DNA of 64,000 bases, from the sequence record NC_054928.1; one strand, 5' to 3'. Within the stretch, counting starts at the first letter, position 1. The number at the start of each line of letters is the position of its first letter. This stretch comes from Escherichia phage vB_vPM_PD112. Under the pieces are notes generated by a model. The model searched no databases and was not told the origin of the DNA. It saw nothing but the letters and a program-made list of their open reading frames with translations. Position numbers and translations under genes: made by a program. Shown piece after piece: positions 1-64,000 of the stretch.

Positions 1-133
1 TTGCGTTATCAGAAAGAGACAAAACCCATGCTCGACGAATTTTATTTTGGTTTTGTGGATTTGAATCAGAACGCACGTGTTTTGGCTGAATATCTTTTAC
101 ATCAACAGTATAATTCACAGTAATTTTAGTCAT
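1..133 (-). CDS. hypothetical protein, N-terminal part only (gene runs off window start; rpbA position in T4 order)
   Basis: ATG at 131-133 on minus strand, ORF open to window edge ([14 protein letters not shown]...); identity not verified. Confidence 0.35.
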
Positions 134-142
134 AATACACCT

Positions 143-331
143 TTAGTCATAATAATCAGTAACAGTCCAAGCTTCATTTCTATTGGACATTATTTTTGTA
201 TATTCTGATTTAAATGCATTCCTAAGCATAGATTCAGTAACTATATGCTCTTCATTAGAAAAATTATTTCTCAGAATATATCGTTTTATTTCAGGAATAG
301 TTAATAGATGCTGTCCAGTTGAATATTCCAT
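143..331 (-). CDS. small hypothetical protein (62 aa)
   Basis: ORF track; ATG start; same strand and packing as flanking early genes. Confidence 0.5.
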   Translation of the reverse strand: MEYSTGQHLLTIPEIKRYILRNNFSNEEHIVTESMLRNAFKSEYTKIMSNRNEAWTVTDYYD

Positions 332-386
332 GTTTTTCCTCCATAGAGATTATACTCTAATAAATTAAAGCATAATCTCTTATAAA

Positions 387-2069
387 TTAAACCATTACAG
401 TAAATCGACCAACTTTCTTCATTTGAAGATGCTGACCATATTCTTGCGGGTCATGGTCTTTATGCGAAATTATAAAGACATTAGTGTTTTTCATTGAATT
501 TATAATATTAGCTACACCTTTAATACCTTCGGCATCAAATGACCCATCAAACACTTCATCAAGAATTAATGTACTAATACTAACACCAGATACGATAGAA
601 GCAATATCACGCCAAGTAAATAAAAGAGCAATATCAATTCGTGCCTTTTCGCCTTCACTAAATGAAGCATAACTAAAATCTTCACGACCACGGGATTTAA
701 TTGTCTCATTAAATTCTTCATCTAATGTAAACACATAATCCGCTTCCATTATTTTAAGATAATGGTTAATCTGCTTATTAAATAATGGAATGTACTTTTT
801 AATAATAGCACCTTTAATACCAGAATCTTTGAGCATATCAGTCAAAATTCCTCGGTGGTATTTTTCCATTACTAAATTAGTTTTTGTCTTAACAATTTTA
901 TCAAGTTCTTCTTGAAGCAGTGCTATTTCATCAGCATGGTCAATAAACTCAGAAGATGCTTTTTCTATAGCCGCTTTAACCTTTTTGGCTTTATCTACCG
1001 TCGTGATTAGAGATTGCTTTTTATTGCGAATATCATTTGCCAACGTCTGCTGGGTTTTAATATTATCTCGGTATTCATCAACAAGAACTTTTAAATTATC
1101 ACGATGCGTTGAAAGCTGTTCAAATGAATGCGTACATTCAGAAACTTTATCTTTAATTTTAGAAACAACTTTATCACCGGAACTTAATTGTGACAAACAG
1201 GTTGGACATAATCCACCTTCGTGATACATATTAATGACTTTATTATACGAATCAATTTTTGATTTAATTAAAAATGCTTCTTGACCAATTTTATTAAATG
1301 CATCAGTCGGGTCTTCATCTAAAACAATATTAACTAATCTTTCGTTAGCTTCTTCTATTTCCGATTTTAGTGTTCTAGCTTCTTTTGCCAAATCATCATA
1401 CATATTTTGCAGACGAGTAAGGTTTTCACCAGACAATTTTTTCTGGCGTTCAACATTATCGTTATATATTTTAATTTGTTGGATAATACTATCTTTTTTA
1501 ACATCAAGCACTTGGTTTTGTGAATTTAATTCACGTATTAGTGCTTTATTAAGCTTATCCATTTCAGCTAATGTTCCTACTTCGAGCAGGTCTTCGACGA
1601 GTTTTCTTCTTGCAGGAGTGGATAGGCCCATAAAAGGGGTATATCCAGCCGTGCCGAGTACGACGATCTGTTTGAAACTGGCGTATGACATTCCGATAAG
1701 CTGTTCAAATTCTGCTTGGAAATCTTTACTGCTGGCAGATTCATTAAGACGTGTACCGTTAACGGTGATTTCGAAAACATTTGGTTTTTGTCCTCTTTTG
1801 ATATAGTACTTTTTCTCATCATATTCCATCCACAGTTCAACTAAAAGTTCTTTCTTATTTGTGCTGTTTATTAATTGGCCTTTCTTTACATCACGAAATG
1901 GCTTGCCAAAAAGCCCAAATGTGATGGCTTCTAACATAGTAGACTTACCACCGCCATTTCGTCCAGTAATAAGAGTTTTTTGAACCTTATCTAGTTGAAT
2001 GTCAATCCCATTTTGACCAACTGACATTATATTTTTATATTTTACTCTATTAAGTTTAAAATTCTTCAC
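387..2069 (-). CDS. 46: recombination endonuclease subunit gp46 (Rad50/SbcC-like ATPase)
   Basis: 560 aa, same length as T4 gp46; Walker A GRNGGGKST; long coiled-coil middle; GTG start preceded by AAGGA. Confidence 0.9.
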   Translation of the reverse strand: MKNFKLNRVKYKNIMSVGQNGIDIQLDKVQKTLITGRNGGGKSTMLEAITFGLFGKPFRDVKKGQLINSTNKKELLVELWMEYDEKKYYIKRGQKPNVFEITVNGTRLNESASSKDFQAEFEQLIGMSYASFKQIVVLGTAGYTPFMGLSTPARRKLVEDLLEVGTLAEMDKLNKALIRELNSQNQVLDVKKDSIIQQIKIYNDNVERQKKLSGENLTRLQNMYDDLAKEARTLKSEIEEANERLVNIVLDEDPTDAFNKIGQEAFLIKSKIDSYNKVINMYHEGGLCPTCLSQLSSGDKVVSKIKDKVSECTHSFEQLSTHRDNLKVLVDEYRDNIKTQQTLANDIRNKKQSLITTVDKAKKVKAAIEKASSEFIDHADEIALLQEELDKIVKTKTNLVMEKYHRGILTDMLKDSGIKGAIIKKYIPLFNKQINHYLKIMEADYVFTLDEEFNETIKSRGREDFSYASFSEGEKARIDIALLFTWRDIASIVSGVSISTLILDEVFDGSFDAEGIKGVANIINSMKNTNVFIISHKDHDPQEYGQHLQMKKVGRFTVMV

Positions 2070-2329
2070 AAAAGATTCCTTTTAATGTATCTTTTAGACC
2101 ATTCTATCATATCATCATAATCTAAAAAGTATTCATCAAATTCAGCCATGCAAACAACACCTTGTGCTGCTTTTGATGTGATATAAATTATTCCAACATA
2201 TCTAGAATCTTCTTCGGTGTAATCAATATTTGCTATGAATTCATCGTTAATGTCAAATGTCGAAAACTTCACAGTATGCATCCTTAATACAAGATACAGC
2301 CATATCTCGTAATGATTTAGGTGTGTCAT
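2066..2329 (-). CDS. hypothetical protein (46.1 position)
   Basis: ORF track; overlaps next ORF, true start may be internal Met at 2281. Confidence 0.45.
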   Translation of the reverse strand: MTHLNHYEIWLYLVLRMHTVKFSTFDINDEFIANIDYTEEDSRYVGIIYITSKAAQGVVCMAEFDEYFLDYDDMIEWSKRYIKRNLL

Positions 2330-2516
2330 TATCTAAAATGTTGAAGTTAAAAGATACAGCCCAGTCAGTGCATACCGTAACCTTTTTAATACAATTATCT
2401 TCAACCTCTAGCGGTTCAAACCAATATTCAATAATTTCTTTATGCCCAATATCATCTTTTACTTCGCATTCAAAATGCTGACTCATCATAACATTTTTAA
2501 ATTCATCAAAAGTCAT
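2253..2516 (-). CDS. hypothetical protein (46.2 position)
   Basis: ORF track; ATG start overlapping gp47 stop. Confidence 0.5.
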   Translation of the reverse strand: MTFDEFKNVMMSQHFECEVKDDIGHKEIIEYWFEPLEVEDNCIKKVTVCTDWAVSFNFNILDNDTPKSLRDMAVSCIKDAYCEVFDI

Positions 2517-3532
2517 TGTGTTGCCTCTACATATAACTGATTTGCATATTGAATAAGTGCTTCGCGGTCAGAATCAGTGATGTCTGGAATTGCATTAATG
2601 TATTCTTCCATCAACGTCTGAAGAGATTGAACTTCTACTTCTTCGCTATCATCTGACTCGACAGAGTTATCAATCTTTGACACAACTCGTAATGAATGCA
2701 CAACTTTTTCTAGTTCAGATTCGAACTTCGTTAGATTTTTGTCTACTTCAGTTACTATAACACGTACTGATAGATTTGTAAAATCTTTATAGTCAATTTT
2801 TCCTTTAAATGGATAATGAATTCTACGATGCCAGGTAGTATTGTTTGGAATAAATTCCATTCGTTCTGTTTCTGTATCAAACATCCAGAACCCACGAGGG
2901 TCATTCTCGTCACCTGCAGTTAGTGTCCATGGTGTCCCAATATATCTGACGTTAGCAGCCTCAGAGATAGTATGGAAGTGACCAGACCACACTTCTTTAT
3001 AAGTCTTAAGGAAATCAGGTTCAAGACCGTGAGATTTCATTCCTTTATAAAAATAAAATCCATTCAGTTCCCAGTGACCAACACAAAAGGAAGCAGATGA
3101 AGTTTTAATATGTTCAAGAATTTCACCGGTATTTTCTTCACACATCCAAGGAATTAAATCAATCAAACACCCGTCAAAATCTACTGTAGTAGGCTTATCA
3201 TATACTTTAACATTAGGATATTTAGCCAAAAGCTCAGTAGAAGCATTTGGATGCATTACATTTTTATAGTGGAGATCGTGATTTCCTACAATAGTATGTA
3301 ATGTGATTCCAGCGTCATCAAGCATTTGAACTATTTCACGGGCAAACTCCATAGTTTTATGCGTGATCGCTTTTCGTACATCAAAAATATCACCGTATTG
3401 AATCCAGGTAGTAATTCCATTTTTCTTAGAATATTCTATTGCTTGTTTAATTCCATCAATTTGAATACCGCGAATCCATTCATCATCAGCTTTAACGCCT
3501 AAATGCCAATCACCTAAATTTAAAATTTTCAT
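2513..3532 (-). CDS. 47: recombination endonuclease subunit gp47 (Mre11/SbcD-like phosphoesterase)
   Basis: 339 aa as in T4; calcineurin-like motifs GDWHLG, GDIFD, GNHDL. Confidence 0.9.
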   Translation of the reverse strand: MKILNLGDWHLGVKADDEWIRGIQIDGIKQAIEYSKKNGITTWIQYGDIFDVRKAITHKTMEFAREIVQMLDDAGITLHTIVGNHDLHYKNVMHPNASTELLAKYPNVKVYDKPTTVDFDGCLIDLIPWMCEENTGEILEHIKTSSASFCVGHWELNGFYFYKGMKSHGLEPDFLKTYKEVWSGHFHTISEAANVRYIGTPWTLTAGDENDPRGFWMFDTETERMEFIPNNTTWHRRIHYPFKGKIDYKDFTNLSVRVIVTEVDKNLTKFESELEKVVHSLRVVSKIDNSVESDDSEEVEVQSLQTLMEEYINAIPDITDSDREALIQYANQLYVEATQ

Positions 3533-3708
3533 ATATCAAGAACCGTCATTGAAATGCAAAATAAAATTATTGAAATAAACCCATCTGGTGTGCTAAAGAA
3601 CCCAATCCAACACGCTCTGGTGAACAAATAAAACGCGAGAAAAAGTATCACATATCCAAGAAATATCATTATATCAAACTCCGTATAAAGCTAAAGGGCC
3701 GAAGCCCT

Positions 3709-4911
3709 TTATTTTGTAATAATGTCAAACTGCTCTTTAAAGCAGAAGCTTGAATCTTGGTGCTGATACAAAAATTCATAAGCTTTTTCGCGTTCACGGT
3801 CATAAAGAGCTCGGTCAGATGACAGTTCTTTAATACGTTCAAATGTTGATTCCATGTCATTTTCATCAAACCAAACGATACCGCTATCGTGCGAAATTAA
3901 TGGAGTATTATCAACACGGAATTTTAAATTTTCGCCAGTAGATTTCCAAAATACTGGAATTGTTCCACATGCACCAAGCTCGAGATGAGTATATTCTAAA
4001 GAACGCTGTAGATATTTTTTATCTAATTTACTCAGCTGATAACCAAATCCGGATTTACTCATGCGTTCAAGCATTTCGCTATTTACATAACGGTCGAGAA
4101 TTTGCGTCGGCAAATTAGGAGCAATTTTAATTTGGTCTACTTGATGAAGACGATAATACTCGTATGGAATTCCTTTTTCTTTAATAGGAATGAAAGCTGG
4201 AGAACGTTCCAGACCTTCCATAATAGTACTTAGTCCTGCAGGTTTAAGATGTTTTTCGTGAAAATCAAACATCTGATAAAAGCCTTTCCATGTAGTAGTA
4301 CGACCAATCCAACGGTTGATATTCATGTTAATTTCAGAAACATCTTTCCAGTAGGTTGATCGAACCTTCGCAATATCCATAGGAGGCTGAAAGTTATATA
4401 CGGTCGGTGCTTCTTCAATATCATCAAACAGAGAAACAGTTTCCGGATACCATTCTTTCATCAAAACTTTATTAAAGTCACCATTATCAGAATGGCTAAA
4501 AATAACATCAGCTCGACGAACAGTTTCTTCTAATCCCAAATTTCGGCGTAAAGAAAGAGAAGAATGGTCATGCTGATAAACTACAACACGAACCGAAGGT
4601 TTAATGTTATCAATAATTTTTTTATAGTTATTAATAGTGTCTTCTTCTACTGAAGTAGCAGGAACTGAATTGATAATTAGAATATCACAATCATTTACCA
4701 ACTTAAGTGTTTTATCGTATTCTTTTGCCAATAAAACCGGAATTGAAAATGACTTATAATCATGCGCGCAATTACGAGTAAATGATTTATCTTTAGCATA
4801 AACCAAAGTTACTTCATGACCATTTTTAATAAACCAATCACGCTGCTCAAGAGAAAATTTAGTTACACCGCAACCTTCAAGACCTCGAGCCATAAAAATA
4901 CATGCTTTCAT
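3709..4911 (-). CDS. agt: DNA alpha-glucosyltransferase (hmC-DNA glucosylation)
   Basis: 400 aa; near-identical to recalled T4 alpha-gt sequence over its length. Confidence 0.9.
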   Translation of the reverse strand: MKACIFMARGLEGCGVTKFSLEQRDWFIKNGHEVTLVYAKDKSFTRNCAHDYKSFSIPVLLAKEYDKTLKLVNDCDILIINSVPATSVEEDTINNYKKIIDNIKPSVRVVVYQHDHSSLSLRRNLGLEETVRRADVIFSHSDNGDFNKVLMKEWYPETVSLFDDIEEAPTVYNFQPPMDIAKVRSTYWKDVSEINMNINRWIGRTTTWKGFYQMFDFHEKHLKPAGLSTIMEGLERSPAFIPIKEKGIPYEYYRLHQVDQIKIAPNLPTQILDRYVNSEMLERMSKSGFGYQLSKLDKKYLQRSLEYTHLELGACGTIPVFWKSTGENLKFRVDNTPLISHDSGIVWFDENDMESTFERIKELSSDRALYDREREKAYEFLYQHQDSSFCFKEQFDIITK

Positions 4912-5154
4912 TTAATATCCTCATTGTTTTGGTTTATTTTACCAAAAATTTATAAAGCAATATAGGAGCCGAAGCTCCTATCCACATAATACACCATACA
5001 GAGGCTCATTAGAGCTTCTAAATTTTATACGTTTATATGTTATAGTTCCTTCTGCTTTAGCTTTATCATGAGACTCTTTAAAGCGCCTCATCATTTCTAC
5101 TTTAGAGGAACGAATTTTATTATAATCTATTTCAGAAGTCTGGGTGTTCATCTT

Positions 5155-5358
5155 TCACAGTTGCCACCATTTTTTGACTTGATAAGAATCAACCCACACT
5201 TTCATATTAGGGTCTGCTCTTACAATAGGAGGATTAACTTCTTTAATTGAACTATCATGGTATTCTTTTTCAGAAATTTTCACGCAAAGATGACCATTCA
5301 AAGATTCAGTAAATCCTGCATTAATTTTAAGACGCTTGAATTTTACGTGTGTAAGCAT
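5155..5358 (-). CDS. hypothetical protein
   Basis: ORF track (TTG-extended); first ATG is residue 2. Confidence 0.45.
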   Translation of the reverse strand: MLTHVKFKRLKINAGFTESLNGHLCVKISEKEYHDSSIKEVNPPIVRADPNMKVWVDSYQVKKWWQL

Positions 5359-5644
5359 CAATCATATCCTCAATCTGCGATCTAGTAGTCTTCCAAAGAA
5401 TACTGATGAGTTCATCGTTATATGGCTGTTTTAGAATATCCCGACTTTTCTTGATAGCATATTCGTATTGAGCAAAATTATTATTTTCAGCTGCAATCTG
5501 AGCGTGCTTATAAAGACGATTCAGTTCGCGTTTGTTTTTAGACAATAACTTATTTGCTTTTCTTTCTGCTTCAAGACGGTTCTTTTCTTCAATAGAAGAA
5601 ATAAGCTTTTCCACTTCATCATTAATTTCGGGTTTATCAGTCAT
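5327..5644 (-). CDS. hypothetical coiled-coil protein
   Basis: ORF track; ATG start; charged helical sequence. Confidence 0.5.
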   Translation of the reverse strand: MTDKPEINDEVEKLISSIEEKNRLEAERKANKLLSKNKRELNRLYKHAQIAAENNNFAQYEYAIKKSRDILKQPYNDELISILWKTTRSQIEDMIDAYTRKIQAS

Positions 5645-5645
5645 A

Positions 5646-5864
5646 TTATTTCTCTAATATAAAATAAAAATCATCATCTGTTAAATGATACCGATAGTTT
5701 AATTCTACACCATTAGATTTAAAAGCGGTATCATACGGATTTTCTGGATCAATATCAATGTCAAGAGCTAAAACTTCCCTGAGATACATTTTAAGTAAAT
5801 AGGGAATAGCTTCAACTTCAGGTATTTCTTCCAAGAATCCGGAGAGGTTAATCGTTAGCCTCAT
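5646..5864 (-). CDS. hypothetical protein
   Basis: ORF track; ATG start. Confidence 0.5.
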
Positions 5865-6405
5865 ATAAAAAATCCAAACTAGGAGAATCGTCTACAACAC
5901 TTTTCTTTTCAGCCCCCGGTGTTCTATAGGTTGATTCTTCGTAATGCGTCATTTTATCGTAGATGTCTTGAATAAAAGTTTCATCTACTAACGCAACCAT
6001 ATCGTCGTCACGACTGTCATAGACATTGTGAACGAAGTAACTATATTTCTTTGCAACTTCCTTACGTTCTTTTTTAATACGCTGGACGAATGCATTAAAA
6101 CAAGCTTGAGTTATATATGCATGTGGGTTTTTATATTTCGTTTCATCAAAATTATGAAGCCCCTTAATAGAAGCTTCTATACCATCTGCAATCATTTCTT
6201 GTTTCCAAGATTGGGTGTATCCTGAAAAGTTGAAACGTTTAGATAAGCCTTCTGCAATAAGCATAATGGCTAATCCGATAGTATCATTCTGACGAACTAC
6301 TTTATTTGGGTCTTTATTATTTGCTAATTCTGTTTTCCAATCAATAATAGCTTGTAAAAGCTCTTTATTGTTTACGTAATTATATTTAGGCTTAGTTTCT
6401 GACAT
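5848..6405 (-). CDS. 55: late-transcription sigma factor gp55
   Basis: Track ORF is 187 aa from GTG; ATG at residue 3 gives 185 aa as in T4 gp55; GAGGTG SD upstream. Confidence 0.85.
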
Positions 6406-6483
6406 TTTCACCTCTTAGCTCAATTCATAGATCTATTATATCATAATATTTTAAGATCTATCTTAAAGCATAGAGGATATCAG

Positions 6484-6753
6484 TTATCTAAGTAAACAGT
6501 ATGCTTGGAACACTTTCTCCATCATCTTTTTAAATTCATGAATATCTATGTAATGATCATTAATATCAGCACGATATAAAAAGTCTAAAAACTTTTCATG
6601 TGTGCTAACATATTCACTTTCATTTAATTCAGAAACATGGCTTTCCCAATATCCAACACCAGTCTTATTTGGGAAAAATGAAATTTTCATATATTGGTCA
6701 ACATAGAAAATTCCATAATTTTCAATAGTAATAGAAATATTAATAAATTTCAT
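6484..6753 (-). CDS. hypothetical protein
   Basis: ORF track; ATG start. Confidence 0.5.
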   Translation of the reverse strand: MKFINISITIENYGIFYVDQYMKISFFPNKTGVGYWESHVSELNESEYVSTHEKFLDFLYRADINDHYIDIHEFKKMMEKVFQAYCLLR

Positions 6754-6971
6754 GTATTCATCAACTTAGCCGCTTCAAGAGCTGCATCTAGTGAATCAAA
6801 TTGATCGACATATTCAATCAATTCGCCGTAATTAGCGTATAACCACCATTGGCTAAATTCATACTCAAGGATGAATCCATTTCCTTCAATTTGAGTTAAA
6901 CCAATGCCGTTTGTATTTACTTCATATCCGGCAAGACGCAAATCGTTAATAAGAGCTTCGTTCATATTCAT
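6750..6971 (-). CDS. hypothetical protein
   Basis: ORF track; 4-nt overlap coupling with neighbours. Confidence 0.5.
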   Translation of the reverse strand: MNMNEALINDLRLAGYEVNTNGIGLTQIEGNGFILEYEFSQWWLYANYGELIEYVDQFDSLDAALEAAKLMNT

Positions 6972-7294
6972 ACCTTAGCAATTTTCAGGTCAGCAAATTT
7001 TTTCTTGCGTTGATTTTTCATACGACGAATAGTTTTATCAGAAATTTCATGCTTTTGATAAGCTTTAGATTCTACGCCAAAAGCTTTAACATCAAATTCT
7101 GACAAGATATATTGAACCAACAATTCACGAATAGTATTTCGTCCAATTTTCTGATCATTCTGTTTCATCATCTGATGAAGCTCTTTTTCCCATTTATCCA
7201 AAATTTGAGGAGTTACAATATCGCCTTTTTCTAGCAGAGAAACTACTTTATCATATGCATAAGAATTGATGGCGTTTTTAATTTGAATAGTCAT
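6968..7294 (-). CDS. hypothetical protein
   Basis: ORF track; ATG start. Confidence 0.5.
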   Translation of the reverse strand: MTIQIKNAINSYAYDKVVSLLEKGDIVTPQILDKWEKELHQMMKQNDQKIGRNTIRELLVQYILSEFDVKAFGVESKAYQKHEISDKTIRRMKNQRKKKFADLKIAKV

Positions 7295-7330
7295 ACATTA
7301 TCCTCAATTGCGTTAAAATTTTATTATCCA

Positions 7331-7352
7331 AAAAGGGCCGAAGCCCTTAGCT
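7331..7352 (-). terminator. rho-independent terminator
   Basis: GGGCTTCGGCCC hairpin then TTTTT on minus strand. Confidence 0.55.
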
Positions 7353-7547
7353 AAACTGTTTGGCGCCCTTCCAGCCTTCGTACATCATTGCGGCTGATAT
7401 TAATATTGCCCCTGAACAGCTTGAATATTTGTGATTCCAAAACCAGTTCAGAAAAACTTCGTCATCAATACCTTGGGCTATCATATTTTCAAAGAACTGA
7501 CGACGAGCTTCGGCAATTCGTTGCGATAATTTAGATTCAGGATTCAT
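7347..7547 (-). CDS. hypothetical protein
   Basis: ORF track; ATG start; terminator hairpin overlaps its 3' end. Confidence 0.5.
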   Translation of the reverse strand: MNPESKLSQRIAEARRQFFENMIAQGIDDEVFLNWFWNHKYSSCSGAILISAAMMYEGWKGAKQFS

Positions 7548-7760
7548 TTAAATTTTCCAATTGCCGTTTTCATCAATGAATTTAATCCAGTCATTTACTG
7601 ACCACTTGGTCGTATCACCTTTTGGAGCAACATTTAAAGTGTATAATCCTTGTTTAAAAAGCATACGTTTGATATTCATATTTTCCTCAGCTGTAACGAT
7701 AGCACTCGTTTGATTTACGTTTAGCAACTCGTTGAGAAGTATTATAATCAAAATCGTCAT
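7548..7760 (-). CDS. hypothetical protein
   Basis: ORF track (TTG-extended); ATG at residue 2. Confidence 0.45.
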   Translation of the reverse strand: MTILIIILLNELLNVNQTSAIVTAEENMNIKRMLFKQGLYTLNVAPKGDTTKWSVNDWIKFIDENGNWKI

Positions 7761-7980
7761 CAATGTAAACTGATTTTTTCAACTTTCTTACTTCACTACG
7801 TAATTGACGATTTAACTCATCTTTAACTTCTGAATCAATGCCTTTCATTCTACGCCATTTATCTGAGCGAAAAATGTTTTCAACCATATCTTTATGACTT
7901 ACGCCATCAGGAGCTTTGCGCTTTCCAAAATAGTCATAATCACGTACTTTTAAATCTTTACGACGATATGTTTTACCCAT
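7687..7980 (-). CDS. hypothetical basic protein
   Basis: Track ORF starts at GTG; internal ATG (residue 16) preceded by AGGAAA. Confidence 0.5.
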   Translation of the reverse strand: MGKTYRRKDLKVRDYDYFGKRKAPDGVSHKDMVENIFRSDKWRRMKGIDSEVKDELNRQLRSEVRKLKKSVYIDDDFDYNTSQRVAKRKSNECYRYS

Positions 7981-8155
7981 GGAGTTTAATTTCCTTAGCA
8001 ACTGAACTAAATACAGCACGATCACAAATCATCTGTTTATGTAACTTAAGTATAAGATAATAAACTTCAAAACCGTTTACATAAGTAACACGAACAACAT
8101 TACCATTAATAAAATAATATTGTCCCTTTTTAATTTCTTTATCAACCACAACCAT
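7973..8155 (-). CDS. hypothetical protein
   Basis: ORF track; ATG start; early promoter just upstream. Confidence 0.45.
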   Translation of the reverse strand: MVVVDKEIKKGQYYFINGNVVRVTYVNGFEVYYLILKLHKQMICDRAVFSSVAKEIKLHG

Positions 8156-8185
8156 ATCAATTCCTCAAAGGTAATTCATATGTTA

Positions 8186-8215
8186 ATAATACCACAGTTT
8201 GAACTTGTTGTAAAC
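8186..8215 (-). promoter_or_regulatory. T4-type early promoter (GTTTAC -35, TGGTATTAT extended -10)
   Basis: Conserved -35 GTTTACA and UP-like TTTCACAAAGTTG on minus strand; approx coordinates. Confidence 0.5.
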
Positions 8216-8295
8216 AACTTTGTGAAAAATATTTTAGGGAATGATAAGAAAGGAACGATAGCTTAGAATGGTAATATACAGAATGTGAAAAAGAA

Positions 8296-8313
8296 AGGCC
8301 CAGAGGGCCCGTC
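8296..8313 (-). terminator. rho-independent terminator after nrdH
   Basis: GGGCCC-TCT-GGGCC hairpin followed by TTTCTTTTT on minus strand. Confidence 0.55.
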
Positions 8314-8637
8314 TTAATCTTCTATGATATCTCTATCATATCCAAGTGAAATGAGAGTTTCTTTGAAGTGTTTAATGTTCTTTTGTCTAGAATCATTAAT
8401 GAAAATGACTGGATAACGAATGTTAAGAGATGTGAATCCAGCGCGTTTAGCAAGAGATACAATCAGTGGACGATCATACTCAATCTTACCATTATTTGTA
8501 AGAACTTTATAGAAAGTAAAAGGAGCATTGAGCTCCTTTAGAAGTTTTGTAACTGATTGACATCCAGGACAACGACCTACTTCATCTGGAATTCCATAGA
8601 CTTCAATCTTATTCTTTGAGTTCGAGTTTTGTTCCAC
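8314..8637 (-). CDS. nrdH: glutaredoxin-like protein NrdH
   Basis: CPGC redox motif; track ORF over-extended 158 nt into upstream gene; proposed GTG start at residue 44 with AAGGA SD. Confidence 0.6.
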   Translation of the reverse strand: MEQNSNSKNKIEVYGIPDEVGRCPGCQSVTKLLKELNAPFTFYKVLTNNGKIEYDRPLIVSLAKRAGFTSLNIRYPVIFINDSRQKNIKHFKETLISLGYDRDIIED

Positions 8638-8920
8638 GAGAAATAATTCCTTGATAAGCCCAGTATGGCGGGTTAACAGAATCATCGCCAGAATTTTCTT
8701 CAGGAAAATAAACCTGGATAACAAATCCAGATGCATCAAAGGTAAAATAAACCGTAGGCAGTTCACCTAACAATTCAGCACGAGCATTAATTTCTTCGAG
8801 ATCTCGTTCACGTCCAGCCCAAAAACTAGGATTTAGACTACATTCATAGAAATAATAGTCATTACCGAACATATCAAAACCCTTCCAACTCTCTACCACA
8901 TATCGCTCAAAACTAATCAT
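8609..8920 (-). CDS. hypothetical protein
   Basis: ORF track; ATG start. Confidence 0.5.
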   Translation of the reverse strand: MISFERYVVESWKGFDMFGNDYYFYECSLNPSFWAGRERDLEEINARAELLGELPTVYFTFDASGFVIQVYFPEENSGDDSVNPPYWAYQGIISRGTKLELKE

Positions 8921-8922
8921 AA

Positions 8923-9138
8923 TTAGGCCTTTTTATCAAGAACAGCATTTAGTTTGTTAGTAATTTTATCCAGACGCTCATTGAACTCGCTAGAAGATAG
9001 TCCTTTTTCTGGAGAAATTAAGCTAATCACGAAAAATATAGCAATAAAAGGAATAAGAAAAATAGCACCAACTGCCATAAACAAAAAGAACGTTACAGTT
9101 GTAAGAAAATCAGCTAAACCTTTACGAAATTTATACAT
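8923..9138 (-). CDS. small membrane protein
   Basis: ORF track; one long hydrophobic helix. Confidence 0.5.
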   Translation of the reverse strand: MYKFRKGLADFLTTVTFFLFMAVGAIFLIPFIAIFFVISLISPEKGLSSSEFNERLDKITNKLNAVLDKKA

Positions 9139-9253
9139 ATTTTACCCTTAATTGATTAACCAAGCATTGATAAGCACTAAACTATACTGTGAATAAAATT
9201 CTGGACCAAAATGAAAAATCATATCATTTATAGTATCCATAATGTAATTCAAT

Positions 9254-9724
9254 TTAATCATGTTTCCACACCCCATCGGTATTTGACCAAAGTCGCTGAT
9301 TATCTGATCCTCGCCACAGCTTTTTGGTCGGAAGATTTTTCTCATACTTCCCATCAATAATAACATCAACATATTTAAGCATTTCTAGTTGTTTAATATC
9401 TTCAAACTTATATCCTGTCCACAACCAAATGCTTTTATTGGGATAAAGATTTTTTACTGTTTGAACAATGCAATGAACATCATCTCGGTTATCAGGATAA
9501 AGAGGGTCTCCTCCAGTTATAGTTAATCCTTCTATATAATCATTATTCAAACATTCAATTAATTGTTCTAGTGTTTCACCAGTGAATGGAACGCCATTTC
9601 TAGCATTCCATGTTGATTTATTATAACACCCTTCACATTTATGCAAACACCCCGTAACGAAAAGAACGACCCTGCATCCAGGGCCATTTACAAAGCAGCA
9701 CGGGTATATTCTGTCATAATTCAT
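9254..9724 (-). CDS. nrdG: anaerobic ribonucleotide reductase activating protein NrdG (radical SAM)
   Basis: CxxxCxxC cluster (CLHKCEGC); ATG at residue 8 gives 156 aa as in T4. Confidence 0.85.
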   Translation of the reverse strand: MNYDRIYPCCFVNGPGCRVVLFVTGCLHKCEGCYNKSTWNARNGVPFTGETLEQLIECLNNDYIEGLTITGGDPLYPDNRDDVHCIVQTVKNLYPNKSIWLWTGYKFEDIKQLEMLKYVDVIIDGKYEKNLPTKKLWRGSDNQRLWSNTDGVWKHD

Positions 9725-9963
9725 AATAATATCCAATTTTTCCAAGCTTCATCAGTAGAATTACAGCGTTTTAGTATAAGATGTCTAGAAACTTTTATGG
9801 CATTTGAGCACTTTTTAATTGAATCATATTTTAATAAAGCGGCACGAATCAATGTTCCTGACCCCATATAACCGTCATTTATGTTATCGGTGCTATGCGC
9901 ACCGATATATTCCTTTGAATTAATTATATTTGTTATTTTATAAATTATATAATACCTATGCAT
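9721..9963 (-). CDS. GIY-YIG nuclease domain-only ORF (truncated seg-like homing endonuclease remnant)
   Basis: 80 aa with YIIYKITN...EYIGAHST motif similar to segB N-terminus; no DNA-binding domain; overlaps nrdD 3' end by 8 nt. Confidence 0.55.
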   Translation of the reverse strand: MHRYYIIYKITNIINSKEYIGAHSTDNINDGYMGSGTLIRAALLKYDSIKKCSNAIKVSRHLILKRCNSTDEAWKNWILL

Positions 9964-11773
9964 GTTTTACTCGTTTTACCATTTCTTTCATTTTACCTAA
10001 ATTCCATGGAACAACGCTAGGAGTTCCAAGATATCCGCATGTTCTTCTTATGGTGTTCATCTTTTTAGGATCAGTTTCTCCACAAATAGAACAAACAAAT
10101 CCGTTCTCGGTTGGAGTCATTTCATGGGTACTTCCACACGTAAAACATTTATCTACTGGCATATTAACGCCAAAATAATCTAAATGTTGTGCAGCATAAT
10201 CCCATACAGCCTCAAGGCCTTTTAGGTTATTTTTCATATCAGGAAGTTCAACATAAGAAATGTGACCGCCTGTCGCGATGAAATGATATGGGGCTTCGCG
10301 AGAAATCTTTTCAAATGGAGTAATATTTTCTTCTACTGAAACGTGGAAACTGTTAGTGTACCAGCCTTTATCAGTAACATCTTTTACACTTCCATATTTT
10401 TCGGTATCAAGTTTACAGAAGCGATAGCACAGGTTTTCAGCAGGAGTAGAATACAAGCTAAAAGCAAATCCGGTTCTTTCAGTCCACTGCTTAAGATGAG
10501 TATTCATTTTAGTTAAAATTTCTTGTCCAATATCACGACCGACAAGAATATTCAATTCGTGAATACCAATGTATCCTAGGGACACTGAACTTCTACCATT
10601 TTTAAATAACTCAATTATATCGTCATCAGGTTTAAGACGAACCCCGAATGCACCTTCCTGGTAAAGAATAGGAGCAACAGTAGCTTTAACTCCTTTTAAG
10701 GAACTAATTCTACACATCAATGCTTCAAAACATAAATCCATTCGTTCATTGAACAATTCGGCAAATTTCTGTTCATTGAACTGTGTTCCAATATAAGAAT
10801 CTAATGCAATACGAGGAAGATTCAGTGTTACAACACCAAGATTATTACGTCCATCAAGAATTTCATTACCAGTCGAATCTTTCCATACGCCCAAGAAACT
10901 ACGGCAACCCATTGGAGAAACAGGAATAGATGAACCGGTGATAGCTTTATTGTTCTTAGCCGAAATGATGTCAGGATACATTCTTTTGCTTGCGCACTCT
11001 AAAGCAAGCTGCTTAATATCATAGTTCGGATCGTCTTTATAAAGATTAACACCTTCTTCAACGAACATAACAAGTTTAGGGAAAATAGGAGTTATCCCAT
11101 CACGACCGAGACCTTTAATACGATTTTTCAGAATTGCTTTCTGAATCATTCGTTCAGTCCAGTCAGTTCCCGTACCAAATGTAATTGTTACAAAAGGAGT
11201 TTGTCCGTTTGAACTAAAGAGAGTATTTACTTCATATTCATAAGCTTGGAACGCATCGTATACGTCTTTTTCTGTTTTAGATTGGGCATAATTCAACGCA
11301 TCAGTGATTTGCCATTTTTCCGCGTCCTCAATATGTTTCGCATAGGTGCGTTTAACATAAGGAGAAAGTACTTTATCTACATTCGCAAAAGTCGTTCCGC
11401 CATATTGATGAGAAGCAACCTGTGCAGTAATTTGTGCCATAATTGCAGTAGCAACGCCAATTGATTTAGGAGTTTCAATCTGTGCATTACCGAGCTTAAA
11501 TCCGTTCTCAAGCATTCCTTTTAAATCTACTAAACAGCAATTAGTAAAAGGCAATGATATACTGTAATCTAAATCATGAAAATGAATTAACCCGGCATTA
11601 TGAGCATTTACAATATGGCTTGGAAGAATACTGCAAGCGATATGTTTAGAAACAATACCGGCCATTAAATCTCTTTTTGTTGGAAAGACACGAGAATCTT
11701 TGTTGGCGTTTTCGGTATTTAATTCTTTATCTTTATTTGAAATAAAATTTAAAACATCTTTCTCTAAAGACAT
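9956..11773 (-). CDS. nrdD: anaerobic ribonucleoside-triphosphate reductase NrdD (glycyl radical enzyme)
   Basis: 605 aa continuous ORF; C-terminal glycyl radical motif RRTCGY and Zn-ribbon cysteines. Confidence 0.9.
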   Translation of the reverse strand: MSLEKDVLNFISNKDKELNTENANKDSRVFPTKRDLMAGIVSKHIACSILPSHIVNAHNAGLIHFHDLDYSISLPFTNCCLVDLKGMLENGFKLGNAQIETPKSIGVATAIMAQITAQVASHQYGGTTFANVDKVLSPYVKRTYAKHIEDAEKWQITDALNYAQSKTEKDVYDAFQAYEYEVNTLFSSNGQTPFVTITFGTGTDWTERMIQKAILKNRIKGLGRDGITPIFPKLVMFVEEGVNLYKDDPNYDIKQLALECASKRMYPDIISAKNNKAITGSSIPVSPMGCRSFLGVWKDSTGNEILDGRNNLGVVTLNLPRIALDSYIGTQFNEQKFAELFNERMDLCFEALMCRISSLKGVKATVAPILYQEGAFGVRLKPDDDIIELFKNGRSSVSLGYIGIHELNILVGRDIGQEILTKMNTHLKQWTERTGFAFSLYSTPAENLCYRFCKLDTEKYGSVKDVTDKGWYTNSFHVSVEENITPFEKISREAPYHFIATGGHISYVELPDMKNNLKGLEAVWDYAAQHLDYFGVNMPVDKCFTCGSTHEMTPTENGFVCSICGETDPKKMNTIRRTCGYLGTPSVVPWNLGKMKEMVKRVKHA

Positions 11774-12585
11774 AATTCTAATTTATCCTTTTGAAATTCT
11801 TCGTCTAAATATGGGTTCCAACCCATTTTAAACCTTTTGATGAAATTATCAATTCTAAATTTCGGTAAGTTTAAATCCGCAAAAATAGATGATTTACTTT
11901 TAAAATCTGGACCTAAATAATCATATAAAATTTCTGCGTATTTTAACCATAATATATAAGTACCAGATTTAATTGCTCTCGGAGTTTTCCAAGGTTTTAC
12001 ACCATACATCGGATTTCCACTTCCTTTATGCCTGATAGAAGATGAAATTCCAATTTTAATTTTAGCTTCCTCTGTATGCGAAAATCCATGATGTGGATTT
12101 TCTTTCCAGTATTTTTTAGAAGCTTCTGATATTTTCTTTCTGGCTAAATTAGTATGATGCTTTCCATAAAATCCATGATTTTTACCTTTATTACGATTTC
12201 TTTTAATCATGGTTATTGATTGCTTTTTTCTAGTTTCTTTAGAAGGAGAAACACCGTATGTTGTAAATTGACCATTAGCATATGCTAAATTAAAATACTC
12301 TTTATTCCATATATCTTTTTCTATATTCTTTTGAAATTCAGCTTCAATGCTAGTTATTTGCTCATCTCCGACTAATTGAAAATATAATATTTCAACTTTC
12401 GGCGTTTCTTTCAACAGGGCTTTTTGAAATTCGGAAGATGACGAAGACGAATAATAAAATTTACCATTTTTATCAATAATATTCGTTCCGTCAAAAGTGC
12501 AATTGGTTTTACTTCCAATATAATAATACGGCGGGGTTTTAGCATTAATTCTACTAATAAATGATAGTTTATATACTACATTCAT
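11764..12585 (-). CDS. putative GIY-YIG family homing endonuclease with NUMOD3-like repeats
   Basis: N-terminal VVYKL...YYYIGSKTN (degenerate GIY-YIG); repeated GxxHxxExKxKIS-like motifs. Confidence 0.55.
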   Translation of the reverse strand: MNVVYKLSFISRINAKTPPYYYIGSKTNCTFDGTNIIDKNGKFYYSSSSSSEFQKALLKETPKVEILYFQLVGDEQITSIEAEFQKNIEKDIWNKEYFNLAYANGQFTTYGVSPSKETRKKQSITMIKRNRNKGKNHGFYGKHHTNLARKKISEASKKYWKENPHHGFSHTEEAKIKIGISSSIRHKGSGNPMYGVKPWKTPRAIKSGTYILWLKYAEILYDYLGPDFKSKSSIFADLNLPKFRIDNFIKRFKMGWNPYLDEEFQKDKLELCL

Positions 12586-13055
12586 TTTAAACTCTTTCTA
12601 AGCTGCTTCTTAAATGAAGCTATTAATTGTGTTTTGGTGTCAGATTCATTATATTCAAATCCTCTTTGAAGCATCTCAGCCATCATTTCCTCTTTTCCTA
12701 AACGAGAAAATTCCTTTGATTTATCTCCAACGAAGTTAGGGTGAATATTATTTTGGGTGTAATCGGATTTTAAATAAGTAAGTAAATTTTCTAACCATTC
12801 AAGATAATCAACGCCTTGTCCCTTTAAGCCAGAACGATTAAATTTGTGTTTCATTTGACCTTCTGCAGCATTACACAGATTACAAAGCAATCCACGTACC
12901 TTTCCAGCTTTCGGTCCATTTAATTCATGGTCATGGTCAAGGTGATTAGCTTGAACATCAGGATTTAGTTCTCGTTGGCAAATTAAGCATTTACCGTTTT
13001 GTGCATTATAAAATTTTTGTTTTTCTTCTTTGTATAATTTGCCAGTCAATAACAT
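12582..13055 (-). CDS. 49: endonuclease VII (Holliday junction resolvase) gp49
   Basis: 157 aa as in T4; Zn-binding cysteines and HLDHDHELNG catalytic region. Confidence 0.9.
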   Translation of the reverse strand: MLLTGKLYKEEKQKFYNAQNGKCLICQRELNPDVQANHLDHDHELNGPKAGKVRGLLCNLCNAAEGQMKHKFNRSGLKGQGVDYLEWLENLLTYLKSDYTQNNIHPNFVGDKSKEFSRLGKEEMMAEMLQRGFEYNESDTKTQLIASFKKQLRKSLK

Positions 13056-13097
13056 AATAAAACCCTTACCTTGAATAGATAAGGGTATTTATTATTT

Positions 13098-13274
13098 TCA
13101 AGTATTGTAAAACATTCGATGCAATCGCTTATATTGTCGAATCATCTTTTTAGTAGGACGAGAATAAGTTCCTACACAAGTGGTCATATTAGGGTCAGTA
13201 GGACTTCCTTTAATAAAAAGTTTCCAGACTTTACCACCATTTAACTTTTCAGTATAAATCAATTCAGTTTTCAT
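13098..13274 (-). CDS. small hypothetical ORF (about 58 aa, below track cutoff)
   Basis: Hand translation; ATG overlaps upstream stop; fills gap before gene 49. Confidence 0.3.
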   Translation of the reverse strand: MKTELIYTEKLNGGKVWKLFIKGSPTDPNMTTCVGTYSRPTKKMIRQYKRLHRMFYNT

Positions 13275-13720
13275 TAAAATGCTCGGTCAGAAAAAGAAAT
13301 TTGAGTTTCAAGCCATTCAATATATTCTGCCGCAGCTTGCATCAAATTTCCTTCATAACCATCGTTATTTTCTTGTGCAGCTAATTTAGCTAATGCATAT
13401 GAAATACGTTCACCCTGAAAAGCGGCTTTAGGTTTATGAATAGCTTGATCAACTCGTTCTACGACTTCTTCAATTTCGCCATTTTCTACTGATTCAGTGT
13501 TCCACAAGCACCAATAGGCAGTTGGCTTATCGTAGATGTTAATAATCTTTCCATCAGAAAGTTCAATTTCAATAATTCCAATATCAGGTTCTATATCATC
13601 TTCACATTCTTTTACAAGTTCACGAACTTTAAAGACAGTACCTGCACTAAGTTCCGGCCAGTAATTACACAGCTCTTTATCAGCACGATTAATTCTAAAC
13701 CACTTATCTACTGCAATCAT
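13274..13720 (-). CDS. hypothetical acidic protein (pin locus position)
   Basis: Track ORF from TTG; ATG at residue 7 with GGAG SD. Confidence 0.5.
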   Translation of the reverse strand: MIAVDKWFRINRADKELCNYWPELSAGTVFKVRELVKECEDDIEPDIGIIEIELSDGKIINIYDKPTAYWCLWNTESVENGEIEEVVERVDQAIHKPKAAFQGERISYALAKLAAQENNDGYEGNLMQAAAEYIEWLETQISFSDRAF

Positions 13721-13842
13721 GTCCCATCTCCATATCAATTATGTCATTTATTGTAGGTTCATTATATACTGTTTCTTCATCAGTGTAAACCGGTTCTTCC
13801 GGCTCTGGCTCTACAGTTTCCCATCTAACCGCCCACCAAGGT

Positions 13843-14013
13843 TTAACCCCGAAGCTTATTAAGTTCTTCATAATCAATCCAGGATTCTAGTCCTGATGGC
13901 AAATCATATTCAATTTCCCAAAGAAGTTCTTCAATTTTCTGAAGACGATCTAATTCTTCAGCTGGAATAGTAACCATTGACGGAGCTCTTGCTACATTAA
14001 TATCGTAAATCAT
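13843..14013 (-). CDS. hypothetical small protein
   Basis: Track ORF from GTG; first ATG at residue 14. Confidence 0.4.
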   Translation of the reverse strand: MIYDINVARAPSMVTIPAEELDRLQKIEELLWEIEYDLPSGLESWIDYEELNKLRG

Positions 14014-14015
14014 AT

Positions 14016-14231
14016 TTACCCCAGTTTGACCATACAATCGCCGTATTTCCACTTAGAAATAGACTTTTCACCGTTAGAATAATAAACTTCGAGTTTAGCA
14101 CGGTTATTTTTAATTTGAATAATCTTTGCTGTCATCAAAGTTCCATACCCATAATAAACTGCAACTTCATCACCTACATATACCGCGCTTCCGCGGTAGT
14201 CATGGATATAATCAGTTCCTTCGAGCATCAT
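14016..14231 (-). CDS. hypothetical protein
   Basis: ORF track; ATG start overlapping nrdC stop. Confidence 0.5.
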   Translation of the reverse strand: MMLEGTDYIHDYRGSAVYVGDEVAVYYGYGTLMTAKIIQIKNNRAKLEVYYSNGEKSISKWKYGDCMVKLG

Positions 14232-14491
14232 TTAAAGTATTCCCGCAATTGGTCAAATCCACCAATATGACTTCCATCAGGAGCAAATACTTGTGGCATT
14301 GTCAAACCAATTTGAGTATCACGACCTAGTTTCGTCAGAAGCTCAGCGATTTTCTCATCATCAAAAACACCTTTTTCCGGCATAATATTGATAAATTCAA
14401 ACGGCTGTTTCTTCACAGTCAAAAGACGTTTTGCATTATCGCAATACACACATTTGTGTATGTTGCTATCATAACCATATACTTTAAACAT
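14228..14491 (-). CDS. nrdC: thioredoxin/glutaredoxin NrdC
   Basis: 87 aa; CVYC active site; matches recalled T4 glutaredoxin sequence. Confidence 0.9.
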   Translation of the reverse strand: MFKVYGYDSNIHKCVYCDNAKRLLTVKKQPFEFINIMPEKGVFDDEKIAELLTKLGRDTQIGLTMPQVFAPDGSHIGGFDQLREYFK

Positions 14492-14559
14492 ATTATTCCT
14501 TAATTCCTAATACTTGTTTAAAAGTCTCGTCGTAATCAAGACTTTGGCCCGTTTGTTCT

Positions 14560-14733
14560 TTATGTTTGTATAATATCACTTACTTCTGATAGCATATTTT
14601 TATATGAACGAGTTAAAGCTGATTTAAGCACGCTGTATCTATCAGGAAATTTACCATGTTCATTATAATAAGCTATTGCTAATTCACGGACTGCCTTTTC
14701 AGCAGTCTCCATATATTCTTTACGCTTGGTCAT
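14560..14733 (-). CDS. hypothetical small protein
   Basis: Track ORF from TTG; first ATG at residue 17. Confidence 0.4.
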
Positions 14734-15037
14734 TTTCTTCTCGGTTAAATCGGTGTTTGCAATGACGACATTTATATTCAAGCTCTGGTTTACGCCAGTT
14801 AATCAATTGGACCTGTTCAGTACCACATTTTGGGCAGTTCGGAACATTCTTAGAAGCCCTTTCGCGGCGTTCAACCATAACCATAATGGCATCCCAAGCA
14901 GGAGGTTTAAAGTCTAGATCGTCACAGCCATGAATCTTTCCACGCATTTCCAGATCGTCTTCTTCACCAGCCATAATGATTTTAATTAGACTGGAATTAC
15001 TTGAAGCTGCAATATCTTCTAATAGACGCTTTTTCAT
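14720..15037 (-). CDS. zinc-ribbon protein
   Basis: C-terminal CPKC...CRHC motif; ATG start. Confidence 0.5.
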
Positions 15038-15960
15038 TTCAATACCTCAATAGCATTACGTAAACCATTTGCTTTTGCATTAAGAGCTTTTAACAATTTG
15101 GTATGTTCGGCAATCTGGACTTCAACTTCAATCAAACGAGCATTGAGATATTCGCGTTCTTCGCTCAAGTTATCAATCTTTTCTACTTTAGGTTCTTTTA
15201 CAACTGGCTTATATGTATTAGGGTTCTTCAGTTTAATTAGAATGCGTGAACTGTATAACATTGAACCATTATCTTCGGTTTCATCATACATTTCCACTAC
15301 GTCCATCATCTCCACCATCGTGCAGAGTTTATAAGACAGCGAACGAATAGTTTTGTTATGCTTATTAATTTCTCTAGCTGTCATGGTGCCGAGATTACGT
15401 GAGTAATAATAAGGAACCTGGATATTAATTAATACTGATGAACCACCTGGCTTGTGTGTTACTTCATCAGCAATAACCCAGTCCTTAACATGAACTGTAT
15501 TTGTACGGTCATCGCCCGCGGTAAATAGTTTACGAGCATGCTTAAAAAGCATATTCACTTGGTCATTGAATTGACAAGCGAATTTATCAGCAAATTTAGT
15601 TTCAGGAATGGTAGATAACCAATCAGCTAAATGGGTCTTTTTAACATCGTTAACAATAGTAAATTCAACCAAATCGGTTATAGATGTCGCAGTTTTAATG
15701 AATCTCGGCTTCATAAAGTTTTTAATGTTATCGCGAGCTACAGTAGAAGATAACAGACGAGAACGTTTAAACCATTGAAGCAAATTGCCTAACGAATGAG
15801 AATAAGCGTTTTGAGTATCTTTACAGATATGATTTTCCTGGCCAACATATTGAAGGAAATCACGAAGAATATTATTGATTACTGCTCTGTGCCCAATCTG
15901 ATAATTACGGTGTTTAGTAATAAGACTGTCAAAATAATCAATATAATGTTTACGAGTCAT
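15034..15960 (-). CDS. hypothetical protein with C-terminal coiled-coil tail
   Basis: Track start (TTG) and second Met lie inside an early promoter; ATG at residue 18 has GAGGAG SD. Confidence 0.55.
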   Translation of the reverse strand: MTRKHYIDYFDSLITKHRNYQIGHRAVINNILRDFLQYVGQENHICKDTQNAYSHSLGNLLQWFKRSRLLSSTVARDNIKNFMKPRFIKTATSITDLVEFTIVNDVKKTHLADWLSTIPETKFADKFACQFNDQVNMLFKHARKLFTAGDDRTNTVHVKDWVIADEVTHKPGGSSVLINIQVPYYYSRNLGTMTAREINKHNKTIRSLSYKLCTMVEMMDVVEMYDETEDNGSMLYSSRILIKLKNPNTYKPVVKEPKVEKIDNLSEEREYLNARLIEVEVQIAEHTKLLKALNAKANGLRNAIEVLK

Positions 15961-15988
15961 ATTAATCTCCTCAGTAGAAAGTAAGAAC

Positions 15989-16018
15989 ATTATACCACAT
16001 CCTTGCGGCAAAGTAAAC
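15989..16018 (-). promoter_or_regulatory. T4-type early promoter (GTTTAC ... TGGTATAAT)
   Basis: 17-nt spacer; overlaps first codons of track ORF 15034-16011. Confidence 0.55.
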
Positions 16019-17031
16019 TAGTTCAGTGCATTTAGTGCATTGTTCAGTTTAGAACGTTGCTTCGTGAGATTTTTGACTTTTTCTTGAGCTTTTTCTAACA
16101 TCTTTTCAGCTTCTAACACTTCATTAGTTGCTTTAACGAGTTCATCATCTACTGCCTTAAGAGACTTCTCAATCGCGTCAGCGTGCCATTTTTCTACAGG
16201 TTTAAAATTTGAATTTTCAGTAGGAAGAAAATTCACTTTATTGAATTTCCATGCATTTTTATTACCTGAACTATACATCCAAAATTTAGGATCGTTTGAT
16301 AAGTAATTGGATAAATTTAAATTTAAGTTATCTTGCACTTCCTGCTTTTTCTCTTGCGTGACTTCGTCCTTTCTCAAAAAATCGTATTTAAATGAAACGA
16401 TCATATCAAGTTCATATGTTGTGTCTAAGAAATGCTGTGAAATCTTAGACTGAACAGCGGCAACAACATCCATATACTTAAATGCTTCTGTCAACTGCGA
16501 TTTAAGGCATTCACAAATTGAAAGAGAATTTTTTGTATTAGGTTTAAAGCTAATTCGTGCAGTTCTATTATTTTCTTTTAATGGTCTTACTTCCATCTGA
16601 AGAGTATAACCATCAAATTTCAGATTCTTTAAGTTAATATCAGAACCTTTCAATCGACTCGCAGTTGATAAAATTTGTTTTAATTGTTTACGGAATAGAG
16701 CAATAAATCTCCATTCAAGACGATAATGATTTGGATTAAAAAATCCTGTTGATAAATCGACCTTACTTTGACCAACGCCTTGAACAAATAGAGGATTTTT
16801 ATAATCAATAGTTTTACAGAAATCGGTGAGCTGCTCACGAGCCGTCATTTGCGTAATATACCCTGCTTCGCTAAAATTACGCACCCATTCACTGCTATTC
16901 GTATACTTAAAGTGATGAATAACACGATTAACTTTATCAGGGTCTAAATTATTTTCACACAAAAATGTCATAACATCACGAGTATAACTGGCATTACGAA
17001 CCATATCTTCAATTTGAGAACGAGTTTTCAT
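16018..17031 (-). CDS. hypothetical protein with C-terminal coiled-coil tail
   Basis: 337 aa; ATG start; last ~45 aa heptad-like helix. Confidence 0.55.
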   Translation of the reverse strand: MKTRSQIEDMVRNASYTRDVMTFLCENNLDPDKVNRVIHHFKYTNSSEWVRNFSEAGYITQMTAREQLTDFCKTIDYKNPLFVQGVGQSKVDLSTGFFNPNHYRLEWRFIALFRKQLKQILSTASRLKGSDINLKNLKFDGYTLQMEVRPLKENNRTARISFKPNTKNSLSICECLKSQLTEAFKYMDVVAAVQSKISQHFLDTTYELDMIVSFKYDFLRKDEVTQEKKQEVQDNLNLNLSNYLSNDPKFWMYSSGNKNAWKFNKVNFLPTENSNFKPVEKWHADAIEKSLKAVDDELVKATNEVLEAEKMLEKAQEKVKNLTKQRSKLNNALNALN

Positions 17032-17039
17032 GGTGTTCC

Positions 17040-17930
17040 TTAAGATTTAAGTAAATCAACAATTTTAATTAACTTTTCACGCTCAGATTTAGCTTTACTA
17101 CTCAATCCAGATAGTCTGAAAATTTCATCGTCATATTGTTGAATAGAAATATTCAGCTCTTCAATTTGCTTATTAAAATAATCAATTTGTTCAGAATGTT
17201 TTTCGTTACTACGAACTGGTACAGGTTTTGTAGGCAATTTAGTTGAACTGGATTCATCCGGGCGATAAATTAAAATACAACTTGAACCAATCGGACATTT
17301 AGCACCAGACACATATTCTAATGTTCCGGCTTCTTTTAAAACTTCAAAAGCTAAACAGAGATGATGACCCATATTGGCATAATCTGTAGAGTGAGCTCTG
17401 ATGTAATAATCATCTCCACGAGTACTAAATTTAAAGCATTTAAGGTCTTCTGTATTATTGGTCTTAAAAATCATTTGTTTATCTAGACCTTTAGCTAATC
17501 GAGCGCCTAATGCTAATAATCGTCGTTGATTTTCCCACAAATCCGCAATCATTTGGTCAAATGATAATTTCGGCATTAGTCGACCATAAAGGTCATATCC
17601 TTTATTATAATTACGAAGGATTTCACTCGCATTAATACGAGACAACGCTCCAATTTTATTAAGGGCTTTCATAATGCGATTAGATAAACTCATTCCAGAC
17701 CCGTTTGGTCGCTGTAAATGTTTTTCTAATCCAAATCCAATATCAACTTTAAACTTATCTAAAATTTCGGCATGAACATCTTTATCAATAACATTCAAAT
17801 CCAAAGTTGGGTTAAATCTATGAAAAAATTTATCTGGCTCTCCACGACGAAATACAGTCCATTCATTCATCATTTTTTTATTAACTAAAGATTTAATTAC
17901 TGTATTGACATTATTAATTACTACTGACAT
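17040..17930 (-). CDS. hypothetical protein with C-terminal coiled-coil tail
   Basis: Track ORF from GTG; ATG at residue 13 with GAGGAAAA SD. Confidence 0.55.
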   Translation of the reverse strand: MSVVINNVNTVIKSLVNKKMMNEWTVFRRGEPDKFFHRFNPTLDLNVIDKDVHAEILDKFKVDIGFGLEKHLQRPNGSGMSLSNRIMKALNKIGALSRINASEILRNYNKGYDLYGRLMPKLSFDQMIADLWENQRRLLALGARLAKGLDKQMIFKTNNTEDLKCFKFSTRGDDYYIRAHSTDYANMGHHLCLAFEVLKEAGTLEYVSGAKCPIGSSCILIYRPDESSSTKLPTKPVPVRSNEKHSEQIDYFNKQIEELNISIQQYDDEIFRLSGLSSKAKSEREKLIKIVDLLKS

Positions 17931-17937
17931 ATTTTCC

Positions 17938-18345
17938 TCACTCAATTTCAATTTTACTAAATACACAGAATATGATTGAACAGACTACATAAGCACCACA
18001 CACAGATTGAACTAATACCATCCCAAAGAACCAAACAATATTATCAAACAGTGTCTGTTTTACGTCGAAAGGACGTAAACTTACAGTAATATTATCACCT
18101 TTTTCTATTGAAGAATACATCTCTGGGGAAATATATTCACTAAATCTATAACCGTCTTTGAGTTCATATACAGCAATAAACGATAAACTAGACCCCTTTC
18201 CTTGTGTTCCTGTAATGGTATTAACTACAGTAACATCATAATCTTTATAATGCATATAATCATTAATTGCGTAATAACCGTATGCAACTACTACACATAA
18301 ACAACATATCAATAAATTCAATCTTTTAATTATCAACTGTTTCAT
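17938..18345 (-). CDS. membrane protein (N- and C-terminal hydrophobic helices)
   Basis: ORF track; ATG start; hydrophobic segments at both ends. Confidence 0.5.
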   Translation of the reverse strand: MKQLIIKRLNLLICCLCVVVAYGYYAINDYMHYKDYDVTVVNTITGTQGKGSSLSFIAVYELKDGYRFSEYISPEMYSSIEKGDNITVSLRPFDVKQTLFDNIVWFFGMVLVQSVCGAYVVCSIIFCVFSKIEIE

Positions 18346-18400
18346 AATAATCTCAATTAAAAGGGCTTAGAACCATTATACCATCCTTGGTATAAAGCGG

Positions 18401-18928
18401 TTATGCGAGTACCGTCTTTAACCGTTCTTCAAACTTCCGAAGAGTATTTTGGCGTTCAGCTCTTTGCTTTTTGTAAGTTTCAATACGCTCTGAAATGAGA
18501 GTGTATCGTTCATTTACTGATTCTTTCATAAAATCAGGAATTTCACGAGAAGCTTTAATCTCATCAAATTTATCAATAACAGCTTGCTCTTCAGCAATTA
18601 AGTTATCATACATTAAAATATCTTTCTTGATGAACTCAATATCTTCTTGAGTTACACGAGATAATTTAGATGCTTTATCCTTTTTGTACTGTTCGTTAGT
18701 ATCACGAGACCAGTGTAATGTACGATTTTTATTCGTATTCTTATAAATTTCTACAATACCAATCTCATCGATAATAACGATCCAATTCCAATGGGATTTG
18801 TAAATTTGTCCTCCATCAACCGTGATTTCACCTCCAATTGAGATGTCATTAAAGAACTTGCTTTGTGCTTCAGATTTAAATTTACCATCGTTATAATTTA
18901 CCAAGTTGAAAATATCTTTAGCGTTCAT
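18401..18928 (-). CDS. hypothetical protein
   Basis: ORF track; ATG start; early promoter immediately upstream. Confidence 0.5.
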   Translation of the reverse strand: MNAKDIFNLVNYNDGKFKSEAQSKFFNDISIGGEITVDGGQIYKSHWNWIVIIDEIGIVEIYKNTNKNRTLHWSRDTNEQYKKDKASKLSRVTQEDIEFIKKDILMYDNLIAEEQAVIDKFDEIKASREIPDFMKESVNERYTLISERIETYKKQRAERQNTLRKFEERLKTVLA

Positions 18929-18956
18929 TTTCTGTTCCTCCGTAGTTGATAGTTGT

Positions 18957-18986
18957 ATAGTACCACAGAGGAACAGTCTTGTAAAC
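18957..18986 (-). promoter_or_regulatory. T4-type early promoter (GTTTACA N17 TGGTACTAT)
   Basis: Member of repeated conserved element TGGTACTATACAACTATCAACTAC. Confidence 0.5.
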
Positions 18987-18988
18987 CA

Positions 18989-19303
18989 CTAAAAGAAACT
19001 TCTTTCACAATTTTTTCCACTAAACCATGCGCTCACTGCTTTCTTAGTCTCAGGAGCAGTGTTATCCATAAACCATTCAAAGGCAGCCTTTTTATGATTC
19101 TGGAGGGCTTCTCGGGCTTTAATCTGCTCACGGTCTATTAACACTAACATATGAGCCTTTCTTGTCACCATGGGCTTCTTATGATTTTTTGAATACTCCC
19201 AGTCATTTGTCCATCGCATTGTCGTTGCGAACTGAAATACAGCTTCTTTAATCTTAGTTTCGTAAATTTCACGAGCCTTTGAGTATAACATCACTACCTC
19301 CAT
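18989..19303 (-). CDS. hypothetical protein
   Basis: ORF track; ATG start. Confidence 0.5.
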   Translation of the reverse strand: MEVVMLYSKAREIYETKIKEAVFQFATTMRWTNDWEYSKNHKKPMVTRKAHMLVLIDREQIKAREALQNHKKAAFEWFMDNTAPETKKAVSAWFSGKNCERSFF

Positions 19304-19393
19304 TCACCAGTTTAATTCTAGTCATCTTTTTAATGGCAGTCCATATAATCTATTTCTGAACTGCCTTTTTGTCTTAGAAGGCCTCTTATGAAT

Positions 19394-20362
19394 TTATTTC
19401 AGAAGAGTAACCTCAGCAATTTCTTGCCAACCGTTTTTGTCGGTCATAATAAAGTCAGCAAGATAAAGTGCAGTACGCAGTGAAACATTGCGTAAACGGT
19501 TAACATTGACTTTCATCCATGATAATGCTTTATAAGTTTCTTCATCAGAAAGACCGCGCTTTTGCATCATGTCGGTTGAAAGAATAACATCTTCAACCCT
19601 GACCATAATTTCTTCATTAGTGTGAACACCCAAATCCAAATAAACTGAGCGGGATACTAATGCTTGTAAATGTGGAGCAAGTTTAGTACCACGGTCTAAT
19701 TCGCGGTCAATGTCAACGTTTGTGATAAAAACAATCGTTCCTTTAAATTCAAACTCACGCTCAATGCCTTTTTCTTCTAAGTAAGAAGATGCAGTGCTCC
19801 AGCAGACTTTACGGGTCTCTCCAGTGTCCAGAGCGGCTTTTAGAAGATTAAGAATGTCCATATCAGAGAAAACATCCACATCATCAATCAAAAGGACAGA
19901 ATTCTCTTCACGATTATTCCAAAGTTGTTCATAAAGACCGATACCGGAGATTTTACCGTTAATGCTTTTATATTCAATGTATCCATTATCATTTGCTTTA
20001 TTCAAAGCTTTATCTAAAGAATACGTTTTACCAATACCTGCTGCACCAGAGATAATTAATGAACGAATGTTTCCGTTAATAATACCATTCGTCATCATTC
20101 CCATAACATTAAATCTTTTATTAATGCGGGTTTTCATATCTTCATACGATTCTTTAACTTCTTCAACTTTTACACCATCATATGAAATGTCTGATTTGTA
20201 AACCCAAACACCGCGACGTTTACCGTCAATTTCAACAAAAACTTTACCATCTCCTTGTGCATCTACCGGAGCATTATCTGGGAACCATTCACCTAAGAGC
20301 TCAAAAGTTCCAGAGATTTCTTTACCGAAGTAGATACCCTTATTGATAGTTACAGTTTTCAT
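19394..20362 (-). CDS. P-loop ATPase (AAA-like)
   Basis: Walker A GAAGIGKT, Walker B LLIDDVD; ATG at residue 5 with GGAGAA SD; own early promoter. Confidence 0.6.
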   Translation of the reverse strand: MKTVTINKGIYFGKEISGTFELLGEWFPDNAPVDAQGDGKVFVEIDGKRRGVWVYKSDISYDGVKVEEVKESYEDMKTRINKRFNVMGMMTNGIINGNIRSLIISGAAGIGKTYSLDKALNKANDNGYIEYKSINGKISGIGLYEQLWNNREENSVLLIDDVDVFSDMDILNLLKAALDTGETRKVCWSTASSYLEEKGIEREFEFKGTIVFITNVDIDRELDRGTKLAPHLQALVSRSVYLDLGVHTNEEIMVRVEDVILSTDMMQKRGLSDEETYKALSWMKVNVNRLRNVSLRTALYLADFIMTDKNGWQEIAEVTLLK

Positions 20363-20398
20363 TTTATTCTCCAATTTTACATTTGTTTTGATAGGGTA

Positions 20399-20428
20399 AT
20401 AGTATCACACTACTACCCTGCTGTAAAC
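20399..20428 (-). promoter_or_regulatory. T4-type early promoter
   Basis: GTTTACA N17 TGATACTAT on minus strand, upstream of ATPase gene. Confidence 0.5.
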
Positions 20429-20431
20429 AAT

Positions 20432-20695
20432 TTATTTTAATGTTCGCCAAATTTTTACTGCTTCGCGACGAGATACTTCTACAGCTCCAAGTTCTACAGC
20501 TTTTTGGCGTCGCCGAGCGTGTAAGTCATAATGTTTAATGCGTTTATCTTGAAACCAAGAACGTTTCATTCCTATTGCTTCTGCCATTTCGTGAAGCTCT
20601 TCAATATCTCCATCAGTGAACATATGACAATTTTTAGTTGGATGACCGCGAAGTTTCCATCCATGATTCATTAAAACATCTACGTAAACTGTCAT
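20432..20695 (-). CDS. DUF4031-like small protein
   Basis: MTVYVDVL...HMF...ELHEMAEAIG...SWFQ pattern recalled from DUF4031 family. Confidence 0.5.
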   Translation of the reverse strand: MTVYVDVLMNHGWKLRGHPTKNCHMFTDGDIEELHEMAEAIGMKRSWFQDKRIKHYDLHARRRQKAVELGAVEVSRREAVKIWRTLK

Positions 20696-20841
20696 TGATT
20701 CTTCTCCAAATAAGTTTCGATAATTTTCTGAGCGAGATAAACTGCATTATCTTCAGTTGCATCTTCTAAGAAACTTTCAAAACACTCTGAAATTTCTTCT
20801 GTGTCAATCAACTTTTTTACTTCAATTGGTGTAATTTTCAT
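20692..20841 (-). CDS. small hypothetical ORF (49 aa, below track cutoff)
   Basis: Hand translation MKITPIEVKK...; stop overlaps downstream ATG (ATGA); sits just downstream of an early promoter. Confidence 0.4.
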   Translation of the reverse strand: MKITPIEVKKLIDTEEISECFESFLEDATEDNAVYLAQKIIETYLEKNQ

Positions 20842-20878
20842 TTTGTTTTTCCGTTTAAGTGTTTGTTTTGATAGTTGT

Positions 20879-20908
20879 ATAGTACCATAAAGCTTTATGC
20901 TTGTAAAC
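20879..20908 (-). promoter_or_regulatory. T4-type early promoter
   Basis: GTTTACA N17 TGGTACTAT; follows terminator hairpin. Confidence 0.5.
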
Positions 20909-20937
20909 CGTTTTGTGAAAAATTTTTGAAATAAAAA

Positions 20938-20958
20938 AGGGAGCCCGAAGGCTCCCTA
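20938..20958 (-). terminator. rho-independent terminator after nucleotidyltransferase gene
   Basis: GGGAGCC-TTCG-GGCTCCC hairpin followed by T-run on minus strand. Confidence 0.65.
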
Positions 20959-21972
20959 TCATTTATAATAACTTCGGTGGTTTTCAAGATAGACCTTCTC
21001 AAGGAAGTCATCCCAGAAACTCATGTCTACTGTTTTAGGCATACCGTTCTTAGAAGCTTCAGTAGATGCTGCTTCTACTTGATCGACCACATCTTCCAAA
21101 AACTCTTGAACCGTTTTAAATGGATGTTTACCCAACTTCACGTCAAGAATAAATGGAGCGTCTTGAAGTGGATAAACCAAGTCACCAGTTTTGTAAATTT
21201 CCAATAGTTGAAGTCCACCACGACAAGCATGGCTCAGAGCTTTCCAGTCAATACCTTCGTTGGCTTTGGCCTTACGGGCACGTTCACCATATTCAGCATC
21301 TAATTTGTTCAGTGACTGCTTAAGCTCAATAAGAGAAAGCGTTGTCTGATATTTACGACCCAACACAGTGTAGAACATTTGCGGGCCTGTTTTCTCATAA
21401 TTATGGAACACCCATTCACAGAACTCGTTTTCTGGAAGACGATGCTTAATATCTTCAACTTTAGTGCGACGAAGTCTATCAGGGATTCCTTCTTGATAGT
21501 CGACCCACTGGTCAGGGATTTGATTAACTACTTTCAATACATCACGTAATGCGGCCAAACGAGAACCCTTGACACCGTATTTAGAAGCTTGCTTACGGAC
21601 ATATCCTAAATAGGATTTCATGTTAGTCGTATAAAAACGAGAACGGTTGTCTTGAATAAACTTCCACACATCAGGCAAATCAGATTTAACCACTAGCTCA
21701 GGTGGAGTGTGAAGCATATCTAATGCTACAGTTTCACCATCTGCTGCTAATTTAAAGAAATACTTAAGACTGTATAGTTCATGGTCAATATCATCTTTAG
21801 TGTTTTTAGATGATGTGTTGTTAGTGTTTTTACTCATGTGCTCTTTAACGTTTCCAATAAGAATATCACGAGCAGGAGGAACAAAGATTTCTTTAAAATC
21901 TACATCAGATTCTGGAGTAGAAGTTCCATAAAGATGACTACCAAAATAACTTTTCATTACTGTTTTCATCAT
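20959..21972 (-). CDS. Pol-beta superfamily nucleotidyltransferase-fold protein
   Basis: N-terminal GSHLYGTSTPESDVDF (GS...DxD NTase signature); 337 aa with helical C-terminal half; terminator hairpin directly downstream. Confidence 0.55.
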   Translation of the reverse strand: MMKTVMKSYFGSHLYGTSTPESDVDFKEIFVPPARDILIGNVKEHMSKNTNNTSSKNTKDDIDHELYSLKYFFKLAADGETVALDMLHTPPELVVKSDLPDVWKFIQDNRSRFYTTNMKSYLGYVRKQASKYGVKGSRLAALRDVLKVVNQIPDQWVDYQEGIPDRLRRTKVEDIKHRLPENEFCEWVFHNYEKTGPQMFYTVLGRKYQTTLSLIELKQSLNKLDAEYGERARKAKANEGIDWKALSHACRGGLQLLEIYKTGDLVYPLQDAPFILDVKLGKHPFKTVQEFLEDVVDQVEAASTEASKNGMPKTVDMSFWDDFLEKVYLENHRSYYK

Positions 21973-21978
21973 TCAGCC

Positions 21979-22431
21979 TTATATTCCAATAACAGGACAC
22001 ACTTTAGCTTTACGAGCTTTTAAAAATTCAACGATAATCGATTTCTTGGGTTGAATAGGAGGTAAACCTTTATACGCCCTATCAATGTTTTCTACGTGTA
22101 AAGCATAATCCTTTTTCCATTTATAATCTTTATATTTTTCACGCAAATGTGCAGGAATAACAAATGAACCGATAATAAGTAAAACAACAAAAAGCGCAAG
22201 TATAAATGCCGATGGAAGAAGAATCCATAAACTACCGAAAATAAGCCAACGTTGTAGGCTTTCTGCACAAATAATTGTTAGCCCTACGAGTATAGCACAT
22301 CCAAAAATAGAAACGAAAAATGTAGGAATGGCAATAGACCAAAAATATGCGCATAGTGTCTTAGGTCGTTGCCATTCATCGTTAAACAATTTGAATAATT
22401 TATAGTGCCAAGAGTTTTCATTAATAATCAT
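21979..22431 (-). CDS. integral membrane protein (2-3 TM helices)
   Basis: Long hydrophobic stretches; ATG start. Confidence 0.55.
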   Translation of the reverse strand: MIINENSWHYKLFKLFNDEWQRPKTLCAYFWSIAIPTFFVSIFGCAILVGLTIICAESLQRWLIFGSLWILLPSAFILALFVVLLIIGSFVIPAHLREKYKDYKWKKDYALHVENIDRAYKGLPPIQPKKSIIVEFLKARKAKVCPVIGI

Positions 22432-22433
22432 AA

Positions 22434-22955
22434 TTATCCTTTCATTGAAGGTGTAACAGTTGTTAAATACTTAATCATAGCCTCAGCTTCTGATTTTGAT
22501 AATGAAATTTCTCCATTGTTTTGACGAATAGAAATAAAATCCGGATGACGGTCACCACCAGCTTTTAAAACACACATATAAGTATCAGTTTCATCTTCAA
22601 TATTTGAAATGATTGAAGCAGTTCCACATGAATGCGGTTTTTGATAAATCAATACAGCTTTTCTTCCGCCATTTGACTGTTCATAAACTTTTAATACATC
22701 AAACAAATCACTTCTTTTATCAATAGCTAAAATGTTATTTTCATCTTCAATGTTAAATCCTTCGGATACTTCATAAAGTGTCACCCATAAATCGCCAATA
22801 TCAATAACAGCGTTCACTTTTCCATGACTTTCAAGAGCATGACAAATTTTCTTGATTTCGTCATAACTCATTTTAATAATATCATCTCCTTGACTAAGAA
22901 AGATGTCATTTTTAAATTCAACACGAATTAAACCGCTTCCACTTGAAATAAACAT
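22434..22955 (-). CDS. hypothetical protein, paralog A of tandem pair
   Basis: C-terminal ...EGFNIEDENN...SKSEAEAMIKYLTTVTPSM resembles next gene. Confidence 0.5.
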   Translation of the reverse strand: MFISSGSGLIRVEFKNDIFLSQGDDIIKMSYDEIKKICHALESHGKVNAVIDIGDLWVTLYEVSEGFNIEDENNILAIDKRSDLFDVLKVYEQSNGGRKAVLIYQKPHSCGTASIISNIEDETDTYMCVLKAGGDRHPDFISIRQNNGEISLSKSEAEAMIKYLTTVTPSMKG

Positions 22956-22961
22956 ATTTCC

Positions 22962-23504
22962 TCACTTTGAAATCATAGTTGGAATAACAGAATCAAGATA
23001 AGTCTTTAGCGCAATAGCTTCGTCTTTGGTAAATGTGACAATATGTGCTCGAGAATCATCAATTTGACGAATAGTTAAGACATCTCCTTCTTCATAGCAT
23101 TTTGATACATTTAAAACAGTTTCATCATTCTGATCGCACTGATCGCAAGCGTTAGTAATAATAGCATTGCAATTTTTAAGCCATTTTAAACTATGTTTTC
23201 TTTCATTAGAATAATAAAAATATTTAATGTAAGTTATAAAATTATCCCAATTATTAATTGATAAGCATATTGACTCGCTTTCAATGTTAAATCCTGGGCA
23301 TAAAGAATAGAAATGAATTTTATGCTCATCATTAATGCTTACAATTTTATCAGTATAAGGATATTCAATTTGGGTTAAATGAATGATTTCACTAGGCGTA
23401 AAATATAGCATATCGTCTTCTTGCGTCAAACGATACATGTTATTTACTTTTTCTATAGCCAATTCACCAAAAAGCGGACTAACTTCTAGTACTAATCGTT
23501 TCAT
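22962..23504 (-). CDS. hypothetical protein, paralog B of tandem pair
   Basis: Track ORF from GTG; ATG at residue 8; shares ...PGFNIESES...TKDEAIALKTYLDSVIPTM with paralog A. Confidence 0.5.
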   Translation of the reverse strand: MKRLVLEVSPLFGELAIEKVNNMYRLTQEDDMLYFTPSEIIHLTQIEYPYTDKIVSINDEHKIHFYSLCPGFNIESESICLSINNWDNFITYIKYFYYSNERKHSLKWLKNCNAIITNACDQCDQNDETVLNVSKCYEEGDVLTIRQIDDSRAHIVTFTKDEAIALKTYLDSVIPTMISK

Positions 23505-23505
23505 A

Positions 23506-23772
23506 TTAATCCTTTTTATTGGCACGAATTTGTTCTAAAATTTTAGAATATTCCTTTGTATCAGATTTACGTACAATTGATACACTATAAGGCATACTAT
23601 CGGTGTCTTTTATAAAGCGTTCCAAATGACACTCTAACAAAATTTCTGGATTATAAATCGTGTACATCAAATTACCTGTTGCTCCACGATATTGGCAGAT
23701 TTCTACTGATTGAACACCATTCCATAATTTTGTTAAAACTAAATCACCTACTTCTAATTTAGGAAAGCCCAT
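23506..23772 (-). CDS. hypothetical protein
   Basis: Track ORF from TTG; ATG at residue 5. Confidence 0.45.
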   Translation of the reverse strand: MGFPKLEVGDLVLTKLWNGVQSVEICQYRGATGNLMYTIYNPEILLECHLERFIKDTDSMPYSVSIVRKSDTKEYSKILEQIRANKKD

Positions 23773-23773
23773 G

Positions 23774-23959
23774 TTATTCACCAATTAAAGTTTCAATATA
23801 AGAATCAAGATTTACTTTAGCTTCTTCCATAAGAGTTTTGTATTTAATCTTGTTAGCATGTCCGGAGAAAGCTGATTCATCAATAATTGTTGATGTATGA
23901 ACAGCTTTACTATACGTCTCAATTAATTCTCTTAATTTAAAAGCCTGCTCACTTGTCAT
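23774..23959 (-). CDS. hypothetical protein
   Basis: ORF track; ATG start. Confidence 0.45.
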   Translation of the reverse strand: MTSEQAFKLRELIETYSKAVHTSTIIDESAFSGHANKIKYKTLMEEAKVNLDSYIETLIGE

Positions 23960-24091
23960 TACATACTCCTTTGAATAATATCAATAATGTTATTCACCAG
24001 ATTATAAGTAAACATTGGGTAATTATATTGAATCATCACATACACAACAAACAAAACTTTCATTCTCTTCTCCTTGGCAGTTGACAAGATT

Positions 24092-24121
24092 ACTATACCA
24101 TAACCTTGCCAACTTGTAAAC
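24092..24121 (-). promoter_or_regulatory. T4-type early promoter
   Basis: GTTTACA ... TGGTATAGT on minus strand. Confidence 0.45.
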
Positions 24122-24123
24122 CA

Positions 24124-24297
24124 TTAAATGACGTTTTCAATAAAATTCTGAAGCTTTGTATGAGCATCAACCATGATTTTCATTTCTTCTTTGGCGAAAG
24201 CTGTACCTCTTTCCCGAGCAGAACACTCATAGTCAGAAACTGCATTAGCATATTCTTCAATTAGTTTCATTAAAAACATCTGCTTTTCAGTTTTCAT
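24124..24297 (-). CDS. small hypothetical ORF (about 57 aa, below track cutoff)
   Basis: Hand translation MKTEKQMFLMKLIEEY...; fills gap 23960-24286. Confidence 0.3.
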   Translation of the reverse strand: MKTEKQMFLMKLIEEYANAVSDYECSARERGTAFAKEEMKIMVDAHTKLQNFIENVI

Positions 24298-24481
24298 TAT
24301 TCCACCTAATCATTTCAAGATATTGAACTAACTTAGCTTTGGATTTATCCAAATCCTTTTTAGCTGCTTCTATACCGTCGTATGAATATCCTTCACAATG
24401 CTCAACTGCCAATTGATATGAATCTATTTCAATATCACGTGCTAATTTAATGATTTTTTCAAACTGTTCGCGTGTTAGCAT
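24287..24481 (-). CDS. hypothetical protein
   Basis: ORF track; ATG start. Confidence 0.45.
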   Translation of the reverse strand: MLTREQFEKIIKLARDIEIDSYQLAVEHCEGYSYDGIEAAKKDLDKSKAKLVQYLEMIRWNNEN

Positions 24482-24483
24482 AA

Positions 24484-24702
24484 TTAAACTCTCGTATTAT
24501 GATCGATAATTTCATCAAGAAACATATCTAACGCTTCTACAGCATTATCAACTTTAGCTTCAAGTTCTTCAATACCTGATAAGGCAAAGTTAATGCGTTC
24601 CTCATCTGCTTTACGAATTGAAGCCACTAATTCCTTGATTTTATCCGCTTGTTCGATACTAATCATTATTCCACCACATATGAAAGAGAGAATATTGCAC
24701 AC
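24484..24702 (-). CDS. hypothetical protein
   Basis: ORF track; GTG start. Confidence 0.4.
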
Positions 24703-24854
24703 GCCATGTGAGTTGCAACTTCATCACACATATTATAACGTTTCTTAAGAAGTTCTACAAGTTCTTCACTAGTAACTTCATCCATGTCGACGAAAAAATC
24801 ACCATTAATGATGACGTAGATATTTCCTTCTTGATTGAGTGCTTCAATTTTCAT
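24666..24854 (-). CDS. hypothetical protein
   Basis: Track start (TTG) overlaps an early promoter; ATG at residue 16 with GAGGAG SD. Confidence 0.45.
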
Positions 24855-24882
24855 GATGTTCTCCTCTTTATCCGATGGTTGT

Positions 24883-24912
24883 ATAGTATCACAGCTCAAA
24901 TGGAAAGTAAAC
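24883..24912 (-). promoter_or_regulatory. T4-type early promoter
   Basis: GTTTAC ... TGATACTAT; follows terminator. Confidence 0.45.
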
Positions 24913-24919
24913 CGGTAAA

Positions 24920-24948
24920 ATGAAAAAAGTCTCCCGAAGGAGACTAAT
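24920..24948 (-). terminator. rho-independent terminator
   Basis: GTCTCC-TTCG-GGAGAC hairpin then TTTTTT on minus strand, just downstream of ORF 24950-25336. Confidence 0.6.
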
Positions 24949-24949
24949 G

Positions 24950-25336
24950 TTATTCGAGGGAAAGAAGATACTTACTCTGGTAAAACATTCCAGTAATATC
25001 ATCTATCGTGCTTTGAATGGCTGGAGGCATTTCTTTATAAATGCTGTTAGATTGGTCTAGTATACGATCAATCATTTTAATTGTGTCGGTAGGAAGTTTA
25101 CTGGCATCCGGAATTGACGGCGTGTATTTTCTACCAGAATACCCCAAATATTGCTCACCAAATTTATCAATCAAATCTGGCAACTCGGAGAAAATAAAAT
25201 CGTATGCTTTGTGTCTAGCATAATTTTTAGTTTCAAAATGCGCAGAATGAAAATAAGCTTGTGCAGCCATTAATAAACCTAAGTATTCATCTGCCTTTGA
25301 AGGTTTTCCACTTTGTGAAAAGTCGCTGAATTTCAT
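24950..25336 (-). CDS. hypothetical protein (rI.-1 position)
   Basis: ORF track; ATG start; terminator hairpin directly downstream. Confidence 0.5.
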
Positions 25337-25626
25337 TCAGTCTCCAATTTAATGTTCATAATTCTAGCGTATGATTGTGCCATCTCCGCGCCTCGCTCTA
25401 TACATTCAAAATCGGAAGAGCACGGGTCATTTTTATAAGTCGTTCGCATAAAACTATAGAACTGTTCAGATGATTCTACGCTTTTGTTTTCAAAAAGCAT
25501 ATAAACGTGTCTAATACCAGATTCCATAAATTTATCAAAATGAGGATCGACATTCGCTTCAATCGGTGGAGATAAAGCAAACGCTAATCCTAGCATGGCA
25601 AATAGTGCCGTTGCTTTTAAGGCCAT
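25333..25626 (-). CDS. rI: lysis inhibition regulator RI (membrane-anchored periplasmic antiholin)
   Basis: 97 aa; N-terminal signal-anchor; matches recalled T4 RI. Confidence 0.85.
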   Translation of the reverse strand: MALKATALFAMLGLAFALSPPIEANVDPHFDKFMESGIRHVYMLFENKSVESSEQFYSFMRTTYKNDPCSSDFECIERGAEMAQSYARIMNIKLETE

Positions 25627-25638
25627 AAAGGCCTCCTA

Positions 25639-25851
25639 TCATTTTTGTCCTGTATTTACTTTATGCCGATGCACGGCCTTAACTTTATCAAGGTATTTTT
25701 CAAAATTTCGCAATCTAGTATAGTCTGCCGGAGATTGGTTGAGTGATACTTCTCGACGCAAAGCTGAAATGATATTTCCAACTTCCCTACGAATTTCATC
25801 TAATTGAAGAACAGTAAGATTGCGAAGTTGCTTTTCAGTTAATTGTAGCAT
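25639..25851 (-). CDS. hypothetical protein (rI.1 position)
   Basis: ORF track; ATG start. Confidence 0.5.
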
Positions 25852-25893
25852 ATATACCCCTTTAGTTAGATAAACCTATTTATAACTTTTGCA

Positions 25894-26475
25894 CTAACCG
25901 AGCTTTTTAGTTAATTCATTCCAATGTTTTCTACACAAAGAAACATAAATTTCATCACCAATACAGATTTGATTACCTTCTTTAACGGGTGTTCCATCTT
26001 CCATTAATCGAGCTGTCATAATAGCTTTTTTACCACAATGACAAACTGCCTTTAGTTCAATAAGTTTATCTGCAATCGCCAAAAGTTCTTTAGAACCTTC
26101 AAATAATTTTCCGGCGAAATCAGTCCTTAGACCATAGGCCATAACAGGAACATTATATGTATCAACAATTCGGCTCAATTGATGCACCTGTTCAGTTTTT
26201 AAAAACTGGGCTTCATCTACAAATACGCAATGAATATCTTTTTGTGCTTCAGCCCATTTATAGAACTCGAAAATATCCATATCATCTGTAATAATATTTG
26301 CTTCCTGCTTAATTCCAATGCGAGAAACGACTTCACAGACAGAATCGCGAGTATCAATAGCAGGCTTAAGAACTAATACACTCATTCCGCGCTCTTTATA
26401 ATTATGCGCAGCAGTCAAAAGAGAAGCAGATTTTCCAGCATTCATTGCTGCATAAGTAAAAATTAAACTCGCCAT
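25894..26475 (-). CDS. tk: thymidine kinase
   Basis: 193 aa; P-loop AMNAGKS; C-terminal Zn cysteines; length as T4 tk. Confidence 0.9.
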   Translation of the reverse strand: MASLIFTYAAMNAGKSASLLTAAHNYKERGMSVLVLKPAIDTRDSVCEVVSRIGIKQEANIITDDMDIFEFYKWAEAQKDIHCVFVDEAQFLKTEQVHQLSRIVDTYNVPVMAYGLRTDFAGKLFEGSKELLAIADKLIELKAVCHCGKKAIMTARLMEDGTPVKEGNQICIGDEIYVSLCRKHWNELTKKLG

Positions 26476-26484
26476 ATCACCTTC

Positions 26485-26670
26485 TTAAAGCGTATTCACA
26501 TAAGCTATTAATTCGTTTTCTTTCTTATCAAACCGATCAGCAAATTCTTCCTGCTGTTCGGGAGATAGCGGGCCGTATTCATCATAAAAGGTGTTTGCTT
26601 CTGTATGCTCATCTAGAAGTTCATGGATAAGCTCAAACAATTTATCTTTTTGTTCTTTACTCAGACTCAT
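26485..26670 (-). CDS. hypothetical acidic protein
   Basis: ORF track; ATG start. Confidence 0.45.
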   Translation of the reverse strand: MSLSKEQKDKLFELIHELLDEHTEANTFYDEYGPLSPEQQEEFADRFDKKENELIAYVNTL

Positions 26671-26840
26671 ATATTAATTTCCAGGAGTTTTAAAATAATT
26701 CGCTTTTGCTTAAATATTTCCATAGTTAAATGACCAGTATCTTTTTGACCGATTCCAATGGCAAAACCTTTATTGACAGCGAGTTCAATTAAATTATCAA
26801 GCTCACGTAACACTTCATACTGTAACTCAGAACTATTCAT
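26667..26840 (-). CDS. small hypothetical ORF (57 aa, below track cutoff)
   Basis: Hand translation MNSSELQYEVLREL...; stop overlaps next ATG (ATGA). Confidence 0.35.
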   Translation of the reverse strand: MNSSELQYEVLRELDNLIELAVNKGFAIGIGQKDTGHLTMEIFKQKRIILKLLEINI

Positions 26841-27049
26841 TTCGGTTTACCTTCTTTAACGAAATCTGGATAAGGATAAAATCCCGAATAAAATCCTTCA
26901 CCTTTATGATTGATGCATCCTTTATTAGAACAATAGCACCAATAATCGAAATCACAAGCCATTTCATCGTTGCATAAAGCAAAAACAACTGGCCATTTAC
27001 ACTTTTCACAATGGGCATTTTTAAGAATACTAGTTTGGCTCATAACCAT
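26837..27049 (-). CDS. cysteine-rich small protein (putative Zn-binding)
   Basis: Ten Cys in 70 aa; preferred over overlapping 26833-27018 frame. Confidence 0.45.
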   Translation of the reverse strand: MVMSQTSILKNAHCEKCKWPVVFALCNDEMACDFDYWCYCSNKGCINHKGEGFYSGFYPYPDFVKEGKPK

Positions 27050-27267
27050 GTAACCTTTAAGCAGTATTCTTCTACATGCTGTTTACGACCTTTCTTATCA
27101 ATAAAGGTATATTCAACGAATGTTCCAATGTAGTCTTTATCTACGTCATGTGGACTATTAATTGGGCATTTAGTACGGCAAATGCGTTCCCATTGACGAA
27201 TAATTACTGCCTTATTCTTTGGGTCATATGGATGTGGATAATGTATATTCATAATAATGGTTCCCAA
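27040..27267 (-). CDS. hypothetical protein
   Basis: ORF track. Confidence 0.45.
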   Translation of the reverse strand: MGTIIMNIHYPHPYDPKNKAVIIRQWERICRTKCPINSPHDVDKDYIGTFVEYTFIDKKGRKQHVEEYCLKVTWL

Positions 27268-27716
27268 TCAACAATCACAATTTCTAATTTAGAGGAATAT
27301 GTATCTAAAATCCCCTCAATAATATCCCAGTTCCCTTTACCTATGCCTGCACCAATCCTAGGCATATAGATTGTAGGTTTAATCAGTTTATTTTCACCAA
27401 ACTCATTTAATTCTAACATACAATTCATTAAAGCGGAATACTCAAAATTTGGCCCTGGTTGAAATTGAGTATAAAGGTTGAAGCAATACGCTTTATGAGT
27501 CCTAAAGTATTTTTCATAGACTGAGTAAGAACCAAGTTTAGTTACATCACCCCATTCAGTCTGTAATTTATCAGCTTCCAAAATTTTAGGGAAAGCTTTG
27601 GTTAATTGACCCGCTACGCCTGAACCCATAGTATGAAAACAATTGCATCCATGCGCAATATTTTTACCTTCAGCGAAAAGGGCGACAATATCGCCCTTGA
27701 TATATTTTACAATCAT
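27249..27716 (-). CDS. macrodomain protein (ADP-ribose binding/processing fold)
   Basis: N-terminal IKGDIVALFAEGKNIAHGCNCFHTMGSGVAGQL fits macro consensus (KGDIT...NAAN...GGGV). Confidence 0.55.
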   Translation of the reverse strand: MIVKYIKGDIVALFAEGKNIAHGCNCFHTMGSGVAGQLTKAFPKILEADKLQTEWGDVTKLGSYSVYEKYFRTHKAYCFNLYTQFQPGPNFEYSALMNCMLELNEFGENKLIKPTIYMPRIGAGIGKGNWDIIEGILDTYSSKLEIVIVDWEPLL

Positions 27717-28060
27717 CTAGTACTCAATCCTCGATTATAAGAATCTACCAAACGGTCAACCATTGAATGACAAGCGGCTTTATCTTTCTCCTCCGCAACT
27801 GAACATTCTAAGGTATTCCACTTTTTAGCATATCGTTTTAATAATGTATCGTTTTTGTATCTGCTTGATTTATCTCTTTCTCCGTCTTTATATGCATATA
27901 TTAATTTCTGCGCAAATTCAGCTTGGCATGCTTTATTTTTCCCACAATAATCTGCCGCAGTGCGATTTACATACTCTCTAATTTCAGTATATGATGTATT
28001 TGCTAACGCAGAAGCAGAAAATGAAATTAATCCTATACATAAAACCAAAATTTTAGTCAT
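27713..28060 (-). CDS. secreted/periplasmic small protein
   Basis: Cleavable signal peptide MTKILVLCIGLISFSASALA; four Cys. Confidence 0.5.
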   Translation of the reverse strand: MTKILVLCIGLISFSASALANTSYTEIREYVNRTAADYCGKNKACQAEFAQKLIYAYKDGERDKSSRYKNDTLLKRYAKKWNTLECSVAEEKDKAACHSMVDRLVDSYNRGLSTR

Positions 28061-28598
28061 TTACTATTTCCAAAAGTTTATTATTTTTAAGGTAATTAGC
28101 CTTTTCTAGGACTTCAGAAGCATATTTAGAACCTGCTTTAACATTCCATCCCGAATTATAAGAGGATATTGCCTTTCTTATATCGCCCTTATGTATATTT
28201 AACCAATAAGAAAGTTCAATGTACGCCCAGGAAGCTGAATTGGACCGTTTATTCAACATTCTTTTTATTTCAGCATCGGTCATATTATAACCAAGTTCCT
28301 TAACTCTCGCTCGCATAGTAGGCAAATAATTTTGGAACATTCCATAAGCGTGATGCTTTGGTTTAGATTTTAAATTAACTCCGGCAGAGCTTTCTTGCCA
28401 TAAAATAGCAGCCATTATATGACCTAATCCACCCTTGTGGATATTTTTATGTGTTTTATATTTTCCATCCTTAGAAAATTGTTCCCCGAATTGATACGCG
28501 TAACGCATGTTATCGAGTTGGACATTACTGAAAGTATGCTCGGAGCTATGTGCCATCATTGAAATGGCCAATAGACCAGCGAGTAGTGCTTTTCTCAT
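28053..28598 (-). CDS. secreted lytic transglycosylase-like protein
   Basis: Signal peptide; AILWQESSAG and YGMFQ resemble SLT-domain catalytic Glu and GLMQ motifs. Confidence 0.5.
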   Translation of the reverse strand: MRKALLAGLLAISMMAHSSEHTFSNVQLDNMRYAYQFGEQFSKDGKYKTHKNIHKGGLGHIMAAILWQESSAGVNLKSKPKHHAYGMFQNYLPTMRARVKELGYNMTDAEIKRMLNKRSNSASWAYIELSYWLNIHKGDIRKAISSYNSGWNVKAGSKYASEVLEKANYLKNNKLLEIVND

Positions 28599-28605
28599 GC
28601 TTACC

Positions 28606-29067
28606 TCATTGAGTTTTAATTACTGCTTTAGAAGCCTTTCCTGGTAAACGACGACTGTTGATAATTGCCATCCTACATTGAAGTGACGGGTCTTTGAACT
28701 TCGCGTTAGGTTTACAAACTGTAAATCCAAGCCAAAGATTTCCATCTGTGATTTCTAAACGTCCAGGACGATATTCAACCCCATCAATAAAATCCTCGTC
28801 AATGTCAGGACGCGGAGGCATACTCAGGAATTCATTAACTTCTAAAACATGGTCTTTTATTTTGTGGAATAATTCAAAAACATATGTCTCATCAATCTCC
28901 CGTTGAATTGCACGGTCAAGAAGATGCTGAGAATATTTTAGATGAAACGATGAGACCCCTGCTGCTTTTGATGCCTCACGAATCTCATTGTTAATTTGAC
29001 GAAACTCCGACTCAAAGTGACGACGGAGCTTATTTCGACGGATAAAAACTTCTGTATTGATAGTCAT
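28606..29067 (-). CDS. regB: site-specific RNA endonuclease RegB
   Basis: 153 aa as in T4; early promoter with TGGTATAAT upstream. Confidence 0.8.
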   Translation of the reverse strand: MTINTEVFIRRNKLRRHFESEFRQINNEIREASKAAGVSSFHLKYSQHLLDRAIQREIDETYVFELFHKIKDHVLEVNEFLSMPPRPDIDEDFIDGVEYRPGRLEITDGNLWLGFTVCKPNAKFKDPSLQCRMAIINSRRLPGKASKAVIKTQ

Positions 29068-29094
29068 GTTATTCTCCTCTTAACTGATAGAAAA

Positions 29095-29124
29095 ATTATA
29101 CCACAGTCAAGAGGAAAAGTAAAC
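29095..29124 (-). promoter_or_regulatory. T4-type early promoter upstream of regB
   Basis: GTTTAC N17 TGGTATAAT. Confidence 0.55.
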
Positions 29125-29126
29125 AG

Positions 29127-29447
29127 TTATTCTTTAAATCTAATCAATTTATTCATAGACTTTGAAACTTCTGCACGAACCTCATGTAGATTTTTGAGCT
29201 GTTCAAGACGCTGCTCATAGTAAGCAATTTCATCTTCTTCGAGACAGTCCTGTGAATCTTCTTTAAGATAACGTGCATAGTCCTGGAAAGCGTTACGGAC
29301 TACTTCCTGGAAGTCATCAAGACTTTGAATTTTCTTAGGAGCAACAGATACACGACGAGGGGCAGTATAATACTCATAACCAAACCCTGCACTTAATTGA
29401 GCCATTAATATTTTTCCTCTGGTTGGAACACAGCACGACAAGCCCAC
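29127..29447 (-). CDS. hypothetical protein
   Basis: ORF track. Confidence 0.45.
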
Positions 29448-29671
29448 ATACTGGCTTCTTTGAGTTTCGTTTTAGCAATAGTTAACTGATCAAGACTTTC
29501 AGCATAATTCTTCGCGAATTCACAGTCTTCACAATTATCTAACGCTTCCCAAAATTCATCATATAAAGCATCAAAGATAAGTCCTAAACGAACTTCAGCG
29601 TCTTTGATAGCATTCGCTTTACTGATTTTATCGTCAGTATGTGGCTTATAACCTTTAATGTCTTCAATCAT
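29405..29671 (-). CDS. hypothetical small acidic protein (vs.4-like position)
   Basis: ORF track; position only, no sequence-level identification. Confidence 0.45.
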
Positions 29672-29885
29672 ATTTTACTTCCTCACCTGTTCCCAAATCA
29701 TATTCAACTAAACGAATAGGTTCATGAATTCCATATCCTTGAACAGAAATTTCTGTCGTAGGATAAATTCCATCAATATCGCCCATATTCCACGCTTCAT
29801 TAAATTGCTGTTCGCCTGAATTACTAAACCACTCGGCGAAAGCATTTAGCACATCTTCAGAACCTTCAATAATTATCTTTGCCAT
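29664..29885 (-). CDS. hypothetical protein
   Basis: ORF track. Confidence 0.45.
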   Translation of the reverse strand: MAKIIIEGSEDVLNAFAEWFSNSGEQQFNEAWNMGDIDGIYPTTEISVQGYGIHEPIRLVEYDLGTGEEVKYD

Positions 29886-30247
29886 TACAAACTCTCAGTA
29901 AAGGTACGAGCAATAACGTCGCGTTGCTGTTCCGGAGTCAGAGAGTTAAAGCGAACTGCGTATCCGGATACACGGATGGTCAGCTGCGGATATTTTTCCG
30001 GATGCTTAACTGCATCTTCCAGAGTTTCACGACGCAGAACGTTTACGTTCAGGTGTTGACCACCCTCAATTTTAACTGTAGGCTGTGTTTCAATTTCAAT
30101 TTCACGGGCATGCAAACCATAGAAAATTTCTGGGTCTACAAAAGAGTCCTCTTTAAAGGTTTTAGAGACAATAATTCGTGCTTGAATACCATCTTCAAAA
30201 TAAATAGTACCTTTATGTGTGCCTTCAAGAATTTGATATGCTTTCAT
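29885..30247 (-). CDS. grcA: autonomous glycyl radical cofactor (GrcA/YfiD-like; T4 Y06I family)
   Basis: C-terminal 60 aa with RVSGYAV glycyl radical motif match recalled E. coli GrcA; 3' coding segment visibly GC-richer than surroundings. Confidence 0.85.
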
Positions 30248-30254
30248 ATAAACC

Positions 30255-30635
30255 TCAATTAGAAAATAAATTTATCCAAGATTGTTCTTTAATTAAAAAT
30301 GGCTCAGAATCATATGCCATTAAACTCTGTGTGATTAGTCCTTTAAAAGGCCCATCAATAAATTCCATGGTAAAGTATGGAATTTTATTCATTAATCTCG
30401 CATTAGGAGCAGTACATAAAACTCTGCATCCTTTGAATACGCCTTTTTGCAATTTGTATTGCTTAGGATAAAATTCGCTTAAAATGTTATTTTTTGCCAA
30501 AATTTCAAAATGATTCACCAATTTATTTTTAATAGTTTTTGGTGAAAAATAAAGATATTCGAAAAGCTGAGTGTCTGTCATCATTGCATTCCGATTACGA
30601 AAAACTGTGGACGAGTAATACCACCAATGCAGCAT
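30255..30635 (-). CDS. hypothetical protein
   Basis: ORF track. Confidence 0.45.
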
Positions 30636-31171
30636 TTACTATTGCAGCAGTGTTGCACAGTTTCAATATGAATATCGTAAATTTTATCCATATCAGGAGA
30701 TTTAACAGGCTCATCGATTATATACAAAATTCGAGAAAGCGATAAACCTCTGAACTTGCTACCTCTATTACCAACAAAACTACGGACAGAATCAGTAAAT
30801 AAACGGAATCGAATATCATCGCTAGAATAACGAGAAAATTCTTTTTTAATGCGGCCCGCAGAAATTTTAGCGTAAGCTGAAGTATTAGAAAGAACAATAA
30901 CTGTTCCACCATCATACAACCAATTAGCGGCAAAATTAGTTACTGCAGTTGATTTACCAGATTGTCTGCCACCATCTAAACGAAGTGTACAATATTCTTT
31001 AAATAAATGCGACGAATCAGGTACATAAAATCCACTATTACAAATTTCTTCTACTCTAGCATCAGAATGGTGTGTAAAAGCATTCATCAGGGATAGATAA
31101 GGACCAGTTAAAAATGTTCTCATTTTATTCTCTCTAAATTTGGGCCATTCCATGGCGCATGAATTGTCCAT
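30581..31171 (-). CDS. P-loop NTPase-like protein
   Basis: Walker A GGRQSGKST, Walker B-like ILYIIDEP; start may be internal Met (residue 17, near 31123). Confidence 0.5.
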   Translation of the reverse strand: MDNSCAMEWPKFRENKMRTFLTGPYLSLMNAFTHHSDARVEEICNSGFYVPDSSHLFKEYCTLRLDGGRQSGKSTAVTNFAANWLYDGGTVIVLSNTSAYAKISAGRIKKEFSRYSSDDIRFRLFTDSVRSFVGNRGSKFRGLSLSRILYIIDEPVKSPDMDKIYDIHIETVQHCCNSKCCIGGITRPQFFVIGMQ

Positions 31172-31264
31172 TTCTGTATTTACCCATTACCGCACTTGGG
31201 CTCGACCTTATTACAGGTTGGCGGGAATCCCTCACAGAATCATGAGGTCCAGGTTGTTCCCATG

Positions 31265-31738
31265 TTATTTGAACGATTTAACGTACTGAATAGAACCTTT
31301 ACTATTCACGAAAGCGATTTTACCATTTTTATTATACATGGTAGCAGTACGCTGATAACCATAAGTTTGTTTACCAGATTGATAACCAACTAATGCGAAA
31401 TTATCTTCACCCATTTTATTCTGTTTAGCGCGAATACGTTCATGTCCATGCGCCATAAGAACCTTAGCATCACCAGTTGCAATGGATCGACGAGTTTTTT
31501 CATCTTCAACTGTATTAACAAAATCATCAAATGAATCAAATTTAGCATGAGATTTATTATACAGTTTTCCATCTACTGCATAATTATATCCCTGTACATC
31601 CATCTCAACTTCTGTGCCATCATCTAATACAGCAGTAATTTTCTGTCCTTTTTTAAATTTCAAAAGATCAGTAAAAGATTCAGCAATAATTTGAGAATTA
31701 ATAGCTGCTTCAGTAATAAATTCTTGATATGTTTTCAT
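31265..31738 (-). CDS. internal (capsid-packaged) protein with capsid targeting sequence
   Basis: N-terminus MKTYQEFITEA matches T4 internal-protein CTS (MKTYQEFIAEA) with xxE cleavage context; lies next to e as ipIII does in T4. Confidence 0.65.
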   Translation of the reverse strand: MKTYQEFITEAAINSQIIAESFTDLLKFKKGQKITAVLDDGTEVEMDVQGYNYAVDGKLYNKSHAKFDSFDDFVNTVEDEKTRRSIATGDAKVLMAHGHERIRAKQNKMGEDNFALVGYQSGKQTYGYQRTATMYNKNGKIAFVNSKGSIQYVKSFK

Positions 31739-31781
31739 ATGTTTCCTTTAAATGTAAATATTTTAATTAGTAACTGTGAAT

Positions 31782-31811
31782 ATACTATCACAGTTCTAGG
31801 AGAAAGTAAAC
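31782..31811 (-). promoter_or_regulatory. T4-type early promoter upstream of internal protein gene
   Basis: GTTTAC ... TGATAGTAT. Confidence 0.45.
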
Positions 31812-31815
31812 AACT

Positions 31816-32346
<531 letters not shown>

Positions 32347-32802
32347 TTAAAAGAGGTTGTTCATTATTCGGTAAAGTGAAGGACCCATCACATATTGCCA
32401 CTGAGTACGAGGAATAAGAGCAAAAGCGTCCATCTCTGGAATCATAACGCCATCTTTATTTTCAAAATAAGACTCGCAATGGCAATTTCTAAACATCTCA
32501 TGCTCTACTGGAATCGTATAATAAAATAACTGTAAGTCTTTATTACTAGAATATTTAAATACACCTAGGTCTTCTAGAAGGTCTGGATTATAATTGCTAA
32601 AACCAGTCTCTTCTAAACATTCTCTTCGTGCTGCATCTAGTACGCTTAAATCAGAATTTTCTACGCGGCCCTTTGGGATATCCCAGCGATGTGCCATCAT
32701 TCCAGGCTTACGAGAACCAGTAACCCGTCCCATGAATAAATCTTTATCTTCGGTCATAAAGATAATACCAGCTGATAGTGTTTTCATTTTAATTTCCTGC
32801 AT
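32347..32802 (-). CDS. nudE: Nudix hydrolase NudE
   Basis: 151 aa; Nudix box GRVENSDLSVLDAARRECLEETGF. Confidence 0.85.
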   Translation of the reverse strand: MQEIKMKTLSAGIIFMTEDKDLFMGRVTGSRKPGMMAHRWDIPKGRVENSDLSVLDAARRECLEETGFSNYNPDLLEDLGVFKYSSNKDLQLFYYTIPVEHEMFRNCHCESYFENKDGVMIPEMDAFALIPRTQWQYVMGPSLYRIMNNLF

Positions 32803-33272
32803 TCAGTGATAAAGTTATTTAAATTTTGAGTATATTTCTTTTCATCAAAAATCTTTTGTTGTCTGCGTAGCCGCCATGGCATTTCAATGAACGTGTACCA
32901 TATCCCAGATAATATTGCTGCTGTAAAAATATTAACAAGTATGGTTAAAAGAATCCAATCTCCTATTCTGTCCATTGGATTTTTTATAAAAAAGTAAAAT
33001 ACGAATGATGTCACAGGAAGACTAATAATATACCACAGAATCATAATCTTATCTGTGAACCAATCAGCGTTCGTTAATTTAGCGCGACCATTATGAATAC
33101 ACACGAATTTATCATCTGTTGCAGTAGATGGCTTAACTGGTTGATATCCCATTCTAAACTCCCTAATCAGCAAATTTTTCATATCTTCGGAACAGCCATT
33201 CCAGTCAACTCTATCAACTGGAATGCCATCATCCCCATCATCTAAATCATACCAGCGAGTTTTTAAAATCAT
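32784..33272 (-). CDS. membrane protein (2 TM)
   Basis: Hydrophobic helices after soluble N-terminal domain. Confidence 0.5.
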   Translation of the reverse strand: MILKTRWYDLDDGDDGIPVDRVDWNGCSEDMKNLLIREFRMGYQPVKPSTATDDKFVCIHNGRAKLTNADWFTDKIMILWYIISLPVTSFVFYFFIKNPMDRIGDWILLTILVNIFTAAILSGIWYTFIEMPWRLRRQQKIFDEKKYTQNLNNFITECRKLK

Positions 33273-33631
33273 CTGATTTTCCTACAATCACTTACAAACT
33301 CTTTCATTGATTCATTTTCAATATAAGACATGTAGTTATTATATTCTTTTAATTGTATTTTGTAATCCTTTTTTCTTTGCCAATTTATTTTAAAATTATC
33401 ATAATGAAAATATAACATGGTACCAAAGAATGAAAATAATGAAATCGCTATAGTAAAACGAAGTTCACTCCAAACCTCTGTTATAATTGCTGAACCATCG
33501 ATGTTTAAAATAATACAGTCAATCATTAATCCAATAAGACTACCCGCAAGAGCTGTAAATACTGATACAGCAAGAATTAATAGTGCCTCAGGAAACGAAT
33601 ATTTGACTTTATTTAGTTTTGGCTTTTGCAT
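33269..33631 (-). CDS. membrane protein (2 TM)
   Basis: Two hydrophobic helices; ATG start overlapping upstream stop. Confidence 0.5.
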   Translation of the reverse strand: MQKPKLNKVKYSFPEALLILAVSVFTALAGSLIGLMIDCIILNIDGSAIITEVWSELRFTIAISLFSFFGTMLYFHYDNFKINWQRKKDYKIQLKEYNNYMSYIENESMKEFVSDCRKIR

Positions 33632-34005
33632 CGTGATTCCTTAACAAATTTCATAATTTCATCAAATTCATACGCAGCAAGTTTAAGCTGATGTTCTTTT
33701 TTAATCTTTTTGCACTGGGCTTTCCACTCACGTACGCGTTTACGATAATGTCTTCCTTGATACCAGTATCCTACCCAATTTACAGGTACTAATAAAAGCG
33801 GAATTATTAATGGAAGAATTAGTGTTGCTCCAAATATTGCACCAGATTCAATATCAGTCATAACGTCTATAACCATTCCAGCAATCAGCAGAATCACAAA
33901 TGATACAGCTACCACAGGACCTATTAATACATCAGTAGGAATTAGCTGACGCTTTAGTTCATACTTCACAGGTTTACTTGGAAGGTATAGTGATGGCTTT
34001 GACAT
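33613..34005 (-). CDS. membrane protein (2 TM)
   Basis: Track ORF from TTG; ATG at residue 8; two hydrophobic helices. Confidence 0.5.
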   Translation of the reverse strand: MSKPSLYLPSKPVKYELKRQLIPTDVLIGPVVAVSFVILLIAGMVIDVMTDIESGAIFGATLILPLIIPLLLVPVNWVGYWYQGRHYRKRVREWKAQCKKIKKEHQLKLAAYEFDEIMKFVKESRCKSQN

Positions 34006-34582
34006 ATTCTCTACATTCCTTAACAAATTTTTCTAGTAATAAATCGCTTTCAAAATTAGGATTTTCCACGAATTTATCAAAAAGATCATCAACAATAGTC
34101 AAGATATTCTTTTTACTAAGAATACGCTTATTTTCATATTTTGTTTCAGAATCAACTATAAGAGTAAAGAAATATTTCTTTCCCTGAAATTTTACCGTAG
34201 TATCAATATAGAACAAATTTGACTTTTGTAAATTACGTTTAAACCATGCGTCACTTAAACTATAAACGCCAAGATAATCATAATCGTCGTTTAAATAACA
34301 AACTGTCCATTCAGGAGAAATGAAATCAGTAAATTCAACATCAAAATCACACGTCAATGAATGAATTGATTCAATACTTTTAATGAGTATTCCAGGGCGT
34401 ATTAAAGACTTTTTACCTCTATAAAATCTTCCAGAAAGACTTTCATCAGTTTCATACGAAGAGCCCCAATAGTAATTACGTCCTTCTGCCATACGTTTAA
34501 GAGCATTTAGTAATTGGTCTGGAACATCAACTTGTCTTTGGAACTCTTCAAACATTGAATTGAAATCATTTTGCATTCTCAT
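33974..34582 (-). CDS. hypothetical protein
   Basis: ORF track; ATG start. Confidence 0.5.
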   Translation of the reverse strand: MRMQNDFNSMFEEFQRQVDVPDQLLNALKRMAEGRNYYWGSSYETDESLSGRFYRGKKSLIRPGILIKSIESIHSLTCDFDVEFTDFISPEWTVCYLNDDYDYLGVYSLSDAWFKRNLQKSNLFYIDTTVKFQGKKYFFTLIVDSETKYENKRILSKKNILTIVDDLFDKFVENPNFESDLLLEKFVKECREYVKAITIPSK

Positions 34583-34623
34583 TCCTATTTACTCCAAGTA
34601 ATAGGGGCCGAAGCCCCTTATCA

Positions 34624-35217
34624 TTATTTCAGAGAATTAATATATTCCTGGACATCGGCAGAGGTGGTTTCAACCCCAGAAATATTACCATTAAAGGTTT
34701 CAACTCGAGCAAGAGTATCTTCAATATCAACCTTGGTCAGTGCTGCAATTTCAACTACATCATCAGCAGTACTAATTCCAAGGGCATTTGCCGCACGAGT
34801 TTCACGGATATATTCCAATTTAACTGCAAGTTCTTGGCGAGCATCATCTAACTCAACTACTTTCTTGGCGATTTCAATTCGCATTTCAGCATAACCATCA
34901 GCTTTAGTAGTCAACTGCTCAGCTGTTCGACGATATAGTAAACCGAGCTTAGCATGCATTGTTACATCTTGACCTTCGGAAAGAAGTTTGCGAATTTCAC
35001 GCTCTTTTGATTCGGCTTGTCGATTCTTTTCGATAACAAGTTCACGAATACGTTTTTCTTCATTAATAGATTTAACAGAAGCAGTTTTTAGGTCTTTAAT
35101 TTTATCAAGAAGTTTTGCTGCTGCAGCAGTATACTGTTCTTCGACAGATAGATTTTTAGCCATAGCAGAACCAAGTTTAGTGCGAATAAACTCAACAATT
35201 TTCTTCAGTGTGTTCAT
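34624..35217 (-). CDS. coiled-coil protein (PspA/IM30-like pattern, unverified)
   Basis: Long charged helical sequence; family assignment is only an impression. Confidence 0.45.
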
Positions 35218-35260
35218 AGTATTTCCTTAGGTTAATTGAGATTTAAAATCTGCGGAAGAA

Positions 35261-35791
35261 TTATATCCCATTATTTGAGAGATGTAAACTATTTTTAATT
35301 TTACAAATTCGTTCAGCTTCATCGATAGCAGCATTAATAATGCTTTTAGCTATAGGAGTACTAATACTAGTAGCTTTTACACTTAACACGATTTCTTTAT
35401 CTTTACCAGGCCAACCCCACGATTTTTCACCGTGAGTGCCTTTAATTACAGCAGACACCTCAAGTGAGCATCCATTATCACATGTTTTTACATTAACAAC
35501 CCAAGGGTCACTTTTCTCAATCGGTTTCTCAATCGGTTTATCCCAGTAAATATTAAGAATACGTGGAACATCAAATTTGGCAGGACAAATCTTAACCGTA
35601 AGACCTTCGCTTTCTAGCCAATTAATAAGAGGGCGTTCATACAGGCGACGATGTGGGCTTGGGATTCGACAAGCCTTATGTCCGTTGCTTGCGGCTTCAC
35701 TAAGCTGTTCTAATACCTGCTTTTGCATTATTGATAAAATACCATCAAAAGATTTTTCGGAAGTTTCATTCAGTTCAGTATAAAGAGACAT
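35261..35791 (-). CDS. hypothetical protein
   Basis: ORF track. Confidence 0.5.
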   Translation of the reverse strand: MSLYTELNETSEKSFDGILSIMQKQVLEQLSEAASNGHKACRIPSPHRRLYERPLINWLESEGLTVKICPAKFDVPRILNIYWDKPIEKPIEKSDPWVVNVKTCDNGCSLEVSAVIKGTHGEKSWGWPGKDKEIVLSVKATSISTPIAKSIINAAIDEAERICKIKNSLHLSNNGI

Positions 35792-35846
35792 AACAGTTTC
35801 CTCAAGTTATAGGCTCATAATATCTCAATCATGAGCCTGTGTAAAC

Positions 35847-36110
35847 TTATTTCATATTATTGAAATATTCTTCTGCGATTTCGTCGTTATCGTGGTAAAC
35901 TTTAGAAGACAGTTTAACATAACCTTCTGCTGTGAACATGTTAATCACAACCTTTACAGTATACCACTGACCATCTTCATTACCCATTACTGCGTAAGTT
36001 TCAAACATCGGATGGTCAGGACCGATAACTTTAATATCATTCACTGTACGACCGAAATCTTCTGAAACGCATTTCATAAAGAAGTTGAACAGCTCACCGT
36101 AATTATCCAT
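35847..36110 (-). CDS. hypothetical protein
   Basis: Track start (TTG) lies inside an early promoter; only ATG is residue 22 with GGAGA SD. Confidence 0.5.
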   Translation of the reverse strand: MDNYGELFNFFMKCVSEDFGRTVNDIKVIGPDHPMFETYAVMGNEDGQWYTVKVVINMFTAEGYVKLSSKVYHDNDEIAEEYFNNMK

Positions 36111-36153
36111 TTCATTCTCCAAGTTGTTTTCTGTATCAGTAGTTGATAGTTGT

Positions 36154-36183
36154 ATAGTACCATGGAAGAACAAGGATGTAAAC
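36154..36183 (-). promoter_or_regulatory. T4-type early promoter
   Basis: GTTTACA N17 TGGTACTAT; overlaps track ORF start. Confidence 0.5.
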
Positions 36184-36316
36184 AGTTTTGTGAAAAAATT
36201 TTTAAAAAGTTTTAGGGAATTCTAGGGCGGGGAGGGGCAATTAAAAGATAGGATAATATATTATAAAGGGTATAAACTAAATGATGCCTAGAGAGGTCCA
36301 GAAAGGCCTAGATACC

Positions 36317-36343
36317 AAAAGCCCCAACCTTTCGGCTGGGGCT
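36317..36343 (-). terminator. rho-independent terminator after internal protein gene
   Basis: Near-duplicate of the 36873-36900 hairpin then UUUU. Confidence 0.65.
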
Positions 36344-36350
36344 AAGAATG

Positions 36351-36824
36351 TTATTTGATTTGTTTAGCAGACCAAATGCGGTCTTTGATAATTTTTTGGA
36401 TGTCTTCAACATATTCAAGAGAGTGAACATGTGGGTTATCTTTGAAACTATAAGCACGAGCTAACTTTTGGCCTTCAGTTTTGATTACTAAAAGCTCTTT
36501 AAGGATAGCTTCATATCTGGAGATAATTCCTTTAACGATATTTTTCTCTTGTGTGACTTTAGGATCTGCTTTAGGAGCAGGTTTACCCGAAGCCTTTGCA
36601 AAAGCAGCGCCAGTAGCAACTAAACTTTTCCAGGCCATACTAACTGCATTTCCCGTAAATCCTTCTGCTTTCATGTCGCGAGCAAACTGGAATCGTGATT
36701 CGTCAGAAGCATCTTTATAGGAATATTTACCCGCTGCAATGGCTGCTTTTGCGACAGCTTGAATTTCGGTGCTAGATGCTTCATTTAACACCGCTTCATT
36801 TAAAAATTGAGCATATGATTTCAT
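36351..36824 (-). CDS. internal (capsid-packaged) protein with capsid targeting sequence
   Basis: N-terminus MKSYAQFLNEA is CTS-like; own late promoter TATAAATA upstream; terminator hairpins on both sides. Confidence 0.6.
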   Translation of the reverse strand: MKSYAQFLNEAVLNEASSTEIQAVAKAAIAAGKYSYKDASDESRFQFARDMKAEGFTGNAVSMAWKSLVATGAAFAKASGKPAPKADPKVTQEKNIVKGIISRYEAILKELLVIKTEGQKLARAYSFKDNPHVHSLEYVEDIQKIIKDRIWSAKQIK

Positions 36825-36861
36825 CTTATTTCCTGTTCTAATTCGTGGATTTAATATATTA

Positions 36862-36869
36862 TATTTATA
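36862..36869 (-). promoter_or_regulatory. late promoter TATAAATA (gp55-dependent)
   Basis: Exact TATAAATA on minus strand about 40 nt upstream of internal protein gene start (36824). Confidence 0.6.
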
Positions 36870-36872
36870 CTA

Positions 36873-36900
36873 AAAAGCCCCAACCTTTCGGTCGGGGCTA
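36873..36900 (-). terminator. rho-independent terminator ending tRNA/stable-RNA transcript
   Basis: Minus-strand GCCCCGACC-GAAA-GGUUGGGGC (9-bp stem, GNRA loop) then UUUUU. Confidence 0.7.
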
Positions 36901-37215
36901 AGCCTTGCGGCAACCTTGTAGGGGTTCCACCTGCTAAGGCAAGTGTTTGTACGAAACGCCGGGATTCGAACCCGGTTATTAAGTAGTTGACGCTACTCAA
37001 TATTTTTAAAAGGCCATATCTCGACCATATCCGAACGTTCCGTCAAAAACGCTACTCGGCTTACGGCAAAGATATTTCCTCGAATCGATAATTTGGTGCG
37101 CCGTTTCTGCTGTGATGTAAGAGGGCATCAACAAATCATAAAGATTTATTAACACAATTCCTTACCCAGGGAACATCAGTCCGACGACTTACCGGTAGCG
37201 ACCCGGTTTCTTGTT
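36901..37215 (-). ncRNA. putative stable small RNA region (T4 species 1/2 RNA-like), includes a tRNA-like T-arm
   Basis: No ORF; lies between tRNA-Arg and a strong terminator; CCGGGTTCGAATCCCGG T-arm-like element plus 7-bp acceptor-like pairing near 36945-37045; boundaries not resolved. Confidence 0.35.
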
Positions 37216-37292
37216 TGGTCGAGGCAGAAGGATTCTAACCTTCAACCAACGGATTAGAAATCCGTTGCTCTATACAATTGAGCTATGCCCCG
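37216..37292 (-). tRNA. tRNA-Arg (anticodon UCU)
   Basis: Hand-folded cloverleaf; 7-bp acceptor stem with one G-U; anticodon loop TTTCTAA; encoded CCA. Confidence 0.7.
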
Positions 37293-37295
37293 TAA

Positions 37296-37961
37296 TTAAA
37301 ATTTCATTTTTCGACCTTTAAACCATCCTTCTGGAATTGGGTCAGTTTTCTTAATACGTTTAGAAACTTTTTCATCTAATGAATGAATCCACATCATGCC
37401 AAATTGGGAATTCTTTTCACCTTGTTGGTGTTTATTTCTGGCGTGAGATTCTTTCATTTTATTAATAGTTTCAGGAGTATGATGCTTATTTAAAAATCTG
37501 CTATTATTTAAAAATTTTTCCCTGTATTCAGGAGTTGACCACAAGCGTTTAAATACATTTGAACCATTTTTACGATATTTTTCTTGAAGTAAAATATCAT
37601 TTTTAAAACGTGACTTAAACGATTTAGCTCCTTTTAAACTAGCGTCTTTCTTCTGATTTAGCATCTCAGGAATATTTATATGATCCCATCCACCTTCACC
37701 GCCAAGTTTTAAATTATACACATCAGGTCTATTTAAAAACTCTTCTGTGACAATATTTTTCTCGGCTTCAAGCATAGATTCTTTATCGTCAAAATATTCT
37801 AATATTTCTTTAGAAAAATTTTCTATACCATACCTGTCTTGGGCTCTTTTTAATAATTTACCAGAACCCATATATCCATCATCTAAATTTTCGGTAGAAT
37901 GCACACCAATATAAATTTTATTATTAATTTTATTTGTTATTTTATAAGCGTAATGGAACAT
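37296..37961 (-). CDS. segB: GIY-YIG homing endonuclease SegB
   Basis: 221 aa; YAYKITNKINNKIYIGVHST GIY-YIG motif; inside tRNA cluster as in T4. Confidence 0.85.
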   Translation of the reverse strand: MFHYAYKITNKINNKIYIGVHSTENLDDGYMGSGKLLKRAQDRYGIENFSKEILEYFDDKESMLEAEKNIVTEEFLNRPDVYNLKLGGEGGWDHINIPEMLNQKKDASLKGAKSFKSRFKNDILLQEKYRKNGSNVFKRLWSTPEYREKFLNNSRFLNKHHTPETINKMKESHARNKHQQGEKNSQFGMMWIHSLDEKVSKRIKKTDPIPEGWFKGRKMKF

Positions 37962-38002
37962 AAATATCTCCTATTTCTAAGAGTATTTATGTTCCCAAAA
38001 TA

Positions 38003-38076
38003 TGACCCAGACCAGATTCGAACTGATAACCTTTCCCTTATGAGGGGACTGCTGCTAACCATTGAGCTACAGGGCC
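38003..38076 (-). tRNA. tRNA-Ile (anticodon CAU; may score as Met)
   Basis: Hand-folded; T-arm ATCAG/TTCGAAT/CTGGT; anticodon loop CTCATAA; one acceptor mismatch. Confidence 0.65.
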
Positions 38077-38082
38077 TTGATA

Positions 38083-38155
38083 TGCTGATTGACGGAATCG
38101 AACCGCCGACCTTCTCATTACAAGTGAGTTGCTCTACCTACTGAGCTAAATCAGC
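38083..38155 (-). tRNA. tRNA-Thr (anticodon UGU)
   Basis: Acceptor GCTGATT/AATCAGC; anticodon loop CTTGTAA; T-loop TTCGATT. Confidence 0.8.
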
Positions 38156-38162
38156 GAAATTA

Positions 38163-38249
38163 CGGAGGCGATAGGATTTGAACCTATGAGTCGCCGGAGC
38201 GACTGCCGGTTTTCAAGACCGGTGCATTAAACCACTCTGCCACGCCTCC
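38163..38249 (-). tRNA. tRNA-Ser (anticodon UGA), long variable arm
   Basis: Acceptor GGAGGCG/CGCCTCC; anticodon loop CTTGAAA; long extra arm; T-loop TTCAAAT. Confidence 0.8.
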
Positions 38250-38251
38250 AG

Positions 38252-38325
38252 TCTCCGTGGCAGGATTTGAACCTACGACATTCTGCTCCCAAAGCAGACG
38301 CTCTACCAAACTGAGCTACACGGAG
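38252..38325 (-). tRNA. tRNA-Pro (anticodon UGG)
   Basis: Acceptor CTCCGTG/CACGGAG; anticodon loop TTTGGGA. Confidence 0.8.
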
Positions 38326-38337
38326 TAAATTAAATTT

Positions 38338-38409
<72 letters not shown>

Positions 38410-38415
38410 AAACTT

Positions 38416-38502
38416 TGGTACGAGAAGTGGGACTCGAACCCACAAGGAAATCATTCCGCAGCATTTTAAGTGCTGTGCCTTTACCAATTTGACCATTCTC
38501 GC
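38416..38502 (-). tRNA. tRNA-Leu (anticodon UAA), long variable arm
   Basis: Acceptor GCGAGAA/TTCTCGT; anticodon loop CTTAAAA; encoded CCA. Confidence 0.8.
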
Positions 38503-38508
38503 TCTATA

Positions 38509-39141
38509 TTATTTATTACGTGAAAAAGATTGTTCTATCAATTCTGGACACTTTCGTTCTATCCATTTTCTAGCTTTTTGTGGGCTTATACCTATTATTT
38601 TAGCAGCTTTACTAACCCATCCAAATTTAGAATAATCGATTTTAACTAATTCTTCGTAAATTTCATCAGTTAAAATCTTTTCATTAATATTTACCAGTAA
38701 ATGATATAATTTATTATCATTAGCAATTTTAATGAATCTTTTATAGTTTCCGCCTTTACTTAAACCTAATGAAGTAATTGCAGATGATATAGTAGCCGAA
38801 TTTAATAGTGCGTTTAAAATTTCTTCATCACTAACATTATAACGCTTTTTATTATTTTTAATATTTTTACCAGCAAAAGTATCAGTTTGCGAATGGCAAT
38901 TTGGACATAATAATCTTAAATTTGATTTAAGATGATTTTTGTTATTTCCATCAATATGGTCTAATTGCAGAACAATATGCTTATTTTGCCATTTTGAAAT
39001 TTTACAAATTGCGCACTCATATGGAAAAATATTTTCTTTTATTATTTTATCTTTCAGCTTTCCTGTACTAAAATTTGGATGTTTTCCTTCAAAAATTTCA
39101 GCTAATTTAGTATCCATAATATGATTCCCAATTATTAACAA
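38509..39141 (-). CDS. HNH homing endonuclease (mob-like)
   Basis: HNH motif LDHIDGNNKNHLKSNLRLLCPNCH; 210 aa; stop 6 nt from tRNA-Leu 5' end. Confidence 0.75.
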   Translation of the reverse strand: MLIIGNHIMDTKLAEIFEGKHPNFSTGKLKDKIIKENIFPYECAICKISKWQNKHIVLQLDHIDGNNKNHLKSNLRLLCPNCHSQTDTFAGKNIKNNKKRYNVSDEEILNALLNSATISSAITSLGLSKGGNYKRFIKIANDNKLYHLLVNINEKILTDEIYEELVKIDYSKFGWVSKAAKIIGISPQKARKWIERKCPELIEQSFSRNK

Positions 39142-39227
39142 AGGCTCTCAAGCAAGAACCCTTGATGATAGAGGGTATTAATCAGTGCGATATGAGTTAA
39201 TAATAACAAATAATTCTTAAAGCATAT

Positions 39228-39515
39228 TTACCATTTATAATAATACATATTTACGATGCATTCAAGACCCAAAGGATTCTTGAAAATATCATATTCAAGA
39301 GGACCTTTTTCCGTTTCAATAAAGAAATCAAAATTTACTGTATTAAATTTACGGTCTTCCTTCACTAATTTAACTTGAGAAGATGAACGATCAATGTAAA
39401 CCTTTTCAACTTCAAAACATGTTAAAATGCCATAATCATCAATCAAGACTTTAGCTGCTTCTTGATCATATTTATATCCATTTTCAATGGATGATACTTT
39501 CGCATAAAGAATCAT
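39228..39515 (-). CDS. hypothetical protein
   Basis: ORF track. Confidence 0.45.
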   Translation of the reverse strand: MILYAKVSSIENGYKYDQEAAKVLIDDYGILTCFEVEKVYIDRSSSQVKLVKEDRKFNTVNFDFFIETEKGPLEYDIFKNPLGLECIVNMYYYKW

Positions 39516-39517
39516 TA

Positions 39518-39901
39518 TCAGCCTTCATCAACAATAGTGTGAGTATGGGCATTTACGATTTGCCACCAGTCAAAACTATCGCCAAATCGTTTTGATTTAT
39601 TGTCTTCAATAATTTGGCGTAATTCATCTTCTGTTTCAGCATACGCAATCAAATCATCATATCCACCACGAGGATAATAATTATCACCTGCAAAAAGTAA
39701 AAAGTTTGGTTTAATGTTATTGAACTCTTCAAGAGTAATAACTTTTCCTGACGGTTGAACAATCTCTACATATTTATATCCCAATTTTTGAGCAGCATCT
39801 ACTGCTTCAAGCAGGGTATCATGAGCCCATCCAATTTGGCAATCTGGCTTTTCAGATGGATTAGCCTGATAATCCGCGTACACTTTATACATTCTATTCA
39901 C
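39518..39901 (-). CDS. hypothetical protein
   Basis: ORF track. Confidence 0.45.
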   Translation of the reverse strand: MNRMYKVYADYQANPSEKPDCQIGWAHDTLLEAVDAAQKLGYKYVEIVQPSGKVITLEEFNNIKPNFLLFAGDNYYPRGGYDDLIAYAETEDELRQIIEDNKSKRFGDSFDWWQIVNAHTHTIVDEG

Positions 39902-40079
39902 CTTTAGAAATTTTATCCATAACGATAGCGATTAAACCAATTAAAAATGCTACTACAAGTGAAAAAACATTTTCTGCTGTAGTCAATAATCCGCATATAA
40001 ATCCAACAAACATTGAAAAACTAAAAGCGGAAACAGAAATTGCAATAGCAACATTTCGAATTAATTCACAACGTTTCAT
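39894..40079 (-). CDS. small membrane protein
   Basis: Hydrophobic 61-aa ORF; early promoter upstream. Confidence 0.45.
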   Translation of the reverse strand: MKRCELIRNVAIAISVSAFSFSMFVGFICGLLTTAENVFSLVVAFLIGLIAIVMDKISKGE

Positions 40080-40107
40080 TTTATTCTCCTCAGTAGTTGA
40101 TAGGGTA

Positions 40108-40137
40108 ATAGTATCACAACTAAAACCCTATGTAAAC
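40108..40137 (-). promoter_or_regulatory. T4-type early promoter
   Basis: GTTTACA ... TGATACTAT with upstream TTTCACAAAGTTG. Confidence 0.5.
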
Positions 40138-40149
40138 AACTTTGTGAAA

Positions 40150-40407
40150 TTATTTTAAATCTTCTAATCGTTTCTTCATCTTAGAACCGTTCTTAGCGAT
40201 TTCGCCTGCATCAGAGCATAATGCTAAAAGCGCTTTAACTTTAGTTTGGTCTCCTTTAAAAGATGAAGGATCGACTGCAGCAGCAAGTTCTTTAATACGA
40301 GAGAAAAGACGCTCAGCTTCAGCTAAAGCCATTCCAAGCTTTACTTCCATACCATGAGAAGATTCAGTAATAGTAGTTTTTGTAGCAAACTCTTTGAAAG
40401 TTTTCAT
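40150..40407 (-). CDS. internal-protein-like small protein with CTS-like N-terminus (ipI locus)
   Basis: N-terminus MKTFKEFATKTTITE resembles capsid targeting sequence; immediately upstream of 57B. Confidence 0.55.
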   Translation of the reverse strand: MKTFKEFATKTTITESSHGMEVKLGMALAEAERLFSRIKELAAAVDPSSFKGDQTKVKALLALCSDAGEIAKNGSKMKKRLEDLK

Positions 40408-40437
40408 TTTATTTTCCTAATTAATTTTGATGAGATA

Positions 40438-40467
40438 ATAGTATCACTACCTCATCAACGTGTAAAC
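40438..40467 (-). promoter_or_regulatory. T4-type early promoter upstream of ipI-locus gene
   Basis: Near-duplicate of the 40108-40137 element. Confidence 0.5.
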
Positions 40468-40479
40468 AACTTTGTGAAA

Positions 40480-41176
<697 letters not shown>

Positions 41177-41177
<1 letters not shown>

Positions 41178-41890
41178 TATAGTACCTTTAGTGTATTTTT
41201 AATTTTAGAAAAAAGTTCTTCAAGAGAACCATCGTTTGTAATTACTAAATCGCCATCACGAATTGGCAATCCAGCTTCTGTAATATGAGTATCATTGGAT
41301 TTTTGACCAGGACGAACTACATGAATTACTGTAGCACCCATCGCCCTAGCCGCATCCATTTCATGATCTTGACGAGTATCAGGAACGATATAATAATCAT
41401 AACCTGAGTTAAATTTATCAAGATAATCTAAAGCAAATAATTTTACCCAATACATGCGGTCGAAGTTATTAACAATCAAATCCGTACCTAGGGCTTGCAT
41501 CAGACGACGGACTGACCATTGATCTTCAATATTATTTATAACGTCAGCAATCTTGTTAAATGCTACGAAATTAACTGCGTCATCAAAAACAAACACACCT
41601 TTAATTGGGCTTTTACTATTAAGATAGCAAAATGCTTGTTCCATAATCGTAATTACTTCTAATTTAGTCAGATTTAAATTAGTCTCACGATCATAGTCAA
41701 TTCCTTCAAACTCTTTACGAGTTAAACAAGGATAGTCAGTGTTTGCTGCAAATACACCCCATGCATAAGCCAATGCATCCTTAATAGGACCAGCAAGTTG
41801 ATATTTAACTGCAGAATAATTATTCATAATAAAATCTGCAGTAGTATCTTTTCCACTACGCTTTACACCACTTAAAAAGATTAGTTTCAT
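41177..41890 (-). CDS. 1: deoxynucleoside monophosphate kinase gp1
   Basis: P-loop GVKRSGKDT; near-identical to recalled T4 gp1. Confidence 0.9.
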
Positions 41891-41939
41891 ATGTTTCTCC
41901 TCAAATTTAGTTAAGATTATAACACATGAAACTGAAGCA

Positions 41940-42470
41940 TTAAACTTCTGCTATAATTTTGCCATCTTTTTCTACTTGAAAATACGTATAAGGAATCGTT
42001 GCTGTACATACTAAAGCCGGGTCTGAATCTTCAGTGTAGCTAAATTCTACTTCAGACAGGTCAGAAACCCAAGGCTTATAAAAATTTATTGACATCACGA
42101 TTTCAGTTTTACTATTATCTAAAATGTAAAGCGTAATGTATTCAGGACCTGTTTTTTGGGCAGTATTTTCGCCTGTAAGATAGTTACTAGTTCCTAGCAT
42201 CCATTCATACATTCCTATCCACGACTTAAGTTCTTCATCAACTATAAATCTCACAATGAGTGGGTCGTACTCAAATGTAACACCTGGACGTTGTGCTCGG
42301 CCTAGTCCAAACGGCCCAGTCACGGTATCAGTAACAGGTATTCTAATTCCTGGAATAGGAACTGATTGAGCATTTAAAGTAAAAGCAGATGTAGTATTAC
42401 TATGTGGTATTGATACTACAAAGTTAGTTGTATTTGCTTGGTTAAAAATTTGTTGTAGTGCTTGTGACAT
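41940..42470 (-). CDS. 3: tail completion/sheath stabilizer protein gp3
   Basis: Track ORF 203 aa from TTG; ATG at residue 28 gives 176 aa as in T4; GAGGA SD. Confidence 0.75.
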   Translation of the reverse strand: MSQALQQIFNQANTTNFVVSIPHSNTTSAFTLNAQSVPIPGIRIPVTDTVTGPFGLGRAQRPGVTFEYDPLIVRFIVDEELKSWIGMYEWMLGTSNYLTGENTAQKTGPEYITLYILDNSKTEIVMSINFYKPWVSDLSEVEFSYTEDSDPALVCTATIPYTYFQVEKDGKIIAEV

Positions 42471-42576
42471 ATATTCCTCATAATGCTTTATAAATGTTGG
42501 TGGTATAATGGGTCTAAGTCCCTTCCATTCAATTCCAATTAGAACAAACAATAGAAAAGAATGGAAGATAATAGAA

Positions 42577-43401
42577 TTAGATATTTGACCAGACTTTGTT
42601 TGCAGAGAAACGTTTTCCTTTTGAAACGAACTGCTGAAGTGGCATCAACACAACGTTCGCCCAGTCTTTCGGGGCGATTTCAACAAGGCTACCCATAATA
42701 TTACCAGGTATATATGCCTTAATCATTTGGTCTGCACCCCTAAATCCTTTCACTTGACTCCAATCAATTTTTAATTTTGTTTTATTAGTAATAGTAGGTG
42801 TATTTGAATATTGCTTTAAAAGCTCTTCTAGGAATTGCTGACGAGCTTTAGGTGGAATATAGTGCAAGTTTAATCCATACATTAAATTGTGTTTACCTAA
42901 ACCGAGGTAAATTATCAAAGGAAATTTATCCCAGTAAGGAAGAGTTTCCTTGTGTTTAGCATCATAAGCAAAAGCATATATTCGTCCCGGCTGCGGGCGA
43001 ACAACTTTATGTCCTTTTACCTGCTTAATAGTTTCAGCAAACCACTTTCTGGTTTTATTATTAATTGCTGCGCCTTCATTACGAATTTTATCACGCAATG
43101 TTTGTCTGAATGAATTTATCATAAGCAGTTGTCTTTCTTGCTTATTGAGTTTATTCATTGGTTTTGATTCAAGCTTTTGAATCTTTTCGGCTGTTTTAAT
43201 TCCTGAAGCATATTTTGACATTGCCGAAGTAAACGTAGAGTATTTGATTCCTCTTTCTTCAGCAAATTGCTTTCCTGTCATTCCTTTTGCTTTGGCCTTT
43301 TTGTATTCAAGACCTATCTGAATCCATTTCTTTTCGTTTAATGATTGCTTAACCTTTGGAACTTGGGGAGTGCTTTCATTAATTATTTGAAAAATAGCCA
43401 T
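42577..43401 (-). CDS. 2: DNA end protector protein gp2
   Basis: 274 aa as in T4; ATG start. Confidence 0.85.
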
Positions 43402-43853
43402 TATGCCCCCTTAAAGCCAAGAGCTCGTAATCCATCTTCTGTTAAAATTCTAAATTTTATTCCACGCTTTTCAGCTAAAGCTTGCGCTGCTTTCCATTTG
43501 TCAGTATTAACAGAATATGTATAAATTTCATTCATAAATCTTTTCTTCGCTGCAGTTGTTAGATGTGCCGGTTTAACTGGTGGTTGTGTTTCTTTTTTAG
43601 GTTTTATTTCAATAAAAAATTCTTGTCCAGAAGAATCTTTCATCCAAATATCCATGAAGTATCTACGTTTTTTCCCTTCTGCATTACAAAAATAAGGAAT
43701 TACTGCTGTTTCACTACCCCATGCAATAATTTCTGGATTTTTATCTAACCATTCAAAAAAGAATTTTTCCCAATTTGATCTATACGTAATTTTTTTAGGG
43801 TCACCTCTATATTTTGATATATTTTTAGGAACCCATTTTCCAGAATATGCCAT
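43401..43853 (-). CDS. 4: head completion protein gp4
   Basis: 150 aa as in T4; late promoter upstream. Confidence 0.85.
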
Positions 43854-43864
43854 TGGATTCTCCT

Positions 43865-43872
43865 TATAAATA
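43865..43872 (+). promoter_or_regulatory. late promoter TATAAATA for gene 53
   Basis: Exact TATAAATA about 30 nt upstream of gp53 ATG. Confidence 0.65.
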
Positions 43873-43879
43873 GATAATA

Positions 43880-43887
43880 TATTTATA
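43880..43887 (-). promoter_or_regulatory. late promoter TATAAATA for gene 4
   Basis: Exact TATAAATA on minus strand about 28 nt upstream of gp4 ATG; interleaved with plus-strand promoter. Confidence 0.6.
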
Positions 43888-43900
43888 AACAGGAGGGCCC

Positions 43901-44491
43901 ATGCTCTTTACATTTTTTGATCCGATTGAATATGCGGCCAAAACGGTGAATAAAAACGCGCCGACTATTCCTATGACAGATATTTTTAGAAACTATAAAG
44001 ACTATTTTAAACGCGCTCTTGCGGGATATCGCTTACGTACTTATTATATCAAAGGTTCACCACGCCCGGAAGAATTAGCAAATACTATATATGGAAATCC
44101 GCAGTTGTATTGGGTTTTATTGATGTGTAATGATAATTATGATCCGTATTATGGATGGATTACTTCGCAAGAAGCTGCTTATCAAGCATCTATACAAAAA
44201 TACAAAAACGTAGGTGGAGACCAAATAGTATATCATGTGAATGAGAATGGTGAAAAATTTTATAATTTAATATCATACGATGATAATCCATATGTTTGGT
44301 ATGACAAAGGCGATAAAGCTAGAAAATATCCTCAATATGAAGGAGCACTTGCTGCGGTCGATACGTATGAAGCTGCTGTTCTTGAAAATGAAAAACTTCG
44401 TCAAATAAAAATAATAGCAAAATCAGACATCAATTCATTTATGAACGACCTTATACGTATAATGGAGAAATCTTATGGAAATGATAAGTAA
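43901..44491 (+). CDS. 53: baseplate wedge subunit gp53
   Basis: 196 aa as in T4; GGAGGG SD; late promoter upstream. Confidence 0.85.
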   Translation: MLFTFFDPIEYAAKTVNKNAPTIPMTDIFRNYKDYFKRALAGYRLRTYYIKGSPRPEELANTIYGNPQLYWVLLMCNDNYDPYYGWITSQEAAYQASIQKYKNVGGDQIVYHVNENGEKFYNLISYDDNPYVWYDKGDKARKYPQYEGALAAVDTYEAAVLENEKLRQIKIIAKSDINSFMNDLIRIMEKSYGNDK

Positions 44492-46247
44492 TAACCTTAA
44501 TTGGTTTGTTGGTGTTGTTGAAGATAGAATGGACCCATTAAAATTAGGTCGTGTTCGTGTTCGTGTGGTTGGTCTGCATCCACCTCAAAGAGCGCAAGGC
44601 GATGTAATGGGTATTCCAACCGATAAATTACCATGGATGTCAGTTATTCAACCTATAACTTCTGCAGCAATGTCTGGAATTGGAGGTTCTGTTACAGGAC
44701 CAGTAGAAGGAACTAGAGTTTATGGTCATTTTTTAGACAAATGGAAAACTAACGGAATTGTCCTTGGCACGTATGGTGGGATAGTTCGCGAAAAACCTAA
44801 TAGACTTGAAGGATTTTCTGACCCAACTGGGCAGTATCCTAGACGTCTAGGAAATGATACTAACGTATTAAACCAAGGCGGAGAAGTAGGATATGATTCG
44901 TCTTCTAATATTATCCAAGATAGCAATCTAGACACTGCGATAAATCCTGATGATAGACCATTATCAGAAATTCCAACTGATGATAATCCAAATATGTCAA
45001 TGGCTGAAATGCTTCGCCGTGATGAAGGATTAAGACTAAAAGTTTATTGGGATACAGAAGGATATCCGACAATTGGTATTGGTCATCTTATCATGAAGCA
45101 GCCAGTTCGTGATATGGCCCAAATTAATAAAGTTTTATCAAAACAAGTTGGTCGTGAAATTACCGGAAATCCAGGTTCTATTACAATGGAAGAAGCGGTA
45201 ACTTTATTTGAACGTGATTTAGCTGATATGCAACGTGACATTAAATCACATTCTAAAGTTGGCCCAGTTTGGAAAGCAGTTAATCGTTCTCGTCAAATGG
45301 CATTAGAAAATATGGCATTTCAGATGGGTGTTGGCGGTGTAGCTAAATTTAACACAATGTTAACTGCTATGTTAGCCGGAGATTGGGAAAAAGCATATAA
45401 AGCCGGTCGTGATTCATTGTGGTATCAACAAACAAAAGGCCGTGCATCCCGTGTTACCATGATTATTCTTACAGGCAATTTGGAATCATACGGTATTGAA
45501 GTGAAAACGCCAGCTAGGTCTTTGTCTGCAATGGCTGCTACTGTAGCAAAGTCTTCTGACCCGGCTGACCCTCCTATTCCGAATGATTCGAGAATTTTAT
45601 TCAAAGAACCTGTTTCTTCATATAAAGGTGAGTATCCGTATGTTCACACAATGGAAACTGAAAGCGGTCATATTCAGGAATTTGACGATACCCCGGGACA
45701 AGAACGATACAGATTAGTTCATCCGACTGGAACATATGAGGAAGTATCACCGTCAGGAAGAAGAACAAGAAAAACTGTTGATAATTTGTATGATATAACA
45801 AATGCTGATGGTAATTTTTTGGTAGCCGGTGATAAAAAGACTAACGTCGGTGGATCAGAAATTTATTACAACATGGATAATCGTCTCCACCAAATAGATG
45901 GAAGCAATACAATATTTGTGCGTGGCGACGAAACGAAAACTGTTGAAGGTAATGGAACTATCCTAGTTAAAGGTAATGTTAAAGTAGTTATTCAAGGAAC
46001 AGCAGATATAACTGTTGAACAGGAAGCATACATAACTGTTGAAAAAGACACGACTGTTAATGTTAACCAAAACGCAGACATAAGTGTTAAAAATAAAGCA
46101 ACTGTTAATGCTGAAAATATGGATGTCAACGTTGAGCAAGATTTAAATTTTTCAGCGACAAATATTAATTTAAGTGCATCTAATACTGTTCATATGGATG
46201 GCGGGGTTCTTTCTAAAGTATCAGGTGGAAACGTACAGGTTGGTTAA
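44475..46247 (+). CDS. 5: baseplate hub subunit and tail lysozyme gp5 (cell-puncturing device), variant C-terminal beta-helix
   Basis: N-terminal 470 aa match recalled T4 gp5 incl. lysozyme domain; C-terminal about 110 aa diverge but keep 8-residue periodicity; 590 vs 575 aa. Confidence 0.9.
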   Translation: MEMISNNLNWFVGVVEDRMDPLKLGRVRVRVVGLHPPQRAQGDVMGIPTDKLPWMSVIQPITSAAMSGIGGSVTGPVEGTRVYGHFLDKWKTNGIVLGTYGGIVREKPNRLEGFSDPTGQYPRRLGNDTNVLNQGGEVGYDSSSNIIQDSNLDTAINPDDRPLSEIPTDDNPNMSMAEMLRRDEGLRLKVYWDTEGYPTIGIGHLIMKQPVRDMAQINKVLSKQVGREITGNPGSITMEEAVTLFERDLADMQRDIKSHSKVGPVWKAVNRSRQMALENMAFQMGVGGVAKFNTMLTAMLAGDWEKAYKAGRDSLWYQQTKGRASRVTMIILTGNLESYGIEVKTPARSLSAMAATVAKSSDPADPPIPNDSRILFKEPVSSYKGEYPYVHTMETESGHIQEFDDTPGQERYRLVHPTGTYEEVSPSGRRTRKTVDNLYDITNADGNFLVAGDKKTNVGGSEIYYNMDNRLHQIDGSNTIFVRGDETKTVEGNGTILVKGNVKVVIQGTADITVEQEAYITVEKDTTVNVNQNADISVKNKATVNAENMDVNVEQDLNFSATNINLSASNTVHMDGGVLSKVSGGNVQVG

Positions 46248-46248
46248 T

Positions 46249-48285
46249 ATGAATTATAACGAAATTGTTGATGAATTAGTTGATACCATACAATCAGCTT
46301 GTTCAATTATTCCCGAAGGTTATTATAGACGAGTTAAATGGGAATTATACAATCCCAATAAAGAAATGATTCAACCCGATAATGGGGTTGAATGGGACAC
46401 TGAAATTATTAAATTAGATACCCATCTTTACACCGAAAATCCATTTGGTCATTCTTCTGATACATTTACTGAATCATCTGATGGAGAAACCCAAACTGGT
46501 GTTTTTTGTCATAAAATCGGCGTGTATTTTCCAACTCAAACTGCGTTAGAAGATTACGTTGAACAAATTGGTGCAACTTTACTTCCAGGTAATACTTGGT
46601 ATGGTGCTGATTTATCGAAACGTGAATTTTTTAAAACTGAAATTGAATATGATATGTATCGCATTGAAAATCGCGGAGGTACATGGCATCATACGGGTCC
46701 TAGAATAGATGCTAGGACAATGATCGGTGTTAACAATGACTATACAATGTATGTTAACTTTAACGGTTTAGGAGATTATAGAAGAGCATATTTAAAATAT
46801 TATGAAGATAAACCATGCACATATGTCGGTTTAACACTAAATTTAAATATAGATACATCAATTCCCGGTATTCCTTATTCACCTCCATCAATTATTGGAG
46901 AGCTTCCACTTAATGCAATTTCATGCGTTAATTTTACTGCCCAATTTCCATACAATGGCTTAACATCTGCAATTATTGAGGCTTGGAACACCTCAAGAGA
47001 TTCATTTAAACTATATTGGGATATGTTGCCTGGTATGCCGGCAATTAGCGGAAGTGATTTTGAAAAATATTTTAATTCGGCATATACACATTTATCTGTA
47101 GCAATGGAAGAGCTTGGAAATTCGGCAATTGCCATGTGTCAATATGTTCAGCAACAAGCCTTTATGGTTTTTAAAAATTCTGTTTCACAAGTTCTAAATA
47201 TTGTCGGTGGCGGATGGGATTTATTAAAAAGTTTTTTACCTAAAATAACAATAATGGGCATATCTATTGATATTGAAGATTTATGTACATCAACAGATGG
47301 TGTTCAAAAATTGAAGGAAACCTTTGAAAATTTTAATCTGGAAGATACTATTAGTTCAATTTATTCTGCAATGGGTTCTGCATATGACTATTCTATAGAA
47401 CGCGTTAAAATGTATTCGCGGGATTTAGTTGATGCAATAACAGATTTATATGATTGGGCCTGGTCAAAATTAATGATGGCCGGTGTCGCTTTATCAAAAT
47501 TATGTGTTGATTTAGCACAAATCTGGAGCATGCCACCAATTATTCCAAATCCAGTGTGGTCTGTTATCACTTTAGTGAAGGAAATGATGAAACAAATTCC
47601 TCCATTAGATATGATTATGTCAGGTAATTTTCCTGGATTTACTGCTTCTGATGTATATCAGATGGTTATGTCTATCGTATCTGAAAAAATTAAACAAGTT
47701 TATACTAAAATAGAATCATTAAAAACCCAAGCATTGGATGTATGGAATGAAATTAAACTAAAAACACAGGAATATAAAAAGCAAACGATTGAATTTAAAC
47801 AATATTTATCAGGAATGGCTGAAAAGGTTGAAGATGAAATAACTATAGCAAAAAAGAAAGCGTTACAAGAAGCTGAATCCGCTTTAAATGTTTTAAAGGA
47901 TAAATATAACAGTATTAAAGACTTGATAAAAAATAAACAGATTTCTGTGTCTGATGTATTAGATTTAGCTTTGACTGAATTTCGAAAAATTCCATTAATT
48001 TCACAAATGGAATCATTATTATCTTTAGCTGGAGCATCTATCGATGATATAATGAAAGTATATGAAAATAGCGTTACTAAAGCAAAATCATTATATCACG
48101 AATTCACCGATGGCGCTCGGTCAATGAAAGATCTATGCAAATCATTATACAATCAAATTTCGACTTTATGTTTGAGTAAGGTTGTGCAATGGATTAATAA
48201 AATGCTTGGAATATTTGGATTAAGTATTACATTTCCAACAGTATCAATATGCATTCCATGCTTAAAAACTCCTATGAGGAATTAA
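46249..48285 (+). CDS. unassigned large protein (678 aa) between gp5 and gp6; acidic N-terminal region, hydrophobic central segments, C-terminal coiled coil
   Basis: Single long ORF; ATG (residue 26 of track ORF) overlaps gp5 stop as TAATATG; stop 1 nt before gp6 ATG; no recognisable motif. Confidence 0.6.
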   Translation: MNYNEIVDELVDTIQSACSIIPEGYYRRVKWELYNPNKEMIQPDNGVEWDTEIIKLDTHLYTENPFGHSSDTFTESSDGETQTGVFCHKIGVYFPTQTALEDYVEQIGATLLPGNTWYGADLSKREFFKTEIEYDMYRIENRGGTWHHTGPRIDARTMIGVNNDYTMYVNFNGLGDYRRAYLKYYEDKPCTYVGLTLNLNIDTSIPGIPYSPPSIIGELPLNAISCVNFTAQFPYNGLTSAIIEAWNTSRDSFKLYWDMLPGMPAISGSDFEKYFNSAYTHLSVAMEELGNSAIAMCQYVQQQAFMVFKNSVSQVLNIVGGGWDLLKSFLPKITIMGISIDIEDLCTSTDGVQKLKETFENFNLEDTISSIYSAMGSAYDYSIERVKMYSRDLVDAITDLYDWAWSKLMMAGVALSKLCVDLAQIWSMPPIIPNPVWSVITLVKEMMKQIPPLDMIMSGNFPGFTASDVYQMVMSIVSEKIKQVYTKIESLKTQALDVWNEIKLKTQEYKKQTIEFKQYLSGMAEKVEDEITIAKKKALQEAESALNVLKDKYNSIKDLIKNKQISVSDVLDLALTEFRKIPLISQMESLLSLAGASIDDIMKVYENSVTKAKSLYHEFTDGARSMKDLCKSLYNQISTLCLSKVVQWINKMLGIFGLSITFPTVSICIPCLKTPMRN

Positions 48286-48286
48286 A

Positions 48287-50266
48287 ATGACAACTCCTGT
48301 AAATTATCAATTAACAAGAACAGCAAATGCTATTCCCGAGATATTCGTCGGGGGTACATTTGCTGAAATAAAACAAAACCTCATTGAATGGCTTAATGGC
48401 CAAAATGAATTTTTGGATTATGATTTTGAAGGCTCAAGATTAAACGTTCTGTGTGACCTTTTAGCTTATAATACATTATACATTCAGCAGTTTGGTAATG
48501 CTGCCGTATATGAAAGCTTTATGCGTACTGCTAATTTGCGTAGTTCAGTAGTTCAAGCTGCACAAGATAATGGATATTTACCTACTTCAAAATCAGCTGC
48601 TCAAACTGAAATTATGCTAACTTGCACAGACGCATTGAATAGAAATTACATTACTATTCCTCGCGGTACTCGCTTTTTAGCATATGCAAAAGATACTTCC
48701 GTTAATCCTTATAACTTTGTATCTACCGAAGATGTTATTGCTATTCGCGATAAAAATAACCAATATTTTCCGCGTTTAAAATTAGCCCAGGGACGTATAG
48801 TAAGAACTGAAATCATTTATGATAAATTAACACCTATTATCATTTATGACAAAAATATAGATAGAAACCAAGTTAAGCTGTATGTTGATGGAGCAGAATG
48901 GATTAACTGGACAAGAAAGTCAATGGTTCATGCTGGTTCTACATCAACAATTTACTACATGCGTGAAACTATTGATGGAAATACTGAATTTTATTTTGGT
49001 GAAGGTGAGATTTCCGTTAATGCGGCAGAAGGAGCATTGACCGCTAATTATATTGGAGGTCTTAAGCCTACCCAGAACTCTACGATTGTTATTGAGTACA
49101 TCAGTACTAACGGCGCGGATGCGAATGGCGCAGTCGGATTTTCATACGCAGATACATTAACAAATATAACTGTCATCAATATTAATGAAAATCCAAACGA
49201 TGACCCAGATTTTGTTGGGGCAGATGGCGGCGGTGATCCAGAAGATATTGAGCGTATTCGCGAATTGGGTACTATTAAACGTGAAACCCAGCAACGATGC
49301 GTAACTGCGACTGACTATGATACATTCGTTTCAGAGAGATTTGGTTCTATTATTCAAGCAGTTCAGACTTTCACTGATTCTACTAAACCTGGTTATGCAT
49401 TTATTGCTGCTAAACCTAAATCAGGTCTGTATTTAACTACTGTACAGCGTGAAGATATTAAAAATTATCTCAAAGACTATAATTTAGCTCCTATTACACC
49501 ATCAATTATTTCTCCTAATTACCTTTTTATTAAGACTAATTTAAAAGTCACATATGCTTTAAATAAGCTGCAAGAATCCGAACAGTGGCTCGAAGGTCAA
49601 ATAATTGATAAAATTGATCGTTATTATACCGAAGATGTAGAAATTTTTAATTCATCTTTCGCTAAATCTAAGATGTTGACATATGTAGATGATGCAGATC
49701 ATTCTATCATTGGCTCATCCGCGACAATTCAAATGGTACGTGAAGTACAAAACTTCTATAAAACGCCTGAAGCGGGTATTAAATACAATAATCAAATAAA
49801 AGATCGTTCTATGGAATCTAATACGTTTTCATTTAATTCCGGACGAAAGGTTGTAAATCCTGATACTGGCTTAGAAGAAGATGTATTATATGACGTTCGT
49901 ATAGTATCAACAGACCGAGATTCTAAAGGAATTGGTAAAGTTATTATTGGTCCATTTGCTTCTGGCGATGTTACAGAAAATGAAAACATTCAGCCGTATA
50001 CAGGCAACGATTTTAACAAATTAGCAAATTCTGATGGACGCGACAAATACTATGTTATCGGTGAAATAAATTATCCAGCTGATGTTATTTACTGGAATAT
50101 CGCTAAAATTAATTTAACATCTGAAAAATTTGAAGTTCAGACTATTGAATTATATTCTGACCCAACCGATGATGTTATCTTTACTCGCGATGGTTCACTG
50201 ATTGTATTTGAAAATGACTTACGTCCACAATACTTAACTATCGATTTGGAGCCTATATCACAATGA
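48287..50266 (+). CDS. 6: baseplate wedge subunit gp6
   Basis: 659 aa (T4 660); position and coupling. Confidence 0.85.
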   Translation: MTTPVNYQLTRTANAIPEIFVGGTFAEIKQNLIEWLNGQNEFLDYDFEGSRLNVLCDLLAYNTLYIQQFGNAAVYESFMRTANLRSSVVQAAQDNGYLPTSKSAAQTEIMLTCTDALNRNYITIPRGTRFLAYAKDTSVNPYNFVSTEDVIAIRDKNNQYFPRLKLAQGRIVRTEIIYDKLTPIIIYDKNIDRNQVKLYVDGAEWINWTRKSMVHAGSTSTIYYMRETIDGNTEFYFGEGEISVNAAEGALTANYIGGLKPTQNSTIVIEYISTNGADANGAVGFSYADTLTNITVININENPNDDPDFVGADGGGDPEDIERIRELGTIKRETQQRCVTATDYDTFVSERFGSIIQAVQTFTDSTKPGYAFIAAKPKSGLYLTTVQREDIKNYLKDYNLAPITPSIISPNYLFIKTNLKVTYALNKLQESEQWLEGQIIDKIDRYYTEDVEIFNSSFAKSKMLTYVDDADHSIIGSSATIQMVREVQNFYKTPEAGIKYNNQIKDRSMESNTFSFNSGRKVVNPDTGLEEDVLYDVRIVSTDRDSKGIGKVIIGPFASGDVTENENIQPYTGNDFNKLANSDGRDKYYVIGEINYPADVIYWNIAKINLTSEKFEVQTIELYSDPTDDVIFTRDGSLIVFENDLRPQYLTIDLEPISQ

Positions 50267-53200
50267 CAGTAAAAGCACCTTCAGTCACTAGTCTCAGAAT
50301 TTCCAAGTTATCCGCAAATCAGGTGCAAGTACGCTGGGATGACGTTGGTGCTAATTTCTACTATTTTGTAGAAATCGCTGAGACAAAAACAAACTCGGGG
50401 GAAAATCTCCCGAGTAATCAATACAGATGGATTAACTTAGGATATACTGCAAATAACAGCTTCTTTTTTGATAATGCTAATCCATTGACATCGTACATTA
50501 TTAGAGTAGCTACAGCTGCGCAGGATTTTGAGCAGTCTGATTGGATTTATACCGAAGAGTTTGAAACTTTTGCTACAAACGCTTATACATTTCAAAACAT
50601 GATTGAAATGCAATTAGCTAATAAATTCATTCAGGAAAAATTTACTCTTAATAATTCTGATTATGTCAATTTTAATAATGACACTATAATGGCTGCATTG
50701 ATGAATGAATCATTTCAATTCAGCCCGTCATATGTTGACGTTTCATCAATAAGTAATTTTATTATTGGTGAAAATGAGTATCATGAAATACAAGGTTCTA
50801 TTCAACAAGTATGTAAGGATATTAACCGAGTTTATTTGATGGAATCAGAAGGGATTCTATATCTTTTTGAGCGTTATCAACCTGTAGTTAAAGTATCTAA
50901 CGATAAAGGACAAACCTGGAAAGCTGTAAAGCTCTTCAATGACCGCGTAGGATATCCTTTATCTAAGACTGTATATTACCAATCTGCAAACACAACATAC
51001 GTTCTAGGATACGACAAGATTTTCTATGGCCGCAAATCTACTGATGTTAGATGGTCAGCTGATGATGTCAGATTTAGTTCGCAGGATATAACATTTGCTA
51101 AACTTGGCGACCAATTACATCTAGGATTTGATGTAGAAATTTTTGCCACTTACGCGACTTTGCCAGCTAATGTATACCGCATTGCAGAAGCTATTACTTG
51201 CACCGATGATTACATTTACGTTGTCGCCAGAGACAAAGTTAGATACATAAAAACGAGTAATGCACCTATAGATTCTGATCCATTATCTCCGACATATTCG
51301 GAAAGACTTTTTGAACCTGATACAATGACTATAACTGGAAATCCTAAAGCAGTATGTTATAAAATGGATTCTATCGGTGATAAAGTTTTCGCTCTTATTA
51401 TCGGAGAAGTTGAAACATTAAATGCTAATCCTAGAACATCAAAAATAATTGATTCTGCCGATAAAGGAATATATGTTTTAAATCATGCCACGAAAACATG
51501 GAAAAGAGTTTTTGGCAACACTGAAGAAGAAAGAAGACGTATTCAACCTGGATATGCGAATATGTCAACTGATGGTAAATTAGTTTCTCTGTCTTCGAGT
51601 AATTTTAAATTTTTAAGTGATAACATTGTTAATGACCCTGAAACTGCAGCGAAATATCAGTTAATCGGTGCTGTTAAATATGAATTTCCTCGTGAATGGC
51701 TAGCTGATAAGCATTATCATATGATGGCATTTATAGCAGATGAAAAATCTGATTGGGAAACTTTTACACCTCAGCCGATGAAATACTACGCTGAACCATT
51801 CTTTAACTGGTCTAAAAAATCTAACACACGCTGTTGGATAAACAACTCTGACAGAGCTGTAGTAGTTTATGCTGATTTAAAATACACCAAAGTTATAGAA
51901 AATATTCCGGAAACATCACCGGATAGATTAGTTCATGAATACTGGGATGATGGTGATTGTACGATAGTAATGCCAAATGTTAAATTCACGGGATTTAAAA
52001 AATACGCGTCTGGGATGCTTTTTTATAAGTCTTCTGGTGAAATAATTTCTTACTATGATTTTAACTATCGAGTGAGAGACACTGTCGAAATTATTTGGAA
52101 GCCAACTGAAGTGTTTTTAAAAGCATTTTTACAAAACCAAGAGCATGAGACTCCTTGGTCACCAGAAGAAGAGCGTGGACTAGCTGACCCCGATTTAAGA
52201 CCATTAATTGGCACAATGATGCCTGATTCTTATTTGCTACAGGATTCGAATTTTGAAGCATTTTGCGAAGCATATATTCAGTATCTTTCTGATGGATATG
52301 GAACTCAGTATAACAATTTACGAAATTTAATTCGTAACAAATATCCACGAGAAGAGCATGCATGGGAATATTTGTGGTCAGAGATATATAAAAGAAACAT
52401 TTATTTAAATGCTGACAAACGTGATGCTGTTGCAAGATTTTTCGAATCACGCAGCTATGATTTTTATTCTACTAAAGGAATTGAAGCATCATACAAATTT
52501 CTTTTTAAAGTTCTTTATAATGAAGAAGTTGAAATTGAAATTGAATCTGGGGCTGGTACTGAATATGATATAATCATTCAATCTGATTCTTTGACTGAAG
52601 ACTTAGTAGGACAAACGATTTATACAGCTACAGGAAGATGTAATGTTACTTATATAGAAAGAAGTTATTCTAACGGTAAATTGCAATGGACCGTAACTAT
52701 TCATAATCTTTTGGGAAGATTAATTGCCGGTCAAGAAGTTAAAGCAGAAAGACTCCCTAGTTTCGAAGGCGAAATTATTCGCGGGGTTAAAGGAAAGGAT
52801 TTGCTTCAAAATAATATAGACTATATTAATAGAAGTCGATCATATTATGTAATGAAAATTAAATCCAATTTACCTTCTTCCCGCTGGAAATCTGACGTTA
52901 TTCGTTTTGTTCATCCAGTAGGATTTGGATTTATAGCAATTACTCTTTTAACAATGTTTATTAATGTCGGTTTAACTCTTAAACATACAGAGACTATAAT
53001 TAATAAATACAAAAACTATAAATGGGATTCTGGATTGCCTACTGAATATGCTGATAGAGTAGCTAAATTAACTCCAACCGGTGAAATTGAGCATGATTCA
53101 GTAACAGGCGAAGCAATTTATGAACCTGGCCCAATGGCTGGTGTAGAATATCCTCTTCCTGATGACTATAATGCTGAAAATAATAATTCAATATTTCAAG

Positions 53201-53361
53201 GTCAATTGCCATCTGAACGACGTAAATTAATGAGTCCTCTATTTGATGCATCTGGAACAACATTTGCACAATTTAGGGATTTAGTTAATAAACGTCTAAA
53301 AGATAATATAGGAAATCCAAGAGACCCTGAAAATCCAACACAGGTTAAAATAGATGAATGA
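50263..53361 (+). CDS. 7: baseplate wedge initiator gp7
   Basis: 1032 aa as in T4. Confidence 0.85.
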   Translation: MTVKAPSVTSLRISKLSANQVQVRWDDVGANFYYFVEIAETKTNSGENLPSNQYRWINLGYTANNSFFFDNANPLTSYIIRVATAAQDFEQSDWIYTEEFETFATNAYTFQNMIEMQLANKFIQEKFTLNNSDYVNFNNDTIMAALMNESFQFSPSYVDVSSISNFIIGENEYHEIQGSIQQVCKDINRVYLMESEGILYLFERYQPVVKVSNDKGQTWKAVKLFNDRVGYPLSKTVYYQSANTTYVLGYDKIFYGRKSTDVRWSADDVRFSSQDITFAKLGDQLHLGFDVEIFATYATLPANVYRIAEAITCTDDYIYVVARDKVRYIKTSNAPIDSDPLSPTYSERLFEPDTMTITGNPKAVCYKMDSIGDKVFALIIGEVETLNANPRTSKIIDSADKGIYVLNHATKTWKRVFGNTEEERRRIQPGYANMSTDGKLVSLSSSNFKFLSDNIVNDPETAAKYQLIGAVKYEFPREWLADKHYHMMAFIADEKSDWETFTPQPMKYYAEPFFNWSKKSNTRCWINNSDRAVVVYADLKYTKVIENIPETSPDRLVHEYWDDGDCTIVMPNVKFTGFKKYASGMLFYKSSGEIISYYDFNYRVRDTVEIIWKPTEVFLKAFLQNQEHETPWSPEEERGLADPDLRPLIGTMMPDSYLLQDSNFEAFCEAYIQYLSDGYGTQYNNLRNLIRNKYPREEHAWEYLWSEIYKRNIYLNADKRDAVARFFESRSYDFYSTKGIEASYKFLFKVLYNEEVEIEIESGAGTEYDIIIQSDSLTEDLVGQTIYTATGRCNVTYIERSYSNGKLQWTVTIHNLLGRLIAGQEVKAERLPSFEGEIIRGVKGKDLLQNNIDYINRSRSYYVMKIKSNLPSSRWKSDVIRFVHPVGFGFIAITLLTMFINVGLTLKHTETIINKYKNYKWDSGLPTEYADRVAKLTPTGEIEHDSVTGEAIYEPGPMAGVEYPLPDDYNAENNNSIFQGQLPSERRKLMSPLFDASGTTFAQFRDLVNKRLKDNIGNPRDPENPTQVKIDE

Positions 53362-54358
53362 TTCAAGTGTTATCTATCGTGCGATAGTTACTTCAAAATT
53401 TAGAACAGAAAAAATGTTGAATTTTTATAATTCAATTGGAAGTGGTCCGGATAAAAACACTATCTTTATCACATTTGGAAGATCAGAACCGTGGTCATCA
53501 AATGAAAATGAGGTGGGCTTTGCTCCACCTTATCCCACCGATTCTGTATTAGGTGTAACTGACATGTGGACTCATATGATGGGAACCGTGAAGGTTCTTC
53601 CATCTATGCTTGATGCAGTTATTCCTCGTCGAGATTGGGGAGATACTAGATATCCGGATCCATACACATTTAGAATTAACGATATTGTAGTGTGTAACTC
53701 AGCTCCTTACAACGCTACCGAATCAGGCGCAGGCTGGTTAGTATATCGTTGTTTAGATGTTCCTGATACCGGAATGTGCTCAATTGAGTCTTTAACTAAT
53801 AAGGATGAATGCCTTAAGTTAGGTGGAAAATGGACTCCTTCTGTTAGGTCAATGACTCCTCCTGAAGGTCGAGGAGACGCGGAAGGAACAATCGAACCTG
53901 GAGACGGGTATGTATGGGAATATCTTTTTGAGATTCCGCCTGATGTATCTATAAACAGATGCACGAATGAATATATCGTGGTTCCTTGGCCTGAGGAATT
54001 AAAAGAAGATCCGACTAGATGGGGGTATGAAGATAACCTCACTTGGCAGCAAGATGATTTTGGATTAATTTACCGGGTTAAGGCAAATACTATTCGTTTT
54101 AAAGCATACTTAGATTCAGTTTATTTTCCTGAAGCTGCATTGCCAGGAAATAAAGGATTTAGACAAATATCGATAATCACGAATCCTCTTGAAGCTAAAG
54201 TTCATCCAAATGACCCAAACGTTAAAGCTGAAAAGGATTACTATGATCCGGAAGATTTAATGAGGCATTCGGGCGAAATGATTTATATGGAAAATAGGCC
54301 ACCTATTATTATGGCAATGGATCAAACAGAAGAAATCAATATTCTGTTTACATTTTAA
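53354..54358 (+). CDS. 8: baseplate wedge subunit gp8
   Basis: 334 aa as in T4; N-terminus MNDSSVIYRAIVTSKF. Confidence 0.9.
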   Translation: MNDSSVIYRAIVTSKFRTEKMLNFYNSIGSGPDKNTIFITFGRSEPWSSNENEVGFAPPYPTDSVLGVTDMWTHMMGTVKVLPSMLDAVIPRRDWGDTRYPDPYTFRINDIVVCNSAPYNATESGAGWLVYRCLDVPDTGMCSIESLTNKDECLKLGGKWTPSVRSMTPPEGRGDAEGTIEPGDGYVWEYLFEIPPDVSINRCTNEYIVVPWPEELKEDPTRWGYEDNLTWQQDDFGLIYRVKANTIRFKAYLDSVYFPEAALPGNKGFRQISIITNPLEAKVHPNDPNVKAEKDYYDPEDLMRHSGEMIYMENRPPIIMAMDQTEEINILFTF

Positions 54359-54363
54359 ATTAA

Positions 54364-54388
54364 GGGAGCCCATGGGCTCCCTTTTTTC
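54364..54388 (+). terminator. rho-independent terminator after gene 8
   Basis: GGGAGCCCATGGGCTCCC perfect hairpin followed by TTTTTT. Confidence 0.7.
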
Positions 54389-54390
54389 TT

Positions 54391-54398
54391 TATAAATA
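54391..54398 (+). promoter_or_regulatory. late promoter TATAAATA for gene 9
   Basis: Exact TATAAATA directly after terminator, about 25 nt upstream of gp9 ATG. Confidence 0.65.
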
Positions 54399-54422
54399 CT
54401 ATAAACTCATAAGGAAACCGCT

Positions 54423-55289
54423 ATGTTCATTCAAGAACCAAAGAAATTGATTGATACCGGCGAAATTGGTAACGCTTCTACTGGTGATATCTTATTCGAC
54501 GGTGGTAATAAAATTAATAGTGATTTTAATGCAATTTATAACGCGTTTGGCGATCAGCGTAAAATGGCAGTAGCAAATGGAACTGGAGCAGATGGCCAAA
54601 TTATCCATGCTACTGGATATTATCAAAAACACTCTATTGCAGAGTACGCAACTCCAGTAAAAGTTGGCACTAGGCATGATATTGATACCTCTACTGTAGG
54701 TGTTAAAGTTATCATTGAAAGAGGCGAACTCGGCGATTGTGTTGAATTCATTAACTCTAATGGATCAATATCAGTTACTAATCCTTTGACAATTCAAGCT
54801 ATTGATTCAATTAAAGGTGTTTCAGGTAATTTGGTAGTAACTAGCCCATATAGTAAAGTTACTTTACGTTGTATTTCATCTGATAATTCTACGTCAGTTT
54901 GGAATTATTCTATTGAAAGTATGTTTGGCCAAAAGGAATCACCGGCCGAAGGTACATGGAATATTTCTACATCTGGGTCAGTTGACATTCCATTATTTCA
55001 TCGTACTGAATATAACATGGCTAAATTGTTAGTTACATGCCAATCAGTAGATGGAAGAAAAATTAAAACGGCAGAAATAAATATTCTTGTAGATACTGTT
55101 AATTCAGCGGTCATTTCTTCTGAATATGCTGTCATGCGAGTTGGGAATGAAACCGAAGAAGACGAAATCGCTAATATTGCATTTAGTATTAAAGAAAATT
55201 ATGTAACGGCGACTATAAGTTCTTCAACTGTCGGTATGAGAGCAGCAGTTAAAGTTATCGCTACGCAGAAAATCGGGGTGGCTCAATAA
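54423..55289 (+). CDS. 9: baseplate wedge protein gp9 (long tail fiber socket)
   Basis: 288 aa as in T4; own late promoter. Confidence 0.9.
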   Translation: MFIQEPKKLIDTGEIGNASTGDILFDGGNKINSDFNAIYNAFGDQRKMAVANGTGADGQIIHATGYYQKHSIAEYATPVKVGTRHDIDTSTVGVKVIIERGELGDCVEFINSNGSISVTNPLTIQAIDSIKGVSGNLVVTSPYSKVTLRCISSDNSTSVWNYSIESMFGQKESPAEGTWNISTSGSVDIPLFHRTEYNMAKLLVTCQSVDGRKIKTAEINILVDTVNSAVISSEYAVMRVGNETEEDEIANIAFSIKENYVTATISSSTVGMRAAVKVIATQKIGVAQ

Positions 55290-57094
55290 TGAAACAAAAT
55301 ATTAATATCGGTAATGTTGTTGATGATGGTACCGGTGACTACCTGCGTAAAGGTGGTATAAAAATAAATGAAAACTTTGATGAACTTTATTATGAACTTG
55401 GTGATGGAGATGTTCCATATTCAGCCGGTGCCTGGAAAACTTATGATGCTTCATCTGGACAAACACTAACGGCAGAATGGGGAAAATCATATGCCATTAA
55501 TACTTCGTCTGGAAGAGTAACTCTACAACTTCCTAAAGGAACTGTTAATGATTACAACAAGGTAATTAGAGCTAGAGACGTATTCGCTACATGGAACATC
55601 AATCCAGTTACTTTAGTAGCTGCTTCCGGAGATACAATTAAAGGGTCGTCATCGTCAGTTGAAATTAATATTCAATTTAGTGATTTAGAGCTCGTTTATT
55701 GCGCTCCAGGACGTTGGGAATATGTCAAAAACAAACAAATTGACAAAATTGTTAGTTCAGATATTAGTAATGTAGCTCGCAAAGAATTTTTAGTTGAAGT
55801 TCAAGGACAAACTGACTTTTTAGATGTTTTCAATGGAACTAGTTATAATGTCAATAACATCAGAGTAAAACATCGTGGTAACGAATTGTATTACGGTGAT
55901 GTATTTAGCGAAAATAGTGACTTTGGCTCTCCGGGCGAAAATGAAGGCGAATTAGTTCCTCTTGATGGATTTAATATTCGATTAAGACAGCCTTGTAATA
56001 TTGGTGACACCGTTCAAATTGAAACATTTATGGATGGTGTATCACAATGGAGAAGTTCATATACAAGACGCCAAATAAAAGTACTAGATTCAAAACTAAC
56101 ATCAAAGACTTCTTTAGAAGGAAGCATTTATGTTACTGATTTATCGGCGATGAAATCAATTCCATTTTCTGCATTTGGATTAATTCCTGGTGAACCCATT
56201 AATCCTAATTCTCTTGAGGTTCGTTTTAATGGAATTTTACAGCAGCAGGCTGGAACCGCTGGATATCCTCTGTTTTTGTGTGAAGGCGCTAGTTCAGATA
56301 CGCGAGAAGGTTGTATATCTCTTGGTGGTGAATGGAAAGAATCAAACACAGATTATTCTATAGAATATGAAGATGGAAAACCTACCAGTCTTTTATTTGA
56401 TAGAAAATTTGAATCAGGTGATATAATCGTTATAACGTGGTTCAATAATGATTTAGGAACTCTTTTAGAAAAAGATGACATTATTGAATTAACGGATGAC
56501 CGTTATGTTAGCAAAGGATCATCTACCGAAGTTACTGGTGATGTAGCCTTAACAGATTTTGATAAAATCGGTTGGCCAAATGTTGAAAAAGTTGATTCTT
56601 ATACTAGAATGTATAATTCAATATCATCTATTTTCGACAGCATTTATCCTGTTGGTTCAATTTATGAAAATGCTATAAATCCAAATAATCCGGTGACTTA
56701 TATGGGATTTGGTTCATGGAAATTATTTGGTAAAGGACAAGTTTTAGTAGGATGGAATGATGATGTTACGGATCCAAACTTTGCTTTAAACAATAATGAT
56801 TTAGATTCTAGCGGAAATCCTTCACATACTGCCGGTGGAACAGTTGGAACAACATCGGTGACACTTGAGAACGCAAATCTTCCTGCGACTAAAACTGATG
56901 AAAAAGTTTTAATTGAAGATGAAAACGGATCAGTTATTATTGGAGGTTGTCAATATGACCCAGACGAAACTGGTCCTATATATACAAAATATCGTGAAGA
57001 CTACGCAACAACAAACTCTTCACATACTCCTCCTACTAATATTAGTAATATTCAACCGTCTATTACTGTATACCGTTGGATAAGGATTGCATAA
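55289..57094 (+). CDS. 10: baseplate wedge subunit/tail pin gp10
   Basis: 601 aa (T4 602). Confidence 0.85.
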
Positions 57095-57753
57095 TGAGTT
57101 TACTTAATAATAAAGCGGGAGTTATTTCCCGCTTAGCAGATTTTCTTGGTTTTAGAACTAAGAAAAATGATATTTCGGTTATGAATAATCAGCCAGTAGG
57201 CGCTGTAACAATTTCACAAATAGCAAAGGGTTTTTATGACCCAAATGTAGAATCTGCTATCAATGATGTTAGAAATATGGCAGAGCAACAAGTTGGAGCT
57301 GTATTAGTTAATATAAGCGGCGTATCTCCTACTGGCGTGCAGCAAACAGACTATTGGTCATTTGAAGGAACTGTTACTGATACTTCAGCTAAACCCGGAG
57401 ACCCAGTTATTGTTAACATGTTTGGCATTCCTGTTAAAGCTACCAACGGAATGACTTCAATCGAATTTACCAGTGCCGTTAGAACAGCTCTACAGGAAAT
57501 GGTTGCAAAATTTATTGCAATTGATTCATTTGAAGACCATCCTACCATAGGAAATAAAATACAAGTTAAGTATTTAGATAACCAAGAACATATCTTAGAA
57601 CAATACTCTGATAAAGGAATTACTTTCAAACAGGAAATAATTTCTCCTTCTAAACCTGGATACGGAACTTGGCAATTATTAGGTGCGCAAACTGTCACGC
57701 TAGATAGTCACACACAACCTACGGTATTTTATTATTTTGAGAGAATAGCATGA
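57094..57753 (+). CDS. 11: baseplate wedge subunit/tail pin gp11
   Basis: ATG at residue 7 of track ORF gives 219 aa as in T4; AAGGA SD. Confidence 0.85.
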
Positions 57754-59306
57754 GTAACAATACATATCAGCACGTATCAAATGAATCAAAATATGTTAAA
57801 TTCGATCCTACTGGATCGAATTTTCCTGACACTGTCACGACAGTGCAGTCTGCATTATCAAAAATAAGTAATATCGGTGTAAATGGTATTCCTGATGCAA
57901 CTATGGAAGTTAAAGGAATAGCAATGATTGCGTCAGAGCAAGAGGTTTTAGATGGAACTAATAATTCTAAAATCGTTACACCAGCTACATTAGCAACAAG
58001 ATTATTGTATCCAAATGCTACTGAAACTAAGTATGGTTTAACGCGCTATTCAACAAATGAAGAAACATTAGAAGGCTCAGATAATAATTCATCAATAACG
58101 CCGCAAAAACTGAAATACCATACTGACGATGTGTTCCAAAATAGATATTCGTCTGAGTCATCAAACGGGGTTATTAAAATATCATCTACACCTGCAGCTT
58201 TAGCTGGAGTTGATGATACTACAGCAATGACTCCATTAAAAACGCAAAAACTTGCAATAAAATTAATTTCACAAATAGCTCCTTCCGAAGATACTGCATC
58301 AGAATCTGTGAGAGGTGTAGTTCAATTATCTACTGTTGCGCAAACTCGTCAAGGAACTCTCCGCGAAGGATATGCAATTTCTCCGTATACCTTTATGAAT
58401 TCTGTTGCAACACAAGAATATAAGGGTGTTATACGTTTAGGAACACAATCAGAAATTAACAGTAATTTGGGAGATGTTGCAGTAACAGGTGAAACACTAA
58501 ATGGTCGAGGAGCTACTGGTTCTATGCGTGGAGTAGTTAAATTAACGACGCAAGCCGGTATTGCCCCTGAAGGTGATAGCTCTGGTGCATTAGCATGGAA
58601 CGCAGATGTAATTAATACTCGTGGTGGACAAACTATTAATGGTTCTTTAAATTTAGACCATCTTACAGCAAACGGAATTTGGTCGCGTGGCGGAATGTGG
58701 AAAAATGGCGATCAACCTGTTGCCACTGAAAGATATGCGTCCGAAAGGGTTCCAGTTGGAACTATTATGATGTTTGCGGGTGATTCAGCACCTCCGGGTT
58801 GGGTTATGTGCCACGGCGGAACCGTGTCAGGAGATCAATATCCTGATTATAGAAACACAGTTGGAACAAGATTTGGTGGTGATTGGAATAACCCTGGCAT
58901 TCCTGATATGCGAGGTCTTTTCGTCAGAGGAGCTGGCACAGGAGGTCATATTTTAAATCAACGAGGACAAGATGGTTACGGGAAGGATAGACTTGGTGTA
59001 GGATGTGACGGAATGCATGTTGGTGGTGTTCAGGCACAACAAATGTCATACCATAAACATGTTGGTGCCTGGGGGGAAAATGGAAATAACAGAGGTTATG
59101 CACCGTTTGGCGCATCTAATGGCAGTGGATATTTAGGCAATGGTAGAAGCGCCGACTGGGACAACCATTTGTTCTTTACTAACGACGGATTTGAAATGGG
59201 TGGTGCTCGTGACTCGTTTGGCACGTTAAACCGTGAAGGATTAATTGGTTATGAAACTAGACCATGGAATATATCATTAAACTATATTATTAAAATTCAT
59301 TACTAA
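57750..59306 (+). CDS. 12: short tail fiber protein gp12
   Basis: 518 aa (T4 527); repetitive N-terminal shaft, His-rich C-terminal head. Confidence 0.9.
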
Positions 59307-59315
59307 GGATTACAA

Positions 59316-60773
59316 ATGATTGAATTAAAAGAGTTACCTTTTGTTGATAGCGTTCCTGGCGAAGGCCAGGAACGTATTTCATGGATTAAAAACGGTGAAG
59401 AAATACTAGGAGCTAGTACTAAGTATGGAAGCGATGGGTCAATGAATAGACCAACTGTTTCCGTGTTTAAAAATGTCGAGGTTCTCGATGAAAATGTAGG
59501 AATTCTTAAAACTGCCATTGAAACATCTCAGGAAGATATTAAAACCATTCAAGGCATTTTAGATGTATCAGGAGATATAGAAGCGCTATCACAGATCAGT
59601 GTTAATAAAAATGATATATCAAATTTAAAGACACTCACGAATGAACATACTGATATATTAAATGGCACAAATACTACGGTTGATAATATTCTTTCTGATA
59701 TTGGTCCATTTAATTCGCAAGCAAATTCAGTTTATAGAACGATTAGAAATGATTTATTATGGATTAAAAGGGAATTAGGACAATATGCTGGGCAAGACAT
59801 TAATGGTCTTCCTGTTGTAGGAAATAGCAGCACGGGTATGAAGCACCGCATCATTAATAATACAGATGCTATAACTTCCCAAGGAATACGTCTAAGTGAT
59901 TTGGAAGAAAAATTTATTGAATCTGATGTAGGTTCACTGACAATTGAAGTCGGAAATCTTAGACAAGAACTTGGACAAAGACCATCTTCATTCAGTGAAA
60001 GCATATATTCACGTGTGCATAATTTAGATCAATCTCAGATTAATCTTAGTTCCGAAATTAAATCTATCAAAACTTCTATTGGATATCCAGGAAATACTTC
60101 AATAATCACAGATGTTAACACTAATACACGAGAAGTTTCAGCTTTAAATGATGAACTAAATAAAAGCGGAGGTATTAAACAACGATTGACTGTCATTGAA
60201 ACGTCAATTGGCTCAGATGATATTCCTTCTAGTATTAAAGGTAGAATTAAAGATAATACCACATCAATTGAGTTTTTAAATGGAATTGTTGGTGAAAACA
60301 CTTCATCTGGACTACGAGCAAATGTTTCATGGCTAAACCAAATCGTTGGAACTGATTCTAGTGGAGGTCAGCCTTCTCCTCCTGGGTCTCTTTTAAATAG
60401 GGTTTCAACTATTGAAACCTCTGTTAATAGATTGAACAATGATGTTCAAAACTTACAAGTTGAAATTGGTAATAACAATTCCGGAATTAAAGGCCAAGTT
60501 GTTGCACTAAATAAACTAGTAAGCGGCACAAATCCAAATGGTTCAACGGTAGAAGAGCGCGGATTAACTAATTCAATAAAAGCTAATGAAACTAACATTT
60601 CTTCTATTAATCAAGAAATGCGTAGTATTAAAAGTAATGTATCTTCATTACAGGGGGATGTTCAGACTTTACAGGAAGCAGGTTATATCCCTGAAGCTCC
60701 AAAAGATGGCCAAGCTTACGTTCGTAAAGACGGCGAATGGGTACTACTTTCTACCTTTTTATCACCAGCATAA
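59316..60773 (+). CDS. wac: fibritin (whisker) Wac
   Basis: 485 aa coiled coil; C-terminal foldon [27 protein letters not shown]. Confidence 0.9.
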
Positions 60774-60805
60774 CATGGGGCCGCAAGGCCCCAAAGGATT
60801 TTTAA

Positions 60806-62507
<1,702 letters not shown>

Positions 62508-62548
62508 TAAATATTATAAACTAATTAAAGCCCAGATTAGGAGAAATC

Positions 62549-64000
<1,452 letters not shown>

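Follow-up and report, generated by a model that had tools for sequence, protein, structure and literature searches.

An 80-codon open reading frame between nrdD and nrdG of a T4-like phage is very probably an internally deleted null allele of the homing endonuclease gene segH

Results

Gene arrangement at the nrdD–nrdG locus

Within the 64,000-nt stretch of Escherichia phage vB_vPM_PD112 DNA that was analysed (NC_054928.1; hereafter the window), an 80-codon open reading frame (ORF), here termed ΔsegH, is located between nrdD and nrdG and has the same orientation as both (Table 1). The ORF begins with ATG and, as stated in a preliminary description of this DNA, shares 8 nt (9956..9963) with the 3' end of nrdD, so that its start overlaps the nrdD stop; at its other end, its TGA stop and the nrdG ATG overlap as ATGA (9721..9724). 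The N-terminus of the encoded protein shows the GIY–YIG signature (YIIYKITN...KEYIGAH), and residues 1–46 were matched to PHROG 314, annotated as "homing endonuclease" (E = 1.2e-15), while a Pfam search of the 80-residue protein returned no domain. Scans of the remnant for promoters, terminators and late promoters yielded nothing above chance, and a sigma-70-like site across the deletion junction (9852..9823), with 9 of 12 matches, was no better than background.

The neighbouring nrdD is, as previously described, a single ORF of 605 residues, which was matched end to end by the Pfam NRDD profile (1–562, E = 1e-170) and also by Gly_radical. The T4-type intron position is unfilled, with an unbroken reading frame across it. 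The intron-containing relative Lv5cm holds 1040 extra nucleotides, including I-TevII, between window positions 11236 and 11235. The absence of an intron, which had likewise been claimed, was established from the colinearity of the window gene with its intron-containing relatives. A scan of the window with the Rfam group I intron models gave no match, but it also missed the known intron of Lv5cm; having no power, it was discarded as a line of evidence. Three of the four full-length nrdD copies compared are intron-less; an intron-less nrdD is common among T4-like phages and is therefore an unremarkable feature.

Both ends of nrdD differ from alternative versions found in relatives. The 3' tail matches that of the segH-containing phage T6 exactly, and its divergence from the empty-site allele (ending in GNPNERGFNLGKNKEIMHRVKHQ) is strong. 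The first 240 nt of the gene are only ~65% identical in nucleotides to T6, after which identity jumps suddenly to 97–100%. Upstream of this segment, the intact 273-residue Seg-like ORF shares 10 nt with the nrdD start; T6 does not have this ORF, for which about 48 phage records hold matches of ≥90% identity.

Table 1. Coordinates of the features in and around the nrdD–nrdG locus of the window.
Feature	Position	Strand	Basis
nrdG, anaerobic ribonucleotide reductase (RNR) activase, 156 residues from the ATG at 9724	9254..9724	-	Fer4_12, E = 2e-48
ΔsegH, 80-codon in-frame deletion allele of segH	9721..9963	-	Comparison with RB3 segH; PHROG 314
Retained 3' part, SegH codons 243–276 plus stop, including the sequence immediately upstream of the nrdG start	9721..9825	-	
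Deletion junction, where the 7-nt microhomology AAATATG (+ strand, CATATTT) is present once	9825..9831	-	
Retained 5' part, SegH codons 1–46 (GIY and YIG motifs; predicted β1, β2 and α1)	9826..9963	-	tblastn, 100% over 46 residues
nrdD, uninterrupted, 605 codons	9956..11773	-	Pfam NRDD, Gly_radical
segH-linked alternative nrdD 3' tail (ending in GTPSVVPWNLGKMKEMVKRVKHA)	9956..10019	-	Sequence comparison
Unoccupied T4-type nrdD intron insertion site, between GCTTATGAAT and ATGAAGTAAAT on the coding strand	11235..11236	-	Comparison with Lv5cm
Alternative 5' end of nrdD (its first 240 nt), accompanying the upstream endonuclease gene	11534..11773	-	
Intact ORF for a 273-residue Seg-like homing endonuclease, located between gene 49 and nrdD	11764..12585	-	NUMOD3, E = 1e-8; PHROG 7504, E = 9e-34

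Relation to full-length segH

Close relatives carry an 831-nt gene for a 276-residue homing endonuclease at the same position between nrdD and nrdG, with identical overlaps; in T6, RB3 and LZ2 this gene is segH, which was reportedly described by Sandegren, Nord and Sjoberg in 2005. The gene was also found at the nrdD–nrdG junction in about 70 other T4-like phage records, and the SegH protein cluster has 74 members. Removal of nucleotides 140–727 from RB3 segH yields the window ORF base for base. The loss thus amounts to exactly 588 nt, or 196 codons (47–242), in frame, and the encoded protein consists of SegH residues 1–46 and 243–276, both 100% identical to RB3 SegH, with a 196-residue gap between them. 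The common prefix of the two nucleotide sequences is 139 nt and the common suffix 111 nt, with an overlap of 7 nt. In full-length segH, the heptanucleotide AAATATG occurs at nucleotides 133–139 and 721–727, within an imperfect repeat (TATTAAAATATG and TATTAAATATG). The deletion is confined to the interior of the gene, the nrdD tail that belongs to the cassette was left untouched, and the remnant has undergone zero substitutions since the deletion.

When the window was searched with SegH by tblastn, the two end pieces of the gene were found in frame with each other and the missing part in no other frame. Apart from these pieces, the sole further match was a SegB-like paralogue at 37296..37961. 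Accordingly, and in line with the preliminary description, which had named frameshift correction as a possible source of a full-length endonuclease, none could be recovered in this way.

The allele is rare. An exact-protein look-up returned one further occurrence of the ΔsegH protein among about 15 billion proteins, in a short metagenome contig from ENA (L005; sample ERZ9424069) that has the identical 80-residue protein and junction in different flanks: differences from the window start within ~90 nt upstream and ~30 nt downstream of the remnant, although the terminal G>T differences of this contig may be errors. A 72-nt query across the junction was covered by no record of the phage collection, and the junction 36-mer was absent from the viral_contigs, metagenome_contigs and genome_contigs collections. 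The single-nucleotide polymorphism at 9852 was considered as a private marker for distinguishing one deletion origin from recurrence, and was rejected as it is common to RB3 and many others. Decay of segH was also found elsewhere, a 4-nt duplication having shifted its frame in phage sutha.

Structural consequences of the deletion

A PDB search with the single SegH sequence returned only chance matches, but a family profile and a structure search both reached I-TevI. The I-TevI catalytic domain (PDB 1MK0/1LN0) was the top PDB match, the SegH family profile giving E = 0.04, and a Foldseek comparison of the AlphaFold2 model of SegH with the same domain gave a probability of 1.0 and a TM-score of 0.61 on the target. 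SegH N85 was aligned with I-TevI N90, and SegH E69 fell one column off I-TevI residue 75, which is alanine in 1MK0 (entry title "E75A mutant").

In this framework, the GIY and YIG motif residues Y8, Y19 and G21 (SegH numbering) are present in the 80-residue protein, and the catalytic glutamate (I-TevI E75; SegH E69) and asparagine (I-TevI N90; SegH N85) are absent. The residues that are invariant in 24 family members and located within the deleted part are G47, F51, E69, V73, Y84, N85, G89 and G90. According to the AlphaFold2 model, the retained N-terminal part takes in only β1 (4–12), β2 (18–25) and α1 (37–46), so that β3, α2 and α3 of the β1-β2-α1-β3-α2-α3 fold are missing. The preliminary description had ascribed an intact GIY-YIG catalytic motif to the ORF; this does not hold, since only the first half of the domain is there.

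Beyond the catalytic domain, NUMOD3 was detected in full-length SegH and not in the 80-residue protein, all modules having been deleted. The ORF had further been said to have no DNA-binding domain, which was not confirmed: its final 34 residues correspond to the C-terminus of SegH, and SegH residues 226–273 matched PF20987, the DNA-binding helix-turn-helix of I-TevI, with E = 3e-4, a value below the Pfam cut-off. The strands that precede this C-terminal helix-turn-helix are deleted, and the C-terminal region is the part of the SegH model with the lowest confidence (pLDDT 42–70).

Judging from sequence and model, the 80-residue protein should be catalytically dead. With both catalytic residues, β3, two helices and all NUMOD3 modules lost, it would be expected neither to cleave DNA nor to promote its own homing. 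The in-frame nature of the deletion and the retention of two helices of the helix-turn-helix nevertheless leave room for a residual non-catalytic role.

Discussion

The 80-codon ORF is very probably a null allele of segH, a free-standing GIY-YIG homing endonuclease gene. Codons 47–242 were removed by one 588-bp deletion between the two AAATATG copies, and replication slippage or illegitimate recombination at this microhomology is the likely origin. Expression of the nrdD–nrdG operon is presumably unchanged, and the remnant may be regarded as the degeneration stage in the life cycle of a homing endonuclease, persisting as a passenger only. The earlier proposal of a decayed free-standing homing endonuclease beside an intron-less nrdD is borne out by the intact segH at the same site, with the same overlaps, in relatives; its portrayal as a "GIY-YIG domain-only" remnant is replaced by one in which both ends are kept and the middle is lost through an internal in-frame deletion. 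The original anatomy, an intact catalytic domain whose C-terminal DNA-binding domain was lost by truncation or frameshift, can be practically dismissed: it accounts for the N-terminal GIY and YIG motifs, but only residues 1–46 are left of a catalytic domain of ~95 residues, the C-terminal 34 residues derive from the DNA-binding end, and SegH-like coding is absent in other frames. Scarcely more credible is an assembly or sequencing artefact in a phage that really has full-length segH. In its favour, the junction is found in no phage record, none of which covers it, nor in the three contig collections. The deletion is nonetheless held to be real because L005, an independent metagenome assembly with different flanks, shows the identical junction and 80-residue ORF; moreover, assemblers do not collapse 7-nt repeats 588 nt apart, and a clean open reading frame results.

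Two further explanations accept the deletion. The more plausible of them, although still rather unlikely, is that the dead segH is carried along and spread by trans-homing, with the intact Seg-like endonuclease encoded just upstream of nrdD initiating gene conversion. That ORF lies 1.8 kb off and has a diverged nrdD 5' segment of its own, T4 MobE provides a precedent by mobilising the defunct I-TevIII (PMC2790892), and ΔsegH occurs in two backgrounds. Against this, the positions at which L005 begins to differ on either side of the remnant are unlike a long tract running from the far end of nrdD, and the same identical block is present in every carrier of the highly conserved segH cassette. It is very improbable that the remnant is a functional mini-protein, either a small regulator or one that binds the SegH recognition site uncut and shields the genome from the SegH of a co-infecting phage; the specific variant in which the fusion has been kept as an anti-homing decoy, binding the SegH target or operator uncut and conferring immunity to the SegH of co-infecting relatives, is given an equally slim chance. 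Such a function would agree with the in-frame deletion, the preservation of both translational overlaps, the two different flanking backgrounds and the 34 retained residues, which span most of the stretch that matches PF20987, the I-TevI DNA-binding profile. However, a deletion is in frame by chance in 1 of 3 cases, and 28 of the 59 segH repeat pairs of at least 7 nt are in frame. In addition, the N-terminal 46 residues form less than half a fold, no NUMOD3 module remains, and the helix-turn-helix, itself modelled with low pLDDT, has lost the strands that precede it. Finally, the allele is very rare when set against the 74-member SegH cluster.

Taken as a null allele of segH, ΔsegH is a new variant of a known gene and a case of ordinary homing-endonuclease decay, with little import beyond annotation: the ORF is to be labelled as a segH deletion remnant (pseudogene-like) rather than as a hypothetical protein or an endonuclease. 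It offers a clean natural example of degeneration, with breakpoints known to the base and an intact parent allele in T6 and RB3, and could be used as a natural control in segH homing crosses. Together with the upstream Seg-like gene and the two cassette-linked nrdD ends, it illustrates the heavy use that selfish nucleases make of the T4-like anaerobic reductase locus.

Comparison with known systems

The closest counterpart is SegH of T6, RB3 and LZ2 (GenBank AY262137–9), which shares with ΔsegH the nrdD–nrdG locus, the 8-nt and 4-nt overlaps and the linked nrdD tail; the window gene differs in that it is without 196 internal codons and is predicted to be inactive. Full-length SegH in turn has the same two-part architecture as I-TevI, the endonuclease of the T4 td intron (PDB 1MK0, 1LN0 and 1I3J), with a helical NUMOD3 linker joining a GIY-YIG domain at the N-terminus to a helix-turn-helix at the C-terminus. 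The two are ~25% identical, SegH being free-standing and not intron-encoded, and only the two extremities of this architecture are found in the window protein.

Inactivation of a homing endonuclease by internal deletion is also known from T4 I-TevIII (PMC2790892; PMC2988022), the defunct HNH endonuclease of the T4 nrdB intron, which derives from the RB3 version by deletion. I-TevIII and ΔsegH have in common a ribonucleotide reductase locus of T-even phages, an internal deletion and an intact version that circulates in relatives (PMC2790892; PMC2988022), and each adjoins an intact free-standing endonuclease gene. They differ in that I-TevIII belongs to the HNH family and is intron-encoded, whereas ΔsegH is of the GIY-YIG type and free-standing, and in that trans-mobilisation has been demonstrated for I-TevIII and is only conjectural for ΔsegH. 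In T4 itself, the same nrdG/nrdD intergenic site is filled by mobC (PMC2988022, Table 1), an HNH-family gene unrelated in sequence to segH and thus an alternative occupant of the site rather than a homologue.

Gene organization of the locus

The window belongs to a T4-like phage (Tequatrovirus); across the 3.5 kb of 9200..12700, hundreds of records from such phages align to it at 90–98% identity. The coordinates of the 80-codon ORF and its 8-nt overlap with the nrdD stop, as given in the preliminary description, were confirmed by the ORF listing and the sequence; its TGA overlaps the nrdG ATG as ATGA. For nrdG, the ORF lister places the start at a TTG at 9745, and the annotation of most relatives at the ATG at 9724 (156 aa). 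Directly upstream of gene 49, Rfam gave a weak and probably chance hit to ohsC_RNA (E 0.34), at 28 bits where the gathering threshold is 50.

Features of the window discussed in the text
Feature	Position	Strand	Remarks
nrdG	9254..9724	-	
80-codon ORF (delta-segH)	9721..9963	-	
Sole surviving AAATATG copy	9825..9831		
Inverted repeat	9885..9907		Perfect, 9 bp, 5-nt loop
nrdD	9956..11773	-	605 aa; Pfam NRDD across full profile, E 1e-170
nrdD tail	9956..10019	-	Last ~22 codons
Unoccupied nrdD intron site	between 11236 and 11235		
Replaced nrdD 5' segment	11534..11773	-	First 240 nt
Seg-like ORF	11764..12585	-	273 aa; NUMOD3 motifs
gene 49 (endonuclease VII)	12582..13055	-	
ohsC_RNA match	13054..13120	-	
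tRNA region	37219..39141	-	
tRNA cluster	37219..38502		7 tRNAs
GIY-YIG ORF	37296..37961		221 aa
ORF adjoining tRNA cluster	38509..39141		210 aa

Identity of the 80-codon ORF

Close relatives, such as Pu-Krd-SF5 and Salmonella phage Lv5cm, carry an 831-nt gene at exactly the position of the 80-codon ORF, with both overlaps equal. The gene between nrdD and nrdG is labelled segH in the GenBank records of T6, RB3 and LZ2, and segH was reportedly described by Sandegren et al. in 2005 as a free-standing GIY-YIG homing endonuclease gene. At the nrdG/nrdD site of T4, a review of that phage places mobC (PMC2988022).

Protein alignment matched SegH residues 1–46 and 243–276 to the window protein at 100% identity, with a single 196-residue gap, and in the DNA comparison removal of nt 140–727 from RB3 segH reproduced the window ORF base for base. 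The breakpoints share a 7-nt microhomology, AAATATG, located inside an imperfect repeat (TATTAAAATATG / TATTAAATATG). The residue gap, the exact reconstruction and the shared heptamer therefore identify the loss as an internal, in-frame deletion of 588 nt, which rules out truncation or frameshift of segH. A tblastn search of the window with SegH, which addressed the missing endonuclease portion, returned just the two in-frame end pieces at the locus and, as the sole other match, a paralogue in the tRNA cluster. The earlier proposal of a decayed free-standing homing endonuclease is thus supported, the gene being segH.

Within the tRNA cluster, the GIY-YIG ORF lies between tRNA genes in a SegB-like position and is 52% identical to the SegH N-terminus; the 210-aa ORF has a weak HNH match (E 0.005), below Pfam's cut-off. 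The inverted repeat (TATCGGTGC..GCACCGATA) in the retained 5' part of segH falls in the codons for EYIGAHSTD and is a possible mRNA hairpin.

Parts of SegH removed by the deletion

By family alignment, profile match and structure search, SegH is built like I-TevI. The family profile matched the I-TevI catalytic domain (1MK0/1LN0; E 0.04), with SegH N85 aligned to I-TevI N90 and E69 one column off residue 75 (Ala in 1MK0, whose title reads 'E75A mutant'). The AlphaFold model of full-length SegH (mean pLDDT 80; >90 across residues 1–90) found the I-TevI catalytic domain as its best PDB match (Foldseek probability 1.0), followed by the I-TevI DNA-binding domain (1I3J, probability 0.51). The profile of the latter domain (PF20987) matched SegH 226–273 below Pfam's cut-off (E 3e-4), and the retained C-terminal part falls in this stretch.

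Among the 19 columns invariant across the 24-member family alignment, 11 lie in the retained N-terminus (Y8, T11, N12, Y19, G21, T25, D30, Y32, G34, S35 and G36) and eight in the deleted part (G47, F51, E69, V73, Y84, N85, G89 and G90). In the model, b1 (4–12), b2 (18–25), a1 (37–46) and the C-terminal helix 245–252 with the tail are retained, and b3, a2, a3, the long helical NUMOD3 region and strands 235–242 are lost. The anatomy initially proposed, an intact GIY-YIG catalytic motif without a DNA-binding domain, was therefore incorrect, as both ends remain and the middle is deleted. The Pfam scan of the 80-aa protein returned no domain, and its match to PHROG 314 ('homing endonuclease') is confined to residues 1–46. 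Judged from its sequence, the product would be unable to act as an endonuclease.

Frequency and origin of the deletion allele

About 71–79 phage records carry segH, and all 60 of those listed contain additional sequence where the window has its junction: 588 nt for nearly every record and 592 nt for phage sutha. The 72-nt junction query was covered by no phage record, and none of the contig collections (viral, metagenome and genome) contained the junction 36-mer. Among about 15 billion proteins, a single exact copy of the 80-aa protein was found, encoded on L005, an ENA metagenome contig of 634 nt from sample ERZ9424069. L005 carries the same junction and matches the window without a difference for 363 nt (9692..10054); 20 sites in its flanks differ. 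About half of these are polymorphisms common to other phages; about nine, towards the end of the contig, whose coverage is low (3.9x), are G>T or C>A changes private to it. Eight such changes fall in L005 1..70 and alter conserved NrdD residues; the private changes probably stem from errors at read ends and not from real divergence. As the same junction occurs with different flanks, the allele is real and present in at least two related backgrounds. It may have reached them from a single origin by recombination, or have arisen more than once at the AAATATG repeat. The parts of segH left in the window have no private substitution, since all carriers have a nearly identical segH. delta-segH adds a new and rare, presumably null allele to a known gene and exemplifies a textbook stage in the cycle of homing endonucleases.

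segH has decayed elsewhere, too: the gene of sutha (L007 320..1154) is frameshifted by a 4-nt ATAA duplication and broken into two ORFs. Another decaying endonuclease gene of the nrdD locus is the upstream Seg-like gene of Pu-Krd-SF4 (L002 2831..3652), which has a disrupted frame and premature stops close to the 3' end. Escherichia phage FL18, a segH carrier of another genus (Mosigvirus; L008 1145..1479), has a 669-nt 'homing endonuclease' annotated upstream of segH instead of the 1818-nt nrdD, which may be split or mis-annotated.

The deletion lies wholly within segH and leaves intact both gene overlaps, the sequence directly upstream of the nrdG start and the form of the last ~64 nt of nrdD that belongs to the cassette. 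It is therefore the type of lesion that would kill the nuclease and spare both flanking genes. The in-frame outcome may have been selected, e.g. through translational coupling to nrdG, or may reflect chance; 28 of the 59 maximal repeat pairs of at least 7 nt in segH are in frame.

Intron and mosaic structure of nrdD

The reported lack of an intron in nrdD was borne out: the gene is uninterrupted and colinear with that of Lv5cm, which has 1040 extra nt including I-TevII. Uninterrupted 1818-nt genes also occur in T6, Pu-Krd-SF4 and Pu-Krd-SF5, at least 80% of the intron query is present in just 44 phage records vs about 680 matching the nrdD core at ≥90% identity, and T4 introns are known to be variably present among T-even phages (PMC2988022). 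The absence of the intron from nrdD is therefore unremarkable, being widespread among T4-like phages. The Rfam scan of the window for an intron gave no match and was given no weight: Rfam 15 also returned nothing at E ≤ 0.01 for the T4-type group I intron with I-TevII of Lv5cm (L003 3174..4161), so a negative result from it does not speak against phage introns that carry ORFs.

Beyond the RRTCGYLG glycyl-radical motif, the nrdD tail exists in two versions, one linked to segH and one to the empty site, where the nrdD stop directly overlaps the nrdG start. The window retains the segH-linked version although its segH would be dead; its tail (...GTPSVVPWNLGKMKEMVKRVKHA) is identical to that of T6, and empty-site Pu-Krd-SF4 has ...GNPNERGFNLGKNKEIMHRVKHQ instead. 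At the other end, the intact Seg-like ORF between gene 49 and nrdD (PHROG 7504; N-terminus about 40% identical to SegG), found at the same site in about 48 phage records and lacking in T6, is accompanied by a replaced nrdD 5' segment, about 65% (nt) and 67% (aa) identical to T6, after which identity jumps sharply to 97–100%. The window nrdD is thus a mosaic, both ends of which were supplied by endonuclease cassettes.

Comparison with T4 I-TevIII

The closest precedent for delta-segH is T4 I-TevIII, a homing endonuclease in the neighbouring aerobic reductase locus that was inactivated by an internal deletion. RB3 has the intact form, and the adjacent MobE continues to mobilise the T4 copy in trans (PMC2790892). 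Trans-mobilisation of delta-segH by its Seg-like neighbour is possible but unsupported, and the differences of L005 from the window, which begin within about 90 nt of the remnant, argue against it. As with I-TevIII, the delta-segH locus has an intact endonuclease-like gene next door.

Follow-up and report, generated by a model that had tools for sequence, protein, structure and literature searches.

Between gene 49 and nrdD of Escherichia phage vB_vPM_PD112 lies an open reading frame of 273 amino acids whose product is most probably a working homing endonuclease, a free-standing, divergent GIY-YIG-type enzyme of the SegG family that presumably targets nrdD. Mobile genes of this kind are known, and the present one is a new, previously uncharacterised member and an ordinary but clean example. 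The window analysed is the whole 64,000-nucleotide stretch taken from sequence record NC_054928.1, and all features described below lie on its minus strand. An earlier note on this DNA had described a free-standing GIY-YIG/NUMOD3-like homing endonuclease gene at this position. The NUMOD3 match, the homology to SegG and the pattern of insertion support that reading, with three refinements: the enzyme belongs to the SegG family, the canonical arginine of GIY-YIG enzymes is absent, and the mobile unit extends beyond the reading frame to take in a replaced segment of 225 nt at the 5' end of nrdD. In the literature searched, no paper combining homing endonuclease, nrdD and Tequatrovirus was found, and the reviews searched give no endonuclease gene at the junction of genes 49 and nrdD.

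Insertion at the gene 49–nrdD junction

The endonuclease gene (11764..12585, minus strand, from the list of open reading frames) starts with ATG and ends with a stop codon at 11764-11766. Its upstream neighbour is gene 49 (12582..13055, minus strand), encoding endonuclease VII, the product of which matches the Pfam Endonuclease_7 and dimerisation domains (PF02945 and PF09124). The downstream neighbour and presumed target is nrdD (9956..11773, minus strand), encoding the large subunit of the anaerobic ribonucleotide reductase and recognised by the Pfam models NRDD (1e-170) and Gly_radical. As the earlier note had stated, the reading frame overlaps both neighbours by a few nucleotides, 4 nt with gene 49 and 10 nt with nrdD, the latter being its final nucleotides (11764-11773) and including the ATG of nrdD. 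When the window was aligned with the corresponding region of T4, the ATGA in which gene 49 stops and the endonuclease gene starts (12582..12585, minus strand) proved to be the one that links gene 49 and nrdD in T4. The claim that T4 has no gene here was confirmed by this comparison and holds for T2 and T6 as well; in all three phages gene 49 and nrdD overlap directly and the junction is empty. The endonuclease-free loci all read ...TTTAAAATGA(C/A)AATTGAA at the junction, and gene 49 of the window is near-identical to that of endonuclease-free sister genomes as far as the ATGA. The gene has thus been inserted exactly at the ATGA where gene 49 and nrdD meet. The reading frame matches PHROG families 7504, 314 and 655, all labelled 'homing endonuclease', and GenBank already annotates its homologues under the same name (48 phage records at amino acid identity of at least 90%).

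Two motifs read from the sequence suggest how the inserted gene and its neighbour are translated. A Shine-Dalgarno-like AAGAG stands 6 nt before the endonuclease ATG (12592..12596, minus strand) and is probably the ribosome site used by nrdD in genomes of the T4 type, now placed before the endonuclease gene. An AAGGA stands 12 nt before the ATG of nrdD (11786..11790, minus strand), within the last endonuclease codons (..FQKDK..), and is a likely replacement ribosome site for nrdD. The diverged orthologue at locus L054 has the same AAGGA 7 nt before nrdD. The T4 late promoter TATAAATA does not occur within the region, and matches to a sigma-70-like promoter are at chance level (13 found against 9.5 expected), so that the mode of expression is deduced from context only.

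Distribution and the linked nrdD segment

The endonuclease gene was found, at amino acid identity of at least 90%, in 47-48 of about 695 phage records covering the region, and the carriers, phage Lutter among them, belong to the genera Tequatrovirus and Mosigvirus. The Mosigvirus phages JK42, 55 and AV111 share 96-100% identity with the window across the endonuclease gene and the opening ~225-240 nt of nrdD, and 70-85% identity in gene 49. Endonuclease-free sister loci (L016 and L017) match these Mosigvirus carriers everywhere but in the block formed by the endonuclease gene and the 5' end of nrdD. A nearly identical block in two genera with flanks of 70-85% identity points to recent spread.

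The part of nrdD that travels with the gene comprises nt 1-225, or codons 1-75 (11549..11773, minus strand), as delimited by haplotype comparison. In six pairs of loci with and without the endonuclease gene, drawn from the two genera, 82-86 mismatches were counted in nt 1-225 of nrdD against 12-19 in nt 226-480, which corresponds to a divergence from endonuclease-free alleles of ~37% within the first 225 nt against ~5% beyond. The boundary falls at nt 225 in all six pairs. The variant segment is present at identity of at least 95% in 48 phage records, the next best match being 76%, and it is strictly linked to the endonuclease gene, as judged across records by comparison of the two counts (48 and 48).

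Two larger units of transfer were considered. Import of a whole nrdD-nrdG module into Mosigvirus together with the gene was rejected, being contradicted by four endonuclease-free loci (L016, L017, L020 and L027) that already have nrdD; gene 49 of L016 and L017 nearly matches that of the Mosigvirus carriers. The loci that lack nrdD after gene 49 (L009-L012, L014 and others) are only distantly related to JK42, with ~80% identity in gene 49. Nor did the data support co-conversion reaching upstream into gene 49, the 3' end of which is just as window-like in the endonuclease-free L016 and L017.

Comparison of endonuclease alleles gave dN/dS values of 0.05-0.38, with ~0.2 across the whole reading frame, and almost all of the 48 records have an undisrupted frame. 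The gene is under purifying selection. These observations bear on the possibility that it is a dead or decaying relic, no longer homing and kept since nrdD needs the ribosome site and the 5' segment that came with it. Decay does occur in this group, as the alleles of Pu-Krd-SF3/SF4 are frameshifted and the L054 orthologue is broken, and the neighbouring segH in the window is a remnant left by an internal deletion. The position of the nrdD ribosome site inside the reading frame, the missing canonical arginine, the run of serines where most relatives have GSS(K/R) and the lack of a Pfam GIY-YIG match would also fit such a relic. Against it stand the intact and selected reading frame, the retention of every residue that is invariant in the family, the recent spread between genera and the activity of T4 SegG, which has the same motif pattern (PMC2988022). 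A relic is therefore considered unlikely, and a functional enzyme is preferred.

The N-terminal catalytic domain

Amino acids 1-110 (12256..12585, minus strand) form a SegG-like, divergent GIY-YIG domain. BLASTP gave 40% identity over 128 aa to amino acids 1-124 of T4 SegG (E 5e-27), and the SegG locus of T4 was also matched by tblastn with the protein. The match to PHROG 7504, the profile of the SegG family (E 9e-34), comes in two stretches, in the first of which amino acids 1-126 correspond to profile positions 1-124. Residues invariant in the family are Y5, R12, P19, Y22, G24, S25, K26, Y44, S47, E81, N99 and A103; the 'GIY' tyrosine Y5 and the 'YIG' residues Y22-x-G24 are kept in 21 of 21 family members. 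Profile-profile alignment with hhalign against classical GIY-YIG domains placed Y5, Y22-G24, E81 and N99 in register with Y6, Y17-G19, E75 and N90 of I-TevI (E 7e-5, probability 63%). Both E81, the equivalent of the metal-binding Glu75 of I-TevI, and N99, the equivalent of Asn90, are invariant in the family. In the region aligned with Arg27 of I-TevI, at the start of helix 1, no conserved basic residue was found in the whole clade; this protein has S49, E52 and Q54 there, and its relatives vary. A serine run (S46-S51) occupies the place of a GSS(K/R) motif present in 12 of 19 relatives. Unlike the canonical arginine site, R12, in an insert between strands b1 and b2, and K26 are invariant.

Curated models of the catalytic domain are silent on this protein. 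Neither the Pfam GIY-YIG model (PF01541) nor SegE_GIY-YIG (PF19835) matched the N-terminal domain, even at E<=10. T4 SegG itself is likewise missed by the Pfam GIY-YIG models, and because of this the missing match is uninformative as a refutation. The motif that had been proposed from the letters (VVYKL...YYYIGSKTN) holds in its tyrosine and glycine residues, which align with I-TevI, but not as a Pfam GIY-YIG domain; the profile searches proposed as a check recovered NUMOD3 above threshold and left GIY-YIG unmatched. NCBIfam TIGR01453 gave a sub-threshold match over amino acids 63-184 (24.1 bits against a cut-off of 56, E 3.1e-5). A sequence-profile search of the PDB recovered the linker of I-TevI and missed its catalytic domain. 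The full-length AF2 model was of low confidence (mean pLDDT 63.5) and gave only noise with Foldseek against the PDB, and the N-terminal domain was re-modelled alone. The resulting model (pLDDT 88, pTM 0.81) has the element order b-b-a-b-a-a with two inserts. Foldseek with this model found no GIY-YIG match in the PDB; in BFVD it found weak matches to annotated GIY-YIG and Seg-like proteins (E 0.1-2, TM 0.45-0.55, probability <=0.93), with TM 0.53-0.55 for GIY-YIG proteins.

The protein could also be a homing endonuclease of another fold that mimics the GIY-YIG motif pattern. Such a nuclease would account for the lack of any match to the GIY-YIG catalytic domain in Pfam, in PDB sequences and among PDB folds, and for the invariance of Arg12 and Lys26 in place of the canonical arginine. 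It is nevertheless quite improbable. The order of secondary structure elements in the AF2 model agrees with GIY-YIG, the profile-profile alignment sets four catalytic or structural residues in register, and beyond the protein's own family most of the BFVD list consists of GIY-YIG and Seg-like proteins, albeit at TM values of at most 0.55. In addition, SegE-like GIY-YIG proteins (P0035) align across the entire N-terminal domain, and the TIGR01453 match, although sub-threshold, points the same way. Within the preferred GIY-YIG reading, we tentatively entertain a more specific proposal, which on present evidence is a minority view: the SegG clade may be a rearranged GIY-YIG variant, with the catalytic arginine moved to the Arg12 insert or replaced by Lys26, the present member recognising nrdD beside the Cys79 codons and the 225-nt segment serving as a portable immunity allele. 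A rearrangement of this sort would account for the failure of curated profiles and PDB fold searches to find the SegG clade.

The NUMOD3 linker and the C-terminal domain

The linker (aa ~111-195; 12001..12255, minus strand) contains two NUMOD3 modules. Pfam PF07460 matched it in two stretches (E 1.1e-8, 35.2 bits against a gathering cut-off of 20.4), and in a profile search the region matched residues 30-74 of the I-TevI DNA-binding domain 1i3j (E 2.4e-4). The repeated GxxHxxE..KIS modules noticed earlier are therefore true NUMOD3 repeats. The C-terminal SegG-type domain (aa ~196-273; 11767..12000, minus strand) was recognised by its match to PHROG 7504. The last 81 aa alone matched positions 133-206 of that profile (E 4.7e-5), T4 SegG matching positions 1-210 (E 1.3e-133). 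The domain is common to P0002 and P0004. It had no match in Pfam, and the C-terminal 81 aa had none in the PDB. By analogy, it is presumed to be a target-specific DNA-binding module.

I-TevI can repress its own gene. A sequence-specific DNA-binding regulator without nuclease function, such as a repressor that binds through NUMOD3 and acts on the expression of nrdD or gene 49, would fit the facts that only NUMOD3 and the C-terminal domain were counted as matching solved DNA-binding structure, that no nuclease fold was matched in the PDB and that the endonuclease start codon lies within a modest hairpin (z -2.2), like regulated T4 endonuclease genes, but it is very improbable indeed, as the N-terminal domain is the best conserved in the family, with its invariant Y, Y-x-G, E and N in GIY-YIG catalytic order, and as a regulator leaves the patchy distribution, the transfer from genus to genus and the linked nrdD replacement unexplained.

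Proposed mode of homing

As a homing endonuclease, the protein would consist of three parts: the N-terminal catalytic domain, the two NUMOD3 modules acting as an extended, DNA-contacting linker, and the SegG-type C-terminal domain reading the target. The gene would be a promoter-less cassette that, by its insertion on the ATGA, takes over the ribosome site of nrdD and provides nrdD with a new one within its final codons. When a carrier and an endonuclease-free relative infect the same cell, the enzyme would cut the nrdD of the rival near nt 165-225, beside the codons for the active-site Cys79. The break would be repaired by phage recombination with the endonuclease-carrying genome as template, and the repair would copy the endonuclease gene and the 225-nt variant 5' segment of nrdD together. 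The segment so copied may render carriers resistant to cutting, and is regarded here as a putative immunity tract.

The cleavage zone is predicted from the haplotype boundaries and one 4.7-kb metagenomic contig. Its counterpart in the window (nrdD nt ~165-225; 11549..11609, minus strand) is delimited on one side by the boundary at nt 225 and on the other by L054 from SRR27536177, in which a 165-nt (55-codon) remnant of the resident nrdD lies upstream of the diverged endonuclease gene. The predicted zone is immediately upstream of the Cys79-Cys80 codons (TNCC). Two genera have acquired, with identical boundaries, the same block of ~1 kb made up of the endonuclease gene and 225 nt of nrdD, a natural experiment from which the cleavage zone and a portable immunity allele follow as a testable prediction.

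Comparison with known endonucleases

T4 SegG, encoded by gene 32.1 between genes 59 and 32, is listed as an active GIY-YIG enzyme that targets gene 32 (PMC2988022 Table 1; PMC2330249). Besides the 40% identity of their N-terminal domains, both proteins match PHROG 7504 at both ends, SegG doing so end to end, and both are invisible to the Pfam GIY-YIG models. The two genes are promoter-less free-standing cassettes in the orientation of their neighbours, directly upstream of the target or presumed target. They differ in locus (49/nrdD instead of 59/32) and in presumed target (nrdD instead of gene 32). Two NUMOD3 modules set between the domains account for the extra 63 aa of the present protein, whose C-terminal likeness to SegG is visible at the profile level only. 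Because it sits at a new site, the gene is a paralogue, not an orthologue, of T4 segG. For annotation, this means that SegG-type catalytic domains evade Pfam GIY-YIG models and that the name 'SegG' at this locus denotes family, not orthology. The 'SegG' label in the record of phage JK42 can at most be read as a family name.

I-TevI, encoded in the td intron of T4, has the same modular plan of catalytic domain, extended linker and C-terminal DNA-binding domain; its structure 1i3j matches the NUMOD3 region, and the Tyr, Tyr-x-Gly, Glu and Asn residues of the two enzymes align. In contrast to I-TevI, the present endonuclease is free-standing and not intron-encoded, has inserts between b1 and b2 and between b2 and a1, lacks an equivalent of Arg27 and shows no detectable similarity to the zinc finger or helix-turn-helix of I-TevI. 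The behaviour proposed here has been shown experimentally for SegF, a free-standing GIY-YIG enzyme encoded between soc and gene 56 of T4, whose cutting of the adjacent T2 gene leads to localised marker exclusion (PMC2330249). SegF may serve as an analogue in behaviour, although no specific sequence relationship to it was found. Where T4-like phages are engineered or combined in therapy cocktails, genes of this kind skew the survival of nrdD-region alleles during co-infection.

The anaerobic reductase genes are also occupied or targeted by SegH (T6, U5 and PP01) and MobC (T4) at nrdD/nrdG and by I-TevII in the nrdD intron of T4. The present gene differs from SegH and MobC in its position at the 5' end of nrdD and in type, SegH being a SegE-like classical GIY-YIG enzyme and MobC an HNH enzyme. 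It is a fourth kind of endonuclease gene in the nrdD-nrdG region, which strengthens the view of ribonucleotide reductase genes as preferred targets. The window itself also holds the segH remnant with its internal deletion, and one locus (L005) has the endonuclease gene described here together with an interruption of nrdD of ~1 kb, possibly an intron.

Locus and distribution of the endonuclease gene

The endonuclease gene (11764–12585, minus strand) starts with ATG and encodes 273 aa. Its upstream neighbour is gene 49 (12582–13055, minus strand), a T4-type endonuclease VII (Pfam Endonuclease_7, 8e-22; dimerisation domain, 1.5e-33), and its downstream neighbour is nrdD (9956–11773, minus strand; Pfam NRDD, 1e-170). 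The ORF and the flanking genes proposed in the earlier note are thus borne out, as is the overlap of a few nucleotides on either side: an ATGA tetranucleotide holds both the gene 49 stop and the endonuclease start codon, and the last 10 nt of the endonuclease ORF overlap the nrdD start. The same note placed no gene here in T4 and called for a comparison of the junctions in T4, T2 and T6. In all three, gene 49 and nrdD overlap directly by 4 nt with no gene between them. Aligned with T4, the window matches through the ATGA inclusive, carries 813 additional bases and then matches nrdD again.

The 1.6-kb region is matched in 695 phage records and is complete in 47 of them, and the protein is found at at least 90% identity in 48 phage records. 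The carriers are mostly Tequatrovirus; Mosigvirus is represented by JK42, phage 55 and AV111. In these three, identity to the window is 70–85% in gene 49 as far as about nt 360, rises to 96–100% across the endonuclease gene and the initial 225–240 nt of nrdD, and is about 90–95% in the remainder of nrdD. Their endonuclease-free sisters, L016 and L017, hardly differ from them in gene 49 or past nt 240 of nrdD, but show 83–86 differences within the first 225 nt of nrdD. In the Tequatrovirus comparisons, the window, Lutter and locus L008 differ from the endonuclease-free L004, L006 and L007 by 82–85 mismatches over nrdD nt 1–225 and by 12–14 over nt 226–480, and in every comparison the dense mismatches end at nt 225. 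The variant 225-nt tract (11549–11773) occurs at at least 95% identity in 48 records, a number equal to that of the endonuclease gene (totals compared, not record by record), and outside these records the highest identity anywhere in the collection is 76%, in Klebsiella phages. Seven alleles gave dN/dS values of 0.05–0.38 in all pairs but one, the exception being 0.84 on nine substitutions. At the level of sequence, the patchy distribution, the presence in two genera, the linked nrdD tract and the selection support a mobile element. The observation in the earlier note is confirmed, and its reading as an inserted free-standing homing endonuclease gene is supported. The mobile block of roughly 1.04 kb (11549–12581) is unusually well delimited and ordinary in kind.

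Predicted target in nrdD

The variant tract stops abruptly at nrdD nt 225, immediately 5' of an invariant TTTACTAATTG(C/T)TGT, which encodes F-T-N-C79-C80. Every homing event would co-convert the stretch from the insertion site to the cut; DNA beyond the cut would be converted only sometimes and re-assorted with each new host background. Since the boundary is constant in two genera, the cut would lie at nt 225 or immediately ahead of it. A further clue, independent of the first, is found at 2188–3180 of L054, a metagenomic T4-like contig (Logan SRR27536177) that is single, short and possibly misassembled. Here gene 49 is followed by 55 duplicated codons left over from the 5' end of the resident nrdD (Proteus-phage-like). 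Next is an endonuclease orthologue at the same locus (58% aa identity), which is interrupted beyond about aa 49, and a complete nrdD with the endonuclease-linked type of 5' end comes last. This looks as if the gene had entered nrdD near nt 165, with non-homologous repair on the gene 49 side, and the arrangement may be the footprint of an insertion within nrdD. Joined with the nt 225 boundary, it tentatively points to nrdD nt ~165–225 of endonuclease-free alleles as a possible cleavage/recognition zone, the counterpart of which in the window is 11549–11609. The delimited mobile block comes with a testable prediction of the cut position.

Protein family and the N-domain

The sole Pfam match of the endonuclease is NUMOD3 (E 1.1e-8; 35.2 bits against a cut-off of 20.4), in two stretches, in agreement with the repeats noticed earlier, and the family profile matches the I-TevI DNA-binding domain structure 1i3j across these modules. 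Residues 1–126 are 40% identical to T4 SegG (tblastn, phage genomes), and pairwise BLASTP with T4 SegG gives E 5e-27. PHROG 7504, the SegG family, is matched end to end by T4 SegG (1.3e-133) and twice by the window protein, through aa 1–126 and through the C-terminal 81 aa alone (profile positions 133–206, E 4.7e-5). From the PHROG matches at both ends and NUMOD3, the architecture is a SegG N-domain, two inserted NUMOD3 modules and a SegG-type C-domain. By these matches the protein is a member of the SegG family, which has been classed as GIY-YIG and listed as active (PMC2988022; PMC2330249). T4 SegG is the closest characterised relative; the window gene differs as a paralogue at another site with an expanded NUMOD3 linker. 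GenBank records already label the gene 'homing endonuclease', once 'SegG' and once '24.6 kDa protein'. A literature search found no published description of this gene, and it is an uncharacterised family member. A paralogue, P0003 (273 aa; L052 4001–4822, a 90-kb contig of ENA ERZ13617658), lies between the gp5 lysozyme gene and a Y07E-like gene in another T4-like phage. Its N-domain is 56% identical to that of the window endonuclease and its C-terminal half is different, so that the same catalytic domain is joined to another DNA-binding part at another site.

For the degenerate N-terminal GIY-YIG motif claimed in the earlier note there is evidence on both sides. PF01541 and PF19835 do not match the endonuclease even at E≤10. 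T4 SegG has no Pfam match of any kind, so the absence of a GIY-YIG profile match, which that note would have taken as refutation, cannot discriminate. NCBIfam TIGR01453 (group I intron endonuclease) gives a sub-threshold match at aa 63–184. Twelve residues are invariant in 21 family members (Y5, R12, P19, Y22, G24, S25, K26, Y44, S47, E81, N99 and A103). Profile-profile alignment of the N-domain with classical GIY-YIG domains (PF01541-carrying matches plus the I-TevI sequence) gives E 7e-5 and a probability of 63%, placing E81 opposite I-TevI E75 and N99 opposite N90; in the extended alignment, Y5 stands opposite Y6 and Y22-x-G24 opposite Y17-x-G19. The AlphaFold model of aa 1–110 is confident (pLDDT 88, pTM 0.81), with the order strand, strand, helix, strand, helix, helix and inserts after strands 1 and 2. 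A BFVD search with it returned its own family first and then mostly annotated GIY-YIG/Seg-like proteins (E 0.1–2, TM 0.45–0.55); Foldseek against the PDB returned no GIY-YIG structure. At the I-TevI Arg27 position the family alignment has no conserved basic residue, and the arginine, one of the features that define GIY-YIG, is, as aligned, absent from its canonical place. GSS followed by K or R is carried by 12 of 19 relatives at the site of a run of six serines in the window protein, S46–S51 (12433–12450, minus strand), which is common to the whole 48-record clade. Because the evidence is mixed, the protein is filed under the SegG family. For a structural specialist, the one feature of possible interest is that the canonical Arg is missing throughout the family and that Arg12 and Lys26 are invariant.

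Expression

No T4 late promoter was found in the region, and sigma-70-like matches were at chance level. In having no detected promoter, the gene resembles the promoter-less cassettes of segC, segF, segG and several mob genes (PMC2988022). AAGAG at 12592–12596, which precedes nrdD in T4, is probably used by the endonuclease gene, and AAGGA at 11786–11790, within the ..FQKDK.. tail of the endonuclease and also present in L054, would newly serve nrdD. A predicted mRNA hairpin (12546–12645, minus strand) includes the endonuclease AUG (MFE −16.2 kcal/mol; z −2.2, a modest value) and weakly suggests that translation may be limited, as in other T4 endonuclease genes.

Decay and neighbouring elements

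Decay is expected for homing endonuclease genes. The Pu-Krd-SF4 allele (L050 2501–3238) is an example of decay after fixation, with a 1-nt insertion near the 3' end that shifts the frame and removes the final ~28 aa; SF3, a sister record whose match to the region is the same, may share it. Between nrdD and nrdG, an 80-aa ORF (9721–9963, minus strand) is a segH remnant with an in-frame internal deletion of about 577 nt bounded by short repeats. Of SegH, which has 276 aa in T6, the GIY...YIG...YMGSG start and the last ~34 aa remain. The window nrdD is thus flanked by one dead and one intact endonuclease gene. In the endonuclease-plus genome L005 (IMG/VR UViG_2974742932, 169,650 bp; 4283–6470), nrdD is interrupted beyond codon ~180 by ~1 kb of sequence that is probably an intron of the I-TevII type, and two different mobile elements possibly occupy or adjoin one gene.

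Another presence/absence polymorphism adjoins gene 49 on the pin side, where a 58-aa ORF (13098–13274, minus strand; PHROG 3272, unknown function) lies in a ~200-nt segment present in L007 and absent from T4, L004, L005, L006 and L008. Several T4-like lineages (L009–L012, L014, L018, L019, L022, L025, L031 and others) lack nrdD/nrdG after gene 49, which there directly precedes genes for a 55.8-like membrane protein and an nrdH-like glutaredoxin.

Follow-up and report, generated by a model that had tools for sequence, protein, structure and literature searches.

Three adjacent minus-strand genes of Escherichia phage vB_vPM_PD112 (NC_054928.1), analyzed here in a stretch of 64,000 nucleotides that we refer to as the window, are orthologs of T4 nrdC.3, nrdC.5 and nrdC.6, and the protein encoded by each ends in a long, heptad-patterned helix. 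Together with T4 nrdC.4, they look like a tandem paralog family that arose through whole-gene duplication and divergence rather than domain shuffling. Few inhibitors of SIR2-type defense are known, T4 nrdC.5 among them, and the reading that we favor, with somewhat better than even confidence, is that nrdC.3, nrdC.5 and nrdC.6 encode oligomeric defense inhibitors whose heads evolve fast while the coiled-coil tail is conserved, arranged as a paralog array within a counter-defense locus.

Gene identity and genomic context

The window is of the Tequatrovirus (T4-like) genome type, and this region shares 99.7% identity with phage CE1 and 96% with many Tequatrovirus genomes. The genes discussed here are:

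15034..15960, minus strand: nrdC.3 ortholog, 308 aa; Phage_T4_Y04OP (PF26897) / phrog_1435, E 3.6e-116, and synteny
16018..17031, minus strand: nrdC.5 ortholog, 337 aa, DUF7235; PF23882, E 2e-117
17040..17930, minus strand: nrdC.6 ortholog, 296 aa; Phage_T4_Y05B (PF26899) / phrog_2257, E 3.9e-151
18401..18928, minus strand: nrdC.8 ortholog, 175 aa; heptad C-terminal helix at residues 135-175 (nt 18404-18526)

Gene order from nrdC to nrdC.8 is the same in the window and T4, with the position of nrdC.5 also shared by W143 and CE1; this gene lies between nrdC.6 and the nrdC.4/nrdC.3 positions, as expected for a T-even ortholog. NrdC.5 matches its Pfam family over its full length (392.5 bits, where the cutoff is 30; residues 1-337 aligned to profile positions 1-307 of 307) and is 92% identical to T4 NrdC.5 (UniProt Y05A). 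Identity to T4 is 96.5% over 259 aa for NrdC.6 and 60% for NrdC.3. Family membership of these two proteins was established through homologs: all homologs of NrdC.3 at 97-58% identity carry PF26897, and 105 of 105 for NrdC.6 carry PF26899. The initial annotation had pointed to nrdC.10 and nrdC.11 as the T4 counterparts; the window's nrdC.10 ortholog lies elsewhere, at 19394-20374, and its true NrdC is an 87-aa ORF at 14228-14491. The same annotation located all three ORFs correctly and chose the right ATG starts, each of which has a Shine-Dalgarno-like sequence (GAGGAG, AAGGA and GAGGAAA, one each). If the first ORF were extended to its longer TTG/ATG form, it would overlap a promoter-like TTTACT-17-TATAAT at 16017-15989. 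ORFs the size of T4 49.1-49.3 were not apparent in the window's ORF list, judged by size.

A database search with the NrdC.5 profile returned just 13 proteins among 1.84 billion representatives, so the family is narrow and offers no informative distant relative, and an IMG/VR scan with the NrdC.6 profile returned loci at 45-97% identity, the same range as known homologs.

In GenBank, the nrdC.3, nrdC.5 and nrdC.6 genes are labeled thioredoxin. None of the three proteins has a Pfam or NCBIfam match to thioredoxin or glutaredoxin, and the label appears to have been propagated from the locus name "nrdC.x". A "Mur ligase" label on nrdC.4 found no support either.

C-terminal heptad tails

We based the coiled-coil call on custom heptad statistics, combined with helices in AlphaFold2 monomer models. 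Heptad percentiles rank the last 35 residues among every 35-residue segment from the window's 67 ORFs that encode 100 aa or more, and each tail was shuffled 20,000 times.

15037..15177, minus strand: NrdC.3 heptad tail, residues 262-308; 99.3 percentile, shuffle p 6e-4
16021..16200, minus strand: NrdC.5 heptad helix, residues 278-337; AlphaFold2 helix, 99.8 percentile, shuffle p 5e-5
17043..17204, minus strand: NrdC.6 tail, residues 243-296, two helices split by LSGLS; AlphaFold2, 96.0 percentile, shuffle p 1e-4

The best heptad window of each protein falls inside its own tail. Among non-redundant family members, 78-86% of a/d positions are hydrophobic (83% in the NrdC.3 tail) versus 22-27% at other positions, and the a/d positions vary less than the rest of the tail. 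The NrdC.5 tail runs through eight heptads without interruption and is modeled as a single helix at 278-336 (pLDDT 77-93); that of NrdC.6 is modeled as helices at 243-272 and 278-295. An uninterrupted heptad repeat with hydrophobic a/d positions, lying inside a predicted helix, is the sequence pattern of a coiled coil. The heptad-like C-terminal helix first noticed on all three proteins is therefore borne out, with helical models for NrdC.5 and NrdC.6, although the tails are 47-60 residues rather than the 40 or so originally estimated and that of NrdC.6 is broken. We rejected a single alpha-helix (ER/K) domain as an explanation, since the tails are 32-37% charged and carry a clear hydrophobic a/d seam.

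The tail is a constant feature of the array. All intact members retain it at 23 loci from four genera, and hydrophobic residues at -1, -4, -8, -11, -15 and -18 from the C-terminus are common to all families. In the NrdC.6 family it is the most conserved region (mean identity 0.69 versus 0.35-0.46 for the body), and the NrdC.3 tail is 75-100% identical to that of T4 despite the divergence of the body. Such a C-terminus occurs in four of the 67 ORFs, namely nrdC.3, nrdC.5, nrdC.6 and, two genes further on, nrdC.8 (99.1 percentile, shuffle p 5e-4). We estimate the chance of such clustering at order 1e-3 or less.

Profiles of the tails resemble one another weakly (E 1e-3 to 3e-2), and reversed-tail controls are weaker. 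Similarity at this level is hard to tell from generic coiled-coil composition.

From these patterns, tail-mediated oligomerization of NrdC.3, NrdC.5 and NrdC.6 is plausible. The tails would self-associate as coiled coils; the Ala-rich core of NrdC.5 (4 of 16 a/d positions) and the break in the NrdC.6 tail count against it.

Paralogy and body architecture

The bodies were at first taken to be unrelated-looking, and the first two proteins to be possible diverged paralogs. The second suggestion was right and the first was not. T4 NrdC.4 provides the bridge: BLASTP relates it to the window's NrdC.3 at E 1e-7, and hhalign restricted to bodies gives a probability of 97.6% (E 5e-12) for NrdC.3-NrdC.4 and 93% (E 3e-7) for NrdC.4-NrdC.5. 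In addition, DUF7235 is weakly matched by 4 of 18 NrdC.3/.4 members. On this profile evidence, homology among NrdC.3, NrdC.4 and NrdC.5 extends over the body, and the three represent diverged paralogs. Two short motifs had been cited for this kinship. MDVV is a homologous one, with residues 218-221 of NrdC.3 aligned to 187-190 of NrdC.5, whereas MTARE is a coincidence: NrdC.5 MTARE (62-66) aligns with NrdC.3 TVARD (72-76), away from NrdC.3 MTARE (193-197).

The NrdC.6 body is probably homologous as well. Against single families its hhalign scores are not significant (E 0.045-0.2); against a merged NrdC.3+NrdC.4 profile it aligns over 174 columns with a probability of 50% and E 1.6e-4, at mutually consistent offsets. 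The AlphaFold2 models point in the same direction, with an equal element order in NrdC.5 and NrdC.6 (helical N-domain, beta-beta-alpha-beta-beta unit, low-confidence linker, tail helix).

16390..16602, minus strand: NrdC.5 beta-beta-alpha-beta-beta unit, residues 144-214, including MDVV; AlphaFold2, pLDDT 63-87
16210..16374, minus strand: NrdC.5 variable linker, residues 220-274; pLDDT about 30
17265..17435, minus strand: NrdC.6 beta-beta-alpha-beta-beta unit, residues 166-222; AlphaFold2

In NrdC.5, the unit comprises strands 144-152, 155-162, 190-199 and 206-214 with a helix at 169-185; in NrdC.6, strands 166-171, 174-179, 205-210 and 218-222 with a helix at 187-200. The NrdC.5 linker is the least conserved part of its family (mean identity 0.73 versus 0.88-0.91 elsewhere) and is probably disordered, to judge from the model. 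Confidence in the NrdC.5 model is low (mean pLDDT 60.5) and TM-scores are low as well (0.3-0.5), both of which count against a fold in common with NrdC.6. Both models match the same uncharacterized Straboviridae proteins in BFVD, from Cronus (E 1.5e-5 and 1.5e-4, one value per model) and Mineola (1.9e-5 and 1.7e-4). Foldseek matches may be inflated by long helices.

Given bodies that are homologous in NrdC.3, NrdC.4 and NrdC.5 and probably so in NrdC.6, and models with equal element order, the array was most likely built by whole-gene duplication and divergence and not, as the initial annotation proposed, by joining a shared tail to variable heads as modules. NrdC.4 and NrdC.3 already form one Pfam family, Phage_T4_Y04OP; the link that we propose among Y04OP, DUF7235 and Y05B, which Pfam treats as three unrelated families, is an addition here and draws on profile alignments and predicted models. 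NrdC.8 was considered and rejected as a further member, since it has the tail alone in common and hhalign finds no significant relation of its body to the other families. In an apparent natural head swap, P0203, an unrelated 115-aa head is joined to a tail that matches the NrdC.5 tail at every residue. Its source is a singleton metagenome contig of 803 bp and its head occurs in 0 of 50,697 phage records; it is probably an assembly chimera, and we leave it out of the evidence.

Several candidate folds for the bodies were set aside. Profile searches of solved structures with NrdC.5, NrdC.6 and NrdC.3+NrdC.4 yielded nothing meaningful (best E 0.02-0.04, to generic coiled coils and repeat proteins of designed origin), and Foldseek of the NrdC.6 model against PDB turned up nothing at E <= 0.001, with designed proteins among the top hits. 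We do not take a similarity of this model to H-NOX as evidence (E 0.02-0.06, TM <= 0.35). An XerC/XerD-like N-domain in NrdC.3 (NCBIfam, residues 29-87, E 9e-4) lies far under the cutoff and is not reproduced in the family, where Phage_int_SAM_1 appears in 3 of 18 members at E >= 0.08. Likewise, a PHL-domain match in 9 of 18 members is not interpretable (best E 7.5e-4, under the gathering score).

Divergence and instability of the array

15181..15720, minus strand: NrdC.3 hypervariable body middle, residues 81-260; identity to T4 by 20-residue block
15950..16017, minus strand: nrdC.4-deletion scar, spanning the promoter-like site, the RBS and the initial 11 nt of nrdC.3; matches the upstream region and 5' end of T4 nrdC.4 with 1 mismatch in the alignment

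Residues 81-260 of NrdC.3 retain 30-65% identity to T4 per 20-residue block (one block reaches 70%), compared with 70-95% over residues 1-80. Evolution of the body middle is faster than that of the tail and, in NrdC.3, also faster than that of the first 80 residues. On the flanks, nrdC and gene 49 match T4 at 100% and 99.4% identity, and we read the divergence of the NrdC.3 head between such near-identical neighbors as the signature of an arms race.

T4 carries nrdC.4 and the window does not. The window matches the T4 nrdC.5/nrdC.4 spacer through ATGACTCGTAA, after which the sequence is that of nrdC.3, and an indel of roughly 1 kb at the nrdC.4 position is also seen in genome comparison. This junction indicates that nrdC.4 was lost by recombination between the 5' ends of the paralogs. 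The promoter-like site, which includes a TG, stands upstream of nrdC.3, and by its sequence the former nrdC.4 promoter and RBS would now drive expression of that gene. The array is unstable more generally, with gene loss, fusion and frameshifts across loci, very divergent nrdC.5 and nrdC.6 alleles in JK45 of the same genus, and a frameshifted tail in the nrdC.6 of the T4 reference sequence.

Counter-defense context and proposed function

Expression of T4 nrdC.5 from a plasmid restores infection of dsr1-carrying cells, and Dsr1 is a sirtuin, an NAD-depleting defense, that T4 NrdC.5 overcomes (Srikant, Guegler & Laub, eLife 2022, PMC9391042). The available text of that paper gives neither a mechanism nor a domain architecture for NrdC.5, and relative to it the present analysis adds the coiled-coil tail and the paralogy; among the papers covered by our literature search, none gives a mechanism for T4 nrdC.5. 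Orthology to a T4 protein of known function had been named at the outset as grounds for abandoning the tail observation. Such orthology holds for nrdC.5 and makes the finding less novel; the structural observation is unaffected.

Other genes of the region act similarly. The nearby gp49.2 inhibits OLD (PMC13096335) and nrdC.1 inhibits Septu, the latter reported from this locus by HIDEN-SEQ in a preprint whose available text leaves nrdC.3, nrdC.5 and nrdC.6 unmentioned (bioRxiv 10.1101/2025.11.20.689424). With T4 nrdC.5 directed against Dsr1, gp49.2 against OLD and nrdC.1 against Septu, the locus looks like an anti-defense island. Both gp49.2 and NrdC.1 share the pin-nrdC.x early-gene region with nrdC.3, nrdC.5 and nrdC.6, but are small, unrelated and without the head-linker-tail architecture.

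In the model that we propose, NrdC.4 and the window's three proteins would all have the layout modeled for NrdC.5 and NrdC.6, with a flexible linker, and the fast-evolving head would bind a host immunity protein. For NrdC.5 the target would be Dsr1, possibly at its sensor, which recognizes the phage major capsid protein (PMC13581612). The conserved tail would form a coiled coil and assemble the inhibitor into oligomers, whose heads, on flexible tethers, could bind oligomeric targets with avidity. NrdC.3 and NrdC.6 may inhibit other defense systems or Dsr1 variants; their anti-defense role is suggested by paralogy and genomic neighborhood.

Alternative explanations

The tails could instead be a common docking helix for one shared partner (a host factor, a phage protein or a conserved part of defense proteins), with heads that differ in activity. 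Such a helix would account for the same terminal heptad register and similar L-x-x-L-K/N ending in four families, for the tail being the best-conserved part of NrdC.6, and for an Ala-rich, moderately hydrophobic core that AlphaFold2 predicts as helical in a monomer. However, at the surface positions b, c, e, f and g the families diverge strongly from one another, with variation inside families too, while the a/d core is conserved, which is a coiled-coil core pattern rather than that of a shared recognition surface; the weak resemblance of one tail profile to another also argues against docking, which we consider unlikely. Alternatively, NrdC.6 (and nrdC.8, if counted) may be unrelated and have gained its helix independently, leaving NrdC.3/.4/.5 as the family and the run of tails partly a product of coincidence or convergence. 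Single-family comparisons of the NrdC.6 body, the three separate Pfam families and the unrelated nrdC.8 body would all fit this account. It is quite unlikely in view of the merged-profile alignment, which includes conserved S-R-x-x-A-x-E-x-L-x-N-F/Y and A-R-L motifs, the common element order and BFVD matches of the models, and the clustering of tails in so few ORFs.

A more elaborate scheme, which we regard as very unlikely, would make NrdC.3, NrdC.4, NrdC.5, NrdC.6 and perhaps NrdC.8 a single diversifying family of defense-sensor blockers, with compatible tails that co-assemble into a hetero-oligomeric stalk bearing mixed heads, a combinatorial and multi-target counter-defense particle; if true, its specificity would be retuned whenever the array gains, loses or recombines genes. 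We give almost no credence to a role outside defense, in nucleotide metabolism, redox or general host take-over. The thioredoxin labels and the adjoining nrdC, nrdD and nrdG would favor it, but the proteins lack thioredoxin, glutaredoxin or Mur ligase matches in Pfam and NCBIfam, an anti-Dsr1 phenotype has been seen directly for nrdC.5, T4 tolerates deletion of the locus on laboratory hosts, and the hypervariability and presence/absence pattern are unlike those of core metabolic genes.

Comparison with known systems

Relative to T4 NrdC.5, the allele that was assayed, the window's ortholog shares the length class, position and full-length DUF7235 match, and differs in a small indel (residues 197-205), in the linker and at surface positions of the tail. 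T4 NrdC.3/NrdC.4 and NrdC.6 are uncharacterized early proteins, and the window's NrdC.3 is a divergent allele.

The T4 internal proteins IPI, IPII and IPIII also derive from a hypervariable T-even locus and are fast-evolving, paralogous accessory or counter-defense proteins with a short conserved terminal segment on variable bodies; that segment is an N-terminal capsid-targeting peptide, cleaved after packaging. The parallel is conceptual, as the NrdC proteins have instead a C-terminal heptad helix of 47-60 residues and no sequence relation. IPIII is also discussed in the available text of PMC9391042.

A functional likeness exists with DSAD1, a phage protein that inhibits the sirtuin DSR2 (PMC10981675, PMC11087589), in that each phage protein blocks a SIR2-type NAD-depleting defense that senses a virion structural protein. 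DSAD1 belongs to the SPbeta phage group and targets DSR2, not Dsr1, and competition for a binding site, established for DSAD1, is conjecture for NrdC.5.

These are ordinary, well-conserved T-even accessory genes, and the gain is therefore incremental. Placing nrdC.5 among paralogs nevertheless corrects widespread "thioredoxin" labels on nrdC.x genes, nominates nrdC.3, nrdC.4 and nrdC.6 as concrete counter-defense candidates, and suggests a testable design principle, that of an oligomeric, flexibly tethered inhibitor. Natural variants are on offer for such work, including the nrdC.4 deletion, the divergent head of NrdC.3 and the nrdC.6 of the T4 reference with its frameshifted tail.

Identity and context of the three genes

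The window derives from a Tequatrovirus (T4-like phage) genome, and the three consecutive ORFs are nrdC.3, nrdC.5, and nrdC.6.

The three genes and their assignments
15034-15960, minus strand: nrdC.3, 308 aa; phrog_1435 (E 3.6e-116); 60% identity to T4 NrdC.3
16018-17031, minus strand: nrdC.5, 337 aa; Pfam DUF7235 (E 2e-117); 92% identity to T4
17040-17930, minus strand: nrdC.6, 296 aa; phrog_2257 (E 3.9e-151); 96.5% identity to T4 over 259 aa

Over 15034-17966, the DNA shares 99.7% identity with Escherichia phage vB_EcoM_CE1 and ~96% with hundreds of T-even phages. Read off against the annotated T4, W143, and CE1 records, the locus runs gene 49 (endonuclease VII), pin, nrdC, nrdC.1, nrdC.2, nrdC.3/.5/.6, nrdC.7, nrdC.8, nrdC.9, nrdC.10, with all genes on the minus strand. 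The counterparts suggested in the initial annotation, T4 nrdC.10 and nrdC.11, are incorrect; the nrdC.10 ortholog sits at 19394-20374. The start codons chosen there are correct: each ORF has a Shine-Dalgarno-like sequence, and with the longer alternative start, nrdC.3 would extend into a promoter-like TTTACT-17-TATAAT (16017-15989).

In many GenBank records every nrdC.x gene (window 15034-20374) is annotated as "thioredoxin," and in some the nrdC.4 gene is a "Mur ligase domain-containing protein." Neither label has HMM support, and both seem to have been carried over from the locus name. Among the neighboring genes, the nrdC.10 ortholog (minus strand, 326 aa) features a Walker A motif, GAAGIGKT, with weak, sub-threshold matches to STAND/AAA NTPase families, and nrdC.2 (14720-15037, minus strand, 105 aa) ends in a zinc-ribbon-like CxxC...CxxC segment whose Pfam zinc-ribbon matches are likewise weak and below cutoffs.

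A shared heptad tail

NrdC.3, NrdC.5, and NrdC.6 all end in a conserved amphipathic heptad helix, bearing out the initial annotation's coiled-coil-like tails. The tail segments comprise residues 262-308 of NrdC.3, 278-337 of NrdC.5, 243-296 of NrdC.6, and 286-333 of T4 NrdC.4. We scored heptads as the hydrophobic fraction at a/d minus the core-hydrophobic fraction at other positions, in the best register. Ranked among the 14,755 windows that the 67 ORFs of 100 aa or more provide, the C-terminal 35 residues reach the 99.3 percentile in NrdC.3, 99.8 in NrdC.5, and 96.0 in NrdC.6, and the top heptad window of each protein falls within its tail. Across 20,000 composition-preserving shuffles per tail, the corresponding p values are 6e-4, 5e-5, and 1e-4. 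In non-redundant family alignments, 78-86% of tail residues at a/d are hydrophobic versus 22-27% elsewhere, and a/d positions show lower entropy than the others. AlphaFold2 models the NrdC.5 tail as one helix (278-336, pLDDT 77-93) and the NrdC.6 tail as two (243-272 and 278-295) with LSGLS between them. T4 NrdC.4 carries a tail of the same heptad kind; in all four families, hydrophobic residues stand at -1, -4, -8, -11, -15, and -18 counted from the C-terminal K/N.

Just four of the 67 ORFs have a heptad C-terminus (nrdC.3, nrdC.5, nrdC.6, and nrdC.8), and by our own combinatorial estimate they would cluster by chance with a probability of ~1e-3 or less. The fourth, nrdC.8 (18401-18928, minus strand, 175 aa), lies two genes from the array and has its significant heptad helix at residues 135-175. 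No relation was found between its body and NrdC.3-NrdC.6, and a DRT1 paper names it solely as a down-regulated transcript.

Diverged paralogs, probably including NrdC.6

The bodies preceding these tails had been described as unrelated-looking, an impression that does not hold. Window NrdC.3 matches T4 NrdC.4 by BLASTP (E 1e-7 over 271 residues), and profile-profile comparison with tails removed links the two families at 97.6% probability (E 5e-12). NrdC.4 in turn links to NrdC.5 at 82% probability with tails removed, rising to 93% (E 3e-7) when full-length profiles of greater diversity are used. NrdC.3, NrdC.4, and NrdC.5 are thus paralogs, a possibility that the initial annotation had raised for NrdC.3 and NrdC.5. 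Of the two motifs it cited for that pair, MDVV is homologous and lies where the helix of the beta-alpha-beta unit ends; MTARE is a positional coincidence.

NrdC.6 is probably a further paralog. A merged NrdC.3+NrdC.4 profile matches it at 50% probability (E 1.6e-4, 174 columns), and the weak pairwise alignments agree in their offsets, which bring the motif FKRSRLLSSTVARDNIKNF / FSEAGYITQMTAREQLTDF / LNKIGALSRINASEILRNY and an A-S/A-R-L helix into register. The AlphaFold2 models of NrdC.5 and NrdC.6 share a common order of N-terminal helices, beta-beta-alpha-beta-beta, low-confidence linker, and tail. Both match the same uncharacterized 300-370-aa proteins from other Straboviridae, Erwinia phage Cronus and Klebsiella phage Mineola, in BFVD, with low TM-scores, a low-confidence NrdC.5 model (mean pLDDT 60.5), and long helices that can drive such matches. 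Pfam unites NrdC.3 and NrdC.4 in one family, Phage_T4_Y04OP, and keeps DUF7235 and Phage_T4_Y05B apart. No solved structure resembled the heads by sequence or by fold. Overall, the pattern is one of diverged paralogs rather than of modular shuffling.

Loss of nrdC.4 and divergence of NrdC.3

The window lacks nrdC.4. At the junction (15950-16017, compared with 8861-8914 and 9917-9973 of L003, the T4 NC_000866 locus), the sequence upstream of nrdC.3 and its first 11 nt (ATGACTCGTAA) correspond, except at one position, to the upstream region and beginning of T4 nrdC.4, and past these 11 nt the gene runs on as nrdC.3. The junction thus shows that the two paralogs recombined at their similar 5' ends, deleting nrdC.4 and leaving nrdC.3 with the promoter, RBS, and first codons that had belonged to nrdC.4. 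The N-terminus accordingly reads MTRK... in place of MKTRK....

Identity between NrdC.3 and its T4 counterpart is 70-95% in residues 1-80, 65-100% in the tail, and just 30-65% across most of residues 81-260, where a single 20-residue block reaches 70%. For the flanking proteins, identity is 100% (NrdC) and 99.4% (gp49).

A hypervariable locus

The locus is hypervariable and recombinogenic, and array layout differs among the 23 loci compared. The T4-type array is nrdC.8-.7-.6-.5-.4-.3; Dhakavirus, Gaprivervirus, and other divergent IMG/VR loci have nrdC.8-.6-.5-like-.4 without nrdC.3. Also seen are split genes, an nrdC.5::nrdC.3 fusion, and tails with internal deletions. In JK45, of the same genus, the nrdC.5 and nrdC.6 alleles are very divergent, yet the tails are kept. 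The NrdC.5 family itself is narrow, with 13 representatives among 1.84 billion proteins.

The fusion (P0057; L008 4570-5900 and L009 1931-3261) lies on a natural 167-kb phage contig, where a frameshifted nrdC.5 (115-aa N-terminal fragment) is followed by the fusion ORF with joint ...KFNKVN/MLFKH...; it is a further recombination event between paralogs. In other phages (L014 5446-5871 and 7781-8752; L013 7950-8982; L004 4038-4942), tails of nrdC.4 and nrdC.8 homologs are internally deleted and nrdC.4 or nrdC.5 is split by frameshift, indicating that the array decays often.

The T4 reference NC_000866 (L003 11067-11140) has a 1-nt deletion, GAGCTG-ATATT, relative to window 17040-17120. It shifts the reading frame of nrdC.6, so that the second half of the tail is lost; the intact tail can be read in another frame, and nrdC.6 is intact in another T4 sequence, MT984581. 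The deletion stems from either an error in sequencing or a mutation in the laboratory strain.

An NrdC.5 homolog, P0008 (93% identical), lies on a 489-kb contig labeled Escherichia coli, longer than any T4-like genome, which may reflect misassembly or contamination. P0203 (173 aa) joins an unrelated 115-aa head to an NrdC.5-identical tail; it is probably an assembly chimera because its source is an 803-bp singleton contig from a metagenome and its head is absent from all sequenced phages searched (50,697 phage records).

Counter-defense and a proposed role

T4 nrdC.5, orthologous to the middle gene, overcomes Dsr1. In the work of Srikant, Guegler and Laub (eLife 2022, PMC9391042), an evolved T4 clone with deletions could not infect ECOR17, deleting dsr1 in ECOR17 restored infection, dsr1 from ECOR17 carried on a plasmid (pBR322) protected MG1655 from the clone, and expression of T4 nrdC.5 rendered it infective again. 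The SIR2 effector Dsr1 has a sensor domain, also present in Avs7, that recognizes phage major capsid proteins (PMC13581612). The literature searched reports no mechanism for NrdC.5. At the same T-even locus, gp49.2 inhibits OLD (PMC13096335) and nrdC.1 inhibits Septu (bioRxiv 10.1101/2025.11.20.689424); together with nrdC.5, these genes give the region the look of an anti-defense island.

We propose that the tail may form a coiled coil that oligomerizes each protein, and that the flexibly tethered, fast-evolving heads would bind host immunity proteins: Dsr1 in the case of NrdC.5, and other systems for NrdC.3 and NrdC.6. The main alternative, in which the tail would act as a docking helix with one common partner, is disfavored because conservation falls mainly on the a/d core and less on the surface.

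The initial observation is confirmed and its interpretation partly right. Novelty is modest, since the genes are already well known as T-even accessory genes and one has a published counter-defense role. The present analysis contributes a proposed superfamily link and a head-linker-coiled-coil architecture, and from these follow hypotheses open to testing on the NrdC.5 mechanism and on new counter-defense genes.

Finally, between pin and nrdC (13738-14231, minus strand) T4 has 49.1, 49.2, and 49.3, whereas the window has two small ORFs alone, of 69 and 71 aa, and this phage may lack the published OLD inhibitor gp49.2. Elsewhere, GC skew changes sign near 44 kb (about 43000-45000), perhaps where the prevailing transcription direction switches.

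Follow-up and report, generated by a model that had tools for sequence, protein, structure and literature searches.

Gene content and genomic context

The question raised by this locus is whether a P-loop ATPase gene and two small genes upstream of it form one functional unit, and whether any of the three corresponds to a characterised phage function. The window, a stretch of 64,000 nucleotides of Escherichia phage vB_vPM_PD112 (NC_054928.1), comes from a Tequatrovirus and shares 99.1% identity with phage CE1. The locus contains three real genes, all on the minus strand: a 49-codon open reading frame, a gene for a DUF4031 protein and the P-loop ATPase gene (Table 1). Over 100 phage genomes already have annotations for these genes, which call the products hypothetical or DUF4031 proteins.

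To the first-pass annotation, nothing in the block was recognisable as a characterised T4 function; the ATPase is in fact recognisable as the orthologue of a named T4 open reading frame, nrdC.10 (NP_049708, a conserved hypothetical early protein of the same PHROG), with about 98% nucleotide identity, the same ribosome-binding site and the same neighbours, nrdC.9 (DUF7203) and nrdC.11 (RlaP). NrdC.10 is an uncharacterised T4 open reading frame and not a known T4 replication or packaging factor, and the statement that nothing in the block has a characterised function holds for each of the three genes. The locus differs from T4 in that two genes and a second promoter are interposed here. The reference T4 protein also differs at its C-terminus, because the old T4 sequence contains a single additional G.

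The block very probably represents the stretch from nrdC.11 to nrdC.9 in the hyperplastic, non-essential early region of T-even phages, with an accessory cassette, made up of the 49-codon open reading frame and the overlapping DUF4031 gene, inserted upstream of nrdC.10. Of this region, the T4 blocks nrdC.1-6 and nrdC.11-mobD.3 can be deleted (PMC9825161), and many early transcripts come from regions that are dispensable in laboratory hosts (PMC2988021); the literature search found no report on the dispensability of nrdC.10 itself. When six proteins of the region were analysed with PADLOC, there were no matches to defence-system models, and an NCBIfam search returned only noise.

Table 1. Features of the locus (positions in the window)
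Feature	Position	Strand	Evidence
NrdC.10 orthologue, 322 aa, PHROG 1250	19394..20362	-	PHROG match, E=8e-167
Shine-Dalgarno sequence GGAG of nrdC.10, 6 nt before ATG 20362	20369..20372	-	
12-bp hairpin over the P2 spacer, -10 and +1 (GGGUAGUAGUGU..ACUAUUACCC)	20393..20419	-	dG -17.8 kcal/mol, z = -3.6
Predicted early promoter P2, TTTACA-N17-TACTAT, TGn; directly upstream of nrdC.10	20399..20427	-	Consensus
DUF4031 protein, 87 aa, PF13223, PHROG 4887	20432..20695	-	Pfam match
49-aa strongly acidic protein, net charge -7, PHROG 6888	20692..20841	-	PHROG match, dN/dS, homologues
Predicted early promoter P1, TTTACA-N17-TACTAT, TGn, A/T-rich upstream region	20879..20907	-	Consensus, T4 alignment
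Intrinsic terminator hairpin, 8 bp, GC-rich, followed by a T-run (AGGGAGCCTTCGGGCTCCCT + TTTTTATTTC); directly after nrdC.11	20938..20957	-	

In the program-made list of open reading frames, the ATPase begins at a TTG at 20374, as was stated earlier, but the frame does not run through the promoter from there: the TTG lies downstream of the -10 element (20399). It occupies positions 20372-20374, just 12 nt before the ATG at 20362, and overlaps the Shine-Dalgarno GGAG. Because the N-termini of homologues align at ATG 20362, and T4 and other records annotate this codon, the real start is placed there and the TTG start is judged to be spurious. An obligate linkage of nrdC.10 to nrdC.11, which encodes the RlaP nucleotidyltransferase, was considered and rejected: the two genes are adjacent or near each other in T4-like phages and Acinetobacter ZZ1, and not in Vibrio or ERZ1524538 contigs.

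Predicted early promoters and expression

The first-pass annotation had placed one early promoter directly before the ATPase gene and another before the two small genes, and both are predicted from the sequence, each with the hexamers, spacing and TG element listed in Table 1. The T4/PST early-promoter consensus given in PMC4122927 is TTTACW-N17-TAYWAT, and the T4 early-promoter architecture used for P1 was that of PMC2988021. The predicted promoter class is well above chance in the window: all 14 matches to the consensus lie on the coding (minus) strand, the expected number is 0.46, and none of 100 shuffles reaches 14. Alignment with T4 identifies the P1 sequence as the promoter that drives nrdC.10 directly in that phage. 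Downstream of the -10 element, P1 and P2 share a 13-nt run, CTATCAAAACAAA.

The block contains a single terminator-like site, located upstream of P1; an identical element is present in T4, and in phage D5505 it is annotated as a terminator. The hairpin over P2 is not followed by a U-run and does not cover the Shine-Dalgarno sequence of nrdC.10. As had been proposed, the stop codon of the 49-codon open reading frame overlaps the start of the DUF4031 gene (ATGA, seen as tcat on the plus strand at 20692-20695). The DUF4031 gene also has a GGAG of its own, 8 nt upstream of its ATG and within the preceding frame.

We infer that transcription of the block by the sigma-70 RNA polymerase of the host begins at once upon infection. 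P1 would give a bicistronic mRNA for the 49-codon open reading frame and DUF4031, which would read through into nrdC.10 because no terminator intervenes, and P2 would add an independent start for nrdC.10. Translation of DUF4031 may take place either by coupling, through the ATGA overlap, or from its own GGAG.

A cassette distributed independently of nrdC.10

When the locus is aligned with T4, which has no cassette, a clean insert of about 480 nt is found between the shared terminator and promoter on one side and the shared nrdC.10 ribosome-binding site on the other. It contains the gene for the 49-aa protein, the overlapping DUF4031 gene and the second copy of the early promoter, and the cassette is flanked by early-promoter repeats on both sides. 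At least 80% of the cassette is covered in 161 records, and the contiguous arrangement of cassette and nrdC.10 is present in 116 of 545 records. In Karamvirus Ent31, the cassette likewise adjoins nrdC.10. In the Jiaodavirus phages Mineola and KMI13, it is located about 2 kb and seven genes away, still as a pair with a 4-nt overlap; in Mineola, it is bracketed by a terminator and TTTACA-N17-TAAGAT upstream and by TTTACT-N17-TAAGAT downstream. No DUF4031 gene adjoins the NrdC.10 homologues of Vibrio, Acinetobacter and other contigs. Judged from these arrangements, the two small genes keep together across T4-like genera and have no fixed link to nrdC.10.

The proposal that the three genes form one unit does not fit this distribution. 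A single functional system, in which the ATPase, DUF4031 and the small protein are partners, for example in a counter-defence or DNA-processing module, might be read from their adjacency on one strand, their predicted early expression and the lack of a terminator between them in the window, and from the same adjacency in Ent31. It is nevertheless very unlikely, given that the cassette is lacking in T4 and most T4-like records, where nrdC.10 is present, that the two are separated in Jiaodavirus and that the homologues in Vibrio, Acinetobacter and other contigs stand without DUF4031. Likewise, no AAA+ family is present among the recurrent Pfam matches of immediate neighbours at about 70 other viral DUF4031 loci. 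The ATPase is now named NrdC.10 and set apart from the cassette.

The cassette may have been gained or lost via recombination between the repeated promoter elements, i.e. by promoter-early stem-loop (PeSL)-mediated modular shuffling, as modelled by Arbiol et al. 2010 (PMC2839356) and Comeau et al. 2014 (PMC4122927). An indel bounded by promoters, as seen here, would add a further case to this published mechanism; in the sections of Comeau et al. consulted, the cassette is not named and the term nrdC does not occur. The T4 5'-UTR between promoter and ribosome-binding site (AACTGATACGGA) is not the product of a simple recombination of P1 with P2 of the window; more than a single excision lies behind the history of the locus. 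The natural cassette-plus and cassette-minus pair can be used for testing PeSL-mediated exchange.

The 49-residue acidic protein

Comparison of the 49-codon open reading frame with Karamvirus-type copies (L021 and L004) reveals nine synonymous and two non-synonymous changes, with a dN/dS of about 0.04, and this pattern points to a real gene under strong purifying selection. The Jiaodavirus homologue has 45-47% identity and the same overlapping arrangement with DUF4031, an EDN..LAQ.IIETY motif is invariant across genera, and the gene is present in all nine T4-like IMG/VR loci examined. The frame is short, is preceded by a weak Shine-Dalgarno sequence (GGA) only, and has few database homologues (seven matches in a word-indexed search), as would be expected of a translated leader or a chance open reading frame in the 5'-UTR of DUF4031. 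Such an origin is extremely unlikely in view of the excess of synonymous differences between divergent copies, the identity and invariant motif maintained across genera, its own PHROG family and its occurrence at every one of the T4-like loci.

The NrdC.10 ATPase

The P-loop ATPase assignment is upheld: the Walker A motif GAAGIGKT is encoded at nucleotides 20024-20047 and the Walker B motif LLIDDVD at 19874-19894. A weak AAA motif has been reported for nrdC.10 in the literature (PMC1524935). The AlphaFold2 model (pLDDT 88.8) consists of an N-terminal beta domain (residues 1 to about 62), a linker helix (73-96), an AAA+ alpha-beta core (about 100-243) and a helical lid (249-319). The Walker A motif comprises residues 106-113 and Walker B contains Asp160 and Asp161; in an alignment of 32 homologues, GAAGIGKT and LLIDD are invariant. 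So is Asn215, at the sensor-1 position just after the strand formed by residues 209-214, and so are Arg238 (in the sequence SRS), Arg291 and Arg296, which are at the positions expected for arginine-finger and sensor-2 residues. Residues 179-208, between helix alpha-3 and the sensor-1 strand, make up an insertion about 25-30 residues long.

Foldseek comparison of the model with the PDB gave 136 matches at E<=1e-3, with probability 1.0 to many AAA+ structures; those listed at the top are AAA+ proteins such as Rad24/RAD17-RFC, Hda, RuvB, dynein, sigma-54 activators and ORC. On the strength of the model and the conserved motifs, NrdC.10 is assigned as a stand-alone AAA+ ATPase with an N-terminal beta domain, a core and a lid; its orphan AAA+ family extends over the T4-like phages and into some other large phages. 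None of the Pfam families AAA_16, AAA_22, AAA_14, AAA and AAA_5 reaches its gathering cut-off (best score 22.4 bits, cut-offs 27-33); AAA_16, AAA_22 and AAA_14 give generic sub-threshold matches, and matches are sub-threshold only in 30 of the 32 homologues. The affinity to IstB/DnaC or KAP proteins that had been suggested is not borne out by Pfam, where IstB_IS21, DnaC and KAP_NTPase are absent from the matches at E<=0.1, also among those of the 32 homologues. PDB sequence searches with the single sequence and with a profile returned only marginal matches to the P-loops of Cdc6 and HerA.

Some of these likenesses would suit a replication or repair accessory of the clamp-loader, RarA or Hda type, which loads or unloads a ring or helicase on DNA and has no counter-defence role. 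There are weak PHROG matches to clamp loaders (E=1.4e-4), Rad24-RFC, RAD17-RFC and Hda are among the top Foldseek matches, and one homologue is named RarA, while the name of another begins with "putative processivity clamp". The invariant ALVSRS motif is at the position of the SRC arginine-finger motif of clamp loaders, which corresponds to RFC box VII. However, all the likenesses are generic to AAA+ proteins, with TM scores of 0.3-0.45, and RuvB, dynein and the sigma-54 activators score equally well; the insertion before sensor 1 is unlike minimal clamp loaders, and no Pfam family is matched at its cut-off. T4, furthermore, has its own clamp loader and helicase loader. An accessory of this type is therefore considered unlikely.

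The DUF4031 protein

Membership in DUF4031, proposed from the sequence, is confirmed by a full-length match to PF13223 (E=8.2e-22, 77.7 bits against a gathering cut-off of 25.6). Invariant residues are Asp6, His24, Gln49, His55, Tyr56, Asp57 and Gly70, while Asp28 and His35 are nearly invariant. The AlphaFold2 model is confident (pLDDT 92.9) and has no Foldseek match at E<=1e-3 in the PDB or BFVD. Its best, non-significant PDB neighbours (all with E>0.5) are LAGLIDADG endonucleases (E ~0.6, TM ~0.35) and SUI1-like folds, and its best BFVD matches (E=0.011) are an unnamed entry and another DUF4031 protein. Single-sequence and profile searches of the PDB gave nothing usable for DUF4031, and the literature search only a table entry.

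An exhaustive profile search found 7,376 clusters at 50% identity. Among the 150 matches listed, ten of the longest were examined and contain no informative fusion, only one sub-threshold match to HNH_3. DUF4031 genes are located in modules for DNA metabolism or DNA modification in a variety of phages, and a survey of immediate neighbours across about 70 viral loci outside the T4-like group revealed no fixed partner: the neighbours are scattered DNA-metabolism genes, with DUF5131 occurring four times and thymidylate kinase, HNH, terminase and portal genes twice each. The same neighbourhood survey showed that a small acidic open reading frame upstream is not conserved outside the T4-likes.

The presence or absence of the cassette at one intergenic site among close relatives might also reflect a selfish mobile element, with DUF4031 as a small nuclease that spreads its own gene, comparable to the free-standing seg and mob homing endonucleases, and the acidic protein as its inhibitor or immunity factor. 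The region carries mobD in T4, the invariant residues of DUF4031 include Asp and His, LAGLIDADG homing endonucleases are its nearest, non-significant fold neighbours, and the gene of the acidic protein overlaps that of a basic one. The fold matches, however, are not significant, a protein of 87 residues leaves no room for a DNA-recognition domain, and this very large family is almost always stand-alone in DNA-metabolism modules of unrelated phages and prophages, without a conserved acidic partner beyond the T4-likes. The mobility of the cassette would already be explained by the promoter repeats, and a selfish element is quite improbable.

Possible functions

NrdC.10 may be an ATP-driven oligomeric remodeller or loader, the target of which would be picked by the N-terminal domain. 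DUF4031 could be a small enzyme that depends on a metal or on acid-base chemistry and has nucleotides or nucleic acid as its substrate, with the acidic 49-residue protein as its putative partner or regulator. All three genes are most likely accessory host-takeover or counter-defence genes, like nrdC.5 of the same T4 block. These functions are guesses and the weakest step of the analysis.

A more specific proposal is that the acidic protein and DUF4031 are an unrecognised two-component effector, in which the acidic partner restrains or directs a small enzyme of new fold acting on DNA, RNA or nucleotides. T-even phages would pass the pair on to one another as a counter-defence cassette bounded by promoters. 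NrdC.10, for its part, might be an AAA+ protein that dismantles a host defence or replication complex. We regard both readings as doubtful. They are compatible with the confident DUF4031 model without structural relative and with the invariant Asp, His, Tyr and Gln residues. The three widespread families (NrdC.10 AAA+, DUF4031 and the small acidic partner) are candidates for host-range and counter-defence screens.

Comparison with known systems

The likeness of the three genes to T4 nrdC.5, which counters the Dsr1 defence system (PMC9391042), consists of their location in the same early, non-essential block and their patchy distribution among relatives; there is no sequence relationship of nrdC.5 with NrdC.10, DUF4031 or the 49-aa protein. 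With the AAA+ proteins of solved structure (Rad24/RAD17-RFC, Hda, RuvB, sigma-54 activators and ORC/Cdc6), NrdC.10 shares the alpha-beta-alpha core, the lid, the Walker A and B motifs, the sensor-1 asparagine and the conserved arginine positions, despite identities of only 11-18%. It differs from them in its unique N-terminal beta domain, in having DD instead of DE in Walker B and in having no further domains. The DUF4031 protein contains all the invariant residues of its Pfam family, while the overlapping acidic open reading frame of 49-54 residues upstream sets the T4-like lineage apart from DUF4031 loci elsewhere.

A close parallel for the locus is provided by the PeSL cassettes of T4-like phages, which, as described in the two papers cited above, have a stem-loop terminator, TTTACW-N17-TAYWAT, a Shine-Dalgarno sequence and an ATG before accessory open reading frames. 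The same succession is present here from the terminator to P1 (20879-20957), and here, too, two promoter repeats mark the limits of a segment that close relatives have or lack within the hyperplastic region. P2 departs from this arrangement: it has no separate upstream stem-loop and its own hairpin overlaps the promoter, which makes it a "half" PeSL in the terms of those authors.

Gene layout and identity of the region

Every gene between 18.4 and 22 kb of the window lies on the minus strand.

Features of the nrdC.9–nrdC.11 region
Feature	Position (nt)	Strand	Basis or remark
nrdC.9 homologue, DUF7203, downstream of nrdC.10	18989-19303	-	
ATPase (nrdC.10 orthologue), P-loop protein, 322 aa	19394-20362	-	ORF, Walker motifs
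Extra-G site of the T4 reference	window 19394-19430; locus L002 10320-10420; locus L099		3' end of nrdC.10
Walker B LLIDDVD of the ATPase	19874-19894	-	
Walker A GAAGIGKT of the ATPase	20024-20047	-	
Shine-Dalgarno GGAG of nrdC.10	20369-20372	-	
Early promoter P2	20399-20427	-	consensus match
DUF4031 gene, 87 aa, between ATPase and 49-codon ORF	20432-20695	-	Pfam match
49-codon ORF	20692-20841	-	ORF
Early promoter P1	20879-20907	-	consensus match
nrdC.11 homologue, RlaP-family nucleotidyltransferase, upstream of nrdC.10	20959-21972	-	

The first-pass annotation had described a P-loop ATPase, and both Walker motifs are found in its reading frame. It had also described an ATGA overlap between the 49-codon ORF and the DUF4031 gene; with tcat on the plus strand at 20692-20695, the TGA of the former overlaps the ATG of the latter, which has its own GGAG 8 nt upstream. 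Only one detail of the sequence observation was inaccurate: the TTG at 20374, taken as the ATPase start in a mechanical ORF list, does not run through the promoter but lies downstream of the P2 -10 hexamer, overlapping the GGAG. The ATG at 20362 is the start in all homologues and annotations. The interpretation was partly right. The block is indeed uncharacterised, but the ATPase matches T4 nrdC.10, located between nrdC.9 and nrdC.11, and is thus a named T4 ORF, for which a marginal AAA motif has been reported (PMC1524935). The region is about 98–99% identical to many Tequatrovirus genomes, with phage vB_EcoM_CE1 as best match (99.1% over 17 kb). In CE1 and many further GenBank records, homologues of nrdC.10 and other nrdC.N genes are labelled 'thioredoxin'. 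These labels appear to have been propagated from the gene-name prefix nrdC; the proteins are unlike thioredoxin, the nrdC.10 homologue being an AAA+ ATPase and nrdC.11 an RlaP nucleotidyltransferase. Immediately upstream of nrdC.11, T4 encodes the HNH homing endonuclease mobD (56429-57208), while the window contains a 150-residue hydrophobic ORF at that position (21979-22431, minus strand), a further insertion, deletion or replacement within this hyperplastic region.

The conserved NrdC.10 family, window included, ends in ...IAEVTLLK, giving 322 amino acids. T4 reference NC_000866, AF158101 and U76612 contain an extra G near the end of the gene (ACGGGTT versus ACGGTT). Among the records listed, a 68-nt probe of the site fully matches these three only; the remaining T4 records in the list, T4T (HM137666), MT984581 and OZ209023 among them, match it over 67 nt, and direct alignment shows that T4T lacks the extra G. 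From the probe matches and this alignment, the annotated 325-residue T4 carboxy-terminus, ...IATGYSSEINS, is probably a sequencing error.

Predicted early promoters

P1 and P2 are sigma-70-type sequences, each consisting of TTTACA-N17-TACTAT plus an upstream TG; hexamers, TGn and a 13-nt run 3' of the -10 (CTATCAAAACAAA) are common to both. The consensus match at each site agrees with the earlier prediction of two early promoters. TTTACW-N17-TAYWAT is the early-promoter consensus that PMC4122927 gives for the T4/PST pair. The window has 14 such sites against 0.46 expected, a number reached in no shuffle; all 14 are on the coding (minus) strand, spread over 7741-40466. Flanking sequence is common to the 14 (TTTTCACAAA upstream, ACAACTATCAA downstream), in agreement with the 'UP/-35/TGn/-10' architecture described for T4 early promoters (PMC2988021); in most of them the common flanks are longer (TTTTCACAAA..GTTTAC upstream, TACTATacaactatcaa downstream). 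The same-strand sites with shared flanks thus form a dispersed promoter-repeat family of about 60–70 nt each, which could serve as recombination substrates.

The block contains a single terminator, upstream of P1. Directly after infection, host RNA polymerase would initiate at both promoters. Transcripts from P1 would carry the coding sequences of the small protein and DUF4031 and extend into nrdC.10, for which P2 would be a separate start, so that gain or loss of the cassette formed by the 49-codon ORF and the DUF4031 gene need not silence nrdC.10. Two further early promoters (18925-18985 and 29050-29123, both minus strand) are embedded in strong hairpins, formed by base-pairing between the promoter spacer and the Shine-Dalgarno region of the gene that follows. 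The nrdC.8 hairpin, at the first site, has 15 bp (dG -25.5, z -5.6); that of the gene at about 29.06 kb has dG -22.9 and z -3.65.

The cassette

In the window–T4 alignment, the nrdC.11 terminator hairpin and P1 are followed directly by the nrdC.10 ribosome-binding site in T4, while the window has about 480 nt more, comprising the 49-codon ORF, DUF4031 and P2. Of 545 phage records that match, about 116 have cassette and nrdC.10 contiguous, and at least 80% of the cassette is covered in 161 records. In Karamvirus Ent31 the pair adjoins nrdC.10; in Jiaodavirus (Mineola, KMI13) the overlapping pair is about 2 kb, seven genes, distant from it. Cassette and nrdC.10 are therefore independently distributed, which contradicts the earlier reading of the block as a unit and makes a single functional system of three genes very unlikely. 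The pair in Klebsiella phage Mineola (L003) is bracketed by a terminator and TTTACA-N17-TAAGAT upstream and by TTTACT-N17-TAAGAT downstream. The gene 3' of it (262 aa) differs from nrdC.10, and the two have an identical 18-nt ribosome-binding and start context, GGAGAATAAAATGAAAAC (L003 3930-3990, minus strand). The same context before different genes suggests that the promoter-RBS-start module may itself be among the shuffled parts.

Between the window and two Karamvirus-type copies (L021, L004), the small ORF shows nine synonymous and two non-synonymous substitutions (dN/dS about 0.04), a pattern that refutes a non-coding sequence; by this comparison it is to be regarded as a gene. Jiaodavirus homologues are 45–47% identical, with invariant EDN..LAQ.IIETY.E, and in each of the nine T4-like IMG/VR loci examined the ORF precedes DUF4031 and overlaps it by 4 nt. 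The small protein is very acidic (net charge -7), the DUF4031 protein basic. Outside the T4-like phages the upstream neighbour of DUF4031 differs in nearly every locus examined, so the acidic partner is lineage-specific.

The assignment of the 87-residue protein to DUF4031 was borne out by a Pfam match that clearly exceeds the family cut-off (E = 8.2e-22). Its dN/dS in the same comparisons is 0.04–0.11, a similar pattern. In an alignment of 38 homologues, D6, H24, L34, A38, Q49, H55, Y56, D57 and G70 are invariant and D28, H35, R45, W47, F48 and R63 nearly so. An exhaustive profile search yielded 7,376 clusters at 50% identity; nearly all matches listed are stand-alone proteins of 85–130 residues, and the ten of the longest examined among 150 listed include no informative fusion. 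The AlphaFold2 model is confident (pLDDT 92.9), but neither the PDB (best E 0.56) nor BFVD (best E = 0.011, an unnamed entry and another DUF4031 protein) contains a Foldseek match at E<=1e-3, and sequence and profile searches of the PDB gave no match. Across about 70 other viral loci there is no fixed partner; the scattered neighbours are DNA-metabolism or modification genes (DUF5131, thymidylate kinase, DNA methylases, 5-hmdU kinase, RecT/ERF, helicases). DUF4031 also occurs in L012, a Mycobacterium sp. contig, and in L009-L011: in actinobacterial prophage-like regions it is near DUF5131 and a protein with an ADP-ribosyltransferase toxin domain, and metagenomic phages have it between a C5 DNA methylase and DUF3310, endonuclease VII and ThyX. 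These settings favour a connection with DNA or nucleotide metabolism, though with no single pathway. A small enzyme that acts on nucleic acid or nucleotides is weakly suggested by the invariant polar residues together with the genomic neighbours. Indel polymorphism, the Asp/His residues of DUF4031 and the acidic partner would also suit a selfish homing-type element, but this is unlikely, given the lack of a significant structural match and the poor fit with the distribution of DUF4031, which is very broad and stable.

The NrdC.10 ATPase

NrdC.10 has more than 1,000 homologues, 54–99% identical among the 120 matches listed, from Escherichia, Serratia, Yersinia, Acinetobacter and Aeromonas phages and from Vibrio and other contigs. 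The AlphaFold2 model (pLDDT 88.8) comprises an N-terminal beta domain (residues 1–62), which probably selects the substrate, a long linker helix, an alpha-beta-alpha core and a helical lid. Among the invariant residues are the Walker motifs, sensor-1 N215, R238 in 'ALVSRS' (arginine-finger position) and R291/R296, preceding the last lid helices; an insertion of about 25–30 residues is located ahead of the sensor-1 strand. No Pfam family matches at cut-off, with AAA_16, AAA_22 and AAA_14 below threshold in 22–30 of 32 homologues; the IstB/DnaC or KAP affinity proposed earlier is absent from the Pfam matches of NrdC.10 and these homologues. A Foldseek search of the PDB yields 136 matches at E<=1e-3; those listed at the top are AAA+ proteins, with Rad24/RAD17-RFC, Hda, RuvB, dynein modules, sigma-54 activators and ORC ranked nearly equally (TM 0.3–0.45). 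A clamp-loader or RarA-like replication factor, favoured by generic AAA+ similarity and an SRC-like motif, is unlikely. The most fitting description of NrdC.10 is an orphan AAA+ family of stand-alone proteins. The nrdC.11 gene neighbours it in T4-like phages and Acinetobacter ZZ1, not in the other contigs examined, among which no obligate partner emerges.

Comparison with known systems

T4 can dispense with the surrounding nrdC block in laboratory hosts, nrdC.1-6 and nrdC.11-mobD.3 being deletable (PMC9825161); nrdC.5 counteracts the Dsr1 defence system (PMC9391042), and many early T4 genes of unknown function are likely useful in certain strains only (PMC2988021). On these grounds NrdC.10, DUF4031 and the small protein may tentatively be assigned to the accessory host-takeover or counter-defence class, any specific activity being of low confidence; PADLOC gave no match for any of six proteins from the region. 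The feature is ordinary, a known T4-family orphan AAA+ gene with a promoter-bounded accessory cassette of known type. Both are already in many GenBank genomes, annotated as hypothetical. What novelty remains is confined to the biochemistry of three uncharacterised families.

Hairpins masking a Shine-Dalgarno sequence around an embedded promoter are a known design of T4 genes e, 49 and soc, here found at early promoters; in the nrdC.8 and 29.06-kb hairpins the sequence would be masked in read-through transcripts and free in those from the embedded promoter. Promoter-early stem-loops (PeSL) have been proposed as the elements through which accessory ORFs are inserted, deleted and exchanged in T4-like hyperplastic regions (Arbiol et al. 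2010, PMC2839356; Comeau et al. 2014, PMC4122927). Unlike a PeSL, P2 lacks a stem-loop of its own further upstream, a 12-bp hairpin overlapping the promoter instead (dG -17.8, z -3.6), and the T4 5'-UTR differs from a simple P1 x P2 recombinant. The cassette anatomy in the window and in Mineola nevertheless agrees with the PeSL elements as described in both papers.
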